Assembly (NCBI GenBank): GCA_965225945.1
Contig: CBDDBZ010000032.1
Coordinates: 32,001 to 96,000, forward strand
DNA length: 64,000 nucleotides
Source of the DNA: Alphaproteobacteria bacterium
GTDB lineage: Bacteria > Pseudomonadota > Alphaproteobacteria > GCA-2731375
Direction: 5' to 3'
The position numbers and the translations under genes were made by a program. The notes beneath the pieces are model-generated. The model worked only from the letters and a program-made list of their open reading frames with translations, was not told the DNA's origin and did not search any database. This document shows positions 1 to 64,000 of this stretch, piece after piece. Positions within the stretch are counted from its first letter, which is position 1; each line of letters opens with the position of its first letter.

Positions 1-448
1 CGGAACTCATGGCTTCGAGGCGGCGAGTGGGGTCTACAACGAACTGCAACCCGGATCCTATGTTTTCATGGACGCCGACTATGCCCGCAACTTGAAACAG
101 GACGGCCAGCCGAACGACGAATTCGAGCATGCGCTCTTCGTCCAGGCGACGGTGATGAGCACGCCGACCCGGGAGCGCGCCTGCGTCGACGCGGGCCTGA
201 AGGCCTTCAGCGTCGATTCCGGCATGCCGACCGTGTGGGGTCACGAGAACCTGGAATTCGTCCGCGCCTCCGACGAGCACGGCGTGCTCGATGTCGCGCC
301 CGGCGCCAACATCGGCCGGGGCGCCAAGCTGCTGTTCGTGCCGGGCCACTGCGACCCGACGGTCAATCTGCACGACTGGTATGTCGGCGTCCGCGACGGT
401 CGGGTGGAGGCGATCTGGCCGATCGACGCCCGGGGCGCCGGCTATTGA
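1..448 (+). CDS. DSD1/D-threonine aldolase-family PLP enzyme, 5' truncated by window edge
   Basis: ELQPGSYVFMDADY, VDAGLKAFSVDSG, SDEHG and PGHCDPTVNLHD motifs of the fold-type III D-threonine/3-hydroxy-D-aspartate aldolase family. Confidence 0.85.
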   Translation, partial: GTHGFEAASGVYNELQPGSYVFMDADYARNLKQDGQPNDEFEHALFVQATVMSTPTRERACVDAGLKAFSVDSGMPTVWGHENLEFVRASDEHGVLDVAPGANIGRGAKLLFVPGHCDPTVNLHDWYVGVRDGRVEAIWPIDARGAGY

Positions 449-527
449 AGCGGCCCCCCGCTCCAGGTTGACCCGGGCGCCGCGCGAGGCTACGATTTTT
501 CCGACCGCTCAACAAGGCGAGGCGCGG

Positions 528-1031
528 ATGAATTCTAGGGTTAAGGAAGGGGACAAAGCCCCTGATTTCCATATGAAAACGGACGGTAGCGGCGAAATTT
601 CGCTTGCCGCGCTGGCCGGTCGATTCGTCGTCTTGTACTTCGATCCGAAAGACGACACCTCAGGCGGCACGAAGCAGGCCATCGCCTTCACCGAAAAGCT
701 CGGGGAATTCGAGGCGCTGCGCGCGACGGTCGTCGGTGTCTCGCCTGACGGCGTCGCCACGCACGACAAATTCAAGGCCAAGCATGATCTCGCCGTCACC
801 CTCGGGGCCGACGAGGACAAGGCGGTCTGCGAGGCCTATGGCGTCTGGGTCGAGAAGGGCACGTATGGCCAAAAGTACATGGGGGTCGACCGCTCGACCC
901 TCCTGATCGATGGACAGGATCGCGTGGCCAACGCGTGGCGCAAGGTCAAGGTTCCCGGCCACGTCGATAAGATTCTACAAAGAAGCAAGAATCTTGACCC
1001 AACAATAAAACAACGTATTATACGGAAGTAA
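528..1031 (+). CDS. bcp: Bcp/PrxQ peroxiredoxin homolog with peroxidatic Cys replaced by Gly
   Basis: GDKAPDF, VVLYFxPKDDT, VVGVSPD, YGVWVEK, KYMGVDRST and WRKVKVPGH all match Bcp; the PxxxTxxC motif reads PKDDTSGG. Confidence 0.85.
   Translation: MNSRVKEGDKAPDFHMKTDGSGEISLAALAGRFVVLYFDPKDDTSGGTKQAIAFTEKLGEFEALRATVVGVSPDGVATHDKFKAKHDLAVTLGADEDKAVCEAYGVWVEKGTYGQKYMGVDRSTLLIDGQDRVANAWRKVKVPGHVDKILQRSKNLDPTIKQRIIRK
994..1021 (+). promoter_or_regulatory. possible sigma70 promoter for the M23-bactofilin operon
   Basis: TTGACC-N16-TATTAT in an AT-rich patch about 80 bp before the M23 ORF. Confidence 0.3.
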
Positions 1032-1103
1032 TAATAATATACCTTAGAAAAACCGAGCCCCCTGATACGTGGGGTCTAGGCGACCGAGCCAGCGTCGCGC
1101 CGA

Positions 1104-2810
1104 GTGAGGGGGAGGAGTATGCAAGGGGCCGCAAGCGCGCTCAAGCGACGAATCGAAGCGCTGTTTCCCGAGCGACAGGTGTTTATTCGCGCCAACGGCC
1201 GGGTCCGTTTCTTCACGCTGTCCAGATACCCGCAGATGGCTCTCGCCGCCGTGCCGGTGGCGGTGCTGAGCTTGTTCGCGGTCGGCGCGGTGATCAAGGT
1301 CGTGGACGAATGGACCATGGCGCGGATGAGCGAGGTCCAGCGGGTCCGGCTGGCCGAACTCGACGCGGACTGGCGGACCCGCCATCGGGAGCTATTCGCC
1401 GAACGCGACCGGCTCGCCCACGACCTCGACGAGAGTCGGGAACTGTTGCGTGTCGAACGGATCACGGCCGAGCACAAATTCCAGCGGGCGATCGATGACC
1501 TGGCGGACCGCCAGCGCCGCTTCGAGGCGCTGCTGGCCCAACGGCAGGACCTGGAGAGCGAAACCCGTCGTCTCGGCGTGGCGATCGATCATGCGCGCAC
1601 CCGCCGCGAGGCCGCCGAGCACAAATACACCCGGGTGATCGACGACCTGGCGGTCCGTCAACGTCGCATCAAGGCGCTGCTGGCCCAACGGCAGAACCTG
1701 GAGAGCGAGTCCCATCGTCTCGGCGTGGCGATCGACCAGGCGCGCACCGGCCGCGAGGCCGCCGAGCGCGCGGCCCACGACTTGCGGGAGCGCTACACCC
1801 GGACGCGCGAACAGCTGACACGGGCCGGCGCGAGCCGGATGGAGCCCCGAGGCAGTCTCAGGGCCGGCGGCACGCCCAAGCGCCTGGTCTTCGGCGGTGG
1901 GACCGCCAGCGGTGATAATCGAGAGCCTGGGAATCGTTTCATGGTCGCGCTCGAGACCTATGATACCGATCGGCTGGTCCAAGACATGGCTGCCGATCGG
2001 CTGAGTGCCGAGCACGAGGCGACGACGCTACGCCGGCGCGTTAGCCGCCTGGAGGCGCGGCTGATCAACCTGCGCGACAGCCAGAGCAGCCTCATCGCGC
2101 AGATCGAAGACGGCGCCAGCGGCCGGATCGACGAAATCGAGAGCGTGATCCAGCTTACCGGCCTCGACCTCGAGCGTCTCGTCGATCGCGCCCGGGGCAA
2201 GATCGGCGCGAGAATCGGCGGCCCGCTCGCCGTGCCCGCCGGCCGGCCGGCGGGCCCCTGGGAGAGCGGTACCACGCCTCTCACCCATCCGGACCTTCGG
2301 ATGACGCTCGAGCAAGACATAGATTATTCGATCGCCCGCATGGGTGCCCGCTTGGCCCGCTGGTCGGCGCTGAACTCGGTGATGAGAAGGCTGCCGCTGG
2401 CGGCACCGCTAGAAAAGCACAAACTGACCAGTCGCTTCGGCAGGCGGCGCGATCCGTTCAACCGACGCTGGGCGATGCACAACGGCGTCGACCTCGGCGG
2501 ATCCCGTCGCAGCCCCATCCTGGCCGCGGCACCCGGCATCGTCAGCTACGTCGGCTGGAAGGGCCCCTATGGTCGAATGATCGAAATCGATCATGGATAT
2601 GGCTTGAAAACCCGCTATGGTCATCTTTACCGTACGCGAGTGAAACGCGGTGATCGGGTGGCGGCGCGCCAATCGATCGCCGTGATCGGCAGCAGCGGTC
2701 GGAGCACCGGTCGGCATCTTCACTACGAGGTGCGATTCGACGGCCTACCGCTCGACCCCATCACTTTCCTGAAGGCGGGCAGACATGTTCTCAAAGACGG
2801 ACAAAAATGA
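1104..2810 (+). CDS. M23 family endopeptidase (LmdC-like: N-terminal TM, coiled coil, C-terminal M23)
   Basis: HNGVD and STGRHLHYEV M23 metal-binding motifs; hydrophobic N-terminal helix; overlaps a bactofilin gene. Confidence 0.9.
   Translation: MRGRSMQGAASALKRRIEALFPERQVFIRANGRVRFFTLSRYPQMALAAVPVAVLSLFAVGAVIKVVDEWTMARMSEVQRVRLAELDADWRTRHRELFAERDRLAHDLDESRELLRVERITAEHKFQRAIDDLADRQRRFEALLAQRQDLESETRRLGVAIDHARTRREAAEHKYTRVIDDLAVRQRRIKALLAQRQNLESESHRLGVAIDQARTGREAAERAAHDLRERYTRTREQLTRAGASRMEPRGSLRAGGTPKRLVFGGGTASGDNREPGNRFMVALETYDTDRLVQDMAADRLSAEHEATTLRRRVSRLEARLINLRDSQSSLIAQIEDGASGRIDEIESVIQLTGLDLERLVDRARGKIGARIGGPLAVPAGRPAGPWESGTTPLTHPDLRMTLEQDIDYSIARMGARLARWSALNSVMRRLPLAAPLEKHKLTSRFGRRRDPFNRRWAMHNGVDLGGSRRSPILAAAPGIVSYVGWKGPYGRMIEIDHGYGLKTRYGHLYRTRVKRGDRVAARQSIAVIGSSGRSTGRHLHYEVRFDGLPLDPITFLKAGRHVLKDGQK
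1467..1760 (+). repeat. 147-bp (49 aa) tandem duplication inside the M23 coiled coil
   Basis: AEHKFQRAIDDLADRQRRFEALLAQRQDLESE... repeats as AEHKYTRVIDDLAVRQRRIKALLAQRQNLESE...; units start at 1467 and 1614. Confidence 0.9.
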
Positions 2811-3279
2811 GAAGACGGACCGCGTGCAGCGGACCGAGGCCGCGCCCCGGAGTCCCGGCGCCGGCCGGAACGCCGTGCCCTCGCTGGTCAGCGCCAATCT
2901 CCAGGTCGTCGGCAACCTGAACACCGAGGGCGAGCTTCAGATCGACGGCATGGTCGAGGGCGACATCGCCTGCAAGAAGCTCACCGTGGGCGAGACGGCC
3001 ATAATCTCCGGCGAGATCGTGACCGACGACATCGAGGTGCGCGGCAAGGTGCAGGGCCGAATTCGTGCCCGCGCGGTGCTCTTGACCAAATCGGCGAACG
3101 TGACCGGCGACGTCTGGCACGACACGCTCTCGATCGAGTCCGGCGCCTTCCTCGAGGGCCACTGCAAGCGCAACGACGCCGCCTCGACGCCGATGACGGC
3201 CAAGCCGGCGGCGCCGATGGCAACGGGGGCGAAACCCGAGAAAACGGCGGATGCCGACAAACGGAGCGCCGACGGCTGA
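2785..3279 (+). CDS. bactofilin (polymer-forming cytoskeletal protein)
   Basis: PSLVSANLQVVGNL..EGELQIDGMVEGDI...LSIESGAFLEGHC beta-helical bactofilin signature. Confidence 0.92.
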   Translation: MFSKTDKNEKTDRVQRTEAAPRSPGAGRNAVPSLVSANLQVVGNLNTEGELQIDGMVEGDIACKKLTVGETAIISGEIVTDDIEVRGKVQGRIRARAVLLTKSANVTGDVWHDTLSIESGAFLEGHCKRNDAASTPMTAKPAAPMATGAKPEKTADADKRSADG

Positions 3280-3376
3280 GGTTGACGCGTCGAGGCGAGA
3301 ACCCGGCCGCACTCGGGAGCGAATTGGGGACCGCGGGGTGCCTCGCGGCACCGGGAAAGCGGCGCCGAAAAGCCGC

Positions 3377-3406
3377 TTGACAAACAGAACAAAAATAGAA
3401 CATATT
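3377..3406 (+). promoter_or_regulatory. sigma70 promoter overlapped by an alphaproteobacterial LexA (SOS) box upstream of parE
   Basis: TTGACA at 3377-3382 and CATATT at 3401-3406; GAAC-aaaaata-GAAC (GAAC-N7-GAAC) at 3387-3401. Confidence 0.75.
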
Positions 3407-3621
3407 GCTCGAACACGGCTCGGTTCGCGGCCGGCGTTGCGGCGTAGGCGGAAAGCCCCGCCCCGGCAGCCGGACCCCAAAAACCGGGCCTTTTAGGATT
3501 TTGAACTGTGATCTAGCGTATTTGGGTTCCAGACACGCGACATCTTGTGGTCAGATTCCAATTTTTGGCCTATAGTTCGCCGCGCGTCGCCACCTTATGC
3601 AACGTCGAGGCGTGGCCTGGA

Positions 3622-5610
3622 ATGATCGAACCGCCCACCGCCGATCTCTTCGATCGCCCCGAACACAAATCCCAAGAGGGTTATGGCGCCGAGCACATCG
3701 AGGTGCTGGAGGGCTTGGAGCCGGTTCGCCGTCGCCCGGCGTTGTTCATCGGCGGCACCGACGAGCGGGCCTATCACCACCTGGCGGCGGAAATTCTCGA
3801 CAATTCGATGGACGAGGCGGTGGCCGGCCACGCCGGCCGGATCGAGATCGAGCTCGCCGCCGACGGCAACCTCGTCGTCTCCGACAACGGCCGGGGCATC
3901 CCGGTCGACCCGCATCCCAAGATGAAATCGAAATCGGCCTTGGAGGTGATCGCGACGACGCTGCACGCCGGTGGCAAGTTCTCGGGCAAGGTCTACCGAA
4001 CCGCCGGCGGGCTGCACGGCGTCGGCCTCTCGGTGGTCAACGCGCTCTCGGAATTCATGACCATCGAAGTGGCACGGGACCGCCGCCTCTGGGCCCAAAC
4101 CTTCCGCCGGGGCGAGCCCCAGGGCAAGCTCGCGCAAATCGGCGCCGCGCCCAACCGGCGGGGTACCCGGGTCATCTTCCGCCCCGACCCGGAGATCTTC
4201 GGCGACATGGCGAGCTTCCGCCCGGGCCGGCTTTACAAGATGGCGCGGGCCAAGGCCTATCTGTTTCGGGGCGTCGAGATCCGCTGGAAGTGCGCGCCGG
4301 CGCTGATCGGCGAGGGCGACGACACCCCGGAGGCGGCGGTCTTGCATTTTCCGGGCGGCCTGGGCGATTTCTTGGCCGAGACGCTCGCCGGACGCGCCAC
4401 GGTGACGACAAGTCCCTTCGCCGGGCGCGCCAAGGGCGCCAACGGCCACGTCGGCGAGGTGGAATGGGCGATCCATTGGCCGCTCGACGGCGAGGGCTTT
4501 CTCGACGCCTACTGCAACACCATCCCGACGCCCGATGGCGGCACCCACGAGGCGGGCCTGCGCCAGGCGCTTTCCCGCGGCCTGAAGGCGCACGGCGAGC
4601 TGATCGGCAACCGCAAGGCGGCGCGGATCACCGCCGAGGACGTGACCGGGGCGGCGGCCACGCTGATCTCGATCTTCATTCCCGAGCCCCAGTTCGCCGG
4701 CCAGACGAAGGAGAAGCTCGCCAATCCGGAAGCGCAACGCTTGGTCGAGACCCTGCTGCGCGACCATTTCGACCACTGGCTCTCGGGCGACCCGGACGGT
4801 GCCCGCCGGCTCCTCGAATGGGCAATCGAGCGGGCGGAGCTGCGCCTCCTCAGGCGCCGCGAGCGCGAGGTCAATCGCAAGAGCGCCACCCGCAAGGCGC
4901 GCCTCCCCGGCAAGCTCGCCGACTGCACGCGGGACACCAAGGAGGGGACGGAGATCTTCATCGTCGAGGGCGACAGCGCCGGCGGCTCGGCCAAGCAGGC
5001 CCGTAACCGCGAGACCCAGGCCGTCCTGCCCTTGCGCGGCAAGGTCCTGAACGTGGCCAGCGCCGGCAGCGCCAAGCTGGCCCAGAACCAGGAACTCTCC
5101 GATCTCATGCAGGCGCTCGGCTGCGGCACCCGCGCCCGCTACAGGGAAGACGATCTGCGTTACGACAAGGTCGTCATCATGACCGATGCCGACGTCGACG
5201 GCGCCCATATCGCGGCCCTTCTGATGACCTTCTTCCAGCGCGAGATGCCGGAGCTGATCTCGAATGGGCATCTCTACATCGCGCTGCCCCCGCTCTATCG
5301 TCTGAGCCGAGCGGGCGAGACGCACTATGCCCGCGACGACGCCCACCGCGACGAGTTGCTGGAGACGGTGTTCACCGGGCGCGGCAAGGTCGAGATCAGC
5401 CGCTTCAAGGGCTTGGGCGAGATGCCGCCGGCGCAGCTCAAGGCGACCACCATGGGACCTGAGAATCGCACGCTGCTGAAAGTCGTCGTCCCGGCCGGCG
5501 AGGAGTGCTACACGGAAGATATCGTGGAGCGGCTGATGGGCCGCAAGCCGGAACACCGATTCCACTTCATTCAGGAGAACGCCAAGTTCGCCAAGGACCT
5601 GGACGTTTGA
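3622..5610 (+). CDS. parE: DNA topoisomerase IV subunit B
   Basis: IEVLEGLEPVRRRP, EILDNSMDEAVAG, GGLHGVG, IVEGDSAGGSAKQAR, MTDADVDGAHI and RFKGLGEM; lacks the GyrB insert. Confidence 0.95.
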   Translation: MIEPPTADLFDRPEHKSQEGYGAEHIEVLEGLEPVRRRPALFIGGTDERAYHHLAAEILDNSMDEAVAGHAGRIEIELAADGNLVVSDNGRGIPVDPHPKMKSKSALEVIATTLHAGGKFSGKVYRTAGGLHGVGLSVVNALSEFMTIEVARDRRLWAQTFRRGEPQGKLAQIGAAPNRRGTRVIFRPDPEIFGDMASFRPGRLYKMARAKAYLFRGVEIRWKCAPALIGEGDDTPEAAVLHFPGGLGDFLAETLAGRATVTTSPFAGRAKGANGHVGEVEWAIHWPLDGEGFLDAYCNTIPTPDGGTHEAGLRQALSRGLKAHGELIGNRKAARITAEDVTGAAATLISIFIPEPQFAGQTKEKLANPEAQRLVETLLRDHFDHWLSGDPDGARRLLEWAIERAELRLLRRREREVNRKSATRKARLPGKLADCTRDTKEGTEIFIVEGDSAGGSAKQARNRETQAVLPLRGKVLNVASAGSAKLAQNQELSDLMQALGCGTRARYREDDLRYDKVVIMTDADVDGAHIAALLMTFFQREMPELISNGHLYIALPPLYRLSRAGETHYARDDAHRDELLETVFTGRGKVEISRFKGLGEMPPAQLKATTMGPENRTLLKVVVPAGEECYTEDIVERLMGRKPEHRFHFIQENAKFAKDLDV

Positions 5611-5706
5611 GGGGCGCGGCGCCGCTTGATCACCCCCGAGCGCGCGAGTAGGCTCGCCCCGACACCTCGACGCGCCAGACCGCGCGTACGGGCTCGGGAT
5701 TTCGAC

Positions 5707-6711
5707 ATGACGACGGTTCGCGACGGCTTCACCGATGCGATCGGCAACACACCGCTCATCCGGTTGCGCAAAGCCTCCGAGATCACCGGCTGCGAGATTC
5801 TCGGCAAGGCCGAATTTCTCAATCCGGGGGGCTCGGTGAAAGACCGCGCCGCGCTCTTCATCATCGAGGATGCGGAGCGGCACGGCCTCTTGGAGCCCGG
5901 CGGAATCATCGTCGAGGGCACGGCCGGCAACACCGGCATCGGCCTCGCGCTGGTCGGCAACGCGCGCGGCTACAAGACCGTCATCGTCATCCCCGAGACC
6001 CAGACACAGGAGAAGAAGGACACGCTCCGCATCTGTGGCGCCGACGTGCGCGAGGTGCCGGCCGTCCCCTACCGCGATCCGAACAACTATGTGAAGTATT
6101 CCGGCCGCCTCGCCGAGGAACTGGCCCAGAGCCACGCGGCGGGCGCGATCTGGGCCAACCAGTTCGACAACGTCGCCAATCGCGACGGCCACGCCCGCAC
6201 CACGGGACCGGAGATCTGGGAACAGACCGAGGGCCGGATCGACGGCTTCGTCTGCGCCGTCGGCACCGGCGGCACGCTCGCCGGGGTCTCGATGCACCTT
6301 CGGGAACGCAAGCCCGAGATCAAGATTGGCCTGGCCGATCCCATGGGAGCGGCGCTCTACAACTACTATGCCCATGGCGAGTTGAAGGCCGAGGGCAGCT
6401 CGATCACCGAAGGCATCGGCCAGGGCCGCATCACCCGCAATATCGAGGAGCTGAGCGTCGACTTCCCCTACCAGATCCCGGACGCGGAAGCACTGCCCCT
6501 GGTCTTCGATCTGATCCTGGAGGAAGGCTGGGTGCTCGGGACCTCGAGCGGCATCAACATCGCCGGCGCGATTCGTCTCGCCCGCGATCTCGGCGCCGGA
6601 CACACCATCGTCACCATACTCGCCGATGGCGCTGAGCGCTATAAGAGCAAGATGTTCAACTTGGCCTTCCTCAAGGAGCAGGGCCTACCCCAGCCCGAAT
6701 GGCTGAGTTGA
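5707..6711 (+). CDS. cysK: cysteine synthase A (PLP)
   Basis: IGNTPLIRL, KAEFLNPGGSVKDR, EGTAGNTG and GTGGT. Confidence 0.9.
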   Translation: MTTVRDGFTDAIGNTPLIRLRKASEITGCEILGKAEFLNPGGSVKDRAALFIIEDAERHGLLEPGGIIVEGTAGNTGIGLALVGNARGYKTVIVIPETQTQEKKDTLRICGADVREVPAVPYRDPNNYVKYSGRLAEELAQSHAAGAIWANQFDNVANRDGHARTTGPEIWEQTEGRIDGFVCAVGTGGTLAGVSMHLRERKPEIKIGLADPMGAALYNYYAHGELKAEGSSITEGIGQGRITRNIEELSVDFPYQIPDAEALPLVFDLILEEGWVLGTSSGINIAGAIRLARDLGAGHTIVTILADGAERYKSKMFNLAFLKEQGLPQPEWLS

Positions 6712-6725
6712 CGAGACGGGAATCG

Positions 6726-7478
6726 ATGACCGAAGAATTGTTTCGCCAAGACGCTTACCAGAAGAGCTGCGAGGCCAATGTCGTGGCCGTCGACGAGCGG
6801 GGCGGGATCCTGCTCGACCGCACGGTGTTCTATCCGACGGGGGGCGGCCAGCCGGGTGACAGCGGCCTGCTGCGCGCGGCCGACGGCGGCACCGTCCGGA
6901 TCGCCACCACGGTCAAGGGCGAGGCACCGGGCGAGATCGTCCACCTGCCCGTCGAGGGTGAGACGCCGCTGGCACCGGGCACCACCGTCACCGCCGAGAT
7001 CGATTGGGAGCGCCGGCATCGACTGATGCGCATCCACACCTGCATGCACCTGCTGTCGGCGGTATTGACCTATCCGGTGACCGGCGGCCAGATCGGCGAG
7101 GGCGAGGGCCGGCTCGACTTCGACATGCCCGAGTTGGTGCTGACCAAGGAGGAGATCACCGAGCGCCTCCGCGCCCTCGTCGCCGAGGAATACGATGTCG
7201 CGCCGAGCTGGATCTCGGAGCAGGAGTTGGCGGCCAATCCGGATCTGGTGAAGACGATGTCGGTGAAGCCGCCGACCGGCCAGGGCCGGGTGCGCCTGAT
7301 CGACATTGCCGGTTGCGATCTGCAACCCTGTGGCGGCACGCATGTTGCCAACACGCGCGAGATCGGCCTGGTGGAGGTGCGCAAGATCGAGAAGAAGGGC
7401 CGACGGAACCGGCGGGTTCGGATCGTCCTTTCCGAGGGCCGGGGCGGGGGAAGCGGGGCGAGCCATGAGTCGAATTGA
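6726..7478 (+). CDS. alaX: alanyl-tRNA editing protein AlaX-M
   Basis: RTVFYPTGGGQPGD, HTCMH (HxxxH) and CGGTH zinc motifs. Confidence 0.9.
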   Translation: MTEELFRQDAYQKSCEANVVAVDERGGILLDRTVFYPTGGGQPGDSGLLRAADGGTVRIATTVKGEAPGEIVHLPVEGETPLAPGTTVTAEIDWERRHRLMRIHTCMHLLSAVLTYPVTGGQIGEGEGRLDFDMPELVLTKEEITERLRALVAEEYDVAPSWISEQELAANPDLVKTMSVKPPTGQGRVRLIDIAGCDLQPCGGTHVANTREIGLVEVRKIEKKGRRNRRVRIVLSEGRGGGSGASHESN

Positions 7479-8307
7479 GGGGCCACTCGCCACCACCGAG
7501 TGGCTGGCGGCGCATCTCGGCGACGCTGGCGTCAAGCTCGTCGACGGCTCGTGGTACCTGCCGGCGGAGCAACGCGATCCCAAGGCCGAATACGTCGAGG
7601 GGCATCTTCCGGGCGCGGTCTATTTCGATATCGACGCGATCTCGGATACCGCCAGCCCGCTGTCGCACATGTTCCCGGACGCGTCTACCTTCGCCGACGC
7701 CGTCGGCGCGCTCGACATCGCCGACGACGACCATGTGATCTGCTACGACGGCGGCTCCATGTCGGCGGCGGGCCGGGTCTGGTGGATGTTCCGCGCCTTT
7801 GGCCACGAGGCCGTCCAGGTGCTGGACGGCGGCGCGCGGAAATGGCGGGCCGAAGGCCGGGCCTGGACCGCCGAGCCGGTGACCCCCGCGCCTCGGACCT
7901 ACCGGGGAAGTGGCCCGGCGCGCGGCGTTCGCGCTCTCGAGGACGTCCTCGGCGTGATCGAGCGGGGCGGCGAACAAATCCTCGATGCGCGCACGGCGGC
8001 CCGCTTCGCCGGCACCGCGCCGGAGCCCCGGGCGGGCATGCGGTCCGGGCACATGCCGGGCGCCTACAATCTTCCCTATACGGACTTGCTGGCGGCGGAC
8101 GGCACGCTGCTGGCGGCCGACCTGCTCGCCGCCAAGTTCGAGGCGAGCGGCATCGACCTCCAACACCCGGTCATCACCTCCTGCGGCTCCGGCGTCTCGG
8201 CGACCGTGCTGCTGCTGGGCCTCGAGGTCTTGGGGCGGCCGGGAACGCTCTATGACGGAAGCTGGTCTGAATGGGGTGGGCGCGAGGATACGCCCGTGGC
8301 GCGCTGA
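7465..8307 (+). CDS. sseA: 3-mercaptopyruvate sulfurtransferase (two-domain rhodanese)
   Basis: GHLPGA, CGSGVSA active-site loop and LYDGSWSEWG. Confidence 0.9.
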   Translation: MSRIEGPLATTEWLAAHLGDAGVKLVDGSWYLPAEQRDPKAEYVEGHLPGAVYFDIDAISDTASPLSHMFPDASTFADAVGALDIADDDHVICYDGGSMSAAGRVWWMFRAFGHEAVQVLDGGARKWRAEGRAWTAEPVTPAPRTYRGSGPARGVRALEDVLGVIERGGEQILDARTAARFAGTAPEPRAGMRSGHMPGAYNLPYTDLLAADGTLLAADLLAAKFEASGIDLQHPVITSCGSGVSATVLLLGLEVLGRPGTLYDGSWSEWGGREDTPVAR

Positions 8308-8930
8308 TGCACCGCTTGGGGCTCTTCGCCGTCCTGCTGTGCCTCGCGGCGGCGCCGGCCGGCGCGAACCAGACCGATCAGCAGATCGCCGCTTTCTGCA
8401 CCAACCTAAAGCCCGACGATCTGGGGGCCAGGCGCGCCTGCATCGACGAACAACGCAGCGCCGCCCGCCAGGTCTTCGAGTGGGCCCGCAAGACCCGGGA
8501 GAACGCGGACGCCCGACAACTCCATGCCGCCTGCGCCAAGGCGACCGGGCTGCAGACCGGAGGTTACGATTGGCCCGGTCAACACGCCTGCATCGACGCG
8601 GAACTGGCTGCGCTGGGCGATTTGGTCGAGCAACGCGTCCGGGCGCAAAAGGACCATTTCACGGCCAAGATCATCGCCCTCTGCACCGTCCGACAGAACC
8701 CGCAAGCGGCCGACGCCTTTCGCCGTCTCGTCCAATGCCTTTTCGTGCAGCGCCAGGCCGGCGAGAAGGTCTCGGAGATGTACCAGTTCTTCCAACCGCT
8801 CAGCCCCGAGCGCGACATCGTCAATCGCTGCGCCGAACGACTCAAGGGCCCGGAGGACACCTACGACTGGCCCAAGGTGAAGAGCTGCATCGACACCGAG
8901 TTGCAGGCCTCGGCGGTCCTGAACAAGTAG
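8307..8930 (+). CDS. secreted Cys-rich hypothetical protein with internal repeats
   Basis: signal peptide MHRLGLFAVLLCLAAAPAGA; ATG overlaps the sseA stop; repeated YDWP....CID.EL.A. Confidence 0.75.
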   Translation: MHRLGLFAVLLCLAAAPAGANQTDQQIAAFCTNLKPDDLGARRACIDEQRSAARQVFEWARKTRENADARQLHAACAKATGLQTGGYDWPGQHACIDAELAALGDLVEQRVRAQKDHFTAKIIALCTVRQNPQAADAFRRLVQCLFVQRQAGEKVSEMYQFFQPLSPERDIVNRCAERLKGPEDTYDWPKVKSCIDTELQASAVLNK

Positions 8931-8970
8931 TGAGATCGTCGGCGGCGCGCGCCGGGCCGGGAGAGAGGAC

Positions 8971-9948
8971 ATGAAGATCAGGTCCTACGCAGCGGCCGAC
9001 GAGGCCGCGTTGATCGCGCTCTGGCGGGCCTCGGACCTGTTGGTCAATCCCCTGAACGATCCCCGGCGCGACATCCGCTTCTGCCTCGAGAGCGGGCACG
9101 GTGAGATCCTGGTCGGCGAATGCGAGGGACGCCTGGTGGCGAGCGTCATGGTGGGGCACGACGGCCATCGCGGCTGGATCTACTATGTCGCCACCATGCC
9201 GGACCTGCGCGGCGCCGGGCTGGGCCGGCGCATCATGTTCGCGGCGGAGGACCGCCTGGCGGCCAAGGGCGTGGCGAAGGTCGAGCTGCTGGTTCGCGAC
9301 GGCAACACCCGGGTCATCGGCTTCTACCAGCGGATCGGCTATGTCGTGGAGCCGAGGGCGGTCCTGACCAAGCGGCTGGACGGCGTGGGGGTGGCGATGG
9401 GTGGGGCTTCGAGCGACGACGACGTCACCATCACCTTCCTGGAGATGCGGGCCAGGCCGGAGCTGCCCCGGATCGAGCCGGCCGGCCCCGTGGCGCTGCT
9501 CCAGGCCAAGACGCCGACCACCGCCTTCTACCACTACCTCTACGACGCGGTCGGGCGAGCCTGGTACTGGACCGATCGCAAGCAGCTCAACGACGAGGAT
9601 CTCGCGGCGATCATCCAGGACGCGCGGGTGGAGATTTACGTGCTCCACGCGGACGGCGTGCCGGCCGGCTATTTCGAACTCGACCGCCGCCGGGCGCCCA
9701 CCGTCGATCTCGCCTATTTCGGCATCATGGCGGACTTCATCGGCCGCCGCCTCGGCCCTTATCTGCTGGCGAGGGCGATCGAGACGGCGTGGACCGGCGG
9801 CACCGAGCGGTTCACCGTCAACACCTGCACGCTGGACCATCCCCGGGCGTTGCCGATGTACCAGCGCTTCGGCTTCGTGCCCTATGAGCACCGAAAGGTG
9901 CCGCCACCGTGGCGACGGGGCGACACCTCGGCCTACGAGACCGGCTGA
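8971..9948 (+). CDS. tandem two-domain GNAT acetyltransferase
   Basis: N-domain YpeA-like (MVGHDGHRGWIYY, RGAGLG, FYQRIGY); C-domain (LAYFG...GRRLG, NTCTLDHPRALPMYQRFGF). Confidence 0.85.
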   Translation: MKIRSYAAADEAALIALWRASDLLVNPLNDPRRDIRFCLESGHGEILVGECEGRLVASVMVGHDGHRGWIYYVATMPDLRGAGLGRRIMFAAEDRLAAKGVAKVELLVRDGNTRVIGFYQRIGYVVEPRAVLTKRLDGVGVAMGGASSDDDVTITFLEMRARPELPRIEPAGPVALLQAKTPTTAFYHYLYDAVGRAWYWTDRKQLNDEDLAAIIQDARVEIYVLHADGVPAGYFELDRRRAPTVDLAYFGIMADFIGRRLGPYLLARAIETAWTGGTERFTVNTCTLDHPRALPMYQRFGFVPYEHRKVPPPWRRGDTSAYETG

Positions 9949-10178
9949 TAGAGGTCATCAGGCCCCTCGGCCCTCGCCGTCGCCCTCCCCATGGCTTCGG
10001 CCCAGACGCCATCCATGGTCATTTGGCTGATACCGCCCTCGATGGCCTAGCGGATTTCCCGCGCGATCACGGCCTTGCGCCGACCCTCGGACAGGCGCTC
10101 GAGGCGGGCGATATCCGCCGCGCTCGGCGCCGAAAACGAACTGATCTCGATTTCGGGTGTCTCGGCGTCGGTCGTCAT
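9933..10178 (-). pseudogene. small ORF with in-frame TAG, possibly an antitoxin-like remnant
   Basis: MTTDAETPEIEISSFSAPSAADIARLERLSEGRRKAVIAREIR*AIEGGISQMTMDGVWAEAMGRA...; TAG at 10047-10049; C-terminal half resembles ParD-type antitoxin tails. Confidence 0.3.
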
Positions 10179-10266
10179 TTTCAGGTTTTCACCCCTAAAA
10201 CATGGCAATCGAGAACCATTCCGAAATCAAAGTTCATCTCGAGGGGGAGGCTAGAAGGACCACCCC

Positions 10267-11205
10267 CTACGCCGCCTGCTTCCCATTCACGACGTCGAGC
10301 CAGGGGCAGACATCGGCGATCAGGCGTTCGGTCTGCTCGATCAAATCGTCGTCGCCGGCGCCGATCGGGCGCAGGACGAACTTGGAAATGCCGGCATCGA
10401 CATAGCCCTGCAAGCGCCGGACGATCGCCTCGCCGTCACCCGCCACCATGTTCTGGCGCGGATCGCGGGCGAAGCGGGCCTGGAAGGCCTCGGCGTATTT
10501 GCGCGCCGGCCCGTCATCGGGGGCGCCGAAGCGGAAGGCGAACGCCGCGCCGTAATGATCCTCGTCGATTCCCCGTCCGGCCTCGGCCAGCGCCACCTTG
10601 ATCCGCTCGACGACCCGGGCGATCTCGTTCGGCGGCTCGAACGCGCCCTGCCAGCCGGTGCCGAAACGCGCCGTGCGCCGGACCGCCGCCTCGCTGGAGC
10701 CGCCGATCCAGAGCGGGAGCCGCTTCTGCGCCGGCTTGGGCGAGATGGAGGCGCGGTCGTAATGGTAAAACTCGCCCTCGAAGCTGACCTCGTCCTCGGC
10801 CCAGAGCCGGCTGATCAGCTCCAGCCCCTCGTCGGTGCGGCGGCCGCGGCGCCGGGTCTCGCGGCCCGTCGCCTTCCAGTCCGGCGCCAGGCGGTTGCCG
10901 ATGCCGAAGGCCGGCAGCAGACGGCCCTGGCTCAGGAAATCGACGGTGGCGCATTGCTTGGCCAGCAGCAGCGGATCGCGCAGGCCCACCGAGACCACGT
11001 TCATGCCGAACTTCAGCCGCGTGGTCGCGCCGGCCAGCCAGGCCATGGTGCTCATCGCCTCGAGGAAGGGCTGGCGCGAGACCAAGCGATCGGTCTGCCA
11101 GATGGAATCGATTCCCCCCGCCTCGCAGGTCTGGACCCAACGCATGTAGGCCGCCGCCCCGGAGAAGGGAAAGTCGGCGATGCCCAAGCCGATTGCTATG
11201 CTCAC
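10267..11205 (-). CDS. LLM-class (luciferase-like) flavin-dependent oxidoreductase
   Basis: DSIWQTDRL, LAGATTRLKFG, RDPLLLAKQCATVDFLSQGR and LWIGGSSEAAVRRTAR; GTG start with AAGGAG RBS. Confidence 0.88.
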   Translation of the reverse strand: MSIAIGLGIADFPFSGAAAYMRWVQTCEAGGIDSIWQTDRLVSRQPFLEAMSTMAWLAGATTRLKFGMNVVSVGLRDPLLLAKQCATVDFLSQGRLLPAFGIGNRLAPDWKATGRETRRRGRRTDEGLELISRLWAEDEVSFEGEFYHYDRASISPKPAQKRLPLWIGGSSEAAVRRTARFGTGWQGAFEPPNEIARVVERIKVALAEAGRGIDEDHYGAAFAFRFGAPDDGPARKYAEAFQARFARDPRQNMVAGDGEAIVRRLQGYVDAGISKFVLRPIGAGDDDLIEQTERLIADVCPWLDVVNGKQAA

Positions 11206-11222
11206 GATTCGGCTCCTTCGTC

Positions 11223-12026
11223 TCACGCCGCCCGCCGGCGGGGTTCGTAAATGGCCGTGTGCCGAATGCGCAGCAGCGGCGTCAGCTGACCACCGAGGAC
11301 GAGCGCGTCCACCTCGACGAACTTGTGCCCCTTGCGCTCCCGGTTGTCGAGGACCCGCCCCCGCGTCTCCAGCCCGCTCTTGAGCGGCGCGGCGATATAG
11401 TGCTGCACCGTGCTCTCGACGTGGATCCAGGGGCCGAGGGTGACATTGGCGCGGAGCAGAAAGTTGCCCTGGCGCAGCAGCGTCGCCGGATGGAGCCAGC
11501 CCGCTTCGGCGTAGACCGGCAAGGTCTCGCGGACGTTCTCCAGCGCGCGGCGCGCCGCCTCCATGTCCGGATCCTGCCGGTGGGGGGCGAGGATGGCGCC
11601 GATCGGCAGCGTGTGGGGCGCGGCGGGCGGCCTTTCGTCCGGCGCGGGTGCCAGCGGGAAGTCCAGAATCGCCGGCGGCTCGGGCGCCACCGCCGGCAGG
11701 CGCGCGGTCATCCGGGCCGCGACCTCCTCGCGCGCCACCACCGCCACCTCCAGCGCGCCGTCGGGCCCGAGCCCGCTCTCCACCCGGACCAGGTCGCCGT
11801 CGTAGACCGGCTTCAACAGCCTGACGTTGGCCCAGCCCCGGCGGATCCAGTCGGGCCCGAAGTGGCGCACCGCCGCGCCCGTGGCATAGGCGTAGACGTC
11901 GACGCCGGGCACCAGGCCGCCGGAGAAGCCGTACTGGCGGGCCACGCTGTCGTCGTGGATCCGATTGTCCGACGCCACCGCGGTATTGAAGGCCTCGATC
12001 GTGAACGTCGCCGGCGCCGCGCTCAT
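11223..12026 (-). CDS. double hot-dog (MaoC-like dehydratase) protein
   Basis: NRIHDDSVARQYGFSGGLVPG and LLKPVYDGD; second hot-dog domain WIHVES. Confidence 0.75.
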   Translation of the reverse strand: MSAAPATFTIEAFNTAVASDNRIHDDSVARQYGFSGGLVPGVDVYAYATGAAVRHFGPDWIRRGWANVRLLKPVYDGDLVRVESGLGPDGALEVAVVAREEVAARMTARLPAVAPEPPAILDFPLAPAPDERPPAAPHTLPIGAILAPHRQDPDMEAARRALENVRETLPVYAEAGWLHPATLLRQGNFLLRANVTLGPWIHVESTVQHYIAAPLKSGLETRGRVLDNRERKGHKFVEVDALVLGGQLTPLLRIRHTAIYEPRRRAA

Positions 12027-12048
12027 GGCTCCCCTCTCGCGTTACCCG

Positions 12049-14346
12049 TTACTTCGACGTCATCACCCACTCGCCCCGCCAGTCGTCCGGCGGCGGCTCC
12101 ACCTCGAAGTGGCGGCAGCGATCGACATACACCCGGCTCGCCGCATCGGCCGCGTTCGCCTCCAGGGCCTGCTCGAAACAGGCGATGCCCTTGGCCCACG
12201 CGCGCGCCCGATAGAAGCCGAGACCGTCGCGAAAGTGCCCCAGGACATCGACCAGGTTGGGAAAGCTCTCGGCCGTGTGGTAGTCCATCACCTCGTGCAC
12301 GGCGACGGGCTCGGTCTTGCCCTTGACCACCACGAAGTCGATCGGCCGGACGCGATAGGTGGCGCGCAAGCGGTCGATGGTGTTCTGGCTCGCCAGGATC
12401 TTCGCGCCATAGGGCTTGCAGAGGCCCTCCAACCGCGAGGCCAGGTTCACCCCGTCGCCGATCACGGTGTAGTCCATTTTGCGGGGCGAGCCGATGTTGC
12501 CCGAAACCACGGCGTCGGTATTGATCCCGACCCCCATCTCGATCGGCTTCTTGCCCTCGCTCGAGCGCCGGCGGTTGTAGGCGGCGAGATCGTTGATCAT
12601 GGAGATCGCGGCGCGGACCGCGCGATCCTCGTTGTCCTCGTGGCTCATCGGCGCGCCGAAGACGGCCATGATCGCATCGCCGATGAACTTGTCGACCAGG
12701 CCGCCCTCGCGGTTGATGCAGTCTTCCATGATCGTGAAATACTCGTTCAGCAGGCTGACGGTGCCGGGGGCGCCCAACTCCTCGGTGAGGGTGGTGAAGT
12801 CGCGGACGTCCGTGAACAGGATCGTCGCCTCGCCGCTCTGCCCGCCGAGCGCCTCCTGCCCCTGCTCCATCAGCTTCGCGGCGATCACCGGGCCCATGTA
12901 GCGCGACAGCGTCGATTGCATCCGCTTCTCGTCGCTGATGTCCTCCAGCATCATCAGCATGCCGGCGGCGTCGCCGCCCTGGCGCAAGGGCGAGATGGTG
13001 AGATTGATCGAGCGGCTTTCGCCCCGGACGTCCAGCACGCCGTCCATCACCGCCTCCGAGCCCTTGCTCTCCAGCGCCTTTTCCAGGCGTTCGTGAATCC
13101 AGTTGTTGTCACCGGCGAAGAGATCACTCGACTTGCGGCCGACGATGTCGCTGGTGCGGGCGCGGAGAACGCGCTGAACGCCGGCGTTGCAGGTCACCGC
13201 TACGCCGTCGCCGTCGAAGGTCAGCACGCCGTTCGACATGCTCTCGAGCATGGTCTCGTTGTAGTTCTTAATGCTCTGCACGTCCTCGAACAGCTGGGCG
13301 TTCTCGAGGCAGATGGCGATTTGCACGGTGAAGGCCTTGAGGTGGGCCTCGTCCTCGTCGGAGAAGGGGCCGCCGCGCTTGTTCAGCACCTGGGTGACGC
13401 CGATCCGACGGCCCTCCTTGTTGACCAACGGCACGCAGAGCACGGAGCGGGTGAAATAGCCGGTCCGGGTATCGACGCTCGGATCGAAGCGCAGATCGGC
13501 GTAAGCGTAAGGGATGTTGATCGTCTCGCCCCGGGAGAACACGGTGCCGGCGATGCCGGCGTCGTTCGGCAGGCGGATCTTGGTGGCTCCGAGGCCGAGG
13601 CCGATCTCGGTGTAAAGTTCCGCCGTTTTCTCGTCGTTGAGGAACAGCGTCGCCCGGTCGGCCTCCAGCATGTCGGTGATCGCGCCCATAATCTTCTGCA
13701 GCAGGGGTCCGAGCTGAATTTCGGTCGAGAGATCGGTCACCATCTCCAGGAAGCGCGCCTCCTGCTGCCGCGTCTCCTCCATCCGGCGGACCAATACGCT
13801 GCCATGCAGCACCACGGAGGCTTGCGTCGCCAGGGCTTCCAGCAGCTCCAAATCGGCCGGGACAAAGGCCGCGTTCTGCTTGTTCAGGCACTGGATGACG
13901 CCCAACACCTCGCCACGAACCGTGCGGATCGGCGCGCAGGCGAGATTGAGGGTGCGATATCCGGTCACCTGATCGACGGTTTTGCTGAAGCGGGAATCGG
14001 CGTAGGCGTCGGCGATGATCAGTCCCTGGCCGGTGGTGAAGACGACGCCGGCGACGCCGGTGCTGTTCGAGAGCCTGAGGTCGCGCAGCTCTTCCCCCCG
14101 GGCGACCCGGGCATATAGCTCGCCCGTCGTGGCGTCGTTCAGGAACAGCGTGCCGCGGTCCGCATCCGTGGTCTCCACCGAGATCTGGATCAGAGCATCG
14201 AGCTGCTCCTCTAGCGAGGTCAACGCCGCCAATCGGTTTGAGACCGAAAGCAGCAGCGTCGAAGAGCGGGCGCGGGAGCGCCGCGCGCGGGGCCGCGCGG
14301 CCCCTTCGTCGCGATCGTTCAACAAATCGTCCTGCAAATCGGTCAT
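12049..14346 (-). CDS. class III adenylate cyclase, GAF-GAF-PAS-cyclase-TPR (CyaB-like)
   Basis: two GAF domains (NKxxxxF..DLE and NKRGGPF..EDE), PAS, FTDVRDFT, VDKFIGDA and DYTVIGDGVNLASRLE with ATP-specifying Lys and Asp. Confidence 0.92.
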   Translation of the reverse strand: MTDLQDDLLNDRDEGAARPRARRSRARSSTLLLSVSNRLAALTSLEEQLDALIQISVETTDADRGTLFLNDATTGELYARVARGEELRDLRLSNSTGVAGVVFTTGQGLIIADAYADSRFSKTVDQVTGYRTLNLACAPIRTVRGEVLGVIQCLNKQNAAFVPADLELLEALATQASVVLHGSVLVRRMEETRQQEARFLEMVTDLSTEIQLGPLLQKIMGAITDMLEADRATLFLNDEKTAELYTEIGLGLGATKIRLPNDAGIAGTVFSRGETINIPYAYADLRFDPSVDTRTGYFTRSVLCVPLVNKEGRRIGVTQVLNKRGGPFSDEDEAHLKAFTVQIAICLENAQLFEDVQSIKNYNETMLESMSNGVLTFDGDGVAVTCNAGVQRVLRARTSDIVGRKSSDLFAGDNNWIHERLEKALESKGSEAVMDGVLDVRGESRSINLTISPLRQGGDAAGMLMMLEDISDEKRMQSTLSRYMGPVIAAKLMEQGQEALGGQSGEATILFTDVRDFTTLTEELGAPGTVSLLNEYFTIMEDCINREGGLVDKFIGDAIMAVFGAPMSHEDNEDRAVRAAISMINDLAAYNRRRSSEGKKPIEMGVGINTDAVVSGNIGSPRKMDYTVIGDGVNLASRLEGLCKPYGAKILASQNTIDRLRATYRVRPIDFVVVKGKTEPVAVHEVMDYHTAESFPNLVDVLGHFRDGLGFYRARAWAKGIACFEQALEANAADAASRVYVDRCRHFEVEPPPDDWRGEWVMTSK

Positions 14347-15242
14347 GACTGACTATCCAATTCCCGGCGCAGCGCCGTGATGGTATCGCGGAGATGGCGG
14401 CGCTCCTCCTCGAACGCCACTTCGTGCGAATCGCGCGCCCGCGCCTCCTCCTCGTCTCGCGTTTCGAGCGAACGGCGGAGCGCGGCAATGGTGCTCTCGA
14501 GTTGCTCCCGCGCCAGCTCGACCTCGGCCACGACATCGCGCACGGCGCCAGCGCGCGCGGCGTCGGTGTTCGCCAGTTCCTGGCGCAGGACCAAAATTTC
14601 GGTCTTGAGCCTCTCCGTCTCCAGCGCGCCTTGCCGGCGGATCTCCTCGATCCGAACGTCCTTTTCGACGCTCTCCTCGTCGAGACGTCGACGCAGATCG
14701 ACGACCATGGCTTCGAGGGCCTCGCGCTCCGCTCGGGTCGAACGCGCCTGAGCCGCCAGCGCGTCGTCGTGGTCGAGGTGCCTCGTCCGCGCATCGGCCC
14801 TGAGCACCGCCACCGTCGCCTCCAGCTCGGCCCGGTCGACGTCCGCCTTCGCGGCCTGACGGGCCAGGCTCTCGTCCTTGTCGAGCCGCGCCGCTTCCAG
14901 ATCCGCGCGCAGGCTGGCGATGGTGCCCTCGAGGTCGCGGCGCTCGCGCGCCGCCTCGCGACGGCTCGCCTCCTGGCGATGCTCGGTCTCGAGGCCGGCG
15001 TCATGCAGGCTTCGGCGCAGCGCGAAGACCGTGTCCTGCAGTTCCTTCAGGCGGGCCTCGCCCTCGGCCACGGCGAGCTCGATGCCGCGCTCGCGATCGC
15101 GCGACATGTTCTCCATGGCGTTGCGGAGCGCCTTGATGGTGCTCATCAACTGCTGGTCATCGGCGCGCGCGCGGCTCACCTCCTCGAGCGGATCCCCGAG
15201 GACCTTCGTCGCCTCCGCCGTCCGATCCGATTGGTCCAGCAC
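14343..15242 (-). CDS. long coiled-coil hypothetical protein coupled to the cyclase
   Basis: E/A/R/L-rich heptads with recurring L..TIA.LRR.LE; stop overlaps the cyclase start (ATGA). Confidence 0.75.
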   Translation of the reverse strand: MLDQSDRTAEATKVLGDPLEEVSRARADDQQLMSTIKALRNAMENMSRDRERGIELAVAEGEARLKELQDTVFALRRSLHDAGLETEHRQEASRREAARERRDLEGTIASLRADLEAARLDKDESLARQAAKADVDRAELEATVAVLRADARTRHLDHDDALAAQARSTRAEREALEAMVVDLRRRLDEESVEKDVRIEEIRRQGALETERLKTEILVLRQELANTDAARAGAVRDVVAEVELAREQLESTIAALRRSLETRDEEEARARDSHEVAFEEERRHLRDTITALRRELDSQS

Positions 15243-15246
15243 GTTC

Positions 15247-15294
15247 GCCGTCTCCCCGCTCTCGCCCCAAGCCGTCTCCCCGCTCTCGCCCCAA
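15247..15294. repeat. perfect 24-bp tandem duplication over the ribosome-binding region
   Basis: gccgtctccccgctctcgccccaa x2 immediately upstream of the 15242 start. Confidence 0.9.
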
Positions 15295-15406
15295 TAGTAG
15301 GGATCGTCGCCCCGGGGGGAAAGAGTTGCTGGTTACCCCGCTTCCAGCGGCGCCTGCGCTGGCCGAGGAAGGTGGTCATGTGAAAGACGGCTTGCGCCGG
15401 TCCCTG

Positions 15407-15434
15407 GCGGTAGGCGGTAGGCGGTAAGCGGTAG
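15407..15434. repeat. heptamer tandem repeat (gcggtag) x4
   Basis: gcggtag gcggtag gcggtaa gcggtag. Confidence 0.85.
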
Positions 15435-15540
15435 CGAGGGGGCAAGCGCGCCGCGCGCGGCAGGCCAGCGCCATGCAGTCGGCCCCGGCCGGCCGGGCGT
15501 GGTCATCAACGCCGGTCTCGGCGACTTTCGAGTCGGGCGC

Positions 15541-16866
15541 TCAAAGCTCCGGCGCGCCATCCCGGCGGATCGCCTTCAGGCGACGATTGACCGCGAAACC
15601 CAGGATCGGGTCGGGTGGCAGCCAGGCCGCCGCGCTCAACGACAACTGCGCCGCCAGCAGCTCGCTGTCGGCGCCCACGATGTGGTCGGCCAGCAGGCGG
15701 CCGGTGATGCTGCCGCGCGCGACCGGGCCAGCGTCGCCGGCGACGACGCCGTGGACACCGTCCGCCAGGCGCCCGAAGAGCGCGCCCTGGTTTCGCGTAT
15801 AGGCGATGCCGCCGCCCCAGGCGTGCTCGAACTCGACATCGCCGAGCGCCGGCCAACGCGCCCGGAGCGCGCGGCGGTGATTGTCGCGCGCCGCCGCCGG
15901 CACCGCCGGATCGAGCGCCCTCGTGGGCGAATATTGGAAGGAATTGCGGATCAGAAGACGGCCGTCCCGGGTCAGCCGCACCGTGCTGCCGTTGTGAGAG
16001 GCGGGCAGCAGGCCCAGCTCGTCGGTCGCCGGGAAATGCCTCCGGCGCTCCTCCTCGCTCAGTCGGCGGGTCATGGAGGCGTAGGTGGCGATGGTGAGCA
16101 GGCGATGGCGGAAACCGCCGAGTCTCGCCGTATGGCAGCCGCCCGTCAGGATCAAGCGGTCCGCCCGCACCTCGCCGCAATTGCAATCGAGGCGGAAGCC
16201 GCCGCCTTGGCGGTGGATCGCCACCACCATCGTCGCCTCGCGCAGCTCGACGTTGAGGGGAAGCGTCGCCGCGAGACCCCGCACCATTGCCGCCGGCTGC
16301 ACCAGGGCGTTGCCCGCCGCCCAGAGGCCGGAGGTGTAGAAATCGGAACCGGTCAAGCGGCGGAGCGAGTCCGCGTCGTGGTCCTCGGTCTCGGCGCCGA
16401 TCCGCCGGTGCGCGGCGCGAATTTCGGCCAATTGCGCATCACCATCCTCGCCGGCGGAGACGTAGAGCCGGCCCCATTCGCTCCAATCGCACCTGATCTG
16501 GTGCTCGGCGACGAGGCGCCGCAGCTCGTCCACGCCGGCGCTGAGGATCAACGCATAGCGCCGCTCGAAGTCGTGGTCGGCGCCGCTGCCGACGCCGTGG
16601 GGGCTGTAGTTCAGGACGAAGCCCGAATTGCGCCCGGAAGCGCCGAGACCGACACGCGTCGCCTCCAACAACACGATCCGATCATCCGGCCGATGCTCGG
16701 CGAGACGCCGCGCGACGGCGAGGCCGCAGACCCCGGCGCCGATGATCGCCCAGTTCGCGCTCTCCCTGCCGTTGAGCGGGCGCGCGGGCCCGGGCGGCGG
16801 CAAGATGTTGTACCAGCCGCAGTCGGCGACCTCGCGAGGCAGGTTGCGGACGGGCCCGAATTTCAA
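15541..16866 (-). CDS. FAD-dependent oxidoreductase (DAO/PuuB-like)
   Basis: IIGAGVCGL, GASGRNSGF, LVQPAAMVRGLA and HAWGG. Confidence 0.88.
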   Translation of the reverse strand: MKFGPVRNLPREVADCGWYNILPPPGPARPLNGRESANWAIIGAGVCGLAVARRLAEHRPDDRIVLLEATRVGLGASGRNSGFVLNYSPHGVGSGADHDFERRYALILSAGVDELRRLVAEHQIRCDWSEWGRLYVSAGEDGDAQLAEIRAAHRRIGAETEDHDADSLRRLTGSDFYTSGLWAAGNALVQPAAMVRGLAATLPLNVELREATMVVAIHRQGGGFRLDCNCGEVRADRLILTGGCHTARLGGFRHRLLTIATYASMTRRLSEEERRRHFPATDELGLLPASHNGSTVRLTRDGRLLIRNSFQYSPTRALDPAVPAAARDNHRRALRARWPALGDVEFEHAWGGGIAYTRNQGALFGRLADGVHGVVAGDAGPVARGSITGRLLADHIVGADSELLAAQLSLSAAAWLPPDPILGFAVNRRLKAIRRDGAPEL

Positions 16867-16894
16867 GGCCTTCGCCTCCGATCGCGAGCCGGCT

Positions 16895-17584
16895 TCAGCT
16901 CTCCAGGTTCAATCCCATGTCCCAAAACGCCGCCTCCAGCCGGGTCGCCCGGCGAAACGTCTCGGCCAGCGAGGGAAGGCGATGCTCTGTCGCCCGACGT
17001 GTTGCCAAGCGCTCCAACTGCTCGATCGCCCCCCTCGCCACCTCGCGGTATTCCGCGCCCGAGTACATCTCGATCCAGGCGGCATAGCGATTGCCCTCGA
17101 TCCCCGCCGCGAGGCTGGCGCCGATCTCTGCGTAGCCGACGACGCAGGGCGCCAGCGCGACATGGAGATCCAGAATGTCGCCCGACAATCCCCGCTCGAG
17201 CACGAAGCGGGTATAGGCCATGGTGGCCCGCGCCTCCGGCAGCGCTTCCATCTCCGCCTCGCTCAAGCCCCAGCCGGCGCAGAACTCGACGTGCAGGCTC
17301 ATCTCGACGTCGAGCAGGCCGTTCACGATATCGGCCGCGGCCCGCATCTCCGCCAACGACTCCGACTTGTAGACGGCGAGCGCGTAAGCCCGGGCAAAAT
17401 GGATCAGGAAGAGATAGTCCTGACCGAGATAGTGGCGGAACGCGGCTTCGGGCAGGCTGCCGTCGCCGAGGCCGCGGACGAAGGCATGGTCGACATAGTC
17501 GCGCCATTCCGCCGCGCATTCGCCCCTGAGCCGGGCGAAGAAGCTGTTGGCCGGGATCACGCTAGCCGCATCTGTCTCGCTCAT
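16895..17584 (-). CDS. tenA: thiaminase II / TenA family protein
   Basis: HAFV..LGDGSL, YLGQDYLFL, LAPCVVGYAEIG and LEAAFW. Confidence 0.9.
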   Translation of the reverse strand: MSETDAASVIPANSFFARLRGECAAEWRDYVDHAFVRGLGDGSLPEAAFRHYLGQDYLFLIHFARAYALAVYKSESLAEMRAAADIVNGLLDVEMSLHVEFCAGWGLSEAEMEALPEARATMAYTRFVLERGLSGDILDLHVALAPCVVGYAEIGASLAAGIEGNRYAAWIEMYSGAEYREVARGAIEQLERLATRRATEHRLPSLAETFRRATRLEAAFWDMGLNLES

Positions 17585-17588
17585 CGGC

Positions 17589-17924
17589 TCAAGCCAGCAG
17601 CATGTTGCGGGTGCTGGCCGGTAGTCGCACGGTCAGCCCGTCCAGCGCCTCGGTGATCTCGATCTGGCAGCCGAGACGAGACGTCTTGGTCAGGCCGAAG
17701 GCGAGATCGAGCATGTCGACCTCGTCCTCGCTCGCCGGCTCCAGCCAGCCATAGTGCTCCGGCTCGACCATGACGTGGCAGGTCGAACAGGCCATGCAGC
17801 CCTCGCAAGCGCCCTCGATGTCGATGCCGTTCAGGTGCGCGATCTCCAGCACCGTCATACCGATGTCGGCCTCCACCTCCTTGCGCTCCGCGCCGTCGGC
17901 ACTGACGAAGACCATCTTGGCCAT
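17589..17924 (-). CDS. fdx: 2Fe-2S ferredoxin (adrenodoxin type)
   Basis: [15 protein letters not shown]...SRLGCQ. Confidence 0.93.
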
Positions 17925-17984
17925 GCCGCTCGTCCCTTCCCCGGAAGATTTCGAAATCCCTACGTCGATGCGGCGTGAACGTCC

Positions 17985-19142
17985 TCAGGCGGCGTCGGCC
18001 GTGGCGCCCGGGCGATCGTGGATCTCGCGCCAAACCTCGACGAAGCGGTCGACATCGGCGGCGGTGCTGGCCCAGCCGAGACTGACGCGGACGGCGGTCA
18101 TCGCCTCGTCCTCATCGATTCCCATGGCTTCCAGCACATGGCTCGCGGCGATCTTGCCGGAGGAACAGGCGGAGCCGGCGCTGATCGCGACATGCGCGAG
18201 GTCGAAGGCCATGACCTGGAGGTCGGAACGGACCCCCGGCATCGAGACGCAGGTGGTGTTGGGGAGCCTCGGGGCAGCCCCACCGTAAACCCGCCGCGCG
18301 GATTCGATCTTGGCCAGCCGGCGCTCGATGTCGTCGCGCAGGCTGGCGAGCCCGGCGAAGCGGTCCAGCCCCTCGCGCGCGAGCTCGGCCGCGCGACCGT
18401 AGCCCGCGGCGCCGGCGACGTTCTCCGTCCCCGAGCGCCGCCCCTTCTCCTGGCCGCCGCCGACGATTTCCGCCGCCAGATCCATGTCCTGGCGCAAAAC
18501 CAGGGCGCCGATGCCTTGCGGGCCGCCGATCTTGTGGGCGGAGAGGCTCATCATGTCGACGTCGAGCGCCTGGATGTCGAGCGGAATCTTGCCCGCCGCC
18601 TGCACCCCGTCGCAGTGTACCAGAGCGCCGTGGCGATGCGCTATTCCGGCGATTTCCGCCACCGGCTCGATCACGCCGGTCTCGTTGTTGGCGAGCATGA
18701 CGGAAACGAGCACCGGTTTGTCGGCGGCCTGGAGCGCCGCCTCCAAGCCATCGAGCAGGACCCGGCCCTCGCCGTCGACCGGCAGGATCACCGCGCCCGC
18801 ATCGCGCAGCATCGCCGGCGCAAGCACCGCGCCGTGTTCCACCGACGAGACCATCAAGCGGCGATCCCCGACGCCCTTCAGCGCCAGATTGTCCGCCTCC
18901 GTCCCGCCCGAGGTGAAGATCACGTTCTCGGCCTCGGCCCCCACCAGGGCGGCGATCGCCTCGCGCGCGTCCTCGACGACGACGCGGGCCCGGCGGCCCG
19001 GCTCGTGCACCGAGGACGCGTTGCCGACCTCCGACATCACCTGGGCGACGGTCTCGATCACCTCCGGGCGAACGCGGGCGGTGGCGTTGTAGTCCAGATA
19101 GACGTAATTGCTGTCCACGGTTTTCGTCTTCCCTCGTCTCAT
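17985..19142 (-). CDS. iscS: cysteine desulfurase (IscS/NifS group I)
   Basis: YLDYNAT, FTSGGTEADN, SAHKIGGP, RSGTEN and SAGSACSSG; start codon uncertain. Confidence 0.92.
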   Translation of the reverse strand: MRRGKTKTVDSNYVYLDYNATARVRPEVIETVAQVMSEVGNASSVHEPGRRARVVVEDAREAIAALVGAEAENVIFTSGGTEADNLALKGVGDRRLMVSSVEHGAVLAPAMLRDAGAVILPVDGEGRVLLDGLEAALQAADKPVLVSVMLANNETGVIEPVAEIAGIAHRHGALVHCDGVQAAGKIPLDIQALDVDMMSLSAHKIGGPQGIGALVLRQDMDLAAEIVGGGQEKGRRSGTENVAGAAGYGRAAELAREGLDRFAGLASLRDDIERRLAKIESARRVYGGAAPRLPNTTCVSMPGVRSDLQVMAFDLAHVAISAGSACSSGKIAASHVLEAMGIDEDEAMTAVRVSLGWASTAADVDRFVEVWREIHDRPGATADAA

Positions 19143-19687
19143 TCGCCGGCGCTGACGCCGAGCAAGGCGCCATCGTCCTCAAGGCGGTGAATTCCGAGTG
19201 GCCGCGACGCACGCGCGCAAGCCGAAAGCCGGCCGGAGACCACGTCCTGGAGCGTGACCGAGCAGAGGAACCACTCCACTTGCGCGCCGAGCGCGGCCCA
19301 CAGGTCGTGCGTCGTACATTGCCGCCCCTCGGCCAGGCAGCCGGTTTCCGCCCGCTTCCGATCACAGCGGGTGATACGGACCGGCGCTTCCACCGCGTGC
19401 ACCACGTCGGCGACCGCGATTCGCTCCGGGGCGCGCGCCAACTCGTAGCCCCCGCCCGGGCCCCGGAAGCTCCGGACCACGCCGGCGCGGCGCAAGTTTC
19501 CGAAAAGCTGCTCCAAATAGGAAAGCGATATCTGCTGGCGCGCCGCGATCTCGGCCAGCGAGATCGGACAGTTCCCATGATGGGCGGCGAGGTCCACCGC
19601 CGCCATGACCGCGTATCTCGCGCGCGTCGAACCGCGTATCTCGCGCGCGTCGAGAACCGCGTATCTCGCGCGCGTCGAAAGTTTCAC
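19139..19687 (-). CDS. iscR: Rrf2-family Fe-S regulator IscR with a 16-aa N-terminal repeat insertion
   Basis: GTG start with GGGGAAGG RBS; ISLAEIA..Q.ISLSYLEQLF and RGPGGGY; three Cys plus His ligands (RC...GC...QCTTH.LW). Confidence 0.88.
   Translation of the reverse strand: MKLSTRARYAVLDAREIRGSTRARYAVMAAVDLAAHHGNCPISLAEIAARQQISLSYLEQLFGNLRRAGVVRSFRGPGGGYELARAPERIAVADVVHAVEAPVRITRCDRKRAETGCLAEGRQCTTHDLWAALGAQVEWFLCSVTLQDVVSGRLSACARASRPLGIHRLEDDGALLGVSAGE
19608..19678. repeat. three copies of 23-bp accgcgtatctcgcgcgcgtcga in the iscR 5' end
   Basis: copies at 19608-19630, 19631-19653 and 19656-19678 (periods 23 and 25; net +48 bp). Confidence 0.93.
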
Positions 19688-19730
19688 CTGCCCCTTCCCC
19701 CCAATTTCGTCATGTGCATGGACCTGTCGC

Positions 19731-20477
19731 CTATTCGTCGCGCGTCGTCTCCTCGCCCTCGATCTCGCTACCCGGGGCCACCCATCCGGTGGCGCCCTCG
19801 ACGTTCCGTCGCTCCAATTCCTCGACCCGCATCGAGAGCGCCTGCACCCGATCCAACAGCGCGTCGGTGACACGCTGCACCGGGTCGGACAAGTCCGCGG
19901 GGGTGCCATAGGCCGCGAAGCGCTCCGACGCCTCGGTCCGGGCGCCGCCGCCCACGCGCCTGGCCGGAATGCCGACCACGGTGGCCCCCTCCGGCACGTC
20001 TTGCAGCACCACGGAGTTGGCGCCGACCCGGGCGCAACGGCCGACCGTGATCGGCCCCAGGATTTGCGCCCCGGAGCCGACGATGACCCCGTCCTTCAGC
20101 GTCGGGTGACGTTTGACGCTGCGCTGCTGGTCGGAATCGATCGAAGGCGCGATGCCACCCAAGGTGACGTCGTGGTAAAGCGTGACGTCGTCGCCGATCT
20201 CGCTGGTTTCGCCGATGACGACGCCGAGGCCGTGATCGATGAAGAAGCCCCGGCCGATACGGGCGGCCGGATGGATCTCGATCCCCGTCACCATGCGGCC
20301 GAAATAGGACAGCATTCGCGCCGCGAGGCGCCAGCGATGGCGCCAAAGGGCGTGTGAGGCGCGGTAAATCAATACCGCATGTAGACCCGGGTAGGTCAGC
20401 AGCACCTCGAGGCGGGAATTCGCCGCCGGATCGCGGGCCATGCCGGCGGCGATATCCTCTTTCAATACGTTGAACAT
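19731..20477 (-). CDS. cysE: serine O-acetyltransferase
   Basis: [32 protein letters not shown] and KRHPT. Confidence 0.95.
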
Positions 20478-20555
20478 GACACCACCTGTTGTGCTAGATT
20501 ACAGATGCGTCCGAAGCTGCGTAAATTCGGGGCAATCTCTCGTTTGGTAGATAGT

Positions 20556-20580
20556 TTACCCGACTCGGCAGGTCAAGTAT
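20556..20580 (-). promoter_or_regulatory. type-1 IscR binding site overlapping the -35 of the cysE-iscR promoter
   Basis: minus strand ATACTTGACCTGCCGAGTCGGGTAA versus consensus ATASYYGACTRWWWYAGTCRRSTAT; contains TTGACC. Confidence 0.7.
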
Positions 20581-20661
20581 TGCCCCGGCCGGCGCTGCGT
20601 CGTGGAGCGAACGTCCACGATGCCTGAATGATGTGGAATGAGGGGTTCGAGAGACGAAGGT

Positions 20662-21312
20662 ATGCCAGAGATCATTTTCACCGGACCCGCCGGGCGGTTG
20701 GAGGGTCGATATCACCAGCACGACGAACGCACCGCCCCCATCGCCTTGGTGCTGCACCCCCATCCGCAGTATGGCGGAACGATGAACAACAAAGTCGTCT
20801 ACAACATTTACCAGACCTTCGTCGGACGAGGTTTCTCCACCCTCCGCTTCAATTTTCGGGGCGTCGGGCGCAGCCAGGGAAGCTATGACGGCGGTGGCGG
20901 CGAGTTGTCGGACGCGGCCTCGGCGCTCGACTGGATGCAAAGCACCAATTCGAACGCCAAGGGCTGCTGGATCATCGGCTATTCCTTCGGCGCCTGGATC
21001 TCGATGCAATTGCTGATGCGCCGGCCGGAAATCAGTGGCTTCATCTCGATCTCGCCGCCGGCCAACATCTTCGACTTCTCGTTTCTGGCGCCATGCCCCT
21101 CCTCGGGCCTGATCCTGCACGGCACGACGGACGAGTTGGTGCCGCTCGCGGACGTCGACAAGCTCCACGAGCGGCTGTCGCAGCAGCGCGGCATCGCGAT
21201 CGACTACCAGACCATCCGCGGCGCCGGCCATTTCTACGAGACGCAAATGGACAAGGTCGTCAACATCGTCGGCAATCACGTCGACGCGGCGCTGGCCCGC
21301 TTGGCGGCCTGA
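20662..21312 (+). CDS. alpha/beta hydrolase (alphaproteobacterial family found divergent from cysE/isc)
   Basis: GPAGRLEGRY, HPHPQYGGTMNN, RFNFRGVGRSQG, GYSFG nucleophile elbow and GAGHF. Confidence 0.9.
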   Translation: MPEIIFTGPAGRLEGRYHQHDERTAPIALVLHPHPQYGGTMNNKVVYNIYQTFVGRGFSTLRFNFRGVGRSQGSYDGGGGELSDAASALDWMQSTNSNAKGCWIIGYSFGAWISMQLLMRRPEISGFISISPPANIFDFSFLAPCPSSGLILHGTTDELVPLADVDKLHERLSQQRGIAIDYQTIRGAGHFYETQMDKVVNIVGNHVDAALARLAA

Positions 21313-21343
21313 GTCTCGGCGCCGAGCGCGAGGCATCCGGGCA

Positions 21344-22114
21344 ATGCGGATCGCCACCTGGAACGTCAACTCGATCAAGGCGCGACTGCCGCGCGTCGTG
21401 GAATGGCTCCAGGAAACGGCGCCGGACGTGGCGCTGCTGCAAGAGATCAAGGTCCAGGACGCGGCCTTCCCCGCCGAGGCGATCGAGGAACTCGGCTACA
21501 ACGTGCTCGCCCACGGCCAAAAGACCTACAACGGCGTGGCGATCCTGTCGCGGCAACCGATCGAGGATCCACTCGTCGGCCTGCCGGGCGACGAGGGGGA
21601 CGAGCAGGCCCGCTATCTCGAGGCGACGGTCGGAACGGTGCGGGTCGCGGCGATCTATCTGCCGAACGGCAATCCGGTCGAGAGCGACAAGTTCGGCTAC
21701 AAGCTGGACTGGATGGATCGCTTGAAAAAACGGGCTGAAATCCTTTTGTCTATGGAAGAAAGCGTAGTTTTAGGAGGTGACTACAACGTTTGCCCCCTGG
21801 ACCAGGACTGCTACGATCCGGCGGCTTTCGCCGACGACGCACTCTGCCGGCCGGAGACTCGTTCTCGCTTCAGCGCACTGCTCAACCTCGGCCTCACCGA
21901 GGCCTTTCGCGCCCAACATCCGGGCGAAATCGCCTACAGCTTTTGGGACTACCAGGCCGGCGCCTGGCAGAAGGACCACGGTCTGCGCATCGATCATCTG
22001 CTGCTGAGCCCCGAGGCGGCCGACCGCCTGCTCGAGAGCGGCATCGACAAGCGGCCCCGGGGGCGCGAGCGACCTTCGGATCACACGCCCGTCTGGTGCG
22101 AACTCGCCGACTGA
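21344..22114 (+). CDS. xth: exodeoxyribonuclease III
   Basis: MRIATWNVNSI, LQEIK, YNGVAI, GDYN, GLRIDH and SDH. Confidence 0.95.
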   Translation: MRIATWNVNSIKARLPRVVEWLQETAPDVALLQEIKVQDAAFPAEAIEELGYNVLAHGQKTYNGVAILSRQPIEDPLVGLPGDEGDEQARYLEATVGTVRVAAIYLPNGNPVESDKFGYKLDWMDRLKKRAEILLSMEESVVLGGDYNVCPLDQDCYDPAAFADDALCRPETRSRFSALLNLGLTEAFRAQHPGEIAYSFWDYQAGAWQKDHGLRIDHLLLSPEAADRLLESGIDKRPRGRERPSDHTPVWCELAD

Positions 22115-22124
22115 TCGCCGCCTC

Positions 22125-23366
22125 TCACGCCGTGGGGTCGAGCCCGAGGGGGAAGCTATTGAGCGTCTCCGCTCCGGTCTCGGTGATCACCACCTGATCC
22201 TCGAGCTTTACCCCTTCCTTGCCGCCCTCGCGGCCGATGAAGCTCTCCACGCACATGGTCATGCCCGCCACCAGCACGCCGTCGTAACCCTTTTCCGCGA
22301 AATCCTCCCGGTGCTTGATCGAGGGCCACTCGTCGGCCAGGCCGACGCCATGCATCAGCACGGTATAGCGGCGGGCGGCATATTCCTCCGGCACGACGTG
22401 GGACGCCTCGACGATCTCGCGGAACGTCATGCCGGGCTTGAGGATCGCCACGTTGTGCTGGATCTGCGCCAGCGCGCGGGCGTGAAGCTCGCCCTGGTCC
22501 GCCGTCGGCTTGCCGCCGCAGATCCAGGCGCGGCTGAAATCGGCGCAATAGCCGTAGGGGCCGATCAGATCGGTGTCGAAACTCACCATTTCGCCGCGCC
22601 CGATCGGGCGCATCGAGCACTCGCGAAACCAGGGGTTGGTCCGGGGGCCGGCCGACAGCAGCCGAGTTTCGATCCACTCGCCGCCGAGCCGAATGTTGAC
22701 CTCGTGCAGCTTGGCCCAGAGCGCGTTTTCCGTGATGCCGGGCTCCAACGCCCGCCACATCGCCCAACTGCCCTCCTCGGCGACGCGGATCGATGCCCGC
22801 ATCAATTCGAGTTCCTCGGCCGACTTCAGCGCCCGGGCGCGTTCCGCAACGCATTCGCCCTCGACGACCTTGATGCCCTTCGCGGCCAGTGCCTCGAAGC
22901 CCAAGATCCCCAGCCGGTCGACGCCGAGCCGCCGGTCGCCGTGACCGTGCTTGGCCATGAGATCGGCGATCTGGTCGGCGAAGAGACGGGCCTGCTCCTC
23001 GGAGCGGTCGCCGGCGGCAAAATGATAGTGCGACGCCAGTACCCGGTATTCGTCGATGGTGGGGAGATCCTCGGCGAGATGGGGGTGATTGGAGAAATCG
23101 AACAGGACGCAGGGTCCCTCGGCCGCGACGAAGACGCAGCGCGTCTCGTAGTGCGAGCACCAGACCTGCATGTTGGTGGCGTCGGTCGCGTAGCGGGTGT
23201 TGATCTGGTTGAAGAAGAGCGCCGCCGGCAGCCCTTGGCGCTTCAACTCGGCGCGGATCCGCCCCACCCGCTCCATCCTGACCGCGTCCAGGTCGATCGG
23301 TGGCGTCGTGTATTCCATAGCGCCATGCTGGCGCGGCGTGCGAACGGCTGCGGGTTCGACTTGCAT
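22125..23366 (-). CDS. dddP: M24 metallopeptidase-fold protein, DddP-like (putative DMSP lyase)
   Basis: RYATDATNMQVW, GGEWIETRLL.AGPRTNPWF.EC, FDTDLIGPYGYCAD.SR, RY...MHGVGLADEWP, CVES and VKLEDQ recalled as DddP-type motifs; start uncertain. Confidence 0.68.
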   Translation of the reverse strand: MQVEPAAVRTPRQHGAMEYTTPPIDLDAVRMERVGRIRAELKRQGLPAALFFNQINTRYATDATNMQVWCSHYETRCVFVAAEGPCVLFDFSNHPHLAEDLPTIDEYRVLASHYHFAAGDRSEEQARLFADQIADLMAKHGHGDRRLGVDRLGILGFEALAAKGIKVVEGECVAERARALKSAEELELMRASIRVAEEGSWAMWRALEPGITENALWAKLHEVNIRLGGEWIETRLLSAGPRTNPWFRECSMRPIGRGEMVSFDTDLIGPYGYCADFSRAWICGGKPTADQGELHARALAQIQHNVAILKPGMTFREIVEASHVVPEEYAARRYTVLMHGVGLADEWPSIKHREDFAEKGYDGVLVAGMTMCVESFIGREGGKEGVKLEDQVVITETGAETLNSFPLGLDPTA

Positions 23367-23539
23367 CGGCGTTTACCTCCCGAGGTCCATACTTAATCCG
23401 GTCCAGTCCACCGTCCACTGCGTCAGCGACAGATTTGGTCGCGAATTCGCCATGCGTGGGCATCCGGCCGGCAATGGATCACGCGACCCCGCCTCGGCTA
23501 TGCTATGGTAGATCCCGAGACCATGAGCGAGGCAGGCAA

Positions 23540-24436
23540 ATGCTGATCAAGGATGTCTTGAAGTATCCGGCGCGGGCGATGTCGGAGGCGAAGCGCGAAC
23601 AGTTCGTCGAGGAAGGCTGTTGCGTGGTCGAAGGCGTGATCCCGCCCGAGTGGGTGGCGCGCGTGAAGGCGGCGATGGCCGAAATGATCGAGGCGAGCCG
23701 CGCCGTCGCCGAGAACGACGATCGTTTCATCTTGGAGAAGGACCATTCGGCACAGACGCCCAGGCTGCGCCGCCTCAACAGCCCGGTGGCGCATCACCCC
23801 GAGTTCTGGGAATTCGCTTCCCGATCGCCCTCCGCCGACGTCGCCGCCGACGTCTGCGGGCCGGACGTCAAATTTTACCATTCCAAGCTCAACTTCAAAT
23901 GGCCCGAGGGCGGCCACCGCTTCGACTGGCACCAGGACATCCCGGCCTGGCCGCACACCGACTACAGCCCCGTCACCATCGCCCTCTTCATCGAGGATTG
24001 CGGACCGGAGCAGGGGCCGATGCTGGCGATCCGGGGCACTCACAAGGGCAAGCTCCACTCGATGTACGACGCGGAGCGGAACTGGACCTTGAAGATCCCG
24101 GAGGAGAACATGCCCGCTGGCTGGCGCGACGACATGGTCGCCTTGAGCGGACCGGCCGGCTCGCTGGCGCTGCTCAACTGCCGGGTGATCCACGGCTCCG
24201 AGGCCAACCAGTCGGAGCGCATGCGCCCCTTGTTGTTGAACGTTTACAGTTCGGCCGATTCCTTCCCCTATAGGGTGCAGCCGCTGCCGAGCCCTCGAGA
24301 CGGCGCCATCGTGCGGGGCGGGCCCGCCCGTTATTCGTGCCACGATCCGCGCGGCTGCGAAGTGCCGCCCGACTGGTCCGGGGGCTATGTCGGCCCCTGG
24401 GCCTACCAGAACCGGGAGAAGGCGGCGGCCGAATAA
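23540..24436 (+). CDS. phytanoyl-CoA dioxygenase (PhyH) family Fe/2OG enzyme
   Basis: SKLNFK, WHQD facial-triad motif and HGS.AN.S..R. Confidence 0.88.
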   Translation: MLIKDVLKYPARAMSEAKREQFVEEGCCVVEGVIPPEWVARVKAAMAEMIEASRAVAENDDRFILEKDHSAQTPRLRRLNSPVAHHPEFWEFASRSPSADVAADVCGPDVKFYHSKLNFKWPEGGHRFDWHQDIPAWPHTDYSPVTIALFIEDCGPEQGPMLAIRGTHKGKLHSMYDAERNWTLKIPEENMPAGWRDDMVALSGPAGSLALLNCRVIHGSEANQSERMRPLLLNVYSSADSFPYRVQPLPSPRDGAIVRGGPARYSCHDPRGCEVPPDWSGGYVGPWAYQNREKAAAE

Positions 24437-24830
24437 TACCAACCGACGTAAGTCCCGGCCGGCCTTTTTTTGATCGCCGCCCGCGCGACGCGCCAGGGGA
24501 GCGGGGCGGCCGGGGCTAAAATGCGCCGAATTGCCGCGCGACATCGCGGATGACGACGTTTTCGAGCGCGTTTATAATGCGATCCGAATATTCCAAATAC
24601 CATCAAGATATTGAAATTCAACGCCGTTCCCGCTTCGCCGCGGCCCGGCCGAATGTCGTTCTGCAAAAAACGCCTCTCGGGCCTGAAAAACCTTAATACC
24701 GCATATATAGAAACAAGTGTTTTCCGCTGCTACGGTTGTATTTTGACACCAGATTTCCTACCTGGGGGATTATTGCCGCGATCGAAATTTCTTATCGACG
24801 AGTCCAGCCCTTGTCCGAGCCATCGCGCTG

Positions 24831-25601
24831 CGAGCCGAGCCCACCCGTGCCCCGGCGGCTGAACGCGACGCGCCACGGTCTCGCCGGCGCCGCGCCGGTG
24901 CTGCCCTGGGAGAACGCGGAGCAGCGCGCCCGAGCTCCTGGAGCAGCTTCGTGGCGAGCACGCCCCCGCCGGAGCGACGGAAAGCCATCTGGTCGAGGAG
25001 CTGGCGGACATCCTCTGGCGCCGCCGCCGGCTGCGCCGCGCGGAGGACGCGGCGCACCACGACCGCCTGCGGCGGATGACTTCGGACGGGGCCTCCCACG
25101 TCAGCTCCGGCGAGTTGGCCTGGCTGGCGACGCCGCTGCTCCTGGTCTCGGACACCTCCCGCGTCGCGCCGGGCGCCGTGCGCGCCGCCCCGCCTGGACC
25201 AGGCGGGGCGGCGCGACGCGCTGGCCGCGCTCGACGCCCGGCTCGAGGCGGCGCGCGCGGCCGGGCGCTACGCCGAGGGCGCGCGGGCCACCGAGGGCGG
25301 CATCGAGCGGCGTCTCGATCGGGCCTCGCGCGAGGCCTGGTATCGGGCGGCGGCGGAGACCCCGTGCGACCCTGGGGCCGAGCCGTCGCTCTTCGCGTGG
25401 CTGCACGAGACGCTCCTGCCGGCGCTCGACGCCCGCCGCGCCGTGCTGGTGCATGGCGATCTGATCCGCGACCACCTCTTCGCCAGCGCCCTCGACGAGG
25501 CGGCGCTGGAACGGCTGTAGCGCCATGACGCCACGCTCGACCGCAGGTTCGAGCGCACGCTCTCCATGCTGGTCAAGCTGAAGGCGCTGCGCGCGGCGTA
25601 G
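24831..25601 (+). pseudogene. fragmented hypothetical protein of a mobile-element-associated family
   Basis: pieces in different frames: RLNATRHGLAGAAPVLPWE / EHAPAGATESHLVEELADILWRRRRLRRAE / LERL*RHDATLDRRFERTLSMLVKLK; frameshifts plus an in-frame TAG. Confidence 0.6.
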
Positions 25602-25788
25602 ACGATATTCGGGATCATGGGATCGGCTCCGAACGCGCTCGTGCGGGTCGGCGCCTGCGATTCGACGTTCGAGACCTGGGACCCCAGTCTTGGATGCCCA
25701 AATCCCGAGTGAAGGTGGTGGTGTCGGCCGCCCCTTCCAGGCATTACGGTGACAGTGCACTCAATTGACCTGGGTTCCACAATCTGAC

Positions 25789-26709
25789 CATGGTACACGA
25801 CGGCATTTACGTAGGACGTTGAAAAGGTTGTAGGATTCCCGATTCACTCCACGACGAGTCAAGAGGGAAATCATGCGAGACAACCCGATCAACGCCCTGC
25901 GTGAGACGCTACGATGCGGCTTCGCCTTTCGCAAGAGCCGTCTGGAGAGCCTTTGCGTCTTGGTCTTCGGCGTGTTCGTCGCCCGGACGGTGAACCTCTC
26001 TCACTTGGCCTGCCACTTTCCGGGGCGCGCGCGATCCAGCTCCAACTATCGGCGCCTGCAACGGTTTTTCGAGCAAGTCGATTTCGATTACGATCGCCTC
26101 GCCGAGTTCCTGGTCGCGATGATGGGGCTCCAGGCGGGGCCGTGGCGGCTGACCATGGACCGGACCAACTGGCGGCTGGGTCGCCGCGACGTCAACATCT
26201 TGATGATCGGCATCGTCAACCGCGCCATCGCCATTCCCGTGTGCTGGCGGGTGCTCGACAAGGCGGGCAATTCCAATACCAAGGAGCGGATCGCGATCCT
26301 CGAACACGTCCTCCGGCTCTTCGGGGTCGACAAGATCGCCAGCCTCCTGGCCGACCGGGAATTCATCGGCGACGCCTGGCTGGCATGGTTGCAGGAAAAG
26401 GCCATCCCCTTTCACATCCGCATCCGATCCAACATCAAGATCGCCAACACGCGTGGTCGCATGGTCAAGGCGAGGGAGCTGTTTCGCGACCTCAAACCCG
26501 GGGAAAGCCGCATCCTCTCCAACGCCAGGCGCCTCTCGGAGGCCAGAAAACCCAAGGCCAGGCCCGTCTTCGTCGCCGCGCTCCATCTCAAGACCGGCGA
26601 ACTGTTGATCGTCGTGACCAACGACGCGCCCGAGGAGGCCTTGGCCATCTACGCCCAGCGCTGGCAAATCGAGACCCTCTTCGCCGCCTTGAAAACCCGT
26701 GGCTTCAAC
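25789..26709 (+). mobile_element. IS4-family element copy A, truncated by insertion of the IS1595-derived cassette
   Basis: left IR catggtacacgac; matches the intact copy at 46462-47684 up to ...ggcttcaac; transposase from 25873 truncated after LKTRGFN. Confidence 0.92.
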
Positions 26710-26795
26710 CTTGCCTATCCGGTTATCACCCACACCCACTATATGTAGTGTGCACCCATTTTCCTGAGTAAAGCTCGGTGCAGGTCGAAGCGGAG
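26710..26795. mobile_element. partial end (about 86 bp) of the IS1595-derived cassette
   Basis: cttgcctatccggttatcacccacacccactatatgtagtgtgcacccattttcc... matches 42959 onward; cut by IS256. Confidence 0.92.
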
Positions 26796-26836
26796 GATTG
26801 AGCAACCTGATGTGTGGAAATTCGGAACGCCGTTGA

Positions 26837-28048
26837 TCAGTCATCCTCTGCTTTCCAAGTGATGTAGGGTTTTTCGGTGGTTTCCCATTTCTCGTCGATT
26901 TCGACGAGGATGGCGGTGACCAGACGTTCGAGCGAGGCCTCGTTGGGAAAGACCCTGACCTTTACGGTGCGGCGCTTGATCTCCTGCTGGATGGATCGCT
27001 CCATGGGGTTCGAGGTTCGCATGCGCTTTTGGTGGCGCTCGGGCAGGGCGAAGACGGCGAGGCCCTCGGGGATCGCCGTCTCCAGCCAATCGGCGAGCTT
27101 GGGGGCGCTGTCGCGGTAGGCCGCCACCAGATGGCCCAGCTCGGCCTCGGCGGCCTTGCCGTCGGCGGCGTTCCAGACCCGGCGCAGCTCCTTGCCGATG
27201 GCCTTTCGGATGGCGAGGTTGGGGGCGTGATGGATGGCGTTTTGAGCCAGATGGTACTGACAGCGCTGCCAGACGGCGCCGCCGAGGACGGCCTTGCGCG
27301 CGGCGCCGAGGCCTGGATGATCATCGGAAACGATATAGGCGACACCGCGCATGCCACCGGCAACCAGGGTCTCCAGGAAGGCGCGCCAGTGCACTTCGGC
27401 CTCGGAGAGCGCACAGGAAACACCGAGCACCCGGCGGCGCTGGTCGGGGCCGATGCCGATCACCGAGAGCACGGCGGCGTCGCGCACCACGCCACCCTCT
27501 CGGACTTTCTCATAGCGCGCGTCGAGGAGCAGGTAGCGGATCTCGCCCAGCGGCCGGTTGCGCCAGGCATCCAGCTCCCCATCCAAGAGCTTGGCGGCGC
27601 GGCTGACCTGGCTCGACGACAGGCTCTCCAGGCCGAACTCGCGCATCACCGCCTCGGCGTCACGGGTGGAGACGCCTTTGATATACATCTCCGCCACGGC
27701 CAGCATGACAGCGCGGCAGGAGCGCCGTCCGCGCTCCAGGGCTTGGGGGTAAAAAGGCGCCTCATGACCGGCGGTCTTGGGAACCTCGAGCCTCACCGTA
27801 CCGGCCGGGGTGTCGATCTTCTTGGGTCTGGTGCCGTTGGCGTATCCCCGCCGCTCGGGCGTGCGCTCATAGTGGCCGGCGCCCAAGAACCTCTCCCGCT
27901 CGATCCGCATGGCGAGATTGAAAAGGCCGGCGAAGACCGTCGCCATGTTCTCGCTACCGCCTTCGATCAATTGTTCCACCAAAGCCTCGACAGCGCTATC
28001 CTGGTCTTTCCGCATACTGGTTCTCCATGTTTGTTTGGACGCTTTCAT
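26837..28048 (-). CDS. IS256-family transposase
   Basis: MYIKGVSTR, LLLDARYEKVR, IVSDDHPGL, WQRCQYH and RTSNPMER. Confidence 0.95.
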   Translation of the reverse strand: MKASKQTWRTSMRKDQDSAVEALVEQLIEGGSENMATVFAGLFNLAMRIERERFLGAGHYERTPERRGYANGTRPKKIDTPAGTVRLEVPKTAGHEAPFYPQALERGRRSCRAVMLAVAEMYIKGVSTRDAEAVMREFGLESLSSSQVSRAAKLLDGELDAWRNRPLGEIRYLLLDARYEKVREGGVVRDAAVLSVIGIGPDQRRRVLGVSCALSEAEVHWRAFLETLVAGGMRGVAYIVSDDHPGLGAARKAVLGGAVWQRCQYHLAQNAIHHAPNLAIRKAIGKELRRVWNAADGKAAEAELGHLVAAYRDSAPKLADWLETAIPEGLAVFALPERHQKRMRTSNPMERSIQQEIKRRTVKVRVFPNEASLERLVTAILVEIDEKWETTEKPYITWKAEDD

Positions 28049-28067
28049 GGATAACCAAAATGACGGA

Positions 28068-28103
28068 TCGCCCCGCGCCGGGGTATACCCCGGCGCGGGG
28101 CGA
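28068..28103. repeat. 36-bp perfect palindrome in the IS256 leader (also at 31282-31317)
   Basis: tcgccccgcgccgggg-tata-ccccggcgcggggcga. Confidence 0.9.
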
Positions 28104-28150
28104 AGCCAAATTTCCAGACCTCACGCTACACAAGCCTCCGGGGGGGGGGG

Positions 28151-28180
28151 CGGTCATGTGGGTGTCTTCGAGGTTGAAGC
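28151..28180 (-). pseudogene. 30-bp inverted fragment of the IS4 transposase continuing copy A
   Basis: reverse complement gcttcaacctcgaagacacccacatgaccg equals the sequence following the breakpoint in the intact IS4. Confidence 0.85.
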
Positions 28181-28935
28181 CTTGCCTATCCGGTTATCAC
28201 CCACACCCACTATATGTAGTGTGTCTCCTTGGACTGCAGGCAAGGGCCGGCGCAGGCGCATTGAGGAGGCGATCCGGCTAATTCTTGATTGTTCTGAAAA
28301 CCGAACCGGAGTTTAATTCACGTCACGTATTTAACATCGGGGGACGGAACGGTGGCGACCAAGGGAAAAACGAAGAAACCCACGGCCAGACGGGAAGCTG
28401 CTGATGAAACGACATCGTCTGAGCGATTGACGGCACTAGTCGAAGAAAGCGACGCGCTGGCACGAATCGTTGCGAAGAACCCGTCCGCGCCTGTTAGTCT
28501 CCTGCGCGTTTTGAGTCGCAGCGAAGACGAAGCGACACGCAAGAACGTGATCCTCAATCCGTTTACTTCATATGACGTATTGAGCGAACTTGAAAACCAG
28601 TTCACAGAGCTATTTGTGAATAATCCGGCACTCGAATCCTACAATTCAATGAAGCTCTGATTTCCTGGAATATTCCATCGGTGTCGTTCACCTCCGATTT
28701 CAGATAAATTTCAATGAAGTGACGGTCCTTTATGCAACGTGGCGTTTTGCCAAATCCGACTCAATGATTAGGATTTCCACCACGCTAAAGTGTCGCCTAA
28801 AAGGCGCTACAATGCCGTCCGAGTCCCTGCTCGGCATCGCCGGAGATATCTCCGCTTCGACCTGCACCGAGCTTTACTCAGGAAAATGGGTGCACACTAC
28901 ATATAGTGGGTGTGGGTGATAACCGGATAGGCAAG
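28181..28935 (+). mobile_element. non-autonomous IS1595-derived cassette, copy 1 (755 bp)
   Basis: 43-bp perfect TIRs cttgcctatccggttatcacccacacccactatatgtagtgtg; outer 15 bp shared with the adjacent IS1595; lower-GC interior. Confidence 0.92.
28352..28660 (+). CDS. passenger protein, leucine-rich-repeat-variant (LRV/HEAT-like) helical repeats, 102 aa
   Basis: repeated VAKNPSAP..LL..L, VILNPFTS..VL..L and VNNPAL; GTG start with GGGGGA RBS; identical protein at 43234-43542. Confidence 0.6.
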   Translation: MATKGKTKKPTARREAADETTSSERLTALVEESDALARIVAKNPSAPVSLLRVLSRSEDEATRKNVILNPFTSYDVLSELENQFTELFVNNPALESYNSMKL

Positions 28936-28943
28936 GAATGAAC

Positions 28944-30048
28944 CTTGCCTATCCGGTTAACGCCCATGACCGCTACATGTAGGGTGCCGCCACTCTCCCG
29001 AGTAAAGCTCGGCATAGGTTGGAGCAGAGGTGTCGCCCGCGATGCCGAGCAATGAGCGGAAGGCGTTGAACGGGTAGAACCGCCTGTTGAAGCGGAAGGT
29101 GAACTCGTTGAGGTAGGCTTGTAGGTGCTGGTGGCTAACGCCGTGGTGGATACCGATCAGCCACGTCTTCAGGTTGGCGAAAACCAGATGGATGATCGGC
29201 AGGTATTGCTCGGCAACCTCTGGATCACCACACTCGGCAACAGCGAAGTGCTCATAGCCGCGCTTACCGAGGCCAGCATAGCCGCTCCAATCGTCAGTAA
29301 CGATCAGCGATCCCGGCGCGACGGTGCTCTCGACGAACCCACAGAGCGACTCGGCGCTACGGTCGAGCACGACGGCGAGCCGAACGCGTCCGGCATAGCG
29401 TCCGTCTTTCCGGTTGTCGAGCTTGGTGCCCGGCTTTCGATGACGCACCTCGATGGCACAGGAGACGAGAACCTTGTGGTGAACACCACGGCCTTCCCCA
29501 CGCGTTCGCCCGCCAACCCAGGTTTCGTCCACCTCAACATGGTTCTTGGGCTGTCCACCGATCCTGTCTTGGTTGGGCCGCACCATGCCCGAGCGGAGCT
29601 TGTGGAGAATTTGAAAGGCCGTCTCGTAGCGCGAAAGACCAAGTTGCCGCTGAAACTGCACGGCGGACATGCCGGGCGTCTGACTGGCGACCAGATAAGC
29701 GGCCCAGAACCAGACGTTCAGCGGAGTGTGGCTACGCTCCATCACTGTTCCCACCGTCAGCCCGGTGTTCTGGCGGCACTTGCGGCAGCGCAGGACGCTA
29801 GGGCGGTTTTCAAAGTGGAACGGCTCTCCCGCCGTGCCGCAGTGCGGGCAGGCAAAGCCGTCTCCCCAGCGGGCTTTCTCCAGGTAGGCGGCGCAGGCCG
29901 CATCATCGGGGAAAAGTCGCTGGAACTCGGGTAGCGAATGCGGGAATGGGAGATCGGCGCGGTCGAGAACATCCATGGCGCGCTCCCCTATATCCGGTTT
30001 GCGCCCATTCTAGCCCTAGTGGGTGTGGGTGTAAACCGGATAGGCAAG
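28944..30048 (-). mobile_element. autonomous IS1595-family element (1105 bp)
   Basis: TIRs cttgcctatccggtt at both ends; flanks gaatgaac and gatcagtc are not duplicated. Confidence 0.92.
28957..29976 (-). CDS. IS1595-family transposase
   Basis: zinc ribbon CPHC...CRKC, VEVDETWVGG, TDDWSGY and HHGVS.QHLQAYLNEFTFRFN. Confidence 0.95.
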   Translation of the reverse strand: MDVLDRADLPFPHSLPEFQRLFPDDAACAAYLEKARWGDGFACPHCGTAGEPFHFENRPSVLRCRKCRQNTGLTVGTVMERSHTPLNVWFWAAYLVASQTPGMSAVQFQRQLGLSRYETAFQILHKLRSGMVRPNQDRIGGQPKNHVEVDETWVGGRTRGEGRGVHHKVLVSCAIEVRHRKPGTKLDNRKDGRYAGRVRLAVVLDRSAESLCGFVESTVAPGSLIVTDDWSGYAGLGKRGYEHFAVAECGDPEVAEQYLPIIHLVFANLKTWLIGIHHGVSHQHLQAYLNEFTFRFNRRFYPFNAFRSLLGIAGDTSAPTYAELYSGEWRHPTCSGHGR

Positions 30049-31352
30049 GATCAGTCATCCTCTGCTTTCCAAGTGATGTAGGGTTTTTCGGTGGTTTCCC
30101 ATTTCTCGTCGATTTCGACGAGGATGGCGGTGACCAGACGTTCGAGCGAGGCCTCGTTGGGAAAGACCCTGACCTTTACGGTGCGGCGCTTGATCTCCTG
30201 CTGGATGGATCGCTCCATGGGGTTCGAGGTTCGCATGCGCTTTTGGTGGCGCTCGGGCAGGGCGAAGACGGCGAGGCCCTCGGGGATCGCCGTCTCCAGC
30301 CAATCGGCGAGCTTGGGGGCGCTGTCGCGGTAGGCCGCCACCAGATGGCCCAGCTCGGCCTCGGCGGCCTTGCCGTCGGCGGCGTTCCAGACCCGGCGCA
30401 GCTCCTTGCCGATGGCCTTTCGGATGGCGAGGTTGGGGGCGTGATGGATGGCGTTTTGAGCCAGATGGTACTGACAGCGCTGCCAGACGGCGCCGCCGAG
30501 GACGGCCTTGCGCGCGGCGCCGAGGCCTGGATGATCATCGGAAACGATATAGGCGACACCGCGCATGCCACGGGCAACCAGGGTCTCCAGGAAGGCGCGC
30601 CAGTGCACTTCGGCCTCGGAGAGCGCACAGGAAACACCGAGCACCCGGCGGCGCTGGTCGGGGCCGATGCCGATCACCGAGAGCACGGCGGCGTCGCGCA
30701 CCACGCCACCCTCTCGGACTTTCTCATAGCGCGCGTCGAGGAGCAGGTAGCGGATCTCGCCCAGCGGCCGGTTGCGCCAGGCATCCAGCTCCCCATCCAA
30801 GAGCTTGGCGGCGCGGCTGACCTGGCTCGACGACAGGCTCTCCAGGCCGAACTCGCGCATCACCGCCTCGGCGTCACGGGTGGAGACGCCTTTGATATAC
30901 ATCTCCGCCACGGCCAGCATGACAGCGCGGCAGGAGCGCCGTCCGCGCTCCAGGGCTTGGGGGTAAAAAGGCGCCTCATGACCGGCGGTCTTGGGAACCT
31001 CGAGCCTCACCGTACCGGCCGGGGTGTCGATCTTCTTGGGTCTGGTGCCGTTGGCGTATCCCCGCCGCTCGGGCGTGCGCTCATAGTGGCCGGCGCCCAA
31101 GAACCTCTCCCGCTCGATCCGCATGGCGAGATTGAAAAGGCCGGCGAAGACCGTCGCCATGTTCTCGCTACCGCCTTCGATCAATTGTTCCACCAAAGCC
31201 TCGACAGCGCTATCCTGGTCTTTCCGCATACTGGTTCTCCATGTTTGTTTGGACGCTTTCATGGATAACCAAAATGACGGATCGCCCCGCGCCGGGGTAT
31301 ACCCCGGCGCGGGGCGAAGCCAAATTTCCAGACCTCACGCTACACAAGCATC
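30049..31352 (-). mobile_element. IS256-family element type 1, copy B, right IR replaced by the IS1595 end
   Basis: near-identical to 26793-28138 but starts at gatcagtcatcc, just past the transposase stop. Confidence 0.9.
30051..31262 (-). CDS. IS256-family transposase (one residue different from copy A)
   Basis: same translation except LVAGGMRG versus LVARGMRG. Confidence 0.95.
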   Translation of the reverse strand: MKASKQTWRTSMRKDQDSAVEALVEQLIEGGSENMATVFAGLFNLAMRIERERFLGAGHYERTPERRGYANGTRPKKIDTPAGTVRLEVPKTAGHEAPFYPQALERGRRSCRAVMLAVAEMYIKGVSTRDAEAVMREFGLESLSSSQVSRAAKLLDGELDAWRNRPLGEIRYLLLDARYEKVREGGVVRDAAVLSVIGIGPDQRRRVLGVSCALSEAEVHWRAFLETLVARGMRGVAYIVSDDHPGLGAARKAVLGGAVWQRCQYHLAQNAIHHAPNLAIRKAIGKELRRVWNAADGKAAEAELGHLVAAYRDSAPKLADWLETAIPEGLAVFALPERHQKRMRTSNPMERSIQQEIKRRTVKVRVFPNEASLERLVTAILVEIDEKWETTEKPYITWKAEDD

Positions 31353-31430
31353 GCCCAAGCGCTGGAGCTTATCGCGTAACGCCGTTTCCTCAGCCTGTAT
31401 CGCACCCGGTTCCTTGGACACAAGTTTGTC

Positions 31431-32342
31431 TCATGCGGCGGGCCTGAGTGACATCGCGGTGTGCCACGCCTGACGAGCTTGAGCGGGGCTCAGGTAGCCG
31501 TTCTTCTCCACGATCCACTGGGCATTGTACTGTTCGACGAACCCGCGGACGGCGTTCCGCAGCTCCGCGATGTTGCGGTAGATGCGGCCATGGATGATCT
31601 GTTCCTTGAGCGTGCGATTGAACCTCTCGGCGACGCCGTTGGTCTGGGGCTGTTCGACGAAGGCGTAGGACGGCTGGATGCCCCAGAACTTGATCTGGTT
31701 GGTGAAGTGGTCCGACAGATACTGGGAGCCGTGATCCATCCGCAAGGCCAGCCCCCGCGCCGCACCGGCGGAGGTCGAGGCATACAGCCTCGCAAGCCCC
31801 ATGGAGATCGGCTGAAGGGCGGCGAAGCGGTCGCCTCGCTTGCACACATGCCAGCCGACGCACTCGGCGTTCCAATGCTCGATGGCGGTGAATATCCAGC
31901 CCCAGCCGTCGTCCACCGTGAACACCCGAACGCCGTCCGTGCCCCACATGAGGTTGGGGGCATGGGTGATGATCTCACCGACATGGGGATTTCCGCCACG
32001 GCGGCGGCAGCGATGGGGCGAGAGCAGGTTGTTCTCGCGCATCACCCGGAGCACCCGCTTGCGGGAAACACGGATGCCACGACAGACCCGAAGCCGAGCC
32101 CAGACCTTGCGGTGTCCCTCGCCCTCCCAGGGGGATGCCTCCAGGTCGGCCTCGATGGCCACCAGCAGAGCCTCGTCCGAGATCGAGGGCTTCGGTCCCC
32201 GGCGCTTTGCTGGTGGGCGCTCAGCGGTGGCCTGCTGCCGGGATTTCATGGCGTAGAACGAGGAACGGGCAAAACCCCAGGCCGCACAGACCCGCTGGAG
32301 GCCGTAGGCCAAACCCGTGCCGGGAGAGGTGGCGGCACTCAT
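31431..32342 (-). CDS. DDE transposase OrfB (rve integrase core)
   Basis: WGTDG, RMDHGSQY and TNGVAERFNRTLKEQ. Confidence 0.92.
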   Translation of the reverse strand: MSAATSPGTGLAYGLQRVCAAWGFARSSFYAMKSRQQATAERPPAKRRGPKPSISDEALLVAIEADLEASPWEGEGHRKVWARLRVCRGIRVSRKRVLRVMRENNLLSPHRCRRRGGNPHVGEIITHAPNLMWGTDGVRVFTVDDGWGWIFTAIEHWNAECVGWHVCKRGDRFAALQPISMGLARLYASTSAGAARGLALRMDHGSQYLSDHFTNQIKFWGIQPSYAFVEQPQTNGVAERFNRTLKEQIIHGRIYRNIAELRNAVRGFVEQYNAQWIVEKNGYLSPAQARQAWHTAMSLRPAA

Positions 32343-32770
32343 CGCCGCGACCTCCGCCGCCCCAAAGGGCCGGACGTCTCCGTCTTGGCCTCCAGCAGTT
32401 CCACCTGCATGATCAACTCCCCGATCCGCTTCATGGCGATGTCCAGTTCCGCCTTTACCGGATCGCCCTTGCGTTCCTTGAGCGAGGCATCGATCCCGGC
32501 GATCGCCTTCTCACGCCACTGCTCGAGCCGGAAAATCTCCACGCCCAACTGCCGCGACAAAAGTTCCACCGGCTCGCCACGCAAAAGCCGCAGGGCAACC
32601 TCACGCTTGCGCGTCACCGTCCACCGCTGGCCAAGTCCCAGCGGGCCTGCCGGCGAAACCTGGCCCGGGGAAAACGTGGACGAGCCAAGCTCGCCCTCGT
32701 TTACCACAGGCCCATCAACAGCAACTTTGTTTTCAAAATTGTCGGTCATGTTCCGGTCCTCCTTGGACAC
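32339..32770 (-). CDS. transposase OrfA (HTH)
   Basis: RWTVTRKREVALRLLRGEPVELLSRQLGV plus leucine zipper; ATGA overlap with OrfB. Confidence 0.85.
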   Translation of the reverse strand: MSKEDRNMTDNFENKVAVDGPVVNEGELGSSTFSPGQVSPAGPLGLGQRWTVTRKREVALRLLRGEPVELLSRQLGVEIFRLEQWREKAIAGIDASLKERKGDPVKAELDIAMKRIGELIMQVELLEAKTETSGPLGRRRSRR

Positions 32771-32815
32771 TTCGATTAAACCAATTCTGTGTCCAAGGAA
32801 ATCGGGTCCGACTCA

Positions 32816-33336
32816 CCGTTTCCTCAGCCCTCGGCCTCGATGCCCGCCAATGGCGGTGAAAGCTCGATCGGCTCAGCCCCATCAGATCGCACATCCGTCC
32901 CATGCTCAATCCGCCTTGCCGCCGCGACCCGGCCCGGACGAGGCCGAAGACGCGCTCCCGCCAGAGCGACCGTTCGCTCCGCGGCAGCTCTCCGAGAGCC
33001 GCAAGGCTTGCCTGAAAAAATCCGCTTCCAAGGCCTGCTGGCCGACCTTCCGCTCCAGCTCGGCGATCCGCCGGCGCGCCAGGCTCAGGGCATCCGGCCG
33101 GACCGCCGGAACAGCACTTTCGGACCCGGCGCGGAGGCATCGCGCCACTCGTAGAGCAGCTTGCGCCGGACCTCGAGCTCGCGTGACAGCGCCGAGACGT
33201 TCTCGCCCGACTCCATCCGCGCCAGCGCCGACAGCTTGAAGTCTCGGCTGAAACGCCGTGCACCTTTTCGTTCCATCAGTTCCTCCTCGGAAGAACTGTC
33301 ACTCATTTCTCTGTGTCAGGACAGGGGTGCGGTCCA
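32816..33336 (-). pseudogene. remnant of a second IS3-family element (frameshifted OrfA, interrupted OrfB)
   Basis: left IR tggaccgcacccc at 33336; RRFSRDFKLSALARME and RRIAELERKVGQQALE in different frames; OrfB resumes beyond the nested element (AEETALRDKLQRLG) until cut by IS256 copy B. Confidence 0.85.
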
Positions 33337-33916
33337 TTCTGCTTTTTGGTCCGTTCCGCCCAATAAAGTACAATGACCCCTTTTCTCCCGCAAATCCGTG
33401 AGGAACCTTTTTTCTGTGGACTTCACCGAAATGGATCTTTTCACCTATGCTGATAGCCACCCCGCCTATGGCGAACTCGCGGTCATGCCGAAGGGCGGCT
33501 GTCCCCTGTTCCTGCACCCGGATTACGTGATTGTGGCGGGCGGGTAATTAGTGGCCTAGCCAGGATGATGCAACATGTATAGATCAACAGCGCTGATGAT
33601 TGGAACTTGTGTCTCTATTTTATCGTTCGGAATCGTGAATGCTCAGGAAAAGACCAGGGAGTATCGGGCCGATTCTATTGAAGTTCTTTCGAACAGCGGA
33701 ACGATGAGGTATCGGAGCGATTATGTTGTTACACAAGTCACCGGGGTTGTTGGGAAAGCGGGGATACCTGATGTTATTAAACAAGGAGATACCATTACCG
33801 TTCAGGATAGAACCCTTAGGGCCAGCTTCATTTTTGTGACCGAATGTTTGGTGGAAATGAAATGGGGCGGACAGGTACTTTGTGCTAAAGGGCAAATACA
33901 ATGCCTGGTAGTCGAA

Positions 33917-35367
33917 GGGGATGTCCCGGGCTCTGTTGAAAAGCTGAAGTAGGCGTCGTCCGCCTGGAGCCGCTAGGCTCTGGGTGCTGATTCCATCAAG
34001 GAGAACGACGCCATGACCAAGACTACACGCAACGACCGTTCCTCGGAACCATCCTGTCGGCTCTTGCCATCGATGCCGGAGGCCTTCGACGATCTGCGCA
34101 TGAGCGTCGATCGCTTCTGCCTTTTGGCGGGCCTCGAGTCTTTGAACGAGATGATGTCGGCGGACGCGGAAGCCTTGTGCGGTTCGCGCCACGCCCGCTC
34201 GGGCGAGCGCAAGGGCCATCGATGGGGCACGACCCGGAGCGAGATCGCCTACCACGGCGGCAAAGTGAAGGTCGAGCGCCCTCGGGTGCGGGACTTCGCG
34301 GGTCGGGAGATGAGCCTGCCGAGTTGGGAGCTGCTGTCGGAACCCGAACTCTTGCAAGCCTGGGCGATGAATCTGATGGTGATCAACGTCTCGACCCGCA
34401 AGTATGCCCGCGCGGTGCGCCTGCCGGACGATGCGGGCGGCGATCTGCCGGCGGCATCGGGTGACGCAACCTCGAAGTCGGCGGTCTCGCGCCGTTTCGT
34501 GGCGTTGACGCGAAGCAAGCTGAAGGCCTGGCTGGCGAGCCCGCTCGACGATCTCGATCTCGTGGTGCTCCAGATCGACGGGCTCCATGTCGGCGATCAC
34601 CTGATGGTGGCGGCGATCGGCATCGACACCGGCGGCGCGAAGCACGTGCTGGGCCTGGCCGAGGGCGCGACGGAGAACGCGGCCACGGTGCAAGCCATGC
34701 TCGACAACCTGATCGAGCGCGGTCTCGATCCCGAACGGCCTCGGCTCTACATCGTCGACGGCGCCAAGGCGCTCTCGAAGGCGATCCGGCGGACCTTCGG
34801 GCGGGCGGCGGCCCTCCAGCGCTGCCAGGTGCACAAGGGGCGCAACATCACGGACCGGCTGGACGAGAGCCTCCATGCCGGCGTCAGGAAGGTCTTGCGG
34901 CAGGCCTGGCAGCAGGACGACGCGGCCAAGGCCGAACGGCTCTTGCGCAACCTCGCCCGCCGTCTGGAGCATGACGCACCCGGCGTCTCGGGCTCGATCC
35001 TGGAGGGCCTGGACGAGATCCTGACCGTGATCCGGCTCGGCCTCCCGCCGCAACTTCGACACTCGCTGGCTTGCACCAACGCCATCGAGAACGCGATCGG
35101 CACCGTCCGGACGGTGCAGCGGAACGTCAAGCGCTGGCGCAACGCCGAGATGGCGCTGCGTTGGACCGCCGCCGGCCTCTTGGAGGCGCAAAAGACCTTC
35201 CGCCGCCTCAAGGCCTACCGCCAGCTCCCCGTCCTTGACGCCGCCCTGCGGGAGGCGGTGAGAAAGGCCGGAGCAAAGTCCGTCATTGAAGACATCGAGG
35301 TGGCCGCGTAGCCTCTCGATCAGACGATGCCTATCTCGCACTTTTCAACATTGGGCGGGACATCGCC
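33917..35367 (+). mobile_element. IS256-family element type 2, intact with 8-bp target duplication
   Basis: IRs ggggatgtcccgggctctgttgaaaag and ggcgatgtcccgcccaatgttgaaaag; TSD tagtcgaa at 33909-33916 and 35368-35375. Confidence 0.95.
34013..35311 (+). CDS. IS256-family transposase
   Basis: NVSTRKY, LQIDG, IVDGAKAL, QRCQVHK and CTNAIEN. Confidence 0.95.
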   Translation: MTKTTRNDRSSEPSCRLLPSMPEAFDDLRMSVDRFCLLAGLESLNEMMSADAEALCGSRHARSGERKGHRWGTTRSEIAYHGGKVKVERPRVRDFAGREMSLPSWELLSEPELLQAWAMNLMVINVSTRKYARAVRLPDDAGGDLPAASGDATSKSAVSRRFVALTRSKLKAWLASPLDDLDLVVLQIDGLHVGDHLMVAAIGIDTGGAKHVLGLAEGATENAATVQAMLDNLIERGLDPERPRLYIVDGAKALSKAIRRTFGRAAALQRCQVHKGRNITDRLDESLHAGVRKVLRQAWQQDDAAKAERLLRNLARRLEHDAPGVSGSILEGLDEILTVIRLGLPPQLRHSLACTNAIENAIGTVRTVQRNVKRWRNAEMALRWTAAGLLEAQKTFRRLKAYRQLPVLDAALREAVRKAGAKSVIEDIEVAA

Positions 35368-35766
35368 TAGTCGAAAGGCTCGAAGACATACCATCCGATA
35401 CAAATGACTATCGTTTATGGATCACTGTTGATCATTGCCGGCCATCCTTCTTAAAAGGAACGAGATGAGGCGTTGGTAAAACCAAAAAAAGGGGCCATTG
35501 TTTCCGTTCTCGCCTCTCGGAAATCTGGACCGGCCCGCACCCAATTCCTCACGGACGGTTGCGTCGCGCCATGTCCGTGTCACTGACTGCGGCGAGCGAC
35601 GAGTGCCAGTCACGACTCGAATGAGCGACGCGACGCGCCACCTCCACACGGCATCGGCTTGCCTCGCCGGCGATCGGCGGCCGCGACGTGGCGGGCGACT
35701 TCGTCGATTGGGGGGCGTCGCCGCCCCTCCCCGCGCGCCCATGCGGGGAAGGGCGAGGTACCAAAT

Positions 35767-37419
35767 CTAAGTCGAATACTGCGCGAAGACCTGGGTGCCG
35801 GCGCGGGCGCGGTAGTCGGTCTTGATGTTGACGAGGGCGACCATGCCCTCGTCGACCTTGGCCTGCGCGCGCTCCAACGCCGGGCGGATCTCGGCCGGCT
35901 CCTCGACGTATTCACTGTAGCAACCGAGCGCCTCGGCCACCTTGTCGTAGCGGGTGTAGCCGAGTTCGCGGCCGGGCTTGACCCCGTCGGGATCGGCCGT
36001 CCAGCCGCCGTTGAGGCTGATCACCACCAGCACCGGGATCTTGTGGCGAACGGCGGTATCCAGCTCCATCGCGTTCAGGCCGAAGGAGCCGTCGCCGTGC
36101 ACCACGATCACCTGGGTGTCCGGCTTCGCCACCTTGGCCCCGAGGCCGAAGGGCAGGCCCACGCCCATGGTGCCGAAGGGGCCGGAATTGAGCCGGTGGC
36201 CCGGCGTATAGGTCGGCATCGACTGGCGGCCGTAGTTCAAGATTTCCTGACCGTCGACCACCAAGATGGCGTCGCGGTCCATGAAATTCTTCACCTCCTC
36301 ACACAGCCTGAGCGGATGGATCGGCACCTCGTCCGAGACCGTGTTGGCGCCGGGCCGCGAACGCTTCTCCGCCTCCTGCTCGCCCAACTGCTTGCGCCAG
36401 GCCTGGTAGGTGTCGTTGTTCACCTTGCCGTCGAGCCTCTCGATCACTTGGTTCAGCACCGCCTTGGCATCACCGACGATGCCGATGTCGATCGGCCGCG
36501 GGCTGGTGCTCACCTCCTCCTCGTCGATGTCGATGCGCACGATGGTGGCGTCCGGGTTGAAGCGCGGTGGTGCTGCGTGGCCGATGATGTAGTTCATCCG
36601 GGTGCCGACCACCATGATCAGGTCGGCCTCGCGGAAGGCGGTCGAGCGCACGGTCATGTAGCAGTAGGGGTGATCCTCGGGGATCACGCCGCGGCCCTGG
36701 GGCGTGGTGTAGAAAGGGATGCCGGCCACGTCGACGAAGGCGGCGAGCTCCGCCGAGGCATCGGACCACAGGATGCCGCCGCCGGAGACGATCACCGGCC
36801 GCTCGGCCTTGGCGAGTGCCTCGACCAGTCGTTCGATCAACGCCGGATCGCCGTGCGGGCGGGCCCTGGCGAGCGGGCGGCCGGAGAGCGTCCAGTCGAT
36901 CTCGCTCTCGTCGATCTTCTGGTAGAGCACGTCGCCCGGCAGGTCGAGATAGACCGGCCCGGGCTTGCCGGCCATCGCCTTCTGGAAGGCGACGTTGACC
37001 ATTTCCGGAATGCGCTTGGGCTGATAGACCCGCTCCGCCCACTTCACGCAGGGCCGCATGAAGGCGACCTGGTCGATCTCCTGAAAGACCTGGCGGCCAT
37101 AGGTGCCATAGGGGCTGGAGCCGCCGATCGCCACCACCGGCACGCAGTCGACCAGCGCGTTGGCGATGCCGGTGACCAGGTTGGTGACGCCGGGTCCGCT
37201 CGCGGCCATGCAGACGCTCGGCTTGTTCAACAGCCGGCTATAGGCCTGGCTCATGAAGGCGGCGGCCTGCTCGTGGCGGACGTCGAGCGGGCGGATGCCC
37301 TCCTTGATGCAGGATTCCTCGGCGAGCAGCATCGGCCCGCCCATGATGAAGAACAGCGTATCGACGCCTTCGCGCTTCAGCGCCTTGGCGAGAATTTCCG
37401 AGCCTGTGAGTTCCGCCAC
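35767..37419 (-). CDS. TPP-dependent enzyme, oxalyl-CoA decarboxylase / 2-hydroxyacyl-CoA lyase-like
   Basis: RHEQAAAF, SGPGVTN, FQEIDQ, GTMGVGL and GDGSFG...NGG; next to frc. Confidence 0.82.
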   Translation of the reverse strand: MAELTGSEILAKALKREGVDTLFFIMGGPMLLAEESCIKEGIRPLDVRHEQAAAFMSQAYSRLLNKPSVCMAASGPGVTNLVTGIANALVDCVPVVAIGGSSPYGTYGRQVFQEIDQVAFMRPCVKWAERVYQPKRIPEMVNVAFQKAMAGKPGPVYLDLPGDVLYQKIDESEIDWTLSGRPLARARPHGDPALIERLVEALAKAERPVIVSGGGILWSDASAELAAFVDVAGIPFYTTPQGRGVIPEDHPYCYMTVRSTAFREADLIMVVGTRMNYIIGHAAPPRFNPDATIVRIDIDEEEVSTSPRPIDIGIVGDAKAVLNQVIERLDGKVNNDTYQAWRKQLGEQEAEKRSRPGANTVSDEVPIHPLRLCEEVKNFMDRDAILVVDGQEILNYGRQSMPTYTPGHRLNSGPFGTMGVGLPFGLGAKVAKPDTQVIVVHGDGSFGLNAMELDTAVRHKIPVLVVISLNGGWTADPDGVKPGRELGYTRYDKVAEALGCYSEYVEEPAEIRPALERAQAKVDEGMVALVNIKTDYRARAGTQVFAQYST

Positions 37420-37498
37420 CGTTTCCTCCCTCGTGACAGTGAATGGATCACCGCGCGCGAGTTCGCGCGCGGCGGTGAACAGCTATCGGGGGCGACGG

Positions 37499-38728
37499 CT
37501 AGATCGCGCCCTCGGAGCGGAGCGCCGAGACATCGTCCTCGCTCATGCCCAACCATTCGTCGAGCACGCTCTCGGCGTGCTGGCCCAGCAGCGGCGCCGG
37601 CGCCAGCGGCACCTCGGAATTGGACATCTTCACCGGCCAGGCGGGCATCTTGAAAGAGCCCCGGGTCGGATGCTCGATGGTCTGGAAGATACCGCGCCGT
37701 TCCAGGTTCTCGTCGCCGTGGAGTTCGGCGGTATCGAACACCGCGCCCGCGGGGATGCCTGCCGCGCCCAGGATCTCCATCGCCTCGCGCTTGCTCCGCC
37801 GACGCGTCCACTCGCTCAGCATGGCGTCGATCTCGGCCTCGCGCTCCAGCCGCTTCGCCGGCGTCGCGTAGCGCTCGTCGGCCACCAGCTCGTCCCGCCC
37901 CAGGACCTTGCAGAGCCGTTCCCAATGATGGCTTCCGGCCCGCGTCGTATAGATGTAGACGTAGTCGTTCGGCCCGCCCGGAGCGCAAGGGAAGATGCCG
38001 CTCGGCGCGTTGCCGCCGGTGATCACCTTGGCGCCGGTGCGGGGCGCCGGCTTGCCGGTCTGGGCCTGCACCGCATAGGCGATCCGGGTGTATTGCAGCA
38101 TCGCGTCCTGCATCGCGATCTGAATGCGCTGCCCCTCGCCGGTGGACTTGCGCTGATAGAGCGCGCCCAGAATGGAGATCGCGGCGAGCATGCCGGTTCC
38201 GGTATCGCCGATCGTGGCGCCGGGCTTCATCGGCGGCCCGTCCGCCTCGCCGGTGATCGAGAGCACGCCACCCACCGACTGGCCGATCATGTCGAAGCTG
38301 AGGAAGTTCTCGAACGGGCTGCCCTCGGCGAAGCCCTTGACCTGGGCATAGACGATTGCGGGATTGATCGCCTTCACCACGTCATGGCCCAGCCCCAGGC
38401 GTTCGATCACGCCGGGGCCGAAATTCTCGATGAAGACGTCGGCCTCGGCCACCAGCTGCTTCACCAGCTCGAGGCCGCGCTCGCTCTTCAGGTTGGCGGT
38501 AATGCTCTTCTTGTTGGCGTTGAAGAGCAGGAAATAATAGGAGTCGATCCCCTGATTCTCGGAGGAGGCGAAACGACCCTGATCGCCGCCCTTGGGGTTC
38601 TCCACCTTGACGACCTCGGCACCGAGCCAAGCCAGCGCCTCCGTGCAGGAGGGCCCGGCCTCGAACTGCGTCAGGTCCAGGACCCGGACGCCGGAAAGGG
38701 CGCGCTCGGCACCGTTCGTCGCGTTCAT
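37499..38728 (-). CDS. frc: family III CoA-transferase, formyl-CoA transferase-like
   Basis: VLDLTQFEAGPSCTEALAWLGAEVVKVE, NANKKS, ENFGPG and GATIGDTGTG. Confidence 0.8.
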   Translation of the reverse strand: MNATNGAERALSGVRVLDLTQFEAGPSCTEALAWLGAEVVKVENPKGGDQGRFASSENQGIDSYYFLLFNANKKSITANLKSERGLELVKQLVAEADVFIENFGPGVIERLGLGHDVVKAINPAIVYAQVKGFAEGSPFENFLSFDMIGQSVGGVLSITGEADGPPMKPGATIGDTGTGMLAAISILGALYQRKSTGEGQRIQIAMQDAMLQYTRIAYAVQAQTGKPAPRTGAKVITGGNAPSGIFPCAPGGPNDYVYIYTTRAGSHHWERLCKVLGRDELVADERYATPAKRLEREAEIDAMLSEWTRRRSKREAMEILGAAGIPAGAVFDTAELHGDENLERRGIFQTIEHPTRGSFKMPAWPVKMSNSEVPLAPAPLLGQHAESVLDEWLGMSEDDVSALRSEGAI

Positions 38729-38834
38729 GTCGTCATTCCCCTAGGTCCGCGCGGAAAATTGGCGCTCCCGCGCCGCGCGCATCTCGGCGATCATATCGGA
38801 ATCCCGCCGCCAAATTCTAGCCGGCGTCAGAAAT

Positions 38835-39752
38835 TCAGTCGCCGAGGCGGGTGCCCGGCGTCAATCCGGCGGATTCGGCGAATTCCATCGCCGAAATCTT
38901 AGCCCCGCCGCCGTGCCGTACCCGTTTCACCAGGATGCCGCCGCGCCCGGCGACGACGGTGAAGCCTGCCTCGCTCACCGAACAGATCTCGCCCACCCGG
39001 CCCGAGGCCTCGGCGCGGGCGGCATCGAATATCTGCAGCCGCTCGCCCTCATGGGTGGTCCAGGCGCCGGGTTGCGGATTGGCGCCCCGGATCAGGTTGT
39101 AGACCTCGGCCACGGAACGGCCCCAGTCGATCTCGACGTTCTCGGGCCGACACCAGCTCTCGTAGGTGGCGCGGGAATGGTCCTGAACGATGCGGGGCGC
39201 GGTCCCGGCGCGAATCAGGTCGATCGCCTCCATCACCGCTTGGACGCCGAGTGGGAAGATCTTCTCGAAATAGACCGTGCCGAGGGTGTCGTCGGGGCCG
39301 ATCTCGACCTCCTTGCGGAGCAGGATCTCGCCTTCGTCGAGGCCGTCGTCCGGCCAGAAGATGGTCAGGCCGGTCTGCTCGGCGCCCCAGATGATCGGCC
39401 AGTTGATCGAGCTCGGGCCTCGGTGCAGCGGCAGCAACGAGGGATGGAAGCATATCGAGCCGTGGGTCGGGATCTCGCGCGCCGCCTCCGGCACGAAGAC
39501 GGTGGTGAAGGCCAGCACCATCAGATCCGGCTCCGAGGCCCGGAGCTGGCCGAGCACCTTCTCGTCGCGGTAGCTCTCGGGCTGGGCGAGGGGCAGGCCA
39601 TGGGCCAACGCCGCCTCCTTGACCGGATCGAGCCTGCCGCCCTTGCCGTCGGGCGCGGTATGGACCGCGACGACGTCGTCCTGGCCCTGTTCCAGGATCG
39701 CCTCCAGGCAGGCTTTGCCGAAGGCTTGTTGACCGTTCAAGATCAGACGCAT
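38835..39752 (-). CDS. Fmt-like formyltransferase (10-formyl-THF binding)
   Basis: FHPSLLPLHRGPSSINW and GLDEG; N-terminal GQQAFG resembles the formyl-THF hydrolase domain. Confidence 0.82.
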   Translation of the reverse strand: MRLILNGQQAFGKACLEAILEQGQDDVVAVHTAPDGKGGRLDPVKEAALAHGLPLAQPESYRDEKVLGQLRASEPDLMVLAFTTVFVPEAAREIPTHGSICFHPSLLPLHRGPSSINWPIIWGAEQTGLTIFWPDDGLDEGEILLRKEVEIGPDDTLGTVYFEKIFPLGVQAVMEAIDLIRAGTAPRIVQDHSRATYESWCRPENVEIDWGRSVAEVYNLIRGANPQPGAWTTHEGERLQIFDAARAEASGRVGEICSVSEAGFTVVAGRGGILVKRVRHGGGAKISAMEFAESAGLTPGTRLGD

Positions 39753-39777
39753 CACCTCTCCTCCCATGCTTCGGCGC

Positions 39778-40689
39778 TCAGACCGAGCGATACTCGCCCT
39801 CCGAGCGAGGCTTGCCGTCCGTCGCCGCCCGCCCGGTCTCCACCATGTGGATCAAGTGCGAGAGGACGGAGCGTTCCGCCGCCTTGTGCAGATACTCGGG
39901 CACGTCGGTGTACATCCGGGCCACCATGTCCGGGATTCGCCCGTTTCCGTCGGCCAGGCAGGCGAGGATCTGCACTTCCCGCCTCTCCCGGTGGGCGATC
40001 AGGCCCCGGACGTGGTCGAGCGGGCGCTGAATTGCCGGCCCGTGCGTCGGCCAGTAGATCCGCTCCTCCCGCCGGGTGAGCTTGCGGAGGCTTTCCACGT
40101 AGTGCCTCATGTCGCCGTCGGGCGGCGAGACGATGGTGGTCGACCAGCCCATGACGTGATCGCCGGGAAACAGCGTCTCCTCCTCCCTGAGCGTGAAGCA
40201 GAGATGGTTCGAGGTATGGCCCGGGGTATAGACCGCCTCCAGGGTCCAGCCGTCGCCCGAGACGACGTCGCCGTCGGTCAGGCGGACGTCGGGATCGAAA
40301 GCCATGTCGCCGCCCTCCTCGACGTCCTCGTGTCCACCCTCGGCGTCGGGCCGGCCGGAGCCGTGCGGGCCGAAGCCGTAGGTCTTGGCGCCCGTCGCGG
40401 CCTTGAGTGCTGCGGCCGCCGGTGAATGGTCGCGGTGGGTGTGGGTGATGACCAGGTGGCTCACCGTCTCGCCGTCGAGTGCCGCGAGCAGCGCCTCGAC
40501 GTGCGCGGAATCGTCCGGTCCCGGATCGATCACCGCGACATCTCGCCCGGCGCCGACGATGTAAGTGCCGGTGCCGTGGAGGGTGAAGGCGCTCGAGTTC
40601 CGGGCCACGACGCGGCGGATCAGCGGCGTCACCCGGGCGGGCTCGCCGTATTCGAACTCCAGCTCCCGGTCGAAGGTCAACTCGGCCAT
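39778..40689 (-). CDS. MBL-fold metallo-hydrolase (LACTB2-like)
   Basis: THTHRDH, TPGHTSNH, GDHVMG and PTHG. Confidence 0.9.
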   Translation of the reverse strand: MAELTFDRELEFEYGEPARVTPLIRRVVARNSSAFTLHGTGTYIVGAGRDVAVIDPGPDDSAHVEALLAALDGETVSHLVITHTHRDHSPAAAALKAATGAKTYGFGPHGSGRPDAEGGHEDVEEGGDMAFDPDVRLTDGDVVSGDGWTLEAVYTPGHTSNHLCFTLREEETLFPGDHVMGWSTTIVSPPDGDMRHYVESLRKLTRREERIYWPTHGPAIQRPLDHVRGLIAHRERREVQILACLADGNGRIPDMVARMYTDVPEYLHKAAERSVLSHLIHMVETGRAATDGKPRSEGEYRSV

Positions 40690-40695
40690 GCGCCG

Positions 40696-41793
40696 CTACT
40701 CCTCGGCTTTGGCGCGGTAGTCGCGCAAGACGTTCGGGTCCGGATCGGCGCCCAGGCCCGGGCCGTCCGGCACCCGGAACTCAGCCCCCGACGGGAGATT
40801 TAGATCGCCGAAAGGATAGGCCTCCAGGTCGAGATAGATGTGCTCGATCAGGAAGGCGTTGGGGTCCACCGCCAGGAGATGCAGCGTGGCCAGGAAGCCC
40901 GGCCCGAAATAGGGCGAATGCGGCACGCAACTGACGCCCGCCGCCTCGGCCAGCACCGCCACCTTGCGATATTCGGTGATTCCGCCGACCTTGGTGACGC
41001 TCGGCTGGGCGTAAGCGACCGCGCCGAAATCGAACATTTTTTGGAACTCCCATGCCGTGCAGGCGTTCTCGCCGGCGGCGATTGGAATCCCCGACTCGCG
41101 CTGCAATTCGGCCAGCGCATCGAAATCCTCCGGCGGGAAAATCGGCTCCTCCAGCCAATAGAGGTCGAATTCGGCGAGCCGCGCCGCCGCCTCGCGCGCC
41201 TCGCGGGGCGACCAGGGGCAGTTGGTGTCGAGCATGATGGCGACGTCGGGGCCGACGGCCTCGCGCGCCGCCGCCACTTCCCTGGCCTCGGTCTCGTGCA
41301 GCTTGATGTGGCGATAGCCGCGGCCGAGCGCGTGGGCGCAGCGCTCCGCCACCACCTCGGGGTCCTGGTACTTGAAGAGGCTCGCGTAGGCCGGCATGGT
41401 CTCGCGCCCTCGCCCACCCAGAAGCTCGTGCACCGGCTTGCCGGCGGCCTTGCCGGCGATGTCCCAAAGCGCGATGTCGACGCCGCCGATCGCGAACATG
41501 GTGACGCCGTAGCGACCCCAGAGATGGTTCGCCTTCTGCAAGCGCCGCGAGATCCCGGCGATGTCGCGGGCATCCTGGCCGATCAGGGCCGGCGCCACCA
41601 TGTGGTCGAGCGCGGCCTTTGTGGCGTGCGCCGCGCCATAGCCGAAGGCGTCGCCCCAGCCGGAGATCCCGGCATCGGTATCGATCCGCATGAAGACGTA
41701 GTCGAGCGTCCGCCAGTCCCGCCAGTCCTTCGTTGCCCCGGAGGAGGTGAAGGGTATCTCGATCAGCACGCTTTCGACGTTTTCGATTCTCAT
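40696..41793 (-). CDS. mandelate racemase / muconate lactonizing enzyme family
   Basis: DIALWDIAGK, MLDTN, WLEEP, AAGEN and QPSVTKVGG. Confidence 0.9.
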   Translation of the reverse strand: MRIENVESVLIEIPFTSSGATKDWRDWRTLDYVFMRIDTDAGISGWGDAFGYGAAHATKAALDHMVAPALIGQDARDIAGISRRLQKANHLWGRYGVTMFAIGGVDIALWDIAGKAAGKPVHELLGGRGRETMPAYASLFKYQDPEVVAERCAHALGRGYRHIKLHETEAREVAAAREAVGPDVAIMLDTNCPWSPREAREAAARLAEFDLYWLEEPIFPPEDFDALAELQRESGIPIAAGENACTAWEFQKMFDFGAVAYAQPSVTKVGGITEYRKVAVLAEAAGVSCVPHSPYFGPGFLATLHLLAVDPNAFLIEHIYLDLEAYPFGDLNLPSGAEFRVPDGPGLGADPDPNVLRDYRAKAEE

Positions 41794-41925
41794 GGGCGAA
41801 GCCTCAGGTCGCGATGCGGTAGCGGGCGAACGGCCTCCCTGGTTGGCGCCGCATAAAAGCAGAAGCGGCGGGCCGGGGCAAAGCCGGGGGGAAGGGCCGG
41901 CATCGGGGACTTTCAATCCAGGGTC

Positions 41926-42630
41926 TCAGAGGCACCGATCGTGCGGCCGGTCGAACAGCGGAAACAACAACCAGCCACCGACGAAGCCGGCGATGTGCAC
42001 CTCCCAGGCGATCGCGTGCACGCCGCCATCGGGGCTGAGGCCGGTCACGCCGATGAACAGATTGACGCCGATGAAGACCGTCGCCGCCATTACCACCGGG
42101 CGCCGATCGCGCGCGCGGGGAAGGTCGCCAACGCGTTGCGGCGGCCCGGCGGCCATCATGCGAAGGATCGCGCCGAAAAGGCCGGCAATGGCACCCGACG
42201 CCCCCACCACCAACACCGGCGCCGTCGTCACGAGATAGACGATGAAGGTGCCCAGCAGGCCGATCAGTCCCGTCACCAAATAGAACGACAGCATGCGGGC
42301 GCCGCCGATGCGGCGCTCGAGGCCGGTGGCGAAGGCGAGCACGAAACCCATGTTGACCAACAGGTGCAAGGCGTTGGCGTGGAGAAAGGCGTAACCGATG
42401 AGGGAGAGCCAGGGTAGCGGGTCCAGCGGCAAGGCCAGCGTGCCGTCGGCTAAGAGGAAATGGACCGGCGAAAAGCCTCCGTGGTAGAGGATCGCCCGGT
42501 CCCAAGCCTCCGGCAGCGCCAAACGGAGGAGATGCACGGCGAGGCAGACGGCGATGATCCCGCCCGCCACCGGCATGATATTGAAGGCGGGTGGCGAGGG
42601 CTCGTCGCCTCGGGCAGGCACGAAACGCAT
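41926..42630 (-). CDS. rhomboid-family intramembrane serine protease
   Basis: FLHA..LHL..NM, GASG and WEVH..GF..G. Confidence 0.88.
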   Translation of the reverse strand: MRFVPARGDEPSPPAFNIMPVAGGIIAVCLAVHLLRLALPEAWDRAILYHGGFSPVHFLLADGTLALPLDPLPWLSLIGYAFLHANALHLLVNMGFVLAFATGLERRIGGARMLSFYLVTGLIGLLGTFIVYLVTTAPVLVVGASGAIAGLFGAILRMMAAGPPQRVGDLPRARDRRPVVMAATVFIGVNLFIGVTGLSPDGGVHAIAWEVHIAGFVGGWLLFPLFDRPHDRCL

Positions 42631-42660
42631 TTCGATCCTCGGCTGATCGGCAACGACGGC

Positions 42661-42932
42661 GCTAGTGGATGAAATCCAACATATGGTACCCCTACGACGG
42701 TTTCGCGAGCTCGTCCGGAAAGGCGCCCGGTGCGCCGTGATGCGGGCGTATCACAAGCGCCGGGCAACGCGTCCGGCGGGCTCGGGAAGCCGCCCTTCGG
42801 GTCCCATATCCTGGCTTCTCGGGGCGTCGGGCACCCTTGGCGATGTGCCGGCATCGCCGGCGGGCGCCCTCCTGCCGAGAAACCAGGATATGGGATCGTA
42901 GGGGTACCATATGCTGGATTTCATCCACCAGC
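42661..42932. repeat. 272-bp MITE-like or structured element with 37-bp terminal IRs and nested hairpins
   Basis: 42661-42697 pairs with 42896-42932 (2 mismatches); inner 42802-42822 pairs with 42875-42895 (1 mismatch). Confidence 0.8.
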
Positions 42933-42958
42933 ATAGGCCGAGTGGTCGAGGGAACAAG

Positions 42959-43712
42959 CTTGCCTATCCGGTTATCACCCACACCCACTATATGTAGTGT
43001 GCACCCATTTTCCTGAGTAAAGCTCGGTGCAGGTCGAAGCGGAGATATCTCCGGCGATGCCGAGCAGGGACTCGGACGGCATTGTAGCGCCTTTTAGGCG
43101 ACACTTTAGCGTGGTGGAAATCCTAATCATTGAGTCGGATTTGGCAAAATGCCACGTTGCATAAAGGACCGTCACTTCATTGAAATTTATCTGAAATCGG
43201 AGGTGAACGACACCGATGGAATATTCCAGGAAATCAGAGCTTCATTGAATTGTAGGATTCGAGTGCCGGATTATTCACAAATAGCTCTGTGAACTGGTTT
43301 TCAAGTTCGCTCAATACGTCATATGAAGTAAACGGATTGAGGATCACGTTCTTGCGTGTCGCTTCGTCTTCGCTGCGACTCAAAACGCGCAGGAGACTAA
43401 CAGGCGCGGACGGGTTCTTCGCAACGATTCGTGCCAGCGCGTCGCTTTCTTCGACTAGTGCCGTCAATCGCTCAGACGATGTCGTTTCATCAGCAGCTTC
43501 CCGTCTGGCCGTGGGTTTCTTCGTTTTTCCCTTGGTCGCCACCGTTCCGTCCCCCGATGTTAAGTACGTGACGTGAATTAAACTCCGGTTCGGTTTTCAG
43601 AACAATCAAGAATTAGCCGGATCGCCTCCTCAATGCGCCTGCGCGGCCCTTGCCTGCAGTCCAAGGAGACACACTACATATAGTGGGTGTGGGTGATAAC
43701 CGGATAGGCAAG
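42959..43712 (-). mobile_element. non-autonomous IS1595-derived cassette, copy 2 (754 bp), 8-bp TSD
   Basis: 43-bp TIRs; ggaacaag at 42951-42958 and 43713-43720; I see 2 substitutions and a 1-bp indel versus copy 1. Confidence 0.95.
43234..43542 (-). CDS. passenger LRV/HEAT-like protein, copy 2
   Basis: identical translation to 28352-28660. Confidence 0.6.
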   Translation of the reverse strand: MATKGKTKKPTARREAADETTSSERLTALVEESDALARIVAKNPSAPVSLLRVLSRSEDEATRKNVILNPFTSYDVLSELENQFTELFVNNPALESYNSMKL

Positions 43713-44107
43713 GGAACAAGGAGGCCGGATGCGATTATTCCATTGCGCGGCGCGCGCTCTGGGCTTTGCCGCGGTTGTCACGGGCGCCATCTTCGGCCGC
43801 CCCGGCACCCGCCGGAGGGGCGCGCCCGCCGCGCGCCATGATCGATGCCACCGAGTACCCTTGGCGTGCCTTCGGCCGGGTCAACCGGCAGGGACGGGGG
43901 TTCTGCACCGGCGTCTTGATCGCGCCCGAGGTCGTGCTGACGGCCGCCCATTGTCTCTATGACACCAAGCGGCGTGCTTGGGTGGAGCCGCGTTTCATGC
44001 ATTTCGTCGCCGCCTATCAGAAGGGCCGCTTTCTCTTCGACTCCAAGGTCGCCCGCTTCGAGATCGGCAAGGGCTACGAGCCCGGGGGCGAGCGGCGAAG
44101 TTCGATC

Positions 44108-45983
44108 CTTGCCTATCCGGCAGTACACGACTCGTTCATGTTGGCTTTGGCCTGGGCACCTGGACTGGTGGTTTTCCGGGGACGAGGAAACGAATCAGCT
44201 CAATGGCTTGACGCCTGTCGATAGGATTGACGAGCTGTCGCCTTATCCACTCGAAACCGTATCGGAAGATGGATTTTGCCATCCTTTTGTGGGTTTTGAG
44301 GCGGATCGGCTCGGCCTCGTGGAGCCAATCGCCGACTTTGTGCGCCCAGCAGAAGGTGATGGAAAGGACGGCGGTGAGCTTGGAGATGCGCTCCGGGTCG
44401 GTCATGTGGGTGTCTTCGAGGTTGAAGCCGCGGGTTTTCAAGGCGGCGAAGAGGGTCTCGATTTGCCAGCGCTGGGCGTAGATGGCCAAGGCCTCCTCGG
44501 GCGCGTCGTTGGTCAACGACGATCAACAGTTCGCCGGCTTGAGATGGAGCGCGCGACGAAGACGGGCCTGGCCTTGGGTTTTCTTCCGAGAGGCGCCTGG
44601 CGTTGGAGAGGATGCGGCTTTCCCCGGGTTTGAGGTCGCGAAACAGCTCCCTCGCCTTGACCATGGACCACGCGTGTTGGCGATCTTGATGTTGGATCGG
44701 ATGCGGATGTGAAAGGGGATGGCCTTTTCCTGCAACCATGCCAGCCAGGCGTCGCCGATGAATTCCCGGTCGGCCAGGAGGCTGGCGATCTTGTCGACCC
44801 CGAAGAGCCGGAGGACGTGTTCGAGGATCGCGATCCGCTCCTTGGTATTGGAATTGCCCGCCTTGTCGAGCACCCGCCAGCACACGGGAGCGATGGCGCG
44901 GTTGACGATGCCGATCATCAAGATGTTGACGTCGCGGCGACCCGCGCCAGTTGGTCCGGTCCATGGTCAGCCGCCACGGCCCCGCCTGGAGCCCCATCAT
45001 CGCAACCAGGAACTCGGCGAGGCGATCGTAATCGAAATCGACTTGCTCGAAAAACCGTTGCACCGATAGTTGGAGCTGGATCGCGCGCGCCCCGTGGCAG
45101 GCCAAGTGAGAGAGGTTCACCGTCGAAGACCAAGACGCAAAGGCTCTCAACGGCTCTTGCGAAAGGCGAAGCCGCATCGTAGGTCTCACGCAGGGCGTTG
45201 ATCGGGTTGTTCATGATTTCCCTCTTGACTCGTCGTGGAGTGAATCGGGTCAACTTACGTAAATGCCGTCGTGTACCATGCCCACACCCACTATATGTAG
45301 TGTGCACCCATTTTCCTGAGTAAAGTCGGTGCAGGTCGAAGCGGAGATACGATGCCGAGCGACTCCCATTGTAGCGCCTTTTAGGCGACACTTTAGCGTG
45401 GTGGAAATCCTAATCATTGAGTCGGATTTGGCAAAATGCCACGTTGCATAAAGGACCGTCACTTCATTGAAATTTATCTGAAATCGGAGGTGAACGACAC
45501 CGATGGAATATTCCAGGAAATCAGAGCTTCATTGAATTGTAGGATTCGAGTGCCGGATTATTCACAAATAGCTCTGTGCTGGTTTTCGCGCTCAATACGT
45601 CATATGAAGCGGATTGAGGATCACGTTCTTGCGTGTCGCCGTCTTCGCTGCGACTCAAAACGCGCAGGAGACTAACAGGCGCGGACGGGCTTCGCAACGA
45701 TTCGTGCCAGCGCGTCGCTTTCTTCGACTAGTGCCGTCAATCGCTCAGACGGTCGTTTCATCAGCGCTTCCCGTCTGGCCGTGGGTTTCTTCGTTTTTCC
45801 CTTGGTCGCCACCGTTCCGTCCCCCGATGTTAAGGGCGTGACGTGAATTAAACTCCGGTTCGGTTTTCAGAACAATCAAGAATTAGCCGGATCGCCTCCT
45901 CAATGCGCCTGCGCCGGCCCTTGCCTGCAGTCCAAGGAGACACACTACATATAGTGGGTGTGGGTGATAACCGGATAGGCAAG
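44108..45983 (-). mobile_element. IS1595-derived cassette copy 3 with IS4 nested in its TIR; deletion-riddled
   Basis: TSD gttcgatc at 44100-44107 and 45984-45991; TIR split as cttgcctatccgg | cccacacccactatatgtag. Confidence 0.9.
44121..45280 (-). pseudogene. IS4-family copy C with many small deletions
   Basis: colinear with 46462-47684 but frameshifted by numerous short deletions. Confidence 0.88.
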
Positions 45984-46461
45984 GTTCGATCGAAAGCGCG
46001 AGCGACTGGGCGATCCTGCATCTGGCGCGCGCGGCGGGTCCCGAGGTCGGCTATCTGGGGGTCGCGCACCTCCGCCCCGGGGACGCGCTGGCGCCGAAGC
46101 CCATCTTCACCCTCGCCGGCTACGGCCGCGACCGGCCCTATGCGCTGTCCGCCCACCGGAACTGCGCGTTGCTGCGTTGGGACGGGGCGGCACCGCTGGT
46201 GCACCACGATTGCCGGGCTGAGCATGGCACCTCGGGCGCGCCGATCATCCGGCGCCTCGGGCGGGACTATGTCGTGGTGGCGCTCCACGTCGGCCGGGGC
46301 GAGCTCGGGAGCCGAGAGATCGGCGCCGCCGTGCCCTCCGGCGTCTTCTTCGAGGCGGCGCTCGGGGCGACCGGTCGGCGCGCGCGGCGATCCCCGGGGC
46401 TGGGCCTCTTCATGGCCGGCAGCCGCGCGAAGTGATGCCAACCGAGGTAATACCAACGGAC

Positions 46462-47684
46462 CACAGTACACGACTCGTTCATGCTGGCTTTGGCCTGGGC
46501 ACCTGGACTGGTGGTTTTCCGGGGACGAGGAAACGAATCAGCTCAATGGCTTGACGCCTGTCGATAGGATTGACGAGCTGTCGCCTTATCCACTCGAAAC
46601 CGTATCGGAAGATGGATTTTGCCATCCTTTTGTGGGTTTTGAGGCGGATCGGCTCGGCCTCGTGGAGCCAATCGCCGACTTTGTGCGCCCAGCAGAAGGT
46701 GATGGAAAGGACGGCGGTGAGCTTGGAGATGCGCTCCGGGTCGGTCATGTGGGTGTCTTCGAGGTTGAAGCCACGGGTTTTCAAGGCGGCGAAGAGGGTC
46801 TCGATTTGCCAGCGCTGGGCGTAGATGGCCAAGGCCTCCTCGGGCGCGTCGTTGGTCACGACGATCAACAGTTCGCCGGTCTTGAGATGGAGCGCGGCGA
46901 CGAAGACGGGCCTGGCCTTGGGTTTTCTGGCCTCCGAGAGGCGCCTGGCGTTGGAGAGGATGCGGCTTTCCCCGGGTTTGAGGTCGCGAAACAGCTCCCT
47001 CGCCTTGACCATGCGACCACGCGTGTTGGCGATCTTGATGTTGGATCGGATGCGGATGTGAAAGGGGATGGCCTTTTCCTGCAACCATGCCAGCCAGGCG
47101 TCGCCGATGAATTCCCGGTCGGCCAGGAGGCTGGCGATCTTGTCGACCCCGAAGAGCCGGAGGACGTGTTCGAGGATCGCGATCCGCTCCTTGGTATTGG
47201 AATTGCCCGCCTTGTCGAGCACCCGCCAGCACACGGGAATGGCGATGGCGCGGTTGACGATGCCGATCATCAAGATGTTGACGTCGCGGCGACCCAGCCG
47301 CCAGTTGGTCCGGTCCATGGTCAGCCGCCACGGCCCCGCCTGGAGCCCCATCATCGCGACCAGGAACTCGGCGAGGCGATCGTAATCGAAATCGACTTGC
47401 TCGAAAAACCGTTGCAGGCGCCGATAGTTGGAGCTGGATCGCGCGCGCCCCGGAAAGTGGCAGGCCAAGTGAGAGAGGTTCACCGTCCGGGCGACGAACA
47501 CGCCGAAGACCAAGACGCAAAGGCTCTCCAGACGGCTCTTGCGAAAGGCGAAGCCGCATCGTAGCGTCTCACGCAGGGCGTTGATCGGGTTGTCTCGCAT
47601 GATTTCCCTCTTGACTCGTCGTGGAGTGAATCGGGAATCCTACAACCTTTTCAACGTCCTACGTAAATGCCGTCGTGTACCATG
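46462..47684 (-). mobile_element. IS4-family element, intact (1223 bp), 9-bp TSD
   Basis: IRs cacagtacacgac and catggtacacgac; ccaacggac at 46453-46461 and 47685-47693. Confidence 0.95.
46479..47600 (-). CDS. IS4-family transposase (DDE_Tnp_1)
   Basis: MDRTNW, LADREF and YAQRWQIETLF..LK (YREK motif). Confidence 0.95.
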   Translation of the reverse strand: MRDNPINALRETLRCGFAFRKSRLESLCVLVFGVFVARTVNLSHLACHFPGRARSSSNYRRLQRFFEQVDFDYDRLAEFLVAMMGLQAGPWRLTMDRTNWRLGRRDVNILMIGIVNRAIAIPVCWRVLDKAGNSNTKERIAILEHVLRLFGVDKIASLLADREFIGDAWLAWLQEKAIPFHIRIRSNIKIANTRGRMVKARELFRDLKPGESRILSNARRLSEARKPKARPVFVAALHLKTGELLIVVTNDAPEEALAIYAQRWQIETLFAALKTRGFNLEDTHMTDPERISKLTAVLSITFCWAHKVGDWLHEAEPIRLKTHKRMAKSIFRYGFEWIRRQLVNPIDRRQAIELIRFLVPGKPPVQVPRPKPA

Positions 47685-47712
47685 CCAACGGACATAAGTC
47701 CTGGCCGCCCCG

Positions 47713-48948
47713 CTACGGCGCGTCGGCGCGGTCGAGGATGGCGCCCAGCAGGACGTCGCAGCCGGCGGCCAGGTCTTCGGCCGTCGCCTCCTCGGCCTCG
47801 TTGTGGCTGATGCCACCCTCGCACGGCACGAAGATCATCGCCGTCGGCGCCACCTCGGAAATGTTGCAGGCATCGTGCCCGGCGCCCGAGGTGATCTCCA
47901 TCGCCGACAGGCCCGAGGCCTCCGCCCCCCTCGCCACCGCCCTGATGCAGTCGGGGTCGAAACGAATCGGCGGCTGATACCAGATCTCCTCGACCACCAG
48001 CTCGAGCCCGATATCGGCGGCGATGCGGCCTGCGCCGGCCTCCAGCCGCGCCTTCATCTCGGAGAGCCGGGTATCGGCCGGATGGCGGATATCGACCGAG
48101 AAGGCGACCCGACCCGGGATCGTGTTGCGGGAGTTCGGCGAAACCACGAACTGGCCGACCGTCGCGCAGGCGCCCGGCTGGTACTCGTGGCCGATGCGGT
48201 TGACCAATTCGACCATCCGCGAGGCACCGACCAGCGCGTCCTTGCGGATCGCCATCGGTGTCGGGCCGGCATGGGCCTCCTGGCCGGTCACGCGCACATC
48301 GAACCAGCGTTGGCCCTGGGCGCCCCGGACGATTCCGATGGTCTTCTCCTCGGCTTCCAGGATCGGGCCCTGTTCGATATGGGCCTCGAAGAAGGCGGCG
48401 ATGTCGCGCCCACCCAGCGGAAATTCGCCGAGATAGCCGATCCGTTCCAACTCCTCCCCCACGCTCTTGCCGTCGAGGTCGACAATGGCGTGCGCCTGTT
48501 CGAGCGTGACCTTGCCGACGTAGGCGCTGGAGCCGGCCATCGCCGGGGCGAAACGGCAACCCTCCTCGTTGGTCCAGACCACCACCTCGATCGCACGCCG
48601 GGTCCGGTGGGCCATGTCGTCGAGCGTGCGGAGCACCTCCAGGCCCGCCAGCACGCCGTAAACGCCGTCGTACTTGCCGCCGGTCGGCTGGGTGTCGAGG
48701 TGGCTTCCGGTCATCACCGGGGCGAGGCCATCGTCGGCGCCGGCGCGCCGGGCGAAGATGTTTCCCATTCGATCGACCCGCACGGTGCAGCCCTGGGCCT
48801 CGCACCACGAGACGAAGAGGTCGCGCCCGTCGCGATCCAGGTCGGTCAACGCCTGGCGATTGACCCCGCCCTTGTCCGTGGCGCCGATCCGCGCCATCTC
48901 CATCAGGCTCGCCCAGAGCCGGTCCTGATTGATCCCGAGATTTCGCAT
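47713..48948 (-). CDS. M20 Zn hydrolase, beta-ureidopropionase / N-carbamoyl-amino-acid hydrolase
   Basis: [36 protein letters not shown] and GISHN. Confidence 0.9.
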
Positions 48949-48959
48949 CGCCGGTCTCC

Positions 48960-50078
48960 TCAAGCGCCGATCACGTCCTCGGCCGAGCGATAGGGCATGG
49001 CGAGCTCGCGCGCGACCGCCTCGTAGGTGAGCTTGCCCTCGGCCACGTTGAGCCCGTTGCGGAGGTGCGTGTCCTCGCGCAGCGCCTCCCGCCAGCCCTT
49101 GTCGGCGAGCGCCAGCACGAAGGGCAGCGTCGCGTTGTTGAGCGCGAAGGTCGAGGTCCGGGCGACCGCCCCCGGCATGTTGGCGACGCAGTAATGCACC
49201 ACGTCGTGGCGGATGTAGGTCGGCTCGGCATGGGTCGTCGGCCGCGCGGTCTCGATGCAGCCACCCTGATCGATCGCGACGTCGACCAGCACAGCCCCCC
49301 GGCGCATGCCCTCGACCATCGCCTCGCTCACCAGGCGCGGCGCCGAGGCGCCGGGCACCAAGACCGCGCCGACCACCAGGTCGGCCGACATCACATGTTC
49401 CTCGATCGCGTCGACGGTGGAAAAGATGGTGTTCAGCATCGGCCCGAACTGTAGGTCCAGGTCGTAGAGCCGGCGCAGGTTGATATCGATCACGAAGACC
49501 GCCGCCTCCAGCCCCATCGCCATTCGCGCGGCGTTGGTGCCGACGACGCCGCCACCGAGGATCACCACCTTGGCCGCGCGCACCCCCGGCACGCCGCCCA
49601 GCAGCATGCCGCGTCCACCCTGCTCCATCTCCAGGCAGTGGGCGCCCGCCTGGATCGACATCCGGCCCGCCACCTCGCTCATCGGCGCCAAAAGCGGCAG
49701 GCCGCCAAATTCGTCGGTTACGGTCTCGTAGGCGATGGCGACGACACCGCCCTCCATCAGCGTCGTCGTCAGCTCCGGCGCCGGAGCGAGGTGGAGATAG
49801 GTGAAGAGGAGCTGATCGGCGCGCAGCATCGCGCATTCGTGTCGCTGCGGCTCCTTCACCTTCACGATCATCTCGGCCCGGCCGTAAACCTCCTCCGCCG
49901 TGTCGACGACTTCCGCGCCCACGCCCCGGTAGTCGTCGTCGTCGAGCCCGATGGCCCGGCCGGCGTCGGTCTCGAGCAACACCTCATGGCCGTGATGGCG
50001 GACCTGGCGGACGCTTCCCGGGGTCAGCCCGACCCGGTGTTCCTCGGCCTTGATTTCCCTCGGCACGCCGATCCGCAT
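48960..50078 (-). CDS. ald: alanine dehydrogenase
   Basis: [36 protein letters not shown] and YCVANMPG. Confidence 0.95.
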
Positions 50079-50095
50079 CTGCTCACTCCATCCCG

Positions 50096-51433
<1,338 letters not shown>

Positions 51434-51576
51434 CTGTGCTCTCCCGACGGTGCGGTATTTGGGCTGGCCGCAGCCGATCCGCGCGAGCGGCAAAATCACG
51501 GCCCTTGCGTCGGCACTCTAACAGCCCCGAAAATGGGGAAAAAGCGAAACCACGCGGAGCTTCGGGAGAATGAAAG

Positions 51577-53013
51577 ATGGCATCCTTCGACGACTATGAG
51601 AATCACGATGGAATTGGCTTGGCGAGCCTGATACGGGATGGACAGGCCAGCGCCGAGGAGGTGCTGGACGCCGCGATTGAGCGGGTGGAGGCGCGCGACG
51701 GCACGGTGAACGCGGTCACCACGCGGATGTACGACCAGGCGCGGAGCGCCATCGCCGACGGGCTGCCGGAGGGTCCGTTCCGAGGCGTGCCCTACCTGGT
51801 GAAAGACCTCGGCGCCTCCATCGCGGGCGAGCCGACGAACCGGGGCTGCCGCTTTTTCGAGGGCGTGATCGGGACCGAGGATTCCGAGACGGTGCGGCGC
51901 CTGAAGCGGGCCGGCCTGGTGATCTTCGGCCGCACCAATACCTGCGAGCTGGGCCTCAGCCTCACCTGCGAGCCGCAACTCAAGGGCGCGACCAGGAACC
52001 CCTGGAACCCGGCGCATATCTCGGGCGGCTCCAGTGGCGGGGCGGCGGCCGCCGTCGGCGCCCGAATGGTGCCGATGGCCCATGCTTCCGACGGCTTCGG
52101 CTCGATTCGCGCGCCCGCCGCCTGTTGTGGCCTCGTCGGCCTGAAGCCGACCCGGGGCCGCAGCACCATGGCCCCCTTCCTCGGCGAGGGCCTGGGTGGC
52201 ATCTCGACGGAACATGCCGTGACGCTCACCGTGCGCGATAGCGCGGCGCTGCTCGATGCGACCTCCGGGCCCGGCATCGGCGATCCCTACTCGGCGCCGC
52301 CGCCGACCAGACCTTTCCTGGAGGAGGTCGGCGCCGAAGCCGGATCGCTTCGCATCGCCGTCACCCGCAAGACGCCGAACGGGGCGCCGATGAGCGCGGC
52401 GTGTCTCGATCTGCTGGACGAGACAGCGACGCTCTGCGCCGATCTCGGCCATGTCGTCGACGAAGTCGACCCCGATATCGAGGGCGAGAGCGTGGTGGCG
52501 ACCTTCCTGACGCTGATGGCGGTGAATACCGTCGTCAACCTGGCCAGCCATCCGACGAAGGGGCGCGAGGCGCGGCCGGACGAAGTCGAGCGGGTGACTT
52601 GGGCTTCGGCCGAAATGGGCCGGCGGATCGACGGCGCCGCTTATGTCCGCGCGACCCAGGCGGCGCATCGCCTGGGCCGGCGGATGGGCGCCTTTCACCA
52701 GGACTGGGACGTGCTGCTGACACCGGGCCTGGCGCGCACCGCGGTCGAACTCGGCTGGCTCGACATGATGATGGAGGACGTGGACGAATACTGGCGCCGG
52801 GTCTTCGAATTTTCGCCGTTCACGGTGTGGTTCAATTTGACCGGGCAGCCGGCGATGATGCTACCGCTGGCCCAGGCGCCGGACGGCCTGCCGCTGGCGA
52901 CGCAGCTCGTCGGCCGCTTCGGCGACGAGGCGACGATCCTCCGCCTCGCCGCCCAGTTGGAAGCCGCCCGCCCCTGGATCGACCGCAAGCCCGCGCTCGC
53001 CGCCGACGGGTGA
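51577..53013 (+). CDS. amidase signature family protein
   Basis: GVPYLVKDL, GGSSGGAAAAV and SDGFGSIR.PA. Confidence 0.92.
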   Translation: MASFDDYENHDGIGLASLIRDGQASAEEVLDAAIERVEARDGTVNAVTTRMYDQARSAIADGLPEGPFRGVPYLVKDLGASIAGEPTNRGCRFFEGVIGTEDSETVRRLKRAGLVIFGRTNTCELGLSLTCEPQLKGATRNPWNPAHISGGSSGGAAAAVGARMVPMAHASDGFGSIRAPAACCGLVGLKPTRGRSTMAPFLGEGLGGISTEHAVTLTVRDSAALLDATSGPGIGDPYSAPPPTRPFLEEVGAEAGSLRIAVTRKTPNGAPMSAACLDLLDETATLCADLGHVVDEVDPDIEGESVVATFLTLMAVNTVVNLASHPTKGREARPDEVERVTWASAEMGRRIDGAAYVRATQAAHRLGRRMGAFHQDWDVLLTPGLARTAVELGWLDMMMEDVDEYWRRVFEFSPFTVWFNLTGQPAMMLPLAQAPDGLPLATQLVGRFGDEATILRLAAQLEAARPWIDRKPALAADG

Positions 53014-53095
53014 GCGCGGAATGTGGTAGATATATCGAGGCGCGCGCGCTGCTTCGCGGAGGATCCGCGCCCTTGAGACCGAGGTACCGACGGGC

Positions 53096-54259
53096 ATGAT
53101 CGACGACAGTTCCCGCAAGGCCGTAAGGCGCGCGCCGTCGCGCCGTTCCCTCCTCCGGGCCGGCGTCGGCGGTGCCCTGATCGCCGCCGCGCCCGCCGTC
53201 GTCTCCCGCCGCGCGCGGGCGGCCAAACCGCTCAAGGTCGCGGCTTTTACGGACTATATCAGCACGGAGATGATCGCGGCGTTCAAGGCTAGGACCGGTA
53301 TCGTGGTCGCACTCACGGAAAGCGGGGACGACCAGCAGTTCCTGAGCCAGCTCGAGAATTCGGAGGGGGCGAGCCACGATGTCGTCTTCAACTCGAGCAA
53401 CACGATTCTGCGCTGGTATGCCGCATCCGACGCGGCGCGCTCCGCCCTGCTCGCGCCGATCGACGAATCGCGCCTGGATAGGGACGAGATCATTCCCGCT
53501 ATCTGGGAACGGTCCGGGGAGTTGGGCGCGGTGCGCCGGGGTCGACGTTTCGCCGTGCCGTTCAACTGGGGCACCGAAGTCCTGGTCTACGATTCCGACG
53601 AGCGGAAGTACGAGGTCGGCTCCGTCTCGTGGAAAGATCAATGGGCGCTGGAGAACCAGGGGCGCGTCGCCGTTCGCCCCTTCACCGCACTCACCTCGAT
53701 CGCCCTGATGCAAGGCGGCGGCAGCAAGCTCGACGCGGCGCATCGCGATCGGTTCAAGGCGCGCGAGATGTTCGAGCAGGCCATCCGCTTCGCTATCCAA
53801 CACCATTCCTGGGTTCGCGCGACCTGGACCACCCGGGAGGAGCTGCGCAAGGCGTATTTTGACGATCGCTGCGTCGTCGGCCAAAGCTACGAAAGCATCG
53901 CCATCGAGCTCTGGAAGGCGACACGCGGCAGGCTGAAGTTCGTAGCCCCGAAGGACGGGGCGCTCGCCTGGATGGATACGATCTCGATCTCCGCCCGGGC
54001 GACGAACACGGACGCGATCTATGCCTTCCTCAACTTCTGTCTTTCGCCCGAGGGCGGCGCCATGCACACGCGCGCCACCGGGTACAACTCGGCCGCCGTG
54101 GGCGCGAAGAATTTGCTCGGCGCGAAATACCGGGAGCGTTACGCCTCGGCTTATGGGCGAAAAGGCGAGGCGATCGAGAACTTCTGGTGGCAGCGGCTGG
54201 AGCCGGAATGGTACGTCGCGCTGCGGGACGAATACGTGGCCCGTTGGGGGCTCGCCTAA
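53096..54259 (+). CDS. PotD/PotF-like ABC substrate-binding protein, Tat-exported, orphan
   Basis: SRRSLL Tat motif, VPFNWG, PKDGALAWMD and AFLNF. Confidence 0.8.
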   Translation: MIDDSSRKAVRRAPSRRSLLRAGVGGALIAAAPAVVSRRARAAKPLKVAAFTDYISTEMIAAFKARTGIVVALTESGDDQQFLSQLENSEGASHDVVFNSSNTILRWYAASDAARSALLAPIDESRLDRDEIIPAIWERSGELGAVRRGRRFAVPFNWGTEVLVYDSDERKYEVGSVSWKDQWALENQGRVAVRPFTALTSIALMQGGGSKLDAAHRDRFKAREMFEQAIRFAIQHHSWVRATWTTREELRKAYFDDRCVVGQSYESIAIELWKATRGRLKFVAPKDGALAWMDTISISARATNTDAIYAFLNFCLSPEGGAMHTRATGYNSAAVGAKNLLGAKYRERYASAYGRKGEAIENFWWQRLEPEWYVALRDEYVARWGLA

Positions 54260-54527
54260 GGTCGAGGTCCGGCCCCGGGCCGACGACCTCACCCGGCGCG
54301 ACGCACCTCGACGCACTCCGGCGGGAAGGCGTCCCAGAAATCGGTCTCTTCCAGCTCCGCTCTAAATTTGGCCAACGGCTTCGAGCGATCGTGCCCGGGC
54401 ATGATCGTCGCCATCATCCCTTCGCTCTCGCTCATTGCTCTCCCCCTTCTCGGTTTTCTGGACCCGGACGCCGGGCGGGTGTATCTCTCCGGCCGCGTAA
54501 CGCCCACCAGCATTCCGAATCGAGCCC

Positions 54528-56351
54528 ATGTCGCTTCGCAACATCGCCATCATCGCGCATGTCGATCATGGCAAGACCACGTTGGTGGACGCTATGTTCC
54601 GCCTGTCGGGCGCCGTGCGGGGCAACCAGCGCGTCGCCGAGCGGGCGATGGACTACAACGAGCTGGAACGCGAACGCGGCATCACCATCCTCTCGAAGTG
54701 CACCTCGGTGACGTGGCGTGGCACGCGCATCAATATCGTCGACACCCCCGGCCACCAGGACTTCGGCGGCGAGGTCGAACGCATCCTCGACATGGTCGAC
54801 GGCGTGCTGCTGCTGGTCGATGCGGCCGAAGGGCCGATGCCGCAGACCAAGTTCGTGACCCAGAAGGCGCTGGCGCTGGGGCTTCGCCCGATCGTCGTCG
54901 TCAACAAGATGGACCGGGCCGAGCAACGCGCCGAAGTGGTGCTGAGCGAGGTCTTCGACCTCTTCGCGGCTCTGGACGCGAGCGAGGCGCAGCTCGACTT
55001 CACCGCCCTCTTCGCCTCGGCCCGCGACGGCTGGGCGAGCCCGAAGGTGGACGGCGCGCGGGGCGACCTGGCGCCCTTGTTCGAGGCGATCGTCGAGGGC
55101 GTGCCGAGGCCCGAGGTCGACGCGGACGCGCCCTTCCGCATGTTGGCGAGCATGCTGGATCTCGATCCCTATCTCGGCCGGGTGCTGACCGGGCGGATCG
55201 CCTCGGGCCGCCTTTCGGTCAACCAGACGATTCAGGCGCTGGACCCGGCGGGGCGGCGGACCGAGACGGGGCGGGTGACCAAGCTCTTGAGCTATCAGGG
55301 GCTGGAGCGGGTTCCGGTGAAAACGGTCTCGGCTGGCGACATCGTCGCCATCGCCGGCCTCTCCCGCGCCACGGTGGCCGACAGCCTGGTGGCCACCGAG
55401 GTCTTAGAGCCGCTCCCGGCCCGGCCCATCGATCCGCCGACGTTGGCCATGACCTTCGCCATCAACGACGGGCCGCTGGCCGGGCGCGACGGCGACAAGG
55501 TGACGAGCCGGGTGATCCGCGAGCGCCTGTTTCGCGAGGCGGAAGGCAACGTCGCGATCCGCGTGGCGGAGACCGGGGACGCCGACGCCTTCGAGGTCGC
55601 CGGCCGGGGCGAGCTGCAGCTCGGCGTCCTGATCGAGACCATGCGCCGCGAGGGCTTCGAACTCACCATCAGCCGCCCGCGCGTCATCTTCCGCGAGGGC
55701 GACGGCGGCCTGGAGGAGCCTTTGGAGGAGGCCGAGATCGACGTCGACGACGCCTATGCCGGCGTCGTGGTCGAGGCCATGAGCGCGCGCCGGGCCGAGC
55801 TTCGCGACATGCGCCCCTCGGGCGGCGGCAAGACCCGGCTCGTCTTCCACGCCCCCAGCCGCGGGCTGATCGGCTATCACGGGCAGTTCCTGACCGAAAC
55901 TCGGGGTACCGGAATCATGCACCGCTCGGTCGCCGGCTATACGCCCTATAAGGGGGCGATCCAGGATCGGCGGACCGGGACCTTGGTCTCGACCACGCTC
56001 GGCAAGTCGGTGGCCTACGCGCTGTGGAACCTGGAGGCGCGCGGACATCTCTTCATCGGCCCGGGGGAGGCGGTCTATCCCGGCATGGTGATCGGCGAGA
56101 ACAGTCGCGCCGGCGACCTGGAGGTGAACCCGCTTCGGACCAAGCAGCTCACCAACATCCGCGCCGCCGGCAAGGACGACGCGGTCCGCCTTACGCCGCC
56201 GACCCGCCTGGCCCTGGAAGTGGCGCTCGCCTACATCGCCGAGGACGAATTGGTGGAAGTGACGCCGGGCCACATCCGCCTCAGAAAGCGGCACCTGGAC
56301 CCGCACGAGCGACGCCGGGAGCGGCGACGCGCGGCGGCCCTCGACGGCTGA
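54528..56351 (+). CDS. typA: translational GTPase TypA/BipA
   Basis: [33 protein letters not shown] and DELVEVTP. Confidence 0.96.
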
Positions 56352-56393
56352 ACGGCGGCGCGAAAGCAAGACCCGCGAAGAGAGGTTCGCAGC

Positions 56394-57116
56394 ATGGATG
56401 CGACGACCATCGGAACCCTGTTGGCCGACCACGTGCTCGACATCGTGGCCCTTGGCATCTACGCCTCCTGCTGGTTCGGCTACCTGCACCTGGCGGAGCG
56501 CGAAGGCCGCGGCGGGCGCAACCTGATCGACGAGATGGCGGCCGGGCGGCGGATCTGGATGCGGACCATGCTGGCGCGCGACAATCGCATGCTCGACCTT
56601 CAGATCGTGCGTAGCGCGGTGCAGACGGGACAGTTCTTCGCCTCGACCTCGATCCTCGTGGTGGCCGGCCTGTTGGCCGTGCTGGGCGCCACCGACAGGG
56701 CGATCGCCGTGGTCGAGGAACTGCCCTTCACGGCAACGACGGACCGCACGCTCTGGGAGATCAAGGTCCTCTGTCTGATGGTCGTCTTTATCTACGCCTT
56801 CTTCAAGTTCATGTGGTCGGTACGGCAATACAACTATTGCGCCGTGCTGATCGGCGCGACCCCGCCGGCCGATGCCCTTGCGGAGGACGCGGGCGAGAGC
56901 GCCGACGACCTGGCCTGGATCGCGACGCTCGCCGCCAAGCACTCCAACCACGGAACCCGGGCCTACTATTTCGGCTTCGCGCTGCTCGCCTGGTTCCTAC
57001 ACCCGCTGCTGGTGATTCCGGTGACGCTCTGGGTGGTGGCGGTGATCTGGCGCCGTGAGCATCGCTCCAATACCCTCGCCCGCCTGCGCGCACTCGACGC
57101 GCGGCGCGAAGCTTGA
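56394..57116 (+). CDS. DUF599 family membrane protein
   Basis: R..WM..ML.RDNR, FFASTS, AFFKF.WS.RQ.NY and G.RAYYF. Confidence 0.85.
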   Translation: MDATTIGTLLADHVLDIVALGIYASCWFGYLHLAEREGRGGRNLIDEMAAGRRIWMRTMLARDNRMLDLQIVRSAVQTGQFFASTSILVVAGLLAVLGATDRAIAVVEELPFTATTDRTLWEIKVLCLMVVFIYAFFKFMWSVRQYNYCAVLIGATPPADALAEDAGESADDLAWIATLAAKHSNHGTRAYYFGFALLAWFLHPLLVIPVTLWVVAVIWRREHRSNTLARLRALDARREA

Positions 57117-57131
57117 TCGAAGGCGCGTGCC

Positions 57132-57698
57132 TCAGCGGCCGAAGAGGCGGGCCAGCCAGGCCTTGATGCGTTGCCAGAGAACTCGGCCGAGGAGGTTGCC
57201 GGCATCGAGCGCCTCGCGTGCCTCTGGCGCGTTCACGTCCTCGCCCGGCCCGGCGGCGTCCAGCGCCGCCTGCAAGGCGGTGGCGAAATCCTGGGTCAGG
57301 CGCCCCGCCAGATCGTTCACCAGGCCACCCCGGCCAAATTGCGCGAGCGAGCCGGCGAGCGTGAAATCGACCTCGAGCTCGACCCGAGTGCCCGCGTCCT
57401 GGGCGATCACGGCGAAATCGATTGCGCCCTTGCATTGCGAGCGGCTGCGCTGGTCGAGGCCTTGGCCCTCGATCCGCCCCCTCATCGCCGCCGCGTCGCG
57501 GGCGAGCTGCCCCTCGCCGGCGAAGCTCGCCTGGATCGGGCCGAAGCGCACGGTCATCCGGCCCTCGAGCGCGCCGTCCGCACCCGCCCGCGTCACCTCG
57601 GCACCCGCCAGGCAACCGGCGACCGCGTAGGCGTCGCCGAGAAAGGCCCAAACCTGGTCGGCGGGGTGGGCGACGGTGAAGCTTTGCGCTATTCGCAT
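57132..57698 (-). CDS. CoxG/SRPBCC accessory protein
   Basis: VWAFL.D...VAGCL.GA and L.G.LAQFGR. Confidence 0.85.
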   Translation of the reverse strand: MRIAQSFTVAHPADQVWAFLGDAYAVAGCLAGAEVTRAGADGALEGRMTVRFGPIQASFAGEGQLARDAAAMRGRIEGQGLDQRSRSQCKGAIDFAVIAQDAGTRVELEVDFTLAGSLAQFGRGGLVNDLAGRLTQDFATALQAALDAAGPGEDVNAPEAREALDAGNLLGRVLWQRIKAWLARLFGR

Positions 57699-57705
57699 GT
57701 GGCGT

Positions 57706-58182
57706 TTACGCGGGCGCGGCGCGCCGCGTCGCCACGACCTCGGCGATTGCCGCGACGATCCCGGCGTAGCCGGTGCAGCGGCAGAGATTGCCCGCCAGCT
57801 CGAGCCGAATCCGCGCCTCGTCCGCGTCGGCCAAGCGGAGCACGACGTCGCGCGCCGTCACCAGCATCCCCGACGTGCAATAGCCGCATTGCAACCCGTG
57901 GTGCTTGGTGAAGGCAGCACGCAGCGCGGCCATGACGCCATCGGCGCCATGGCCCTCGATCGTGGTGACCTCGGCACCGTCGCAGGCGAGCGTCAATTGC
58001 AGGCAGGCGCGCACCGGCCGGCCGTCGAGCAGCACGTTGCAGGCGCCGCAAACGCCGTGCTCGCAGGCGAGATGGGTCCCCGTCAGCCCGAGCCCATCGC
58101 GCAGGAAGTCGCCCAGATGCGTCCTGTCGGCGACCTCGGCGGTGACCTCGCGGCCGTTGACCGTCAAGGTGATCTCGCTCAT
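57706..58182 (-). CDS. molybdenum hydroxylase small (2Fe-2S) subunit
   Basis: CEHGVCGAC, LQCGYC and GNLCRCTGY. Confidence 0.92.
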   Translation of the reverse strand: MSEITLTVNGREVTAEVADRTHLGDFLRDGLGLTGTHLACEHGVCGACNVLLDGRPVRACLQLTLACDGAEVTTIEGHGADGVMAALRAAFTKHHGLQCGYCTSGMLVTARDVVLRLADADEARIRLELAGNLCRCTGYAGIVAAIAEVVATRRAAPA

Positions 58183-58988
58183 GGCGCCACCTCCGCCAGG
58201 GCGCGGTGCAACATCACCGCGTGAAGCTGGAGCTCGTAATCGTCGAGCCCGGGTTCCGCCGCGCTCACCACCTCGCGGCAGCGCCCGAGGTCCGCGCCCA
58301 ACAATTCCGCGCCCTCCGCCAGCACGCGGGGCGCCGACGAGGTGGCGCCGATCACCACCCGGGTCGCGCCCGAGGAGGGGTCGTGCAGCACCGCGCCGAT
58401 CGCCTCGGCGAACTCGCCGGGCTTGCGGCAATACTTGCCGTAGGCCCAGCGCGCCTCCGCTCCGGGCTCGGGGATGGCGACGCCCTCGATGATCTCGTCC
58501 AATTCCAGCGCCACCCAGAAGGCGCCCTGCTGGAAGTCCTCGAGCGCTACGGTCCGCTTGGCATTTGTACCCGCGATCACCACCGAGGCACCGAGCGCCA
58601 GCAGCGCCGCCGGCCAGTCGGCGGCCGGATCGCCATGCGCCAGGCTGCCGCCGATGGTGCCGCGGTTGCGGACGGCGCGATAGGCGATAGCGCCGGCGAC
58701 GCCGGCCATGATCTCGCCCAGCCGGCCGGATAGCGCGCCGTCCTCGATATTCGCATGGGTCAGGGCAGCGCCGAGGAAGACCCCGTCGTCGCGCCGCTCG
58801 ATGCGCGCCAGCGCACGAATCCCGGAGATGTCGACCAGCAGGCTCGGCTGCGCCAGGCGCAGGTTCATCATCGCCATCAGCGACTGGCCGCCGGCGATCG
58901 CCTTGCCCTCGAAGCCGGCCTCCCCCAGGAGCGCCGTCGCCTCGGCCACCTCGCGGGCCCGGCGATAAGCGAACGGTGCCGCCTTCAC
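58179..58988 (-). CDS. molybdenum hydroxylase medium (FAD) subunit
   Basis: AGGQSL and RNRGTIGGSLAHGDPAAD; GTG start overlapping the large-subunit stop. Confidence 0.9.
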   Translation of the reverse strand: MKAAPFAYRRAREVAEATALLGEAGFEGKAIAGGQSLMAMMNLRLAQPSLLVDISGIRALARIERRDDGVFLGAALTHANIEDGALSGRLGEIMAGVAGAIAYRAVRNRGTIGGSLAHGDPAADWPAALLALGASVVIAGTNAKRTVALEDFQQGAFWVALELDEIIEGVAIPEPGAEARWAYGKYCRKPGEFAEAIGAVLHDPSSGATRVVIGATSSAPRVLAEGAELLGADLGRCREVVSAAEPGLDDYELQLHAVMLHRALAEVAP

Positions 58989-61318
58989 GCTTCCGCCTCC
59001 GCTTGGGCGATCGCCTCGAAGACGCGGCGCGGCGTCATCGGCGTCTCCAGGACTTCCGCGCCGAATTTGCGAAGCGCGTCGTTGATCGCGTTGGCGATCG
59101 CCGCCGGCGGCCCGATCGCGCCGCCCTCGCCGACGCCCTTGATGCCGAAGGCGGTGAAGGGCGAAGGGGTTTCCATATGCTCGATGCGGAAGGCCGGTAT
59201 CTCGGTCGCGCCCGGTATCAGATAGTCGGCGAACGTGGAGGCCAGCGGCTGGCCCTGGGCATCGAAGGGCACCTCCTCCCAGAGCGCGGTGCCGATCCCC
59301 TGGGCGGCGCCACCGATGATCTGGCCATCGACGATCATCGGGTTGACCTTGGTGCCGCAATCCTCGGCGATCACATAGTCGAGGATCCTAACGTCGCCGA
59401 TCTCCGGGTCGAGCGAGACCACGACGGCATGGGTCCCGTAGCTGAAGGCGCCGTGATCGTAGGTCGTCTTGAAGGTGCCCAGTGTCTCCAGCCCCTTCGC
59501 CACCACTTCCTCCGGCAGTTGGTCGGGCCGGGCGTAGACCGCGCCTGCGACCTCGGCGAAGCGGGCCTCGCCCCCCGGCCCCTTGGCGACGCCGTCGGTG
59601 ACCGCCACATCTTCGGGCGCGCATTGCAGCAGATGCGCGCCGACCTCGGCGATCCGTTCCGCCAGCAGCTCGCAGGCCCGGGCGATCGCGCCGCCGGCCA
59701 TCACCATGGAGCGCGAAGCGTAGGTGCCGGTGGAGAAGGGCGTTCGGCCGGTATCGCCGTGCACGACCTGGACCAGGTCGGTGTCTATCCCCAGGACCTC
59801 GGAGGCGACTTGCGCCATCGTGGTTTCCATCCCCTGGCCGTGGCTCTGCACGCCGATCTCAAGCTCGAGCGAACCATCCGGAGCGAGGCGCGCGCGGGCC
59901 TGCTCGTAGCCCGGCAGCACCTCGATGCCGGCACCGGCGAAGACCTTGGTGCCGTGCGCCGTCTGCTCGGTGTAGGTGGCGATGCCGAGGCCGATCAGCC
60001 GGCCGTCGGGCTCGCCGGCCGCCTGGCGTCGCCTGACCGCGTCGAGGTCGATTGCCGAGACGGCGCGGCGCAGGCATTCGGGATAGTCGCCGCTGTCGAA
60101 CAGCTTGCCCACGACGTTGGTGTAGGGCATGGCGTCGGCCGGCGGCAGGCTCGCCTGGCGGATCTCGTGCGGCTCACGCCCGATTTCGCGGGCCAGCGCG
60201 TCGATCACCAGCTCGAGGGCGAAACAGATACCGGTCCTGGAGACGCCGCGATAGGGCTGCAGCGGCGGCTTGTTGGTGGCGATGGTCCGGGTCCGGCAGC
60301 GATAGGCCTCCAGCGCATAGGGGCCGGGAAAGCTGGCGCCGGCCTGCGCCGCCTCGAAACCGCCGTGGAAGGGCCAGATCGAATAGGCCCCCGCGTCGAC
60401 GTCGATGCTCACGTCGAGGCCGAGCAAACGGCCATCCTCGGCGGCATAGAGCTTGACCTCGTAGGCGTGCTCCCGGCAGTTGGCGGCCGCCGTCAGATGC
60501 TCGCGTCGGTCCTCGGTCCAGCGCACCGGATGGTCGAGCTTGGTGGCGAGCCAGGCGATTGCCACCTCCTCCGGCTGCAGCGCGGCCTTGAAGCCGAAGC
60601 CGCCGCCGACGTCGGGCGCGACGACGCGAATGCGCCCCTCCGACCAGCCGAGCGTGAGCGCCAGGCCCTTGCGCACGATGTGCGGCGTCTGGGTCGAGGT
60701 TTGCACCACGAGCTGGTCGCGCACGGGGTCGATATAGGCGAGGACCCCCTTCCCCTCCAGCGGCACCATGCAGTGGCGGTTGAGGCGGATCCGCCGCTCG
60801 ATGACGTGCGCGGCGCTGGCGGCAATGGCTGCCGTATCGCCGTCGATGCGAGTCTCGATCATGATGTTGTCGCCCCACTCGTCGTGGACCAGGGCTGCGT
60901 CGGCGGCCACGGCGGCGGCCATGTCGACGACCGCCGGCAATTCCTCCAGATCCAGCACCACGTCTTGCGCCAAATCCTCCGCCTCGGCGCGGCTGTCGCC
61001 GAGACACATCGCTACCACCTGGCCGACGAAGCGGGTCTTGCCGCTGGCGAGGCTGGGATAGTCGCAGGGCTTGAAGCCGGGAAGCCAGGATTCCGCCCGC
61101 ATCGGCTTGGCATCGGTCATCCGGGCGGCGGTGACGACCTCGTCCCCGCGCCCCGCCGGCACGCCGATATCGCGGATCCGTGCGTGCGCCAGGGGGCTGC
61201 GGACGAAGGCGACCTCGCGCAGTCCGACCATCTTGATGTCGCCGACGAAGCGGCCGCGCCCGGCCAGATGGCGGGCATCCTCCTTGCGCATTCGACTGTG
61301 TCCGATACCGGCGCGCAT
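58985..61318 (-). CDS. xanthine-dehydrogenase-family molybdopterin large subunit (not canonical CODH)
   Basis: VGGGFG.K, HGQG, GTYASRS, GQI.GG..QG and KGVGEG; active-site loop PYRGVSR. Confidence 0.9.
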   Translation of the reverse strand: MRAGIGHSRMRKEDARHLAGRGRFVGDIKMVGLREVAFVRSPLAHARIRDIGVPAGRGDEVVTAARMTDAKPMRAESWLPGFKPCDYPSLASGKTRFVGQVVAMCLGDSRAEAEDLAQDVVLDLEELPAVVDMAAAVAADAALVHDEWGDNIMIETRIDGDTAAIAASAAHVIERRIRLNRHCMVPLEGKGVLAYIDPVRDQLVVQTSTQTPHIVRKGLALTLGWSEGRIRVVAPDVGGGFGFKAALQPEEVAIAWLATKLDHPVRWTEDRREHLTAAANCREHAYEVKLYAAEDGRLLGLDVSIDVDAGAYSIWPFHGGFEAAQAGASFPGPYALEAYRCRTRTIATNKPPLQPYRGVSRTGICFALELVIDALAREIGREPHEIRQASLPPADAMPYTNVVGKLFDSGDYPECLRRAVSAIDLDAVRRRQAAGEPDGRLIGLGIATYTEQTAHGTKVFAGAGIEVLPGYEQARARLAPDGSLELEIGVQSHGQGMETTMAQVASEVLGIDTDLVQVVHGDTGRTPFSTGTYASRSMVMAGGAIARACELLAERIAEVGAHLLQCAPEDVAVTDGVAKGPGGEARFAEVAGAVYARPDQLPEEVVAKGLETLGTFKTTYDHGAFSYGTHAVVVSLDPEIGDVRILDYVIAEDCGTKVNPMIVDGQIIGGAAQGIGTALWEEVPFDAQGQPLASTFADYLIPGATEIPAFRIEHMETPSPFTAFGIKGVGEGGAIGPPAAIANAINDALRKFGAEVLETPMTPRRVFEAIAQAEAEA

Positions 61319-61466
61319 GCTGCCTCCCTCGATTTAACTGTCCTCGCGCCGCCGCCGCGCCAGGTATGTAAGGGGTCCCCTTCGACCCGTTCCACTTCGC
61401 CGAGTTGCGCTATAATAGGCGAGGACGGGGTCGACGAAAGATCCGAGGAGGAAACGGGCGAAAAAG

Positions 61467-61871
61467 ATGCGATTGAGCGAGGCACAAGTGAACGACTATC
61501 GCCGCGACGGCTTCTTGCGCCTCCCGGGTCTGTTCTCGGAAACGGAGGTGGCGGTACTGCGCGGAGAGGTCGCGCGGGTCGCCGACATCCGCTCGGGCGA
61601 GATCCAGCGGGAGGCCGACGACGGCCCGCCCAAGGCCATCTTTCACATGCACGCGCACCGTAGCCGCACCGGCTCGGCGGCGATGGGTGCGTCGGCCCAC
61701 AATCTCTCGGCCGAGAACCGCTGGCAGGCCTACTTCTGCTACAACACCTGCGCCAACCGGGCCCGAGAGGTCGACGCACCCAGGCCCGAGTGGATAAGGG
61801 GCACCGACTTCACGCCGCTGGAGACGATCGACGATACCGCGCTCCTCGCCGACGACGACCGGGCGGCCTGA
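61467..61871 (+). pseudogene. PhyH/EctD-like dioxygenase with in-frame internal deletion
   Basis: N-terminus LSEAQV..YRRDGFL.LP.LFS..EV and C-terminus SAHNLS..RW....YN..N...RPEW retained; central HxD core absent; 134 aa. Confidence 0.65.
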
Positions 61872-61980
61872 GAGTTGGACCGATAAGTCCCCGCGGGCGA
61901 GGGCCGGTGATGGCGCCGAAAGCCGGGGATGGCGAGACGGGCTTGCGAAGCCGCGCTCCTGCTCTTTATAAGGTCGGCGA

Positions 61981-62016
61981 CGCGATGGGGGGACCGCCCC
62001 GGCTCCCCCCATCGCG
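61981..62016. other. GC-rich hairpin just upstream of the tRNA
   Basis: cgcgatgggggga ... tccccccatcgcg, 13-bp stem. Confidence 0.6.
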
Positions 62017-62025
62017 GCCCCTAGC

Positions 62026-62115
62026 GGAGGGGTGCCGGAGTGGTCGAACGGGGCGGTCTCGAAAACCGTTGTACACGTGAGTGTACCGTGGGTTCGAATC
62101 CCACCCCCTCCGCCA
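62026..62115 (+). tRNA. tRNA-Ser (anticodon CGA)
   Basis: GGAGGGG/CCCCTCC acceptor stem, gcggt-CT-CGA-AA-accgt anticodon arm, long variable arm, GGTTCGAATCC and encoded GCCA end. Confidence 0.96.
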
Positions 62116-62255
62116 AACATATGTCCCGCATATTCCCGGGAATGCTCTACAACGGGCTTTATAGAAGGGTTATTTGTTCTCAAGCGTATTGCACGGTTGC
62201 GCGCGGTGGCGTAAATTCCCGCTTGGAGTGATGGGCAATTTGATGGTTAAGGGCC

Positions 62256-63452
62256 ATGACGGCACTCACGGCGGCAAAGGTAAAGGCACTCACCAGACCG
62301 GGCATGCACCATGACGGCAGGGGCCTGTATCTAAGAGTCGCGCCAGGCGGCTCGAAAGGCTGGATGCTTCGGGCAACGATTGACGGGCGCCGTCGCGACA
62401 TGGGGCTAGGCGGCTATCGGACCGTTTCGCTGGCCAGGGCGAGGCAGCTTGCCGACGGGCACCGGCTCGCGGTCGCGGAAGGGCGCGATCCGCTGGCCGA
62501 GAAGCGGCGGGAGAAGATGCCCACCTTCCGCGAAGCAGCCGAGACGGTCCATGCGGCGAACCTGCCCCGCTGGCGCAATGGCAAGCACACCGACCAATGG
62601 ATCAACACTCTGCGGACCTACGCCTTTCCGGTCATCGGCAACCTGCGTCTGGACCGGATCACGCGCCGCGACGTGCTGGCGGTACTCACGCCGATATGGA
62701 CCACCAAGCCGGAGACCGCTCGGCGCGTCCGGCAGCGTATCCGCACCGTGCTCAAGTGGGCCATGGCGCATGAGTTTGTCGAGCACAACGCGGCAGGCGA
62801 AGGTATCGACGGCGCGTTGCCGGCAATGCGCCGGTTCAAGGCGCACCATCGCGCCCTGCCCTATGCCGAGATACCGGCCGCGCTCGAAACTATAGACGCC
62901 TCGACCGCCGGCATGGCCGCGAAGCTCTGCCTGCGCTTCCTGATCCTGACTGCCGCCCGCTCGGGCGAGGCGCGCGGCGCAACATGGTCCGAGATGGACC
63001 TCGACAACCGCCTCTGGACCATCCCGGGCGAGCGGATGAAAGGCGGTGCGGAACACCGCGTCCCGTTGTCCGACGCGGCCCTGGCCGTGCTACATGAAGC
63101 CCTGCCATTGGGCGACGATAGCGGGCTGGTCTTCCCGTCGCCTCGTAAGCGCGGCTCCCCGCTCTCCGACATGGCGTTGACAGAATGCTTGCGCAGGGTC
63201 GGGCTCGCCGACCGGGCGACAACGCACGGCTTCCGGTCTACCTTCCGAGACTGGGCAGCCGAGAGCACCAACGCGCCCCATGCCGTCATGGAGCGGGCCT
63301 TGGCGCATACGGTCGCGGATGCGGTCGAGGCGGCATACGCGCGCTCCGACCTGCTAGAGCGGCGCCGGGCGCTGATGGCCGAATGGGGCCACTTTGTGAC
63401 CGGGAACGCCGGCGCGAAGGTCATTTCCTTACGAGGCCGCTATGGCCAGTAG
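62256..63452 (+). CDS. P4-like tyrosine integrase
   Basis: arm-binding DGRGLYLRV...MGLG.Y..VSLA.AR; catalytic TAARSGE, MK, HGFR, LAH and AAY. Confidence 0.95.
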   Translation: MTALTAAKVKALTRPGMHHDGRGLYLRVAPGGSKGWMLRATIDGRRRDMGLGGYRTVSLARARQLADGHRLAVAEGRDPLAEKRREKMPTFREAAETVHAANLPRWRNGKHTDQWINTLRTYAFPVIGNLRLDRITRRDVLAVLTPIWTTKPETARRVRQRIRTVLKWAMAHEFVEHNAAGEGIDGALPAMRRFKAHHRALPYAEIPAALETIDASTAGMAAKLCLRFLILTAARSGEARGATWSEMDLDNRLWTIPGERMKGGAEHRVPLSDAALAVLHEALPLGDDSGLVFPSPRKRGSPLSDMALTECLRRVGLADRATTHGFRSTFRDWAAESTNAPHAVMERALAHTVADAVEAAYARSDLLERRRALMAEWGHFVTGNAGAKVISLRGRYGQ

Positions 63453-63843
63453 GGACCCATACGCGAAAGGGCATAGCGCCGCCTTCAGGGTGAATGACAG
63501 GGTTGACAAGCGGCTGTCGATACCGCTCACCCCTGAATATGTGCGCGAGATAACAGATGACCGCCATTGCGAGGCTGCCCTACTCGATAGGGCCGAACGC
63601 ATGACGAAGCGGGGGAAAATGCTCCCGGACTGGCTGATTCAAGAGATAATCAAAATGGCACGAATGGGCCGCGCCCCGCGAGACGTACGGCACGAGCGGA
63701 CGCGGATTTGGGCCCGTGCGGTGGGCACTCTCAAGAGCCGTTTCGGTTTGACCGAGAACACCGCAATCAACCTGGTCGCACGCGACGGCGCCATAGAGAC
63801 GAGCTATGAGGCCGTGAAGAGGGCTATGCAACGGCTAAAGTAA
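63442..63843 (+). CDS. hypothetical protein
   Basis: 133-aa ORF overlapping the integrase stop, in the usual int-alpA intervening slot. Confidence 0.55.
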   Translation: MASRDPYAKGHSAAFRVNDRVDKRLSIPLTPEYVREITDDRHCEAALLDRAERMTKRGKMLPDWLIQEIIKMARMGRAPRDVRHERTRIWARAVGTLKSRFGLTENTAINLVARDGAIETSYEAVKRAMQRLK

Positions 63844-63945
63844 AGCCTAGGAAATGAATTTGGGGACATTTTGTACCCCGGTGTTCCTATAAGCACATGC
63901 AACCAAGTGTCACCTTGCGGGAACAACAACCGCAAGGAGGACGCC

Positions 63946-64000
63946 ATTAGCGACCGCGACCGACTGCTCACGCGCGCTGAAGTGGAAAGCCGCGTCGGGC
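63946..64000 (+). CDS. AlpA-family excisionase/regulator, partial, ATT start
   Basis: AAGGAGG-N5-ATT then SDRDRLLTRAEVESRVG, an AlpA-type N-terminus. Confidence 0.6.
   Translation, partial: MSDRDRLLTRAEVESRVG

Follow-up and report, generated by a model that had tools for sequence, protein, structure and literature searches.

Non-autonomous elements related to insertion sequences

The elements described as mobile insertion cassettes (MICs) are bounded by IS-type inverted repeats, have no transposase and contain one or more CDS between the repeats, as outlined in PMC3129680 and PMC6199540. For MIC231 of Bacillus cereus, transposition in trans by the IS231 transposase has been demonstrated; the description of these elements gives them differing passenger genes and places the size of MICs in the range of ~700 bp to 3 kb (PMC6199540). 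MITEs are described as non-coding (PMC11602168), and one of them, MITEPye1 of Paracoccus yeei, derives from IS1182 and is presumed to be activated in trans (PMC11578231). Members of the IS1595 family usually have 8-bp TSDs, according to PMC8101967.

The cassette considered here was found in several copies in a 64-kb stretch of alphaproteobacterial DNA, which is called the window below. It resembles MIC231 in possessing two IS-type repeats, no transposase, a CDS inside and target duplications typical of the parent family, the length of its TSDs (8 bp) being that of the IS1595 family. The differences concern the parent, which is IS4/IS231 for MIC231 and IS1595 for the cassette, the size, since the window form has 755 bp and most relatives of the cassette, with 523-546 bp, fall below the MIC range, and the content, as the passengers of MIC231 vary whereas the cassette family carries one constant gene encoding a 102-aa LRV protein.

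Copies of the cassette in the window

The window contains three copies of the cassette and one fragment. Copy W1 (28181-28935, forward strand, 755 bp) is complete, with TIRs at 28181-28223 and 28893-28935 and an intact ORF. Copy W2 (42959-43712, reverse strand, 754 bp) also has an intact ORF, located at 43234-43542. Copy W3 (44108-45983, reverse strand) is decayed, is split by an IS4-family element and interrupts the gene of a trypsin-like protease. The fragment is an 86-nt right end (26710-26795, recorded on the forward strand), which is inverted with respect to W1, abuts a truncated IS4 copy at 25789-26709 and is 100% identical to the right end of W1 (repeat match of 87 nt). The three units and the partial end had been listed in the initial annotation, and all of them are present in the sequence.

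The outer sequence of the cassette is CTTGCCTATCCGG at one end and CCGGATAGGCAAG at the other. Both TIR pairs of W1 and W2 are perfect (43/43), just as annotated. When a 32-nt TIR probe was used with up to 3 mismatches allowed, seven sites were found in the window, the number expected from 100 shuffles being 0.00; six of these sites are cassette ends and the seventh is an end of the adjacent IS1595. W1 and W2, which had been called almost identical, differ by two substitutions and one 1-nt indel, their ORFs and the encoded proteins being identical, and this supports their being recent copies.

W3 had been presented as a plain copy, which does not hold. Its TIR contains the inserted IS4-family element at 44121-45280, the family assignment being taken from a sister copy (46479-47600), and in its cassette part the ORF is destroyed by changes relative to W2 that amount to eight substitutions, one insertion and 11 small deletions totalling 39 nt. 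Relative to an intact sister at 46462-47684, the IS4 within W3 shows ten substitutions, one insertion and 14 deletions totalling 64 nt. The prevalence of small deletions in W3 and its IS4 (25 deletion events versus 18 substitutions) counts in favour of an assembly artefact, in which the copies would be collapsed or duplicated repeats, because mis-polished repeats can give such a pattern. However, the flanks and the 8-bp TSD are individual to each copy, the protease gene is open on both sides of the clean break made by W3, and cassettes with different TSDs are present in independent assemblies, so that an artefactual origin of the copies is scarcely credible.

The GC content of W1 is 51%, versus 66% for the window. 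The region is a nest of insertion sequences comprising IS4, two copies of IS256, IS3 and another IS256-like element. A search of positions 28100-29000 against Rfam returned only sub-threshold 'miRNA' matches, which lie on the palindromic junction formed by the inverted repeats and the 8 bp between them.

Target duplications and a proposed history of W1

The clean 8-bp TSDs that had been noted for the second and third copies are exact. W2 is flanked by GGAACAAG at 42951-42958 and 43713-43720, and W3 by GTTCGATC at 44100-44107 and 45984-45991. W1 has no direct TSD, its left flank being GTTGAAGC (28173-28180) and its right flank GAATGAAC. The reverse complement of the left flank, GCTTCAAC, was found ~1.5 kb from W1 at 26702-26709, immediately to the left of the 86-nt fragment, where it makes up one half of an inverted 8-bp TSD whose other half is the left flank of W1. 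The two 8-mers correspond to a single 8-nt site in the IS4 sequence, and the segments 25789-26709 and 28147-28172, taken with both 8-mers, represent one contiguous place in IS4 with an overlap of exactly 8 nt.

The simplest history that would account for this arrangement begins with the cassette entering an IS4 copy and duplicating 8 bp. Two inverted cassette copies would then have recombined, with inversion of the segment between them, and later losses near an IS256 copy (26835-28146) would have removed most of one cassette. Read in this way from the sequence, the inverted TSD pair may be the record of a third insertion event in the window.

Relationship to the neighbouring IS1595

An autonomous IS1595-family element of 1105 bp (28944-30048, reverse strand) lies head-to-head with W1, separated from its right end by the 8 bp of GAATGAAC. 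Its transposase gene (28957-29976, reverse strand) is full length and encodes 339 aa with the domains PF12760 Zn_ribbon_IS1595 (E 3.5e-13) and PF12762 DDE_Tnp_IS1595 (E 3.6e-37); the protein scores 192.6 bits against NCBIfam NF033547, where the cut-off is 75. Hundreds of homologues of 336-342 aa were found at 79-99% identity, the named ones coming from Magnetospirillum. An 8-bp TSD was not seen around this IS1595, whose flanks are GAATGAAC and GATCAGTC. The original flanks may have been lost, because the element is situated in a rearranged IS nest and abuts both W1 and an IS256 copy.

The initial annotation had described a match of the outer 15 bp of the cassette to this IS1595. The outer match is real, with the cassette TIR agreeing with the outer 16 nt of the two IS1595 ends at 16/16 and 15/16 positions, but the likeness is larger than was stated, as it comprises 35/43 positions for each IS1595 end and the terminal part of the cassette. 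The last 126 nt of W1 (28810-28935, forward strand), which hold a remnant of the 3' part of a transposase gene together with the right TIR, are 77% identical to IS1595 positions 981-1105 (blastn, E 7e-23), and 22 of the 31 residues encoded in frame by the remnant are identical to transposase residues 308-338 (tblastn, E 5e-11). The end CTTGCCTATC appears to resemble the end motif of the ISSod11 group of the IS1595 family.

The identity of the TIRs, the 126-nt remnant and the preserved C-terminal codons of the transposase show that the cassette is a deletion or replacement derivative of an element of the IS1595 clade. This element was not necessarily the adjacent copy. The remnant matches the neighbouring transposase at 20/29 positions, and in 44 of the 120 transposase relatives listed it matches 19-21 of the 29 positions.

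The cargo protein

The gene carried by W1 (28352-28660, forward strand) begins with GTG and encodes a protein of 102 aa. The GTG aligns with the ATG starts of relatives, and a Shine-Dalgarno-like run, GGGGGA, lies upstream. The protein matches the Pfam family LRV_2 (PF25591) with an E-value of 2.6e-8 and 34.1 bits, the gathering cut-off being 27, and does not reach the cut-off of the LRV family PF01816 (19.4 versus 21.6). It is the only convincing gene of the cassette, and LRV_2 is the only Pfam or NCBIfam match found there, with no transposase domain; the earlier view that the coding content consists of cargo only is thus confirmed. A promoter and terminator scan gave no consensus sigma-70 promoter in front of the ORF, and one promoter-like site was seen in the 3' region of the cassette, which is no more than in shuffled sequences.

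An AlphaFold2 model built on an alignment of 35 sequences predicts a helical repeat at residues 23-100 (pLDDT 75) preceded by a disordered N-terminus rich in lysine and arginine. A Foldseek comparison of this model with the PDB gave no matches at E<=0.001, the best having an E-value of 0.56; the weak fold matches in the PDB are generic ARM, HEAT and VHS solenoids. In a profile search of PDB sequences the sole match was 1LRV, which is insignificant (E 0.58). For the LRV protein, PADLOC and NCBIfam yielded no families and PHROGs a single match with an E-value of 0.34, while the ESM Atlas matches belong to LRV-named clusters only.

The word-indexed search found 234 homologues of the protein at 74-99% identity. 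Among the 120 listed, 85 have a length of exactly 102 aa and 102 fall within 99-107 aa. Many homologues reside on contigs of ~450-1500 bp, which is roughly the size of the element and is expected, because repeats break assemblies. The homologues come from several metagenome sources. As revealed by an exhaustive search of cluster representatives, the family of small proteins continues to 55% identity with a length of 102-104 aa, and below this level only large LRV/HEAT proteins of 400-2200 aa at 32-44% identity were found among the representatives. No proteins longer than 165 aa were found at an identity of at least 55%. Some of the large LRV relatives carry an N-terminal WGR domain.

The cargo shares with the known LRV and LRV_2 proteins (PF01816, PF25591, 1LRV) the LRV_2 match and a predicted short alpha-solenoid. 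In contrast to the cellular LRV proteins, which comprise 300-2200 aa, it is a stand-alone repeat module of ~80 residues with a basic disordered tail. The cargo is a genuine protein under selection and belongs to the solenoid type that binds proteins, and it probably acts as an adaptor.

Related cassettes in other genomes

A scan of genome contigs with the LRV protein (tblastn) found 21 loci, 15 of which (70-96% identity) belong to the cassette family at the threshold of at least 70% identity. These 15 loci are found in MAGs of Alphaproteobacteria, Rhodospirillales, Stellaceae and Rhodoplanes, in one MAG designated 'Proteobacteria' and in one Dehalococcoidia MAG, the placement of which could be a binning error; two MAGs supply three loci each. 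The GC content of the cassettes is 48-52% and that of the hosts 59-66%.

In each of the 15 family loci a C(G/T)TGCCTATCCGG end precedes the LRV gene, lying ~147-237 nt before the tblastn match (575 nt in locus L011), and an inverted second end follows downstream in all 13 loci that are not cut by a contig end. Eleven family loci have a length of 523-546 bp and consist of a TIR, a leader of ~130 nt, the ORF, a spacer of 15-25 nt and the second TIR. The window form (755 bp) has ~215 extra nt 3' of the ORF, including the transposase remnant, and its CTTGCC end is shared by loci L016 and L020. Locus L011 (1028 bp) is an interrupted cassette of the window type. Locus L013 (1974 bp), considered at first as a case of alternative cargo, proved to be a cassette whose LRV gene holds an inserted IS3-type element. 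The same LRV gene is present in 15/15 family loci.

Among the 13 loci, TSDs are exact over 8/8 positions in four, exact after a boundary shift of 1-2 nt in two and matched at 7/8 positions in three; the other four have no TSD. The remaining six of the 21 loci (43-56% identity) are ORFs of 300-693 aa, five in cyanobacterial MAGs or genomes and one in an unclassified MAG, and no cassette ends were found near them. A search of 72,556 plasmid records with the LRV protein (tblastn) found nothing.

Coding signal and purifying selection

The eight intact ORFs gave dN/dS ratios of 0.14-0.56 in 28/28 pairs, with a median of 0.21 and dS of 0.13-1.39 (Nei-Gojobori), and omega was below 1 in 95-100% of bootstrap replicates for seven pairs. 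When the ORF alignment is read in the five remaining frames, the median dN/dS values are 0.37-3.03. Variable columns number 58, 35 and 80 at codon positions 1, 2 and 3, respectively, out of 103 each. The mean pairwise identity is 82% and 78% for the two TIRs, 76% for the ORF and 58% for the leader. Members of the family align at the start codon and at a G-rich Shine-Dalgarno-like run.

These observations bear on whether the ORF might be a relic without function, in which case the 5' part of a large LRV gene would have been captured and would be riding in a MITE. Such an origin would fit the alignment of the cargo, in register and at 33-56% identity, with the N-terminal ~95 residues of LRV proteins of 300-2200 aa, and also the state of the 16 complete-ended copies, ten of which have intact ORFs and six broken ones (W3 and loci L009-L013). 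It is contradicted by the dN/dS values and the frame-specificity of the signal, by the retention of a length of ~102 aa down to 55% identity and by the conserved start codon and Shine-Dalgarno-like run, and it must be regarded as very improbable. An ORF free of purifying selection had been named beforehand as the mark of a relic; selection was found, and the relic reading fails on this point. Judging from the alignments, the cargo ORF is under purifying selection.

Since six of the 16 complete-ended copies have broken ORFs, an intact ORF is evidently unneeded in cis for the persistence of a copy. The existence of decayed copies is compatible with a cargo product acting in trans. The purifying selection is equally compatible with a benefit at the level of the host.

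Classification of the cassette and its probable transposition in trans

By definition, an element with IS-type repeats (found in W1 and W2 and in 13/13 loci), no transposase gene and one CDS belongs with the MICs, and, by analogy with MIC231, the cassette is probably a MIC moved in trans by a transposase of the IS1595 clade. The earlier interpretation of the unit as a non-autonomous IS1595 derivative generating 8-bp TSDs is borne out by the TSDs in the window and in other genomes, by the TIRs and by the transposase remnant. The decay of the third copy, the constancy of the cargo throughout the family and the existing name MIC were missing from it.

Two other classes of elements were considered. 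The IS1595 family reportedly includes 'transporter IS' (tIS) members with passenger genes, as Siguier et al. are said to have stated in 2009. The cassette resembles them in the IS1595-type transposase of its neighbour, in its related TIRs, in its 8-bp TSDs and in the presence of a gene unrelated to transposition inside IS ends. However, a tIS keeps its transposase and the cassette has only the 31-codon remnant. With a transposase inside 0/16 complete-ended copies, the assignment to tIS was rejected, and a transposase-bearing form of the cassette was not found among the 21 loci. The possibility that W1 and the adjacent IS1595 form a single tIS (28181-30048) was also dismissed, as the bounding ends are compatible but have no common TSD. 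MITEs are similar to the cassette in their small size, TIRs related to those of a resident IS, TSDs, lack of transposase and presence in several copies. The cassette was rejected as a MITE, because it contains a selected 309-bp ORF within an element of 523-755 bp (~60% ORF).

Among the publications searched, none reports a MIC that derives from IS1595 or an IS-type cassette containing an LRV gene; an earlier entry in ISfinder is possible. The literature matches concerned MICs derived from IS231, MICs carrying qnr, Tn3-type MICs and MITEs of other IS families.

In the proposed mechanism, a transposase of the IS1595 clade, supplied in trans, would bind the TIRs of the cassette, as in the MIC231 system, and insert it by an 8-bp staggered cut. 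The indirect signs of such mobility are the 8-bp TSDs, the near-identity of W1 and W2 and the intact related IS1595 in the same genome. The cassette keeps both ends and, in the variant found in the window, the terminal 126 nt of the transposase gene that was lost. The intact IS1595 situated 8 bp away is the obvious candidate for the driver, and it may not be the sole one. It qualifies as a plausible driver, since each IS1595 end is closer to the cassette TIR (35/43) than to the other IS1595 end (31/43), and a transposase able to use its own two differing ends should therefore tolerate those of the cassette. The agreement of the outermost 16 nt argues in the same direction.

The driver might instead be another member of the IS1595 family, located elsewhere in the genome and possessing better-matching ends, with the adjacency to the element at 28944 being a by-product of an IS hotspot. 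The ends of the neighbour do differ from the cassette TIR at 8/43 positions, the remnant fits the neighbour no better than many members of the clade, and the region is an IS nest. In addition, no complete IS1595 transposase was found in the flanks of the 21 loci (up to 10 kb per side, less at contig ends), which contained only two transposase fragments of 30 aa and 41 aa. Against a distant driver stand the closeness of the cassette TIR to each end of the neighbour and the near-identity of the outer 16 nt. On balance, a driver elsewhere is a serious possibility, which we estimate at somewhat less than even, and the neighbouring IS1595 is kept as the first candidate.

Possible role of the cargo

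The gene could be an ordinary passenger of a classical MIC, in which case the LRV protein would act on the physiology of the host, for example as an adaptor of host proteins, with no role in transposition, and the cassette would spread a gene of slight benefit or with addictive properties. In the descriptions given by PMC3129680 and PMC6199540, what defines MICs and transporter ISs is a passenger gene that is unrelated to transposition. The selection on the ORF suits a host benefit equally well, and the distant relatives of the cargo are large cellular LRV/HEAT proteins without TIRs. However, the same tiny cargo occurs in 15/15 family loci, unlike MIC231 with its different genes as described in PMC6199540; the several copies per genome, the frequent decay and the persistently foreign GC content look selfish rather than adaptive; and no match exists in the plasmid records searched. 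We regard a host-directed passenger as rather unlikely, and still nearly as likely as a cargo serving the element.

That the cargo serves the spread or persistence of the element itself is our tentative preference, and it is placed above a role in ordinary host physiology, because an element that is minimal, present in several copies and foreign in composition always contains this gene, and the cargos of MIC231 vary. The cargo might engage the borrowed transposase or a host factor controlling this transposase. In a more specific and distinctly speculative version, the LRV protein would be the accessory factor of the cassette, which captures or retunes the IS1595 transposase or neutralises a host factor that restrains it. 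It is conceivable, at a similarly low level of expectation, that the family would then be 'semi-autonomous', with the IS supplying catalysis and the cassette encoding a hijacking or regulatory protein. An accessory factor would account for the retention of this one tiny gene, under purifying selection, in each lineage of an element that is minimal in other respects. None of the matches from PADLOC, PHROGs, Foldseek or the PDB links the LRV protein to transposition. The predicted complex of the IS1595 transposase with the LRV protein received scores of 0.26 and 0.01, the mark being 0.32, and carries no weight in either direction on the question of binding.

Non-autonomous bacterial elements are normally either non-coding, as MITEs are, or carriers of varied genes useful to the host, as MICs are. 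Here, a multi-copy IS1595 derivative of MITE size keeps one 102-aa protein across lineages with near-saturated synonymous sites (dS up to ~1.4). The family is found in MAGs of uncultured bacteria, most of them Alphaproteobacteria, and 'hypothetical proteins' of ~102 aa encoded on very short contigs can be annotated as cassette cargo. In its hosts the cassette disrupts genes, as exemplified by the protease gene in the window, and, in the history proposed above, it would have driven an inversion there. If the cargo helps the cassette to exploit the parent transposase, the family would provide a simple case, accessible to testing, of a hyper-parasite with a hijacking factor of its own; otherwise, it would extend the short list of MICs by a clean and well-delimited element.

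Genomic setting of the cassette copies

The window has two IS-rich patches (25.8-35.3 kb and 42.9-47.7 kb), which lie in a housekeeping chromosomal background of topoisomerase B subunit, BipA and metabolic genes. The patches contain three IS4 copies or fragments and two IS256-family copies, as well as IS1595, an IS3 element (31431-32770) and, at 34013-35311, one more transposase of the Mutator type. The IS256-family copies (26835-28146 and 30049-31360, the latter directly abutting IS1595) each encode a 403-aa transposase and show no differences in the alignment across the first 300 nt at least. The same palindrome, perfect over 36 nt, follows each of them (28068-28103 and 31282-31317). A phage-type integrase is encoded at 62256-63452.

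Probable rearrangement and decay of the copies

The segment 25789-28180 contains two IS4 pieces in opposite orientations, and an 8-bp TSD is present in inverted form, as GCTTCAAC at 26702-26709 and GTTGAAGC at 28173-28180. Taken together, these features of the sequence indicate that a cassette formerly resided in an IS4 copy and that the segment would have been inverted afterwards, probably via recombination between inverted cassette copies. Losses adjoining the IS256 copy at 26835-28146 would have followed the inversion.

The decayed copy W3 (44108-45983), which is split by an IS4-family element (44121-45280), disrupts a gene of a trypsin-like serine protease (43715-44107 and 45992-46430; motifs TAAHC, DWAIL and GTSGAP in the translation), the halves of which retain open reading frames on both sides. 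Relative to their sister copies, W3 and its internal element differ predominantly by small deletions, with 25 deletion events (103 nt in all), two insertions and 18 substitutions. Either the decay has been unusually biased towards deletions here, or the repeat was mis-polished.

Related cassettes and proteins in other genomes

Cassettes in other MAGs also serve as insertion targets: the LRV gene of locus L013 (9830-11803) carries an inserted IS3-type element, and that of locus L011 (500-1527) is interrupted by an insertion of about 270 nt. A further family member, L002 (7813-8354), has flanks of 58.6% GC and lies in a MAG labelled Dehalococcoidia. Either the element has spread across phyla or the contig was binned wrongly.

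Among the giant LRV/HEAT proteins distantly related to the 102-aa cargo, some (P0122 and P0123) have a WGR domain at the start. In these, the segment directly after WGR aligns with the cargo; where this domain is absent, the N-terminus does.

Junction of the cassette with IS1595

The right end of the cassette copy W1 opposes the transposase-3′ end of IS1595 across a spacer of exactly 8 bp, GAATGAAC (junction region 28893-28986), which is the TSD length of the family. The palindrome at this junction produced sub-threshold matches to Rfam "miRNA" entries. Together, W1 and IS1595 (28181-30048) have compatible inverted ends at the outer borders, and in principle the two could move as a single unit, but no common TSD flanks them.
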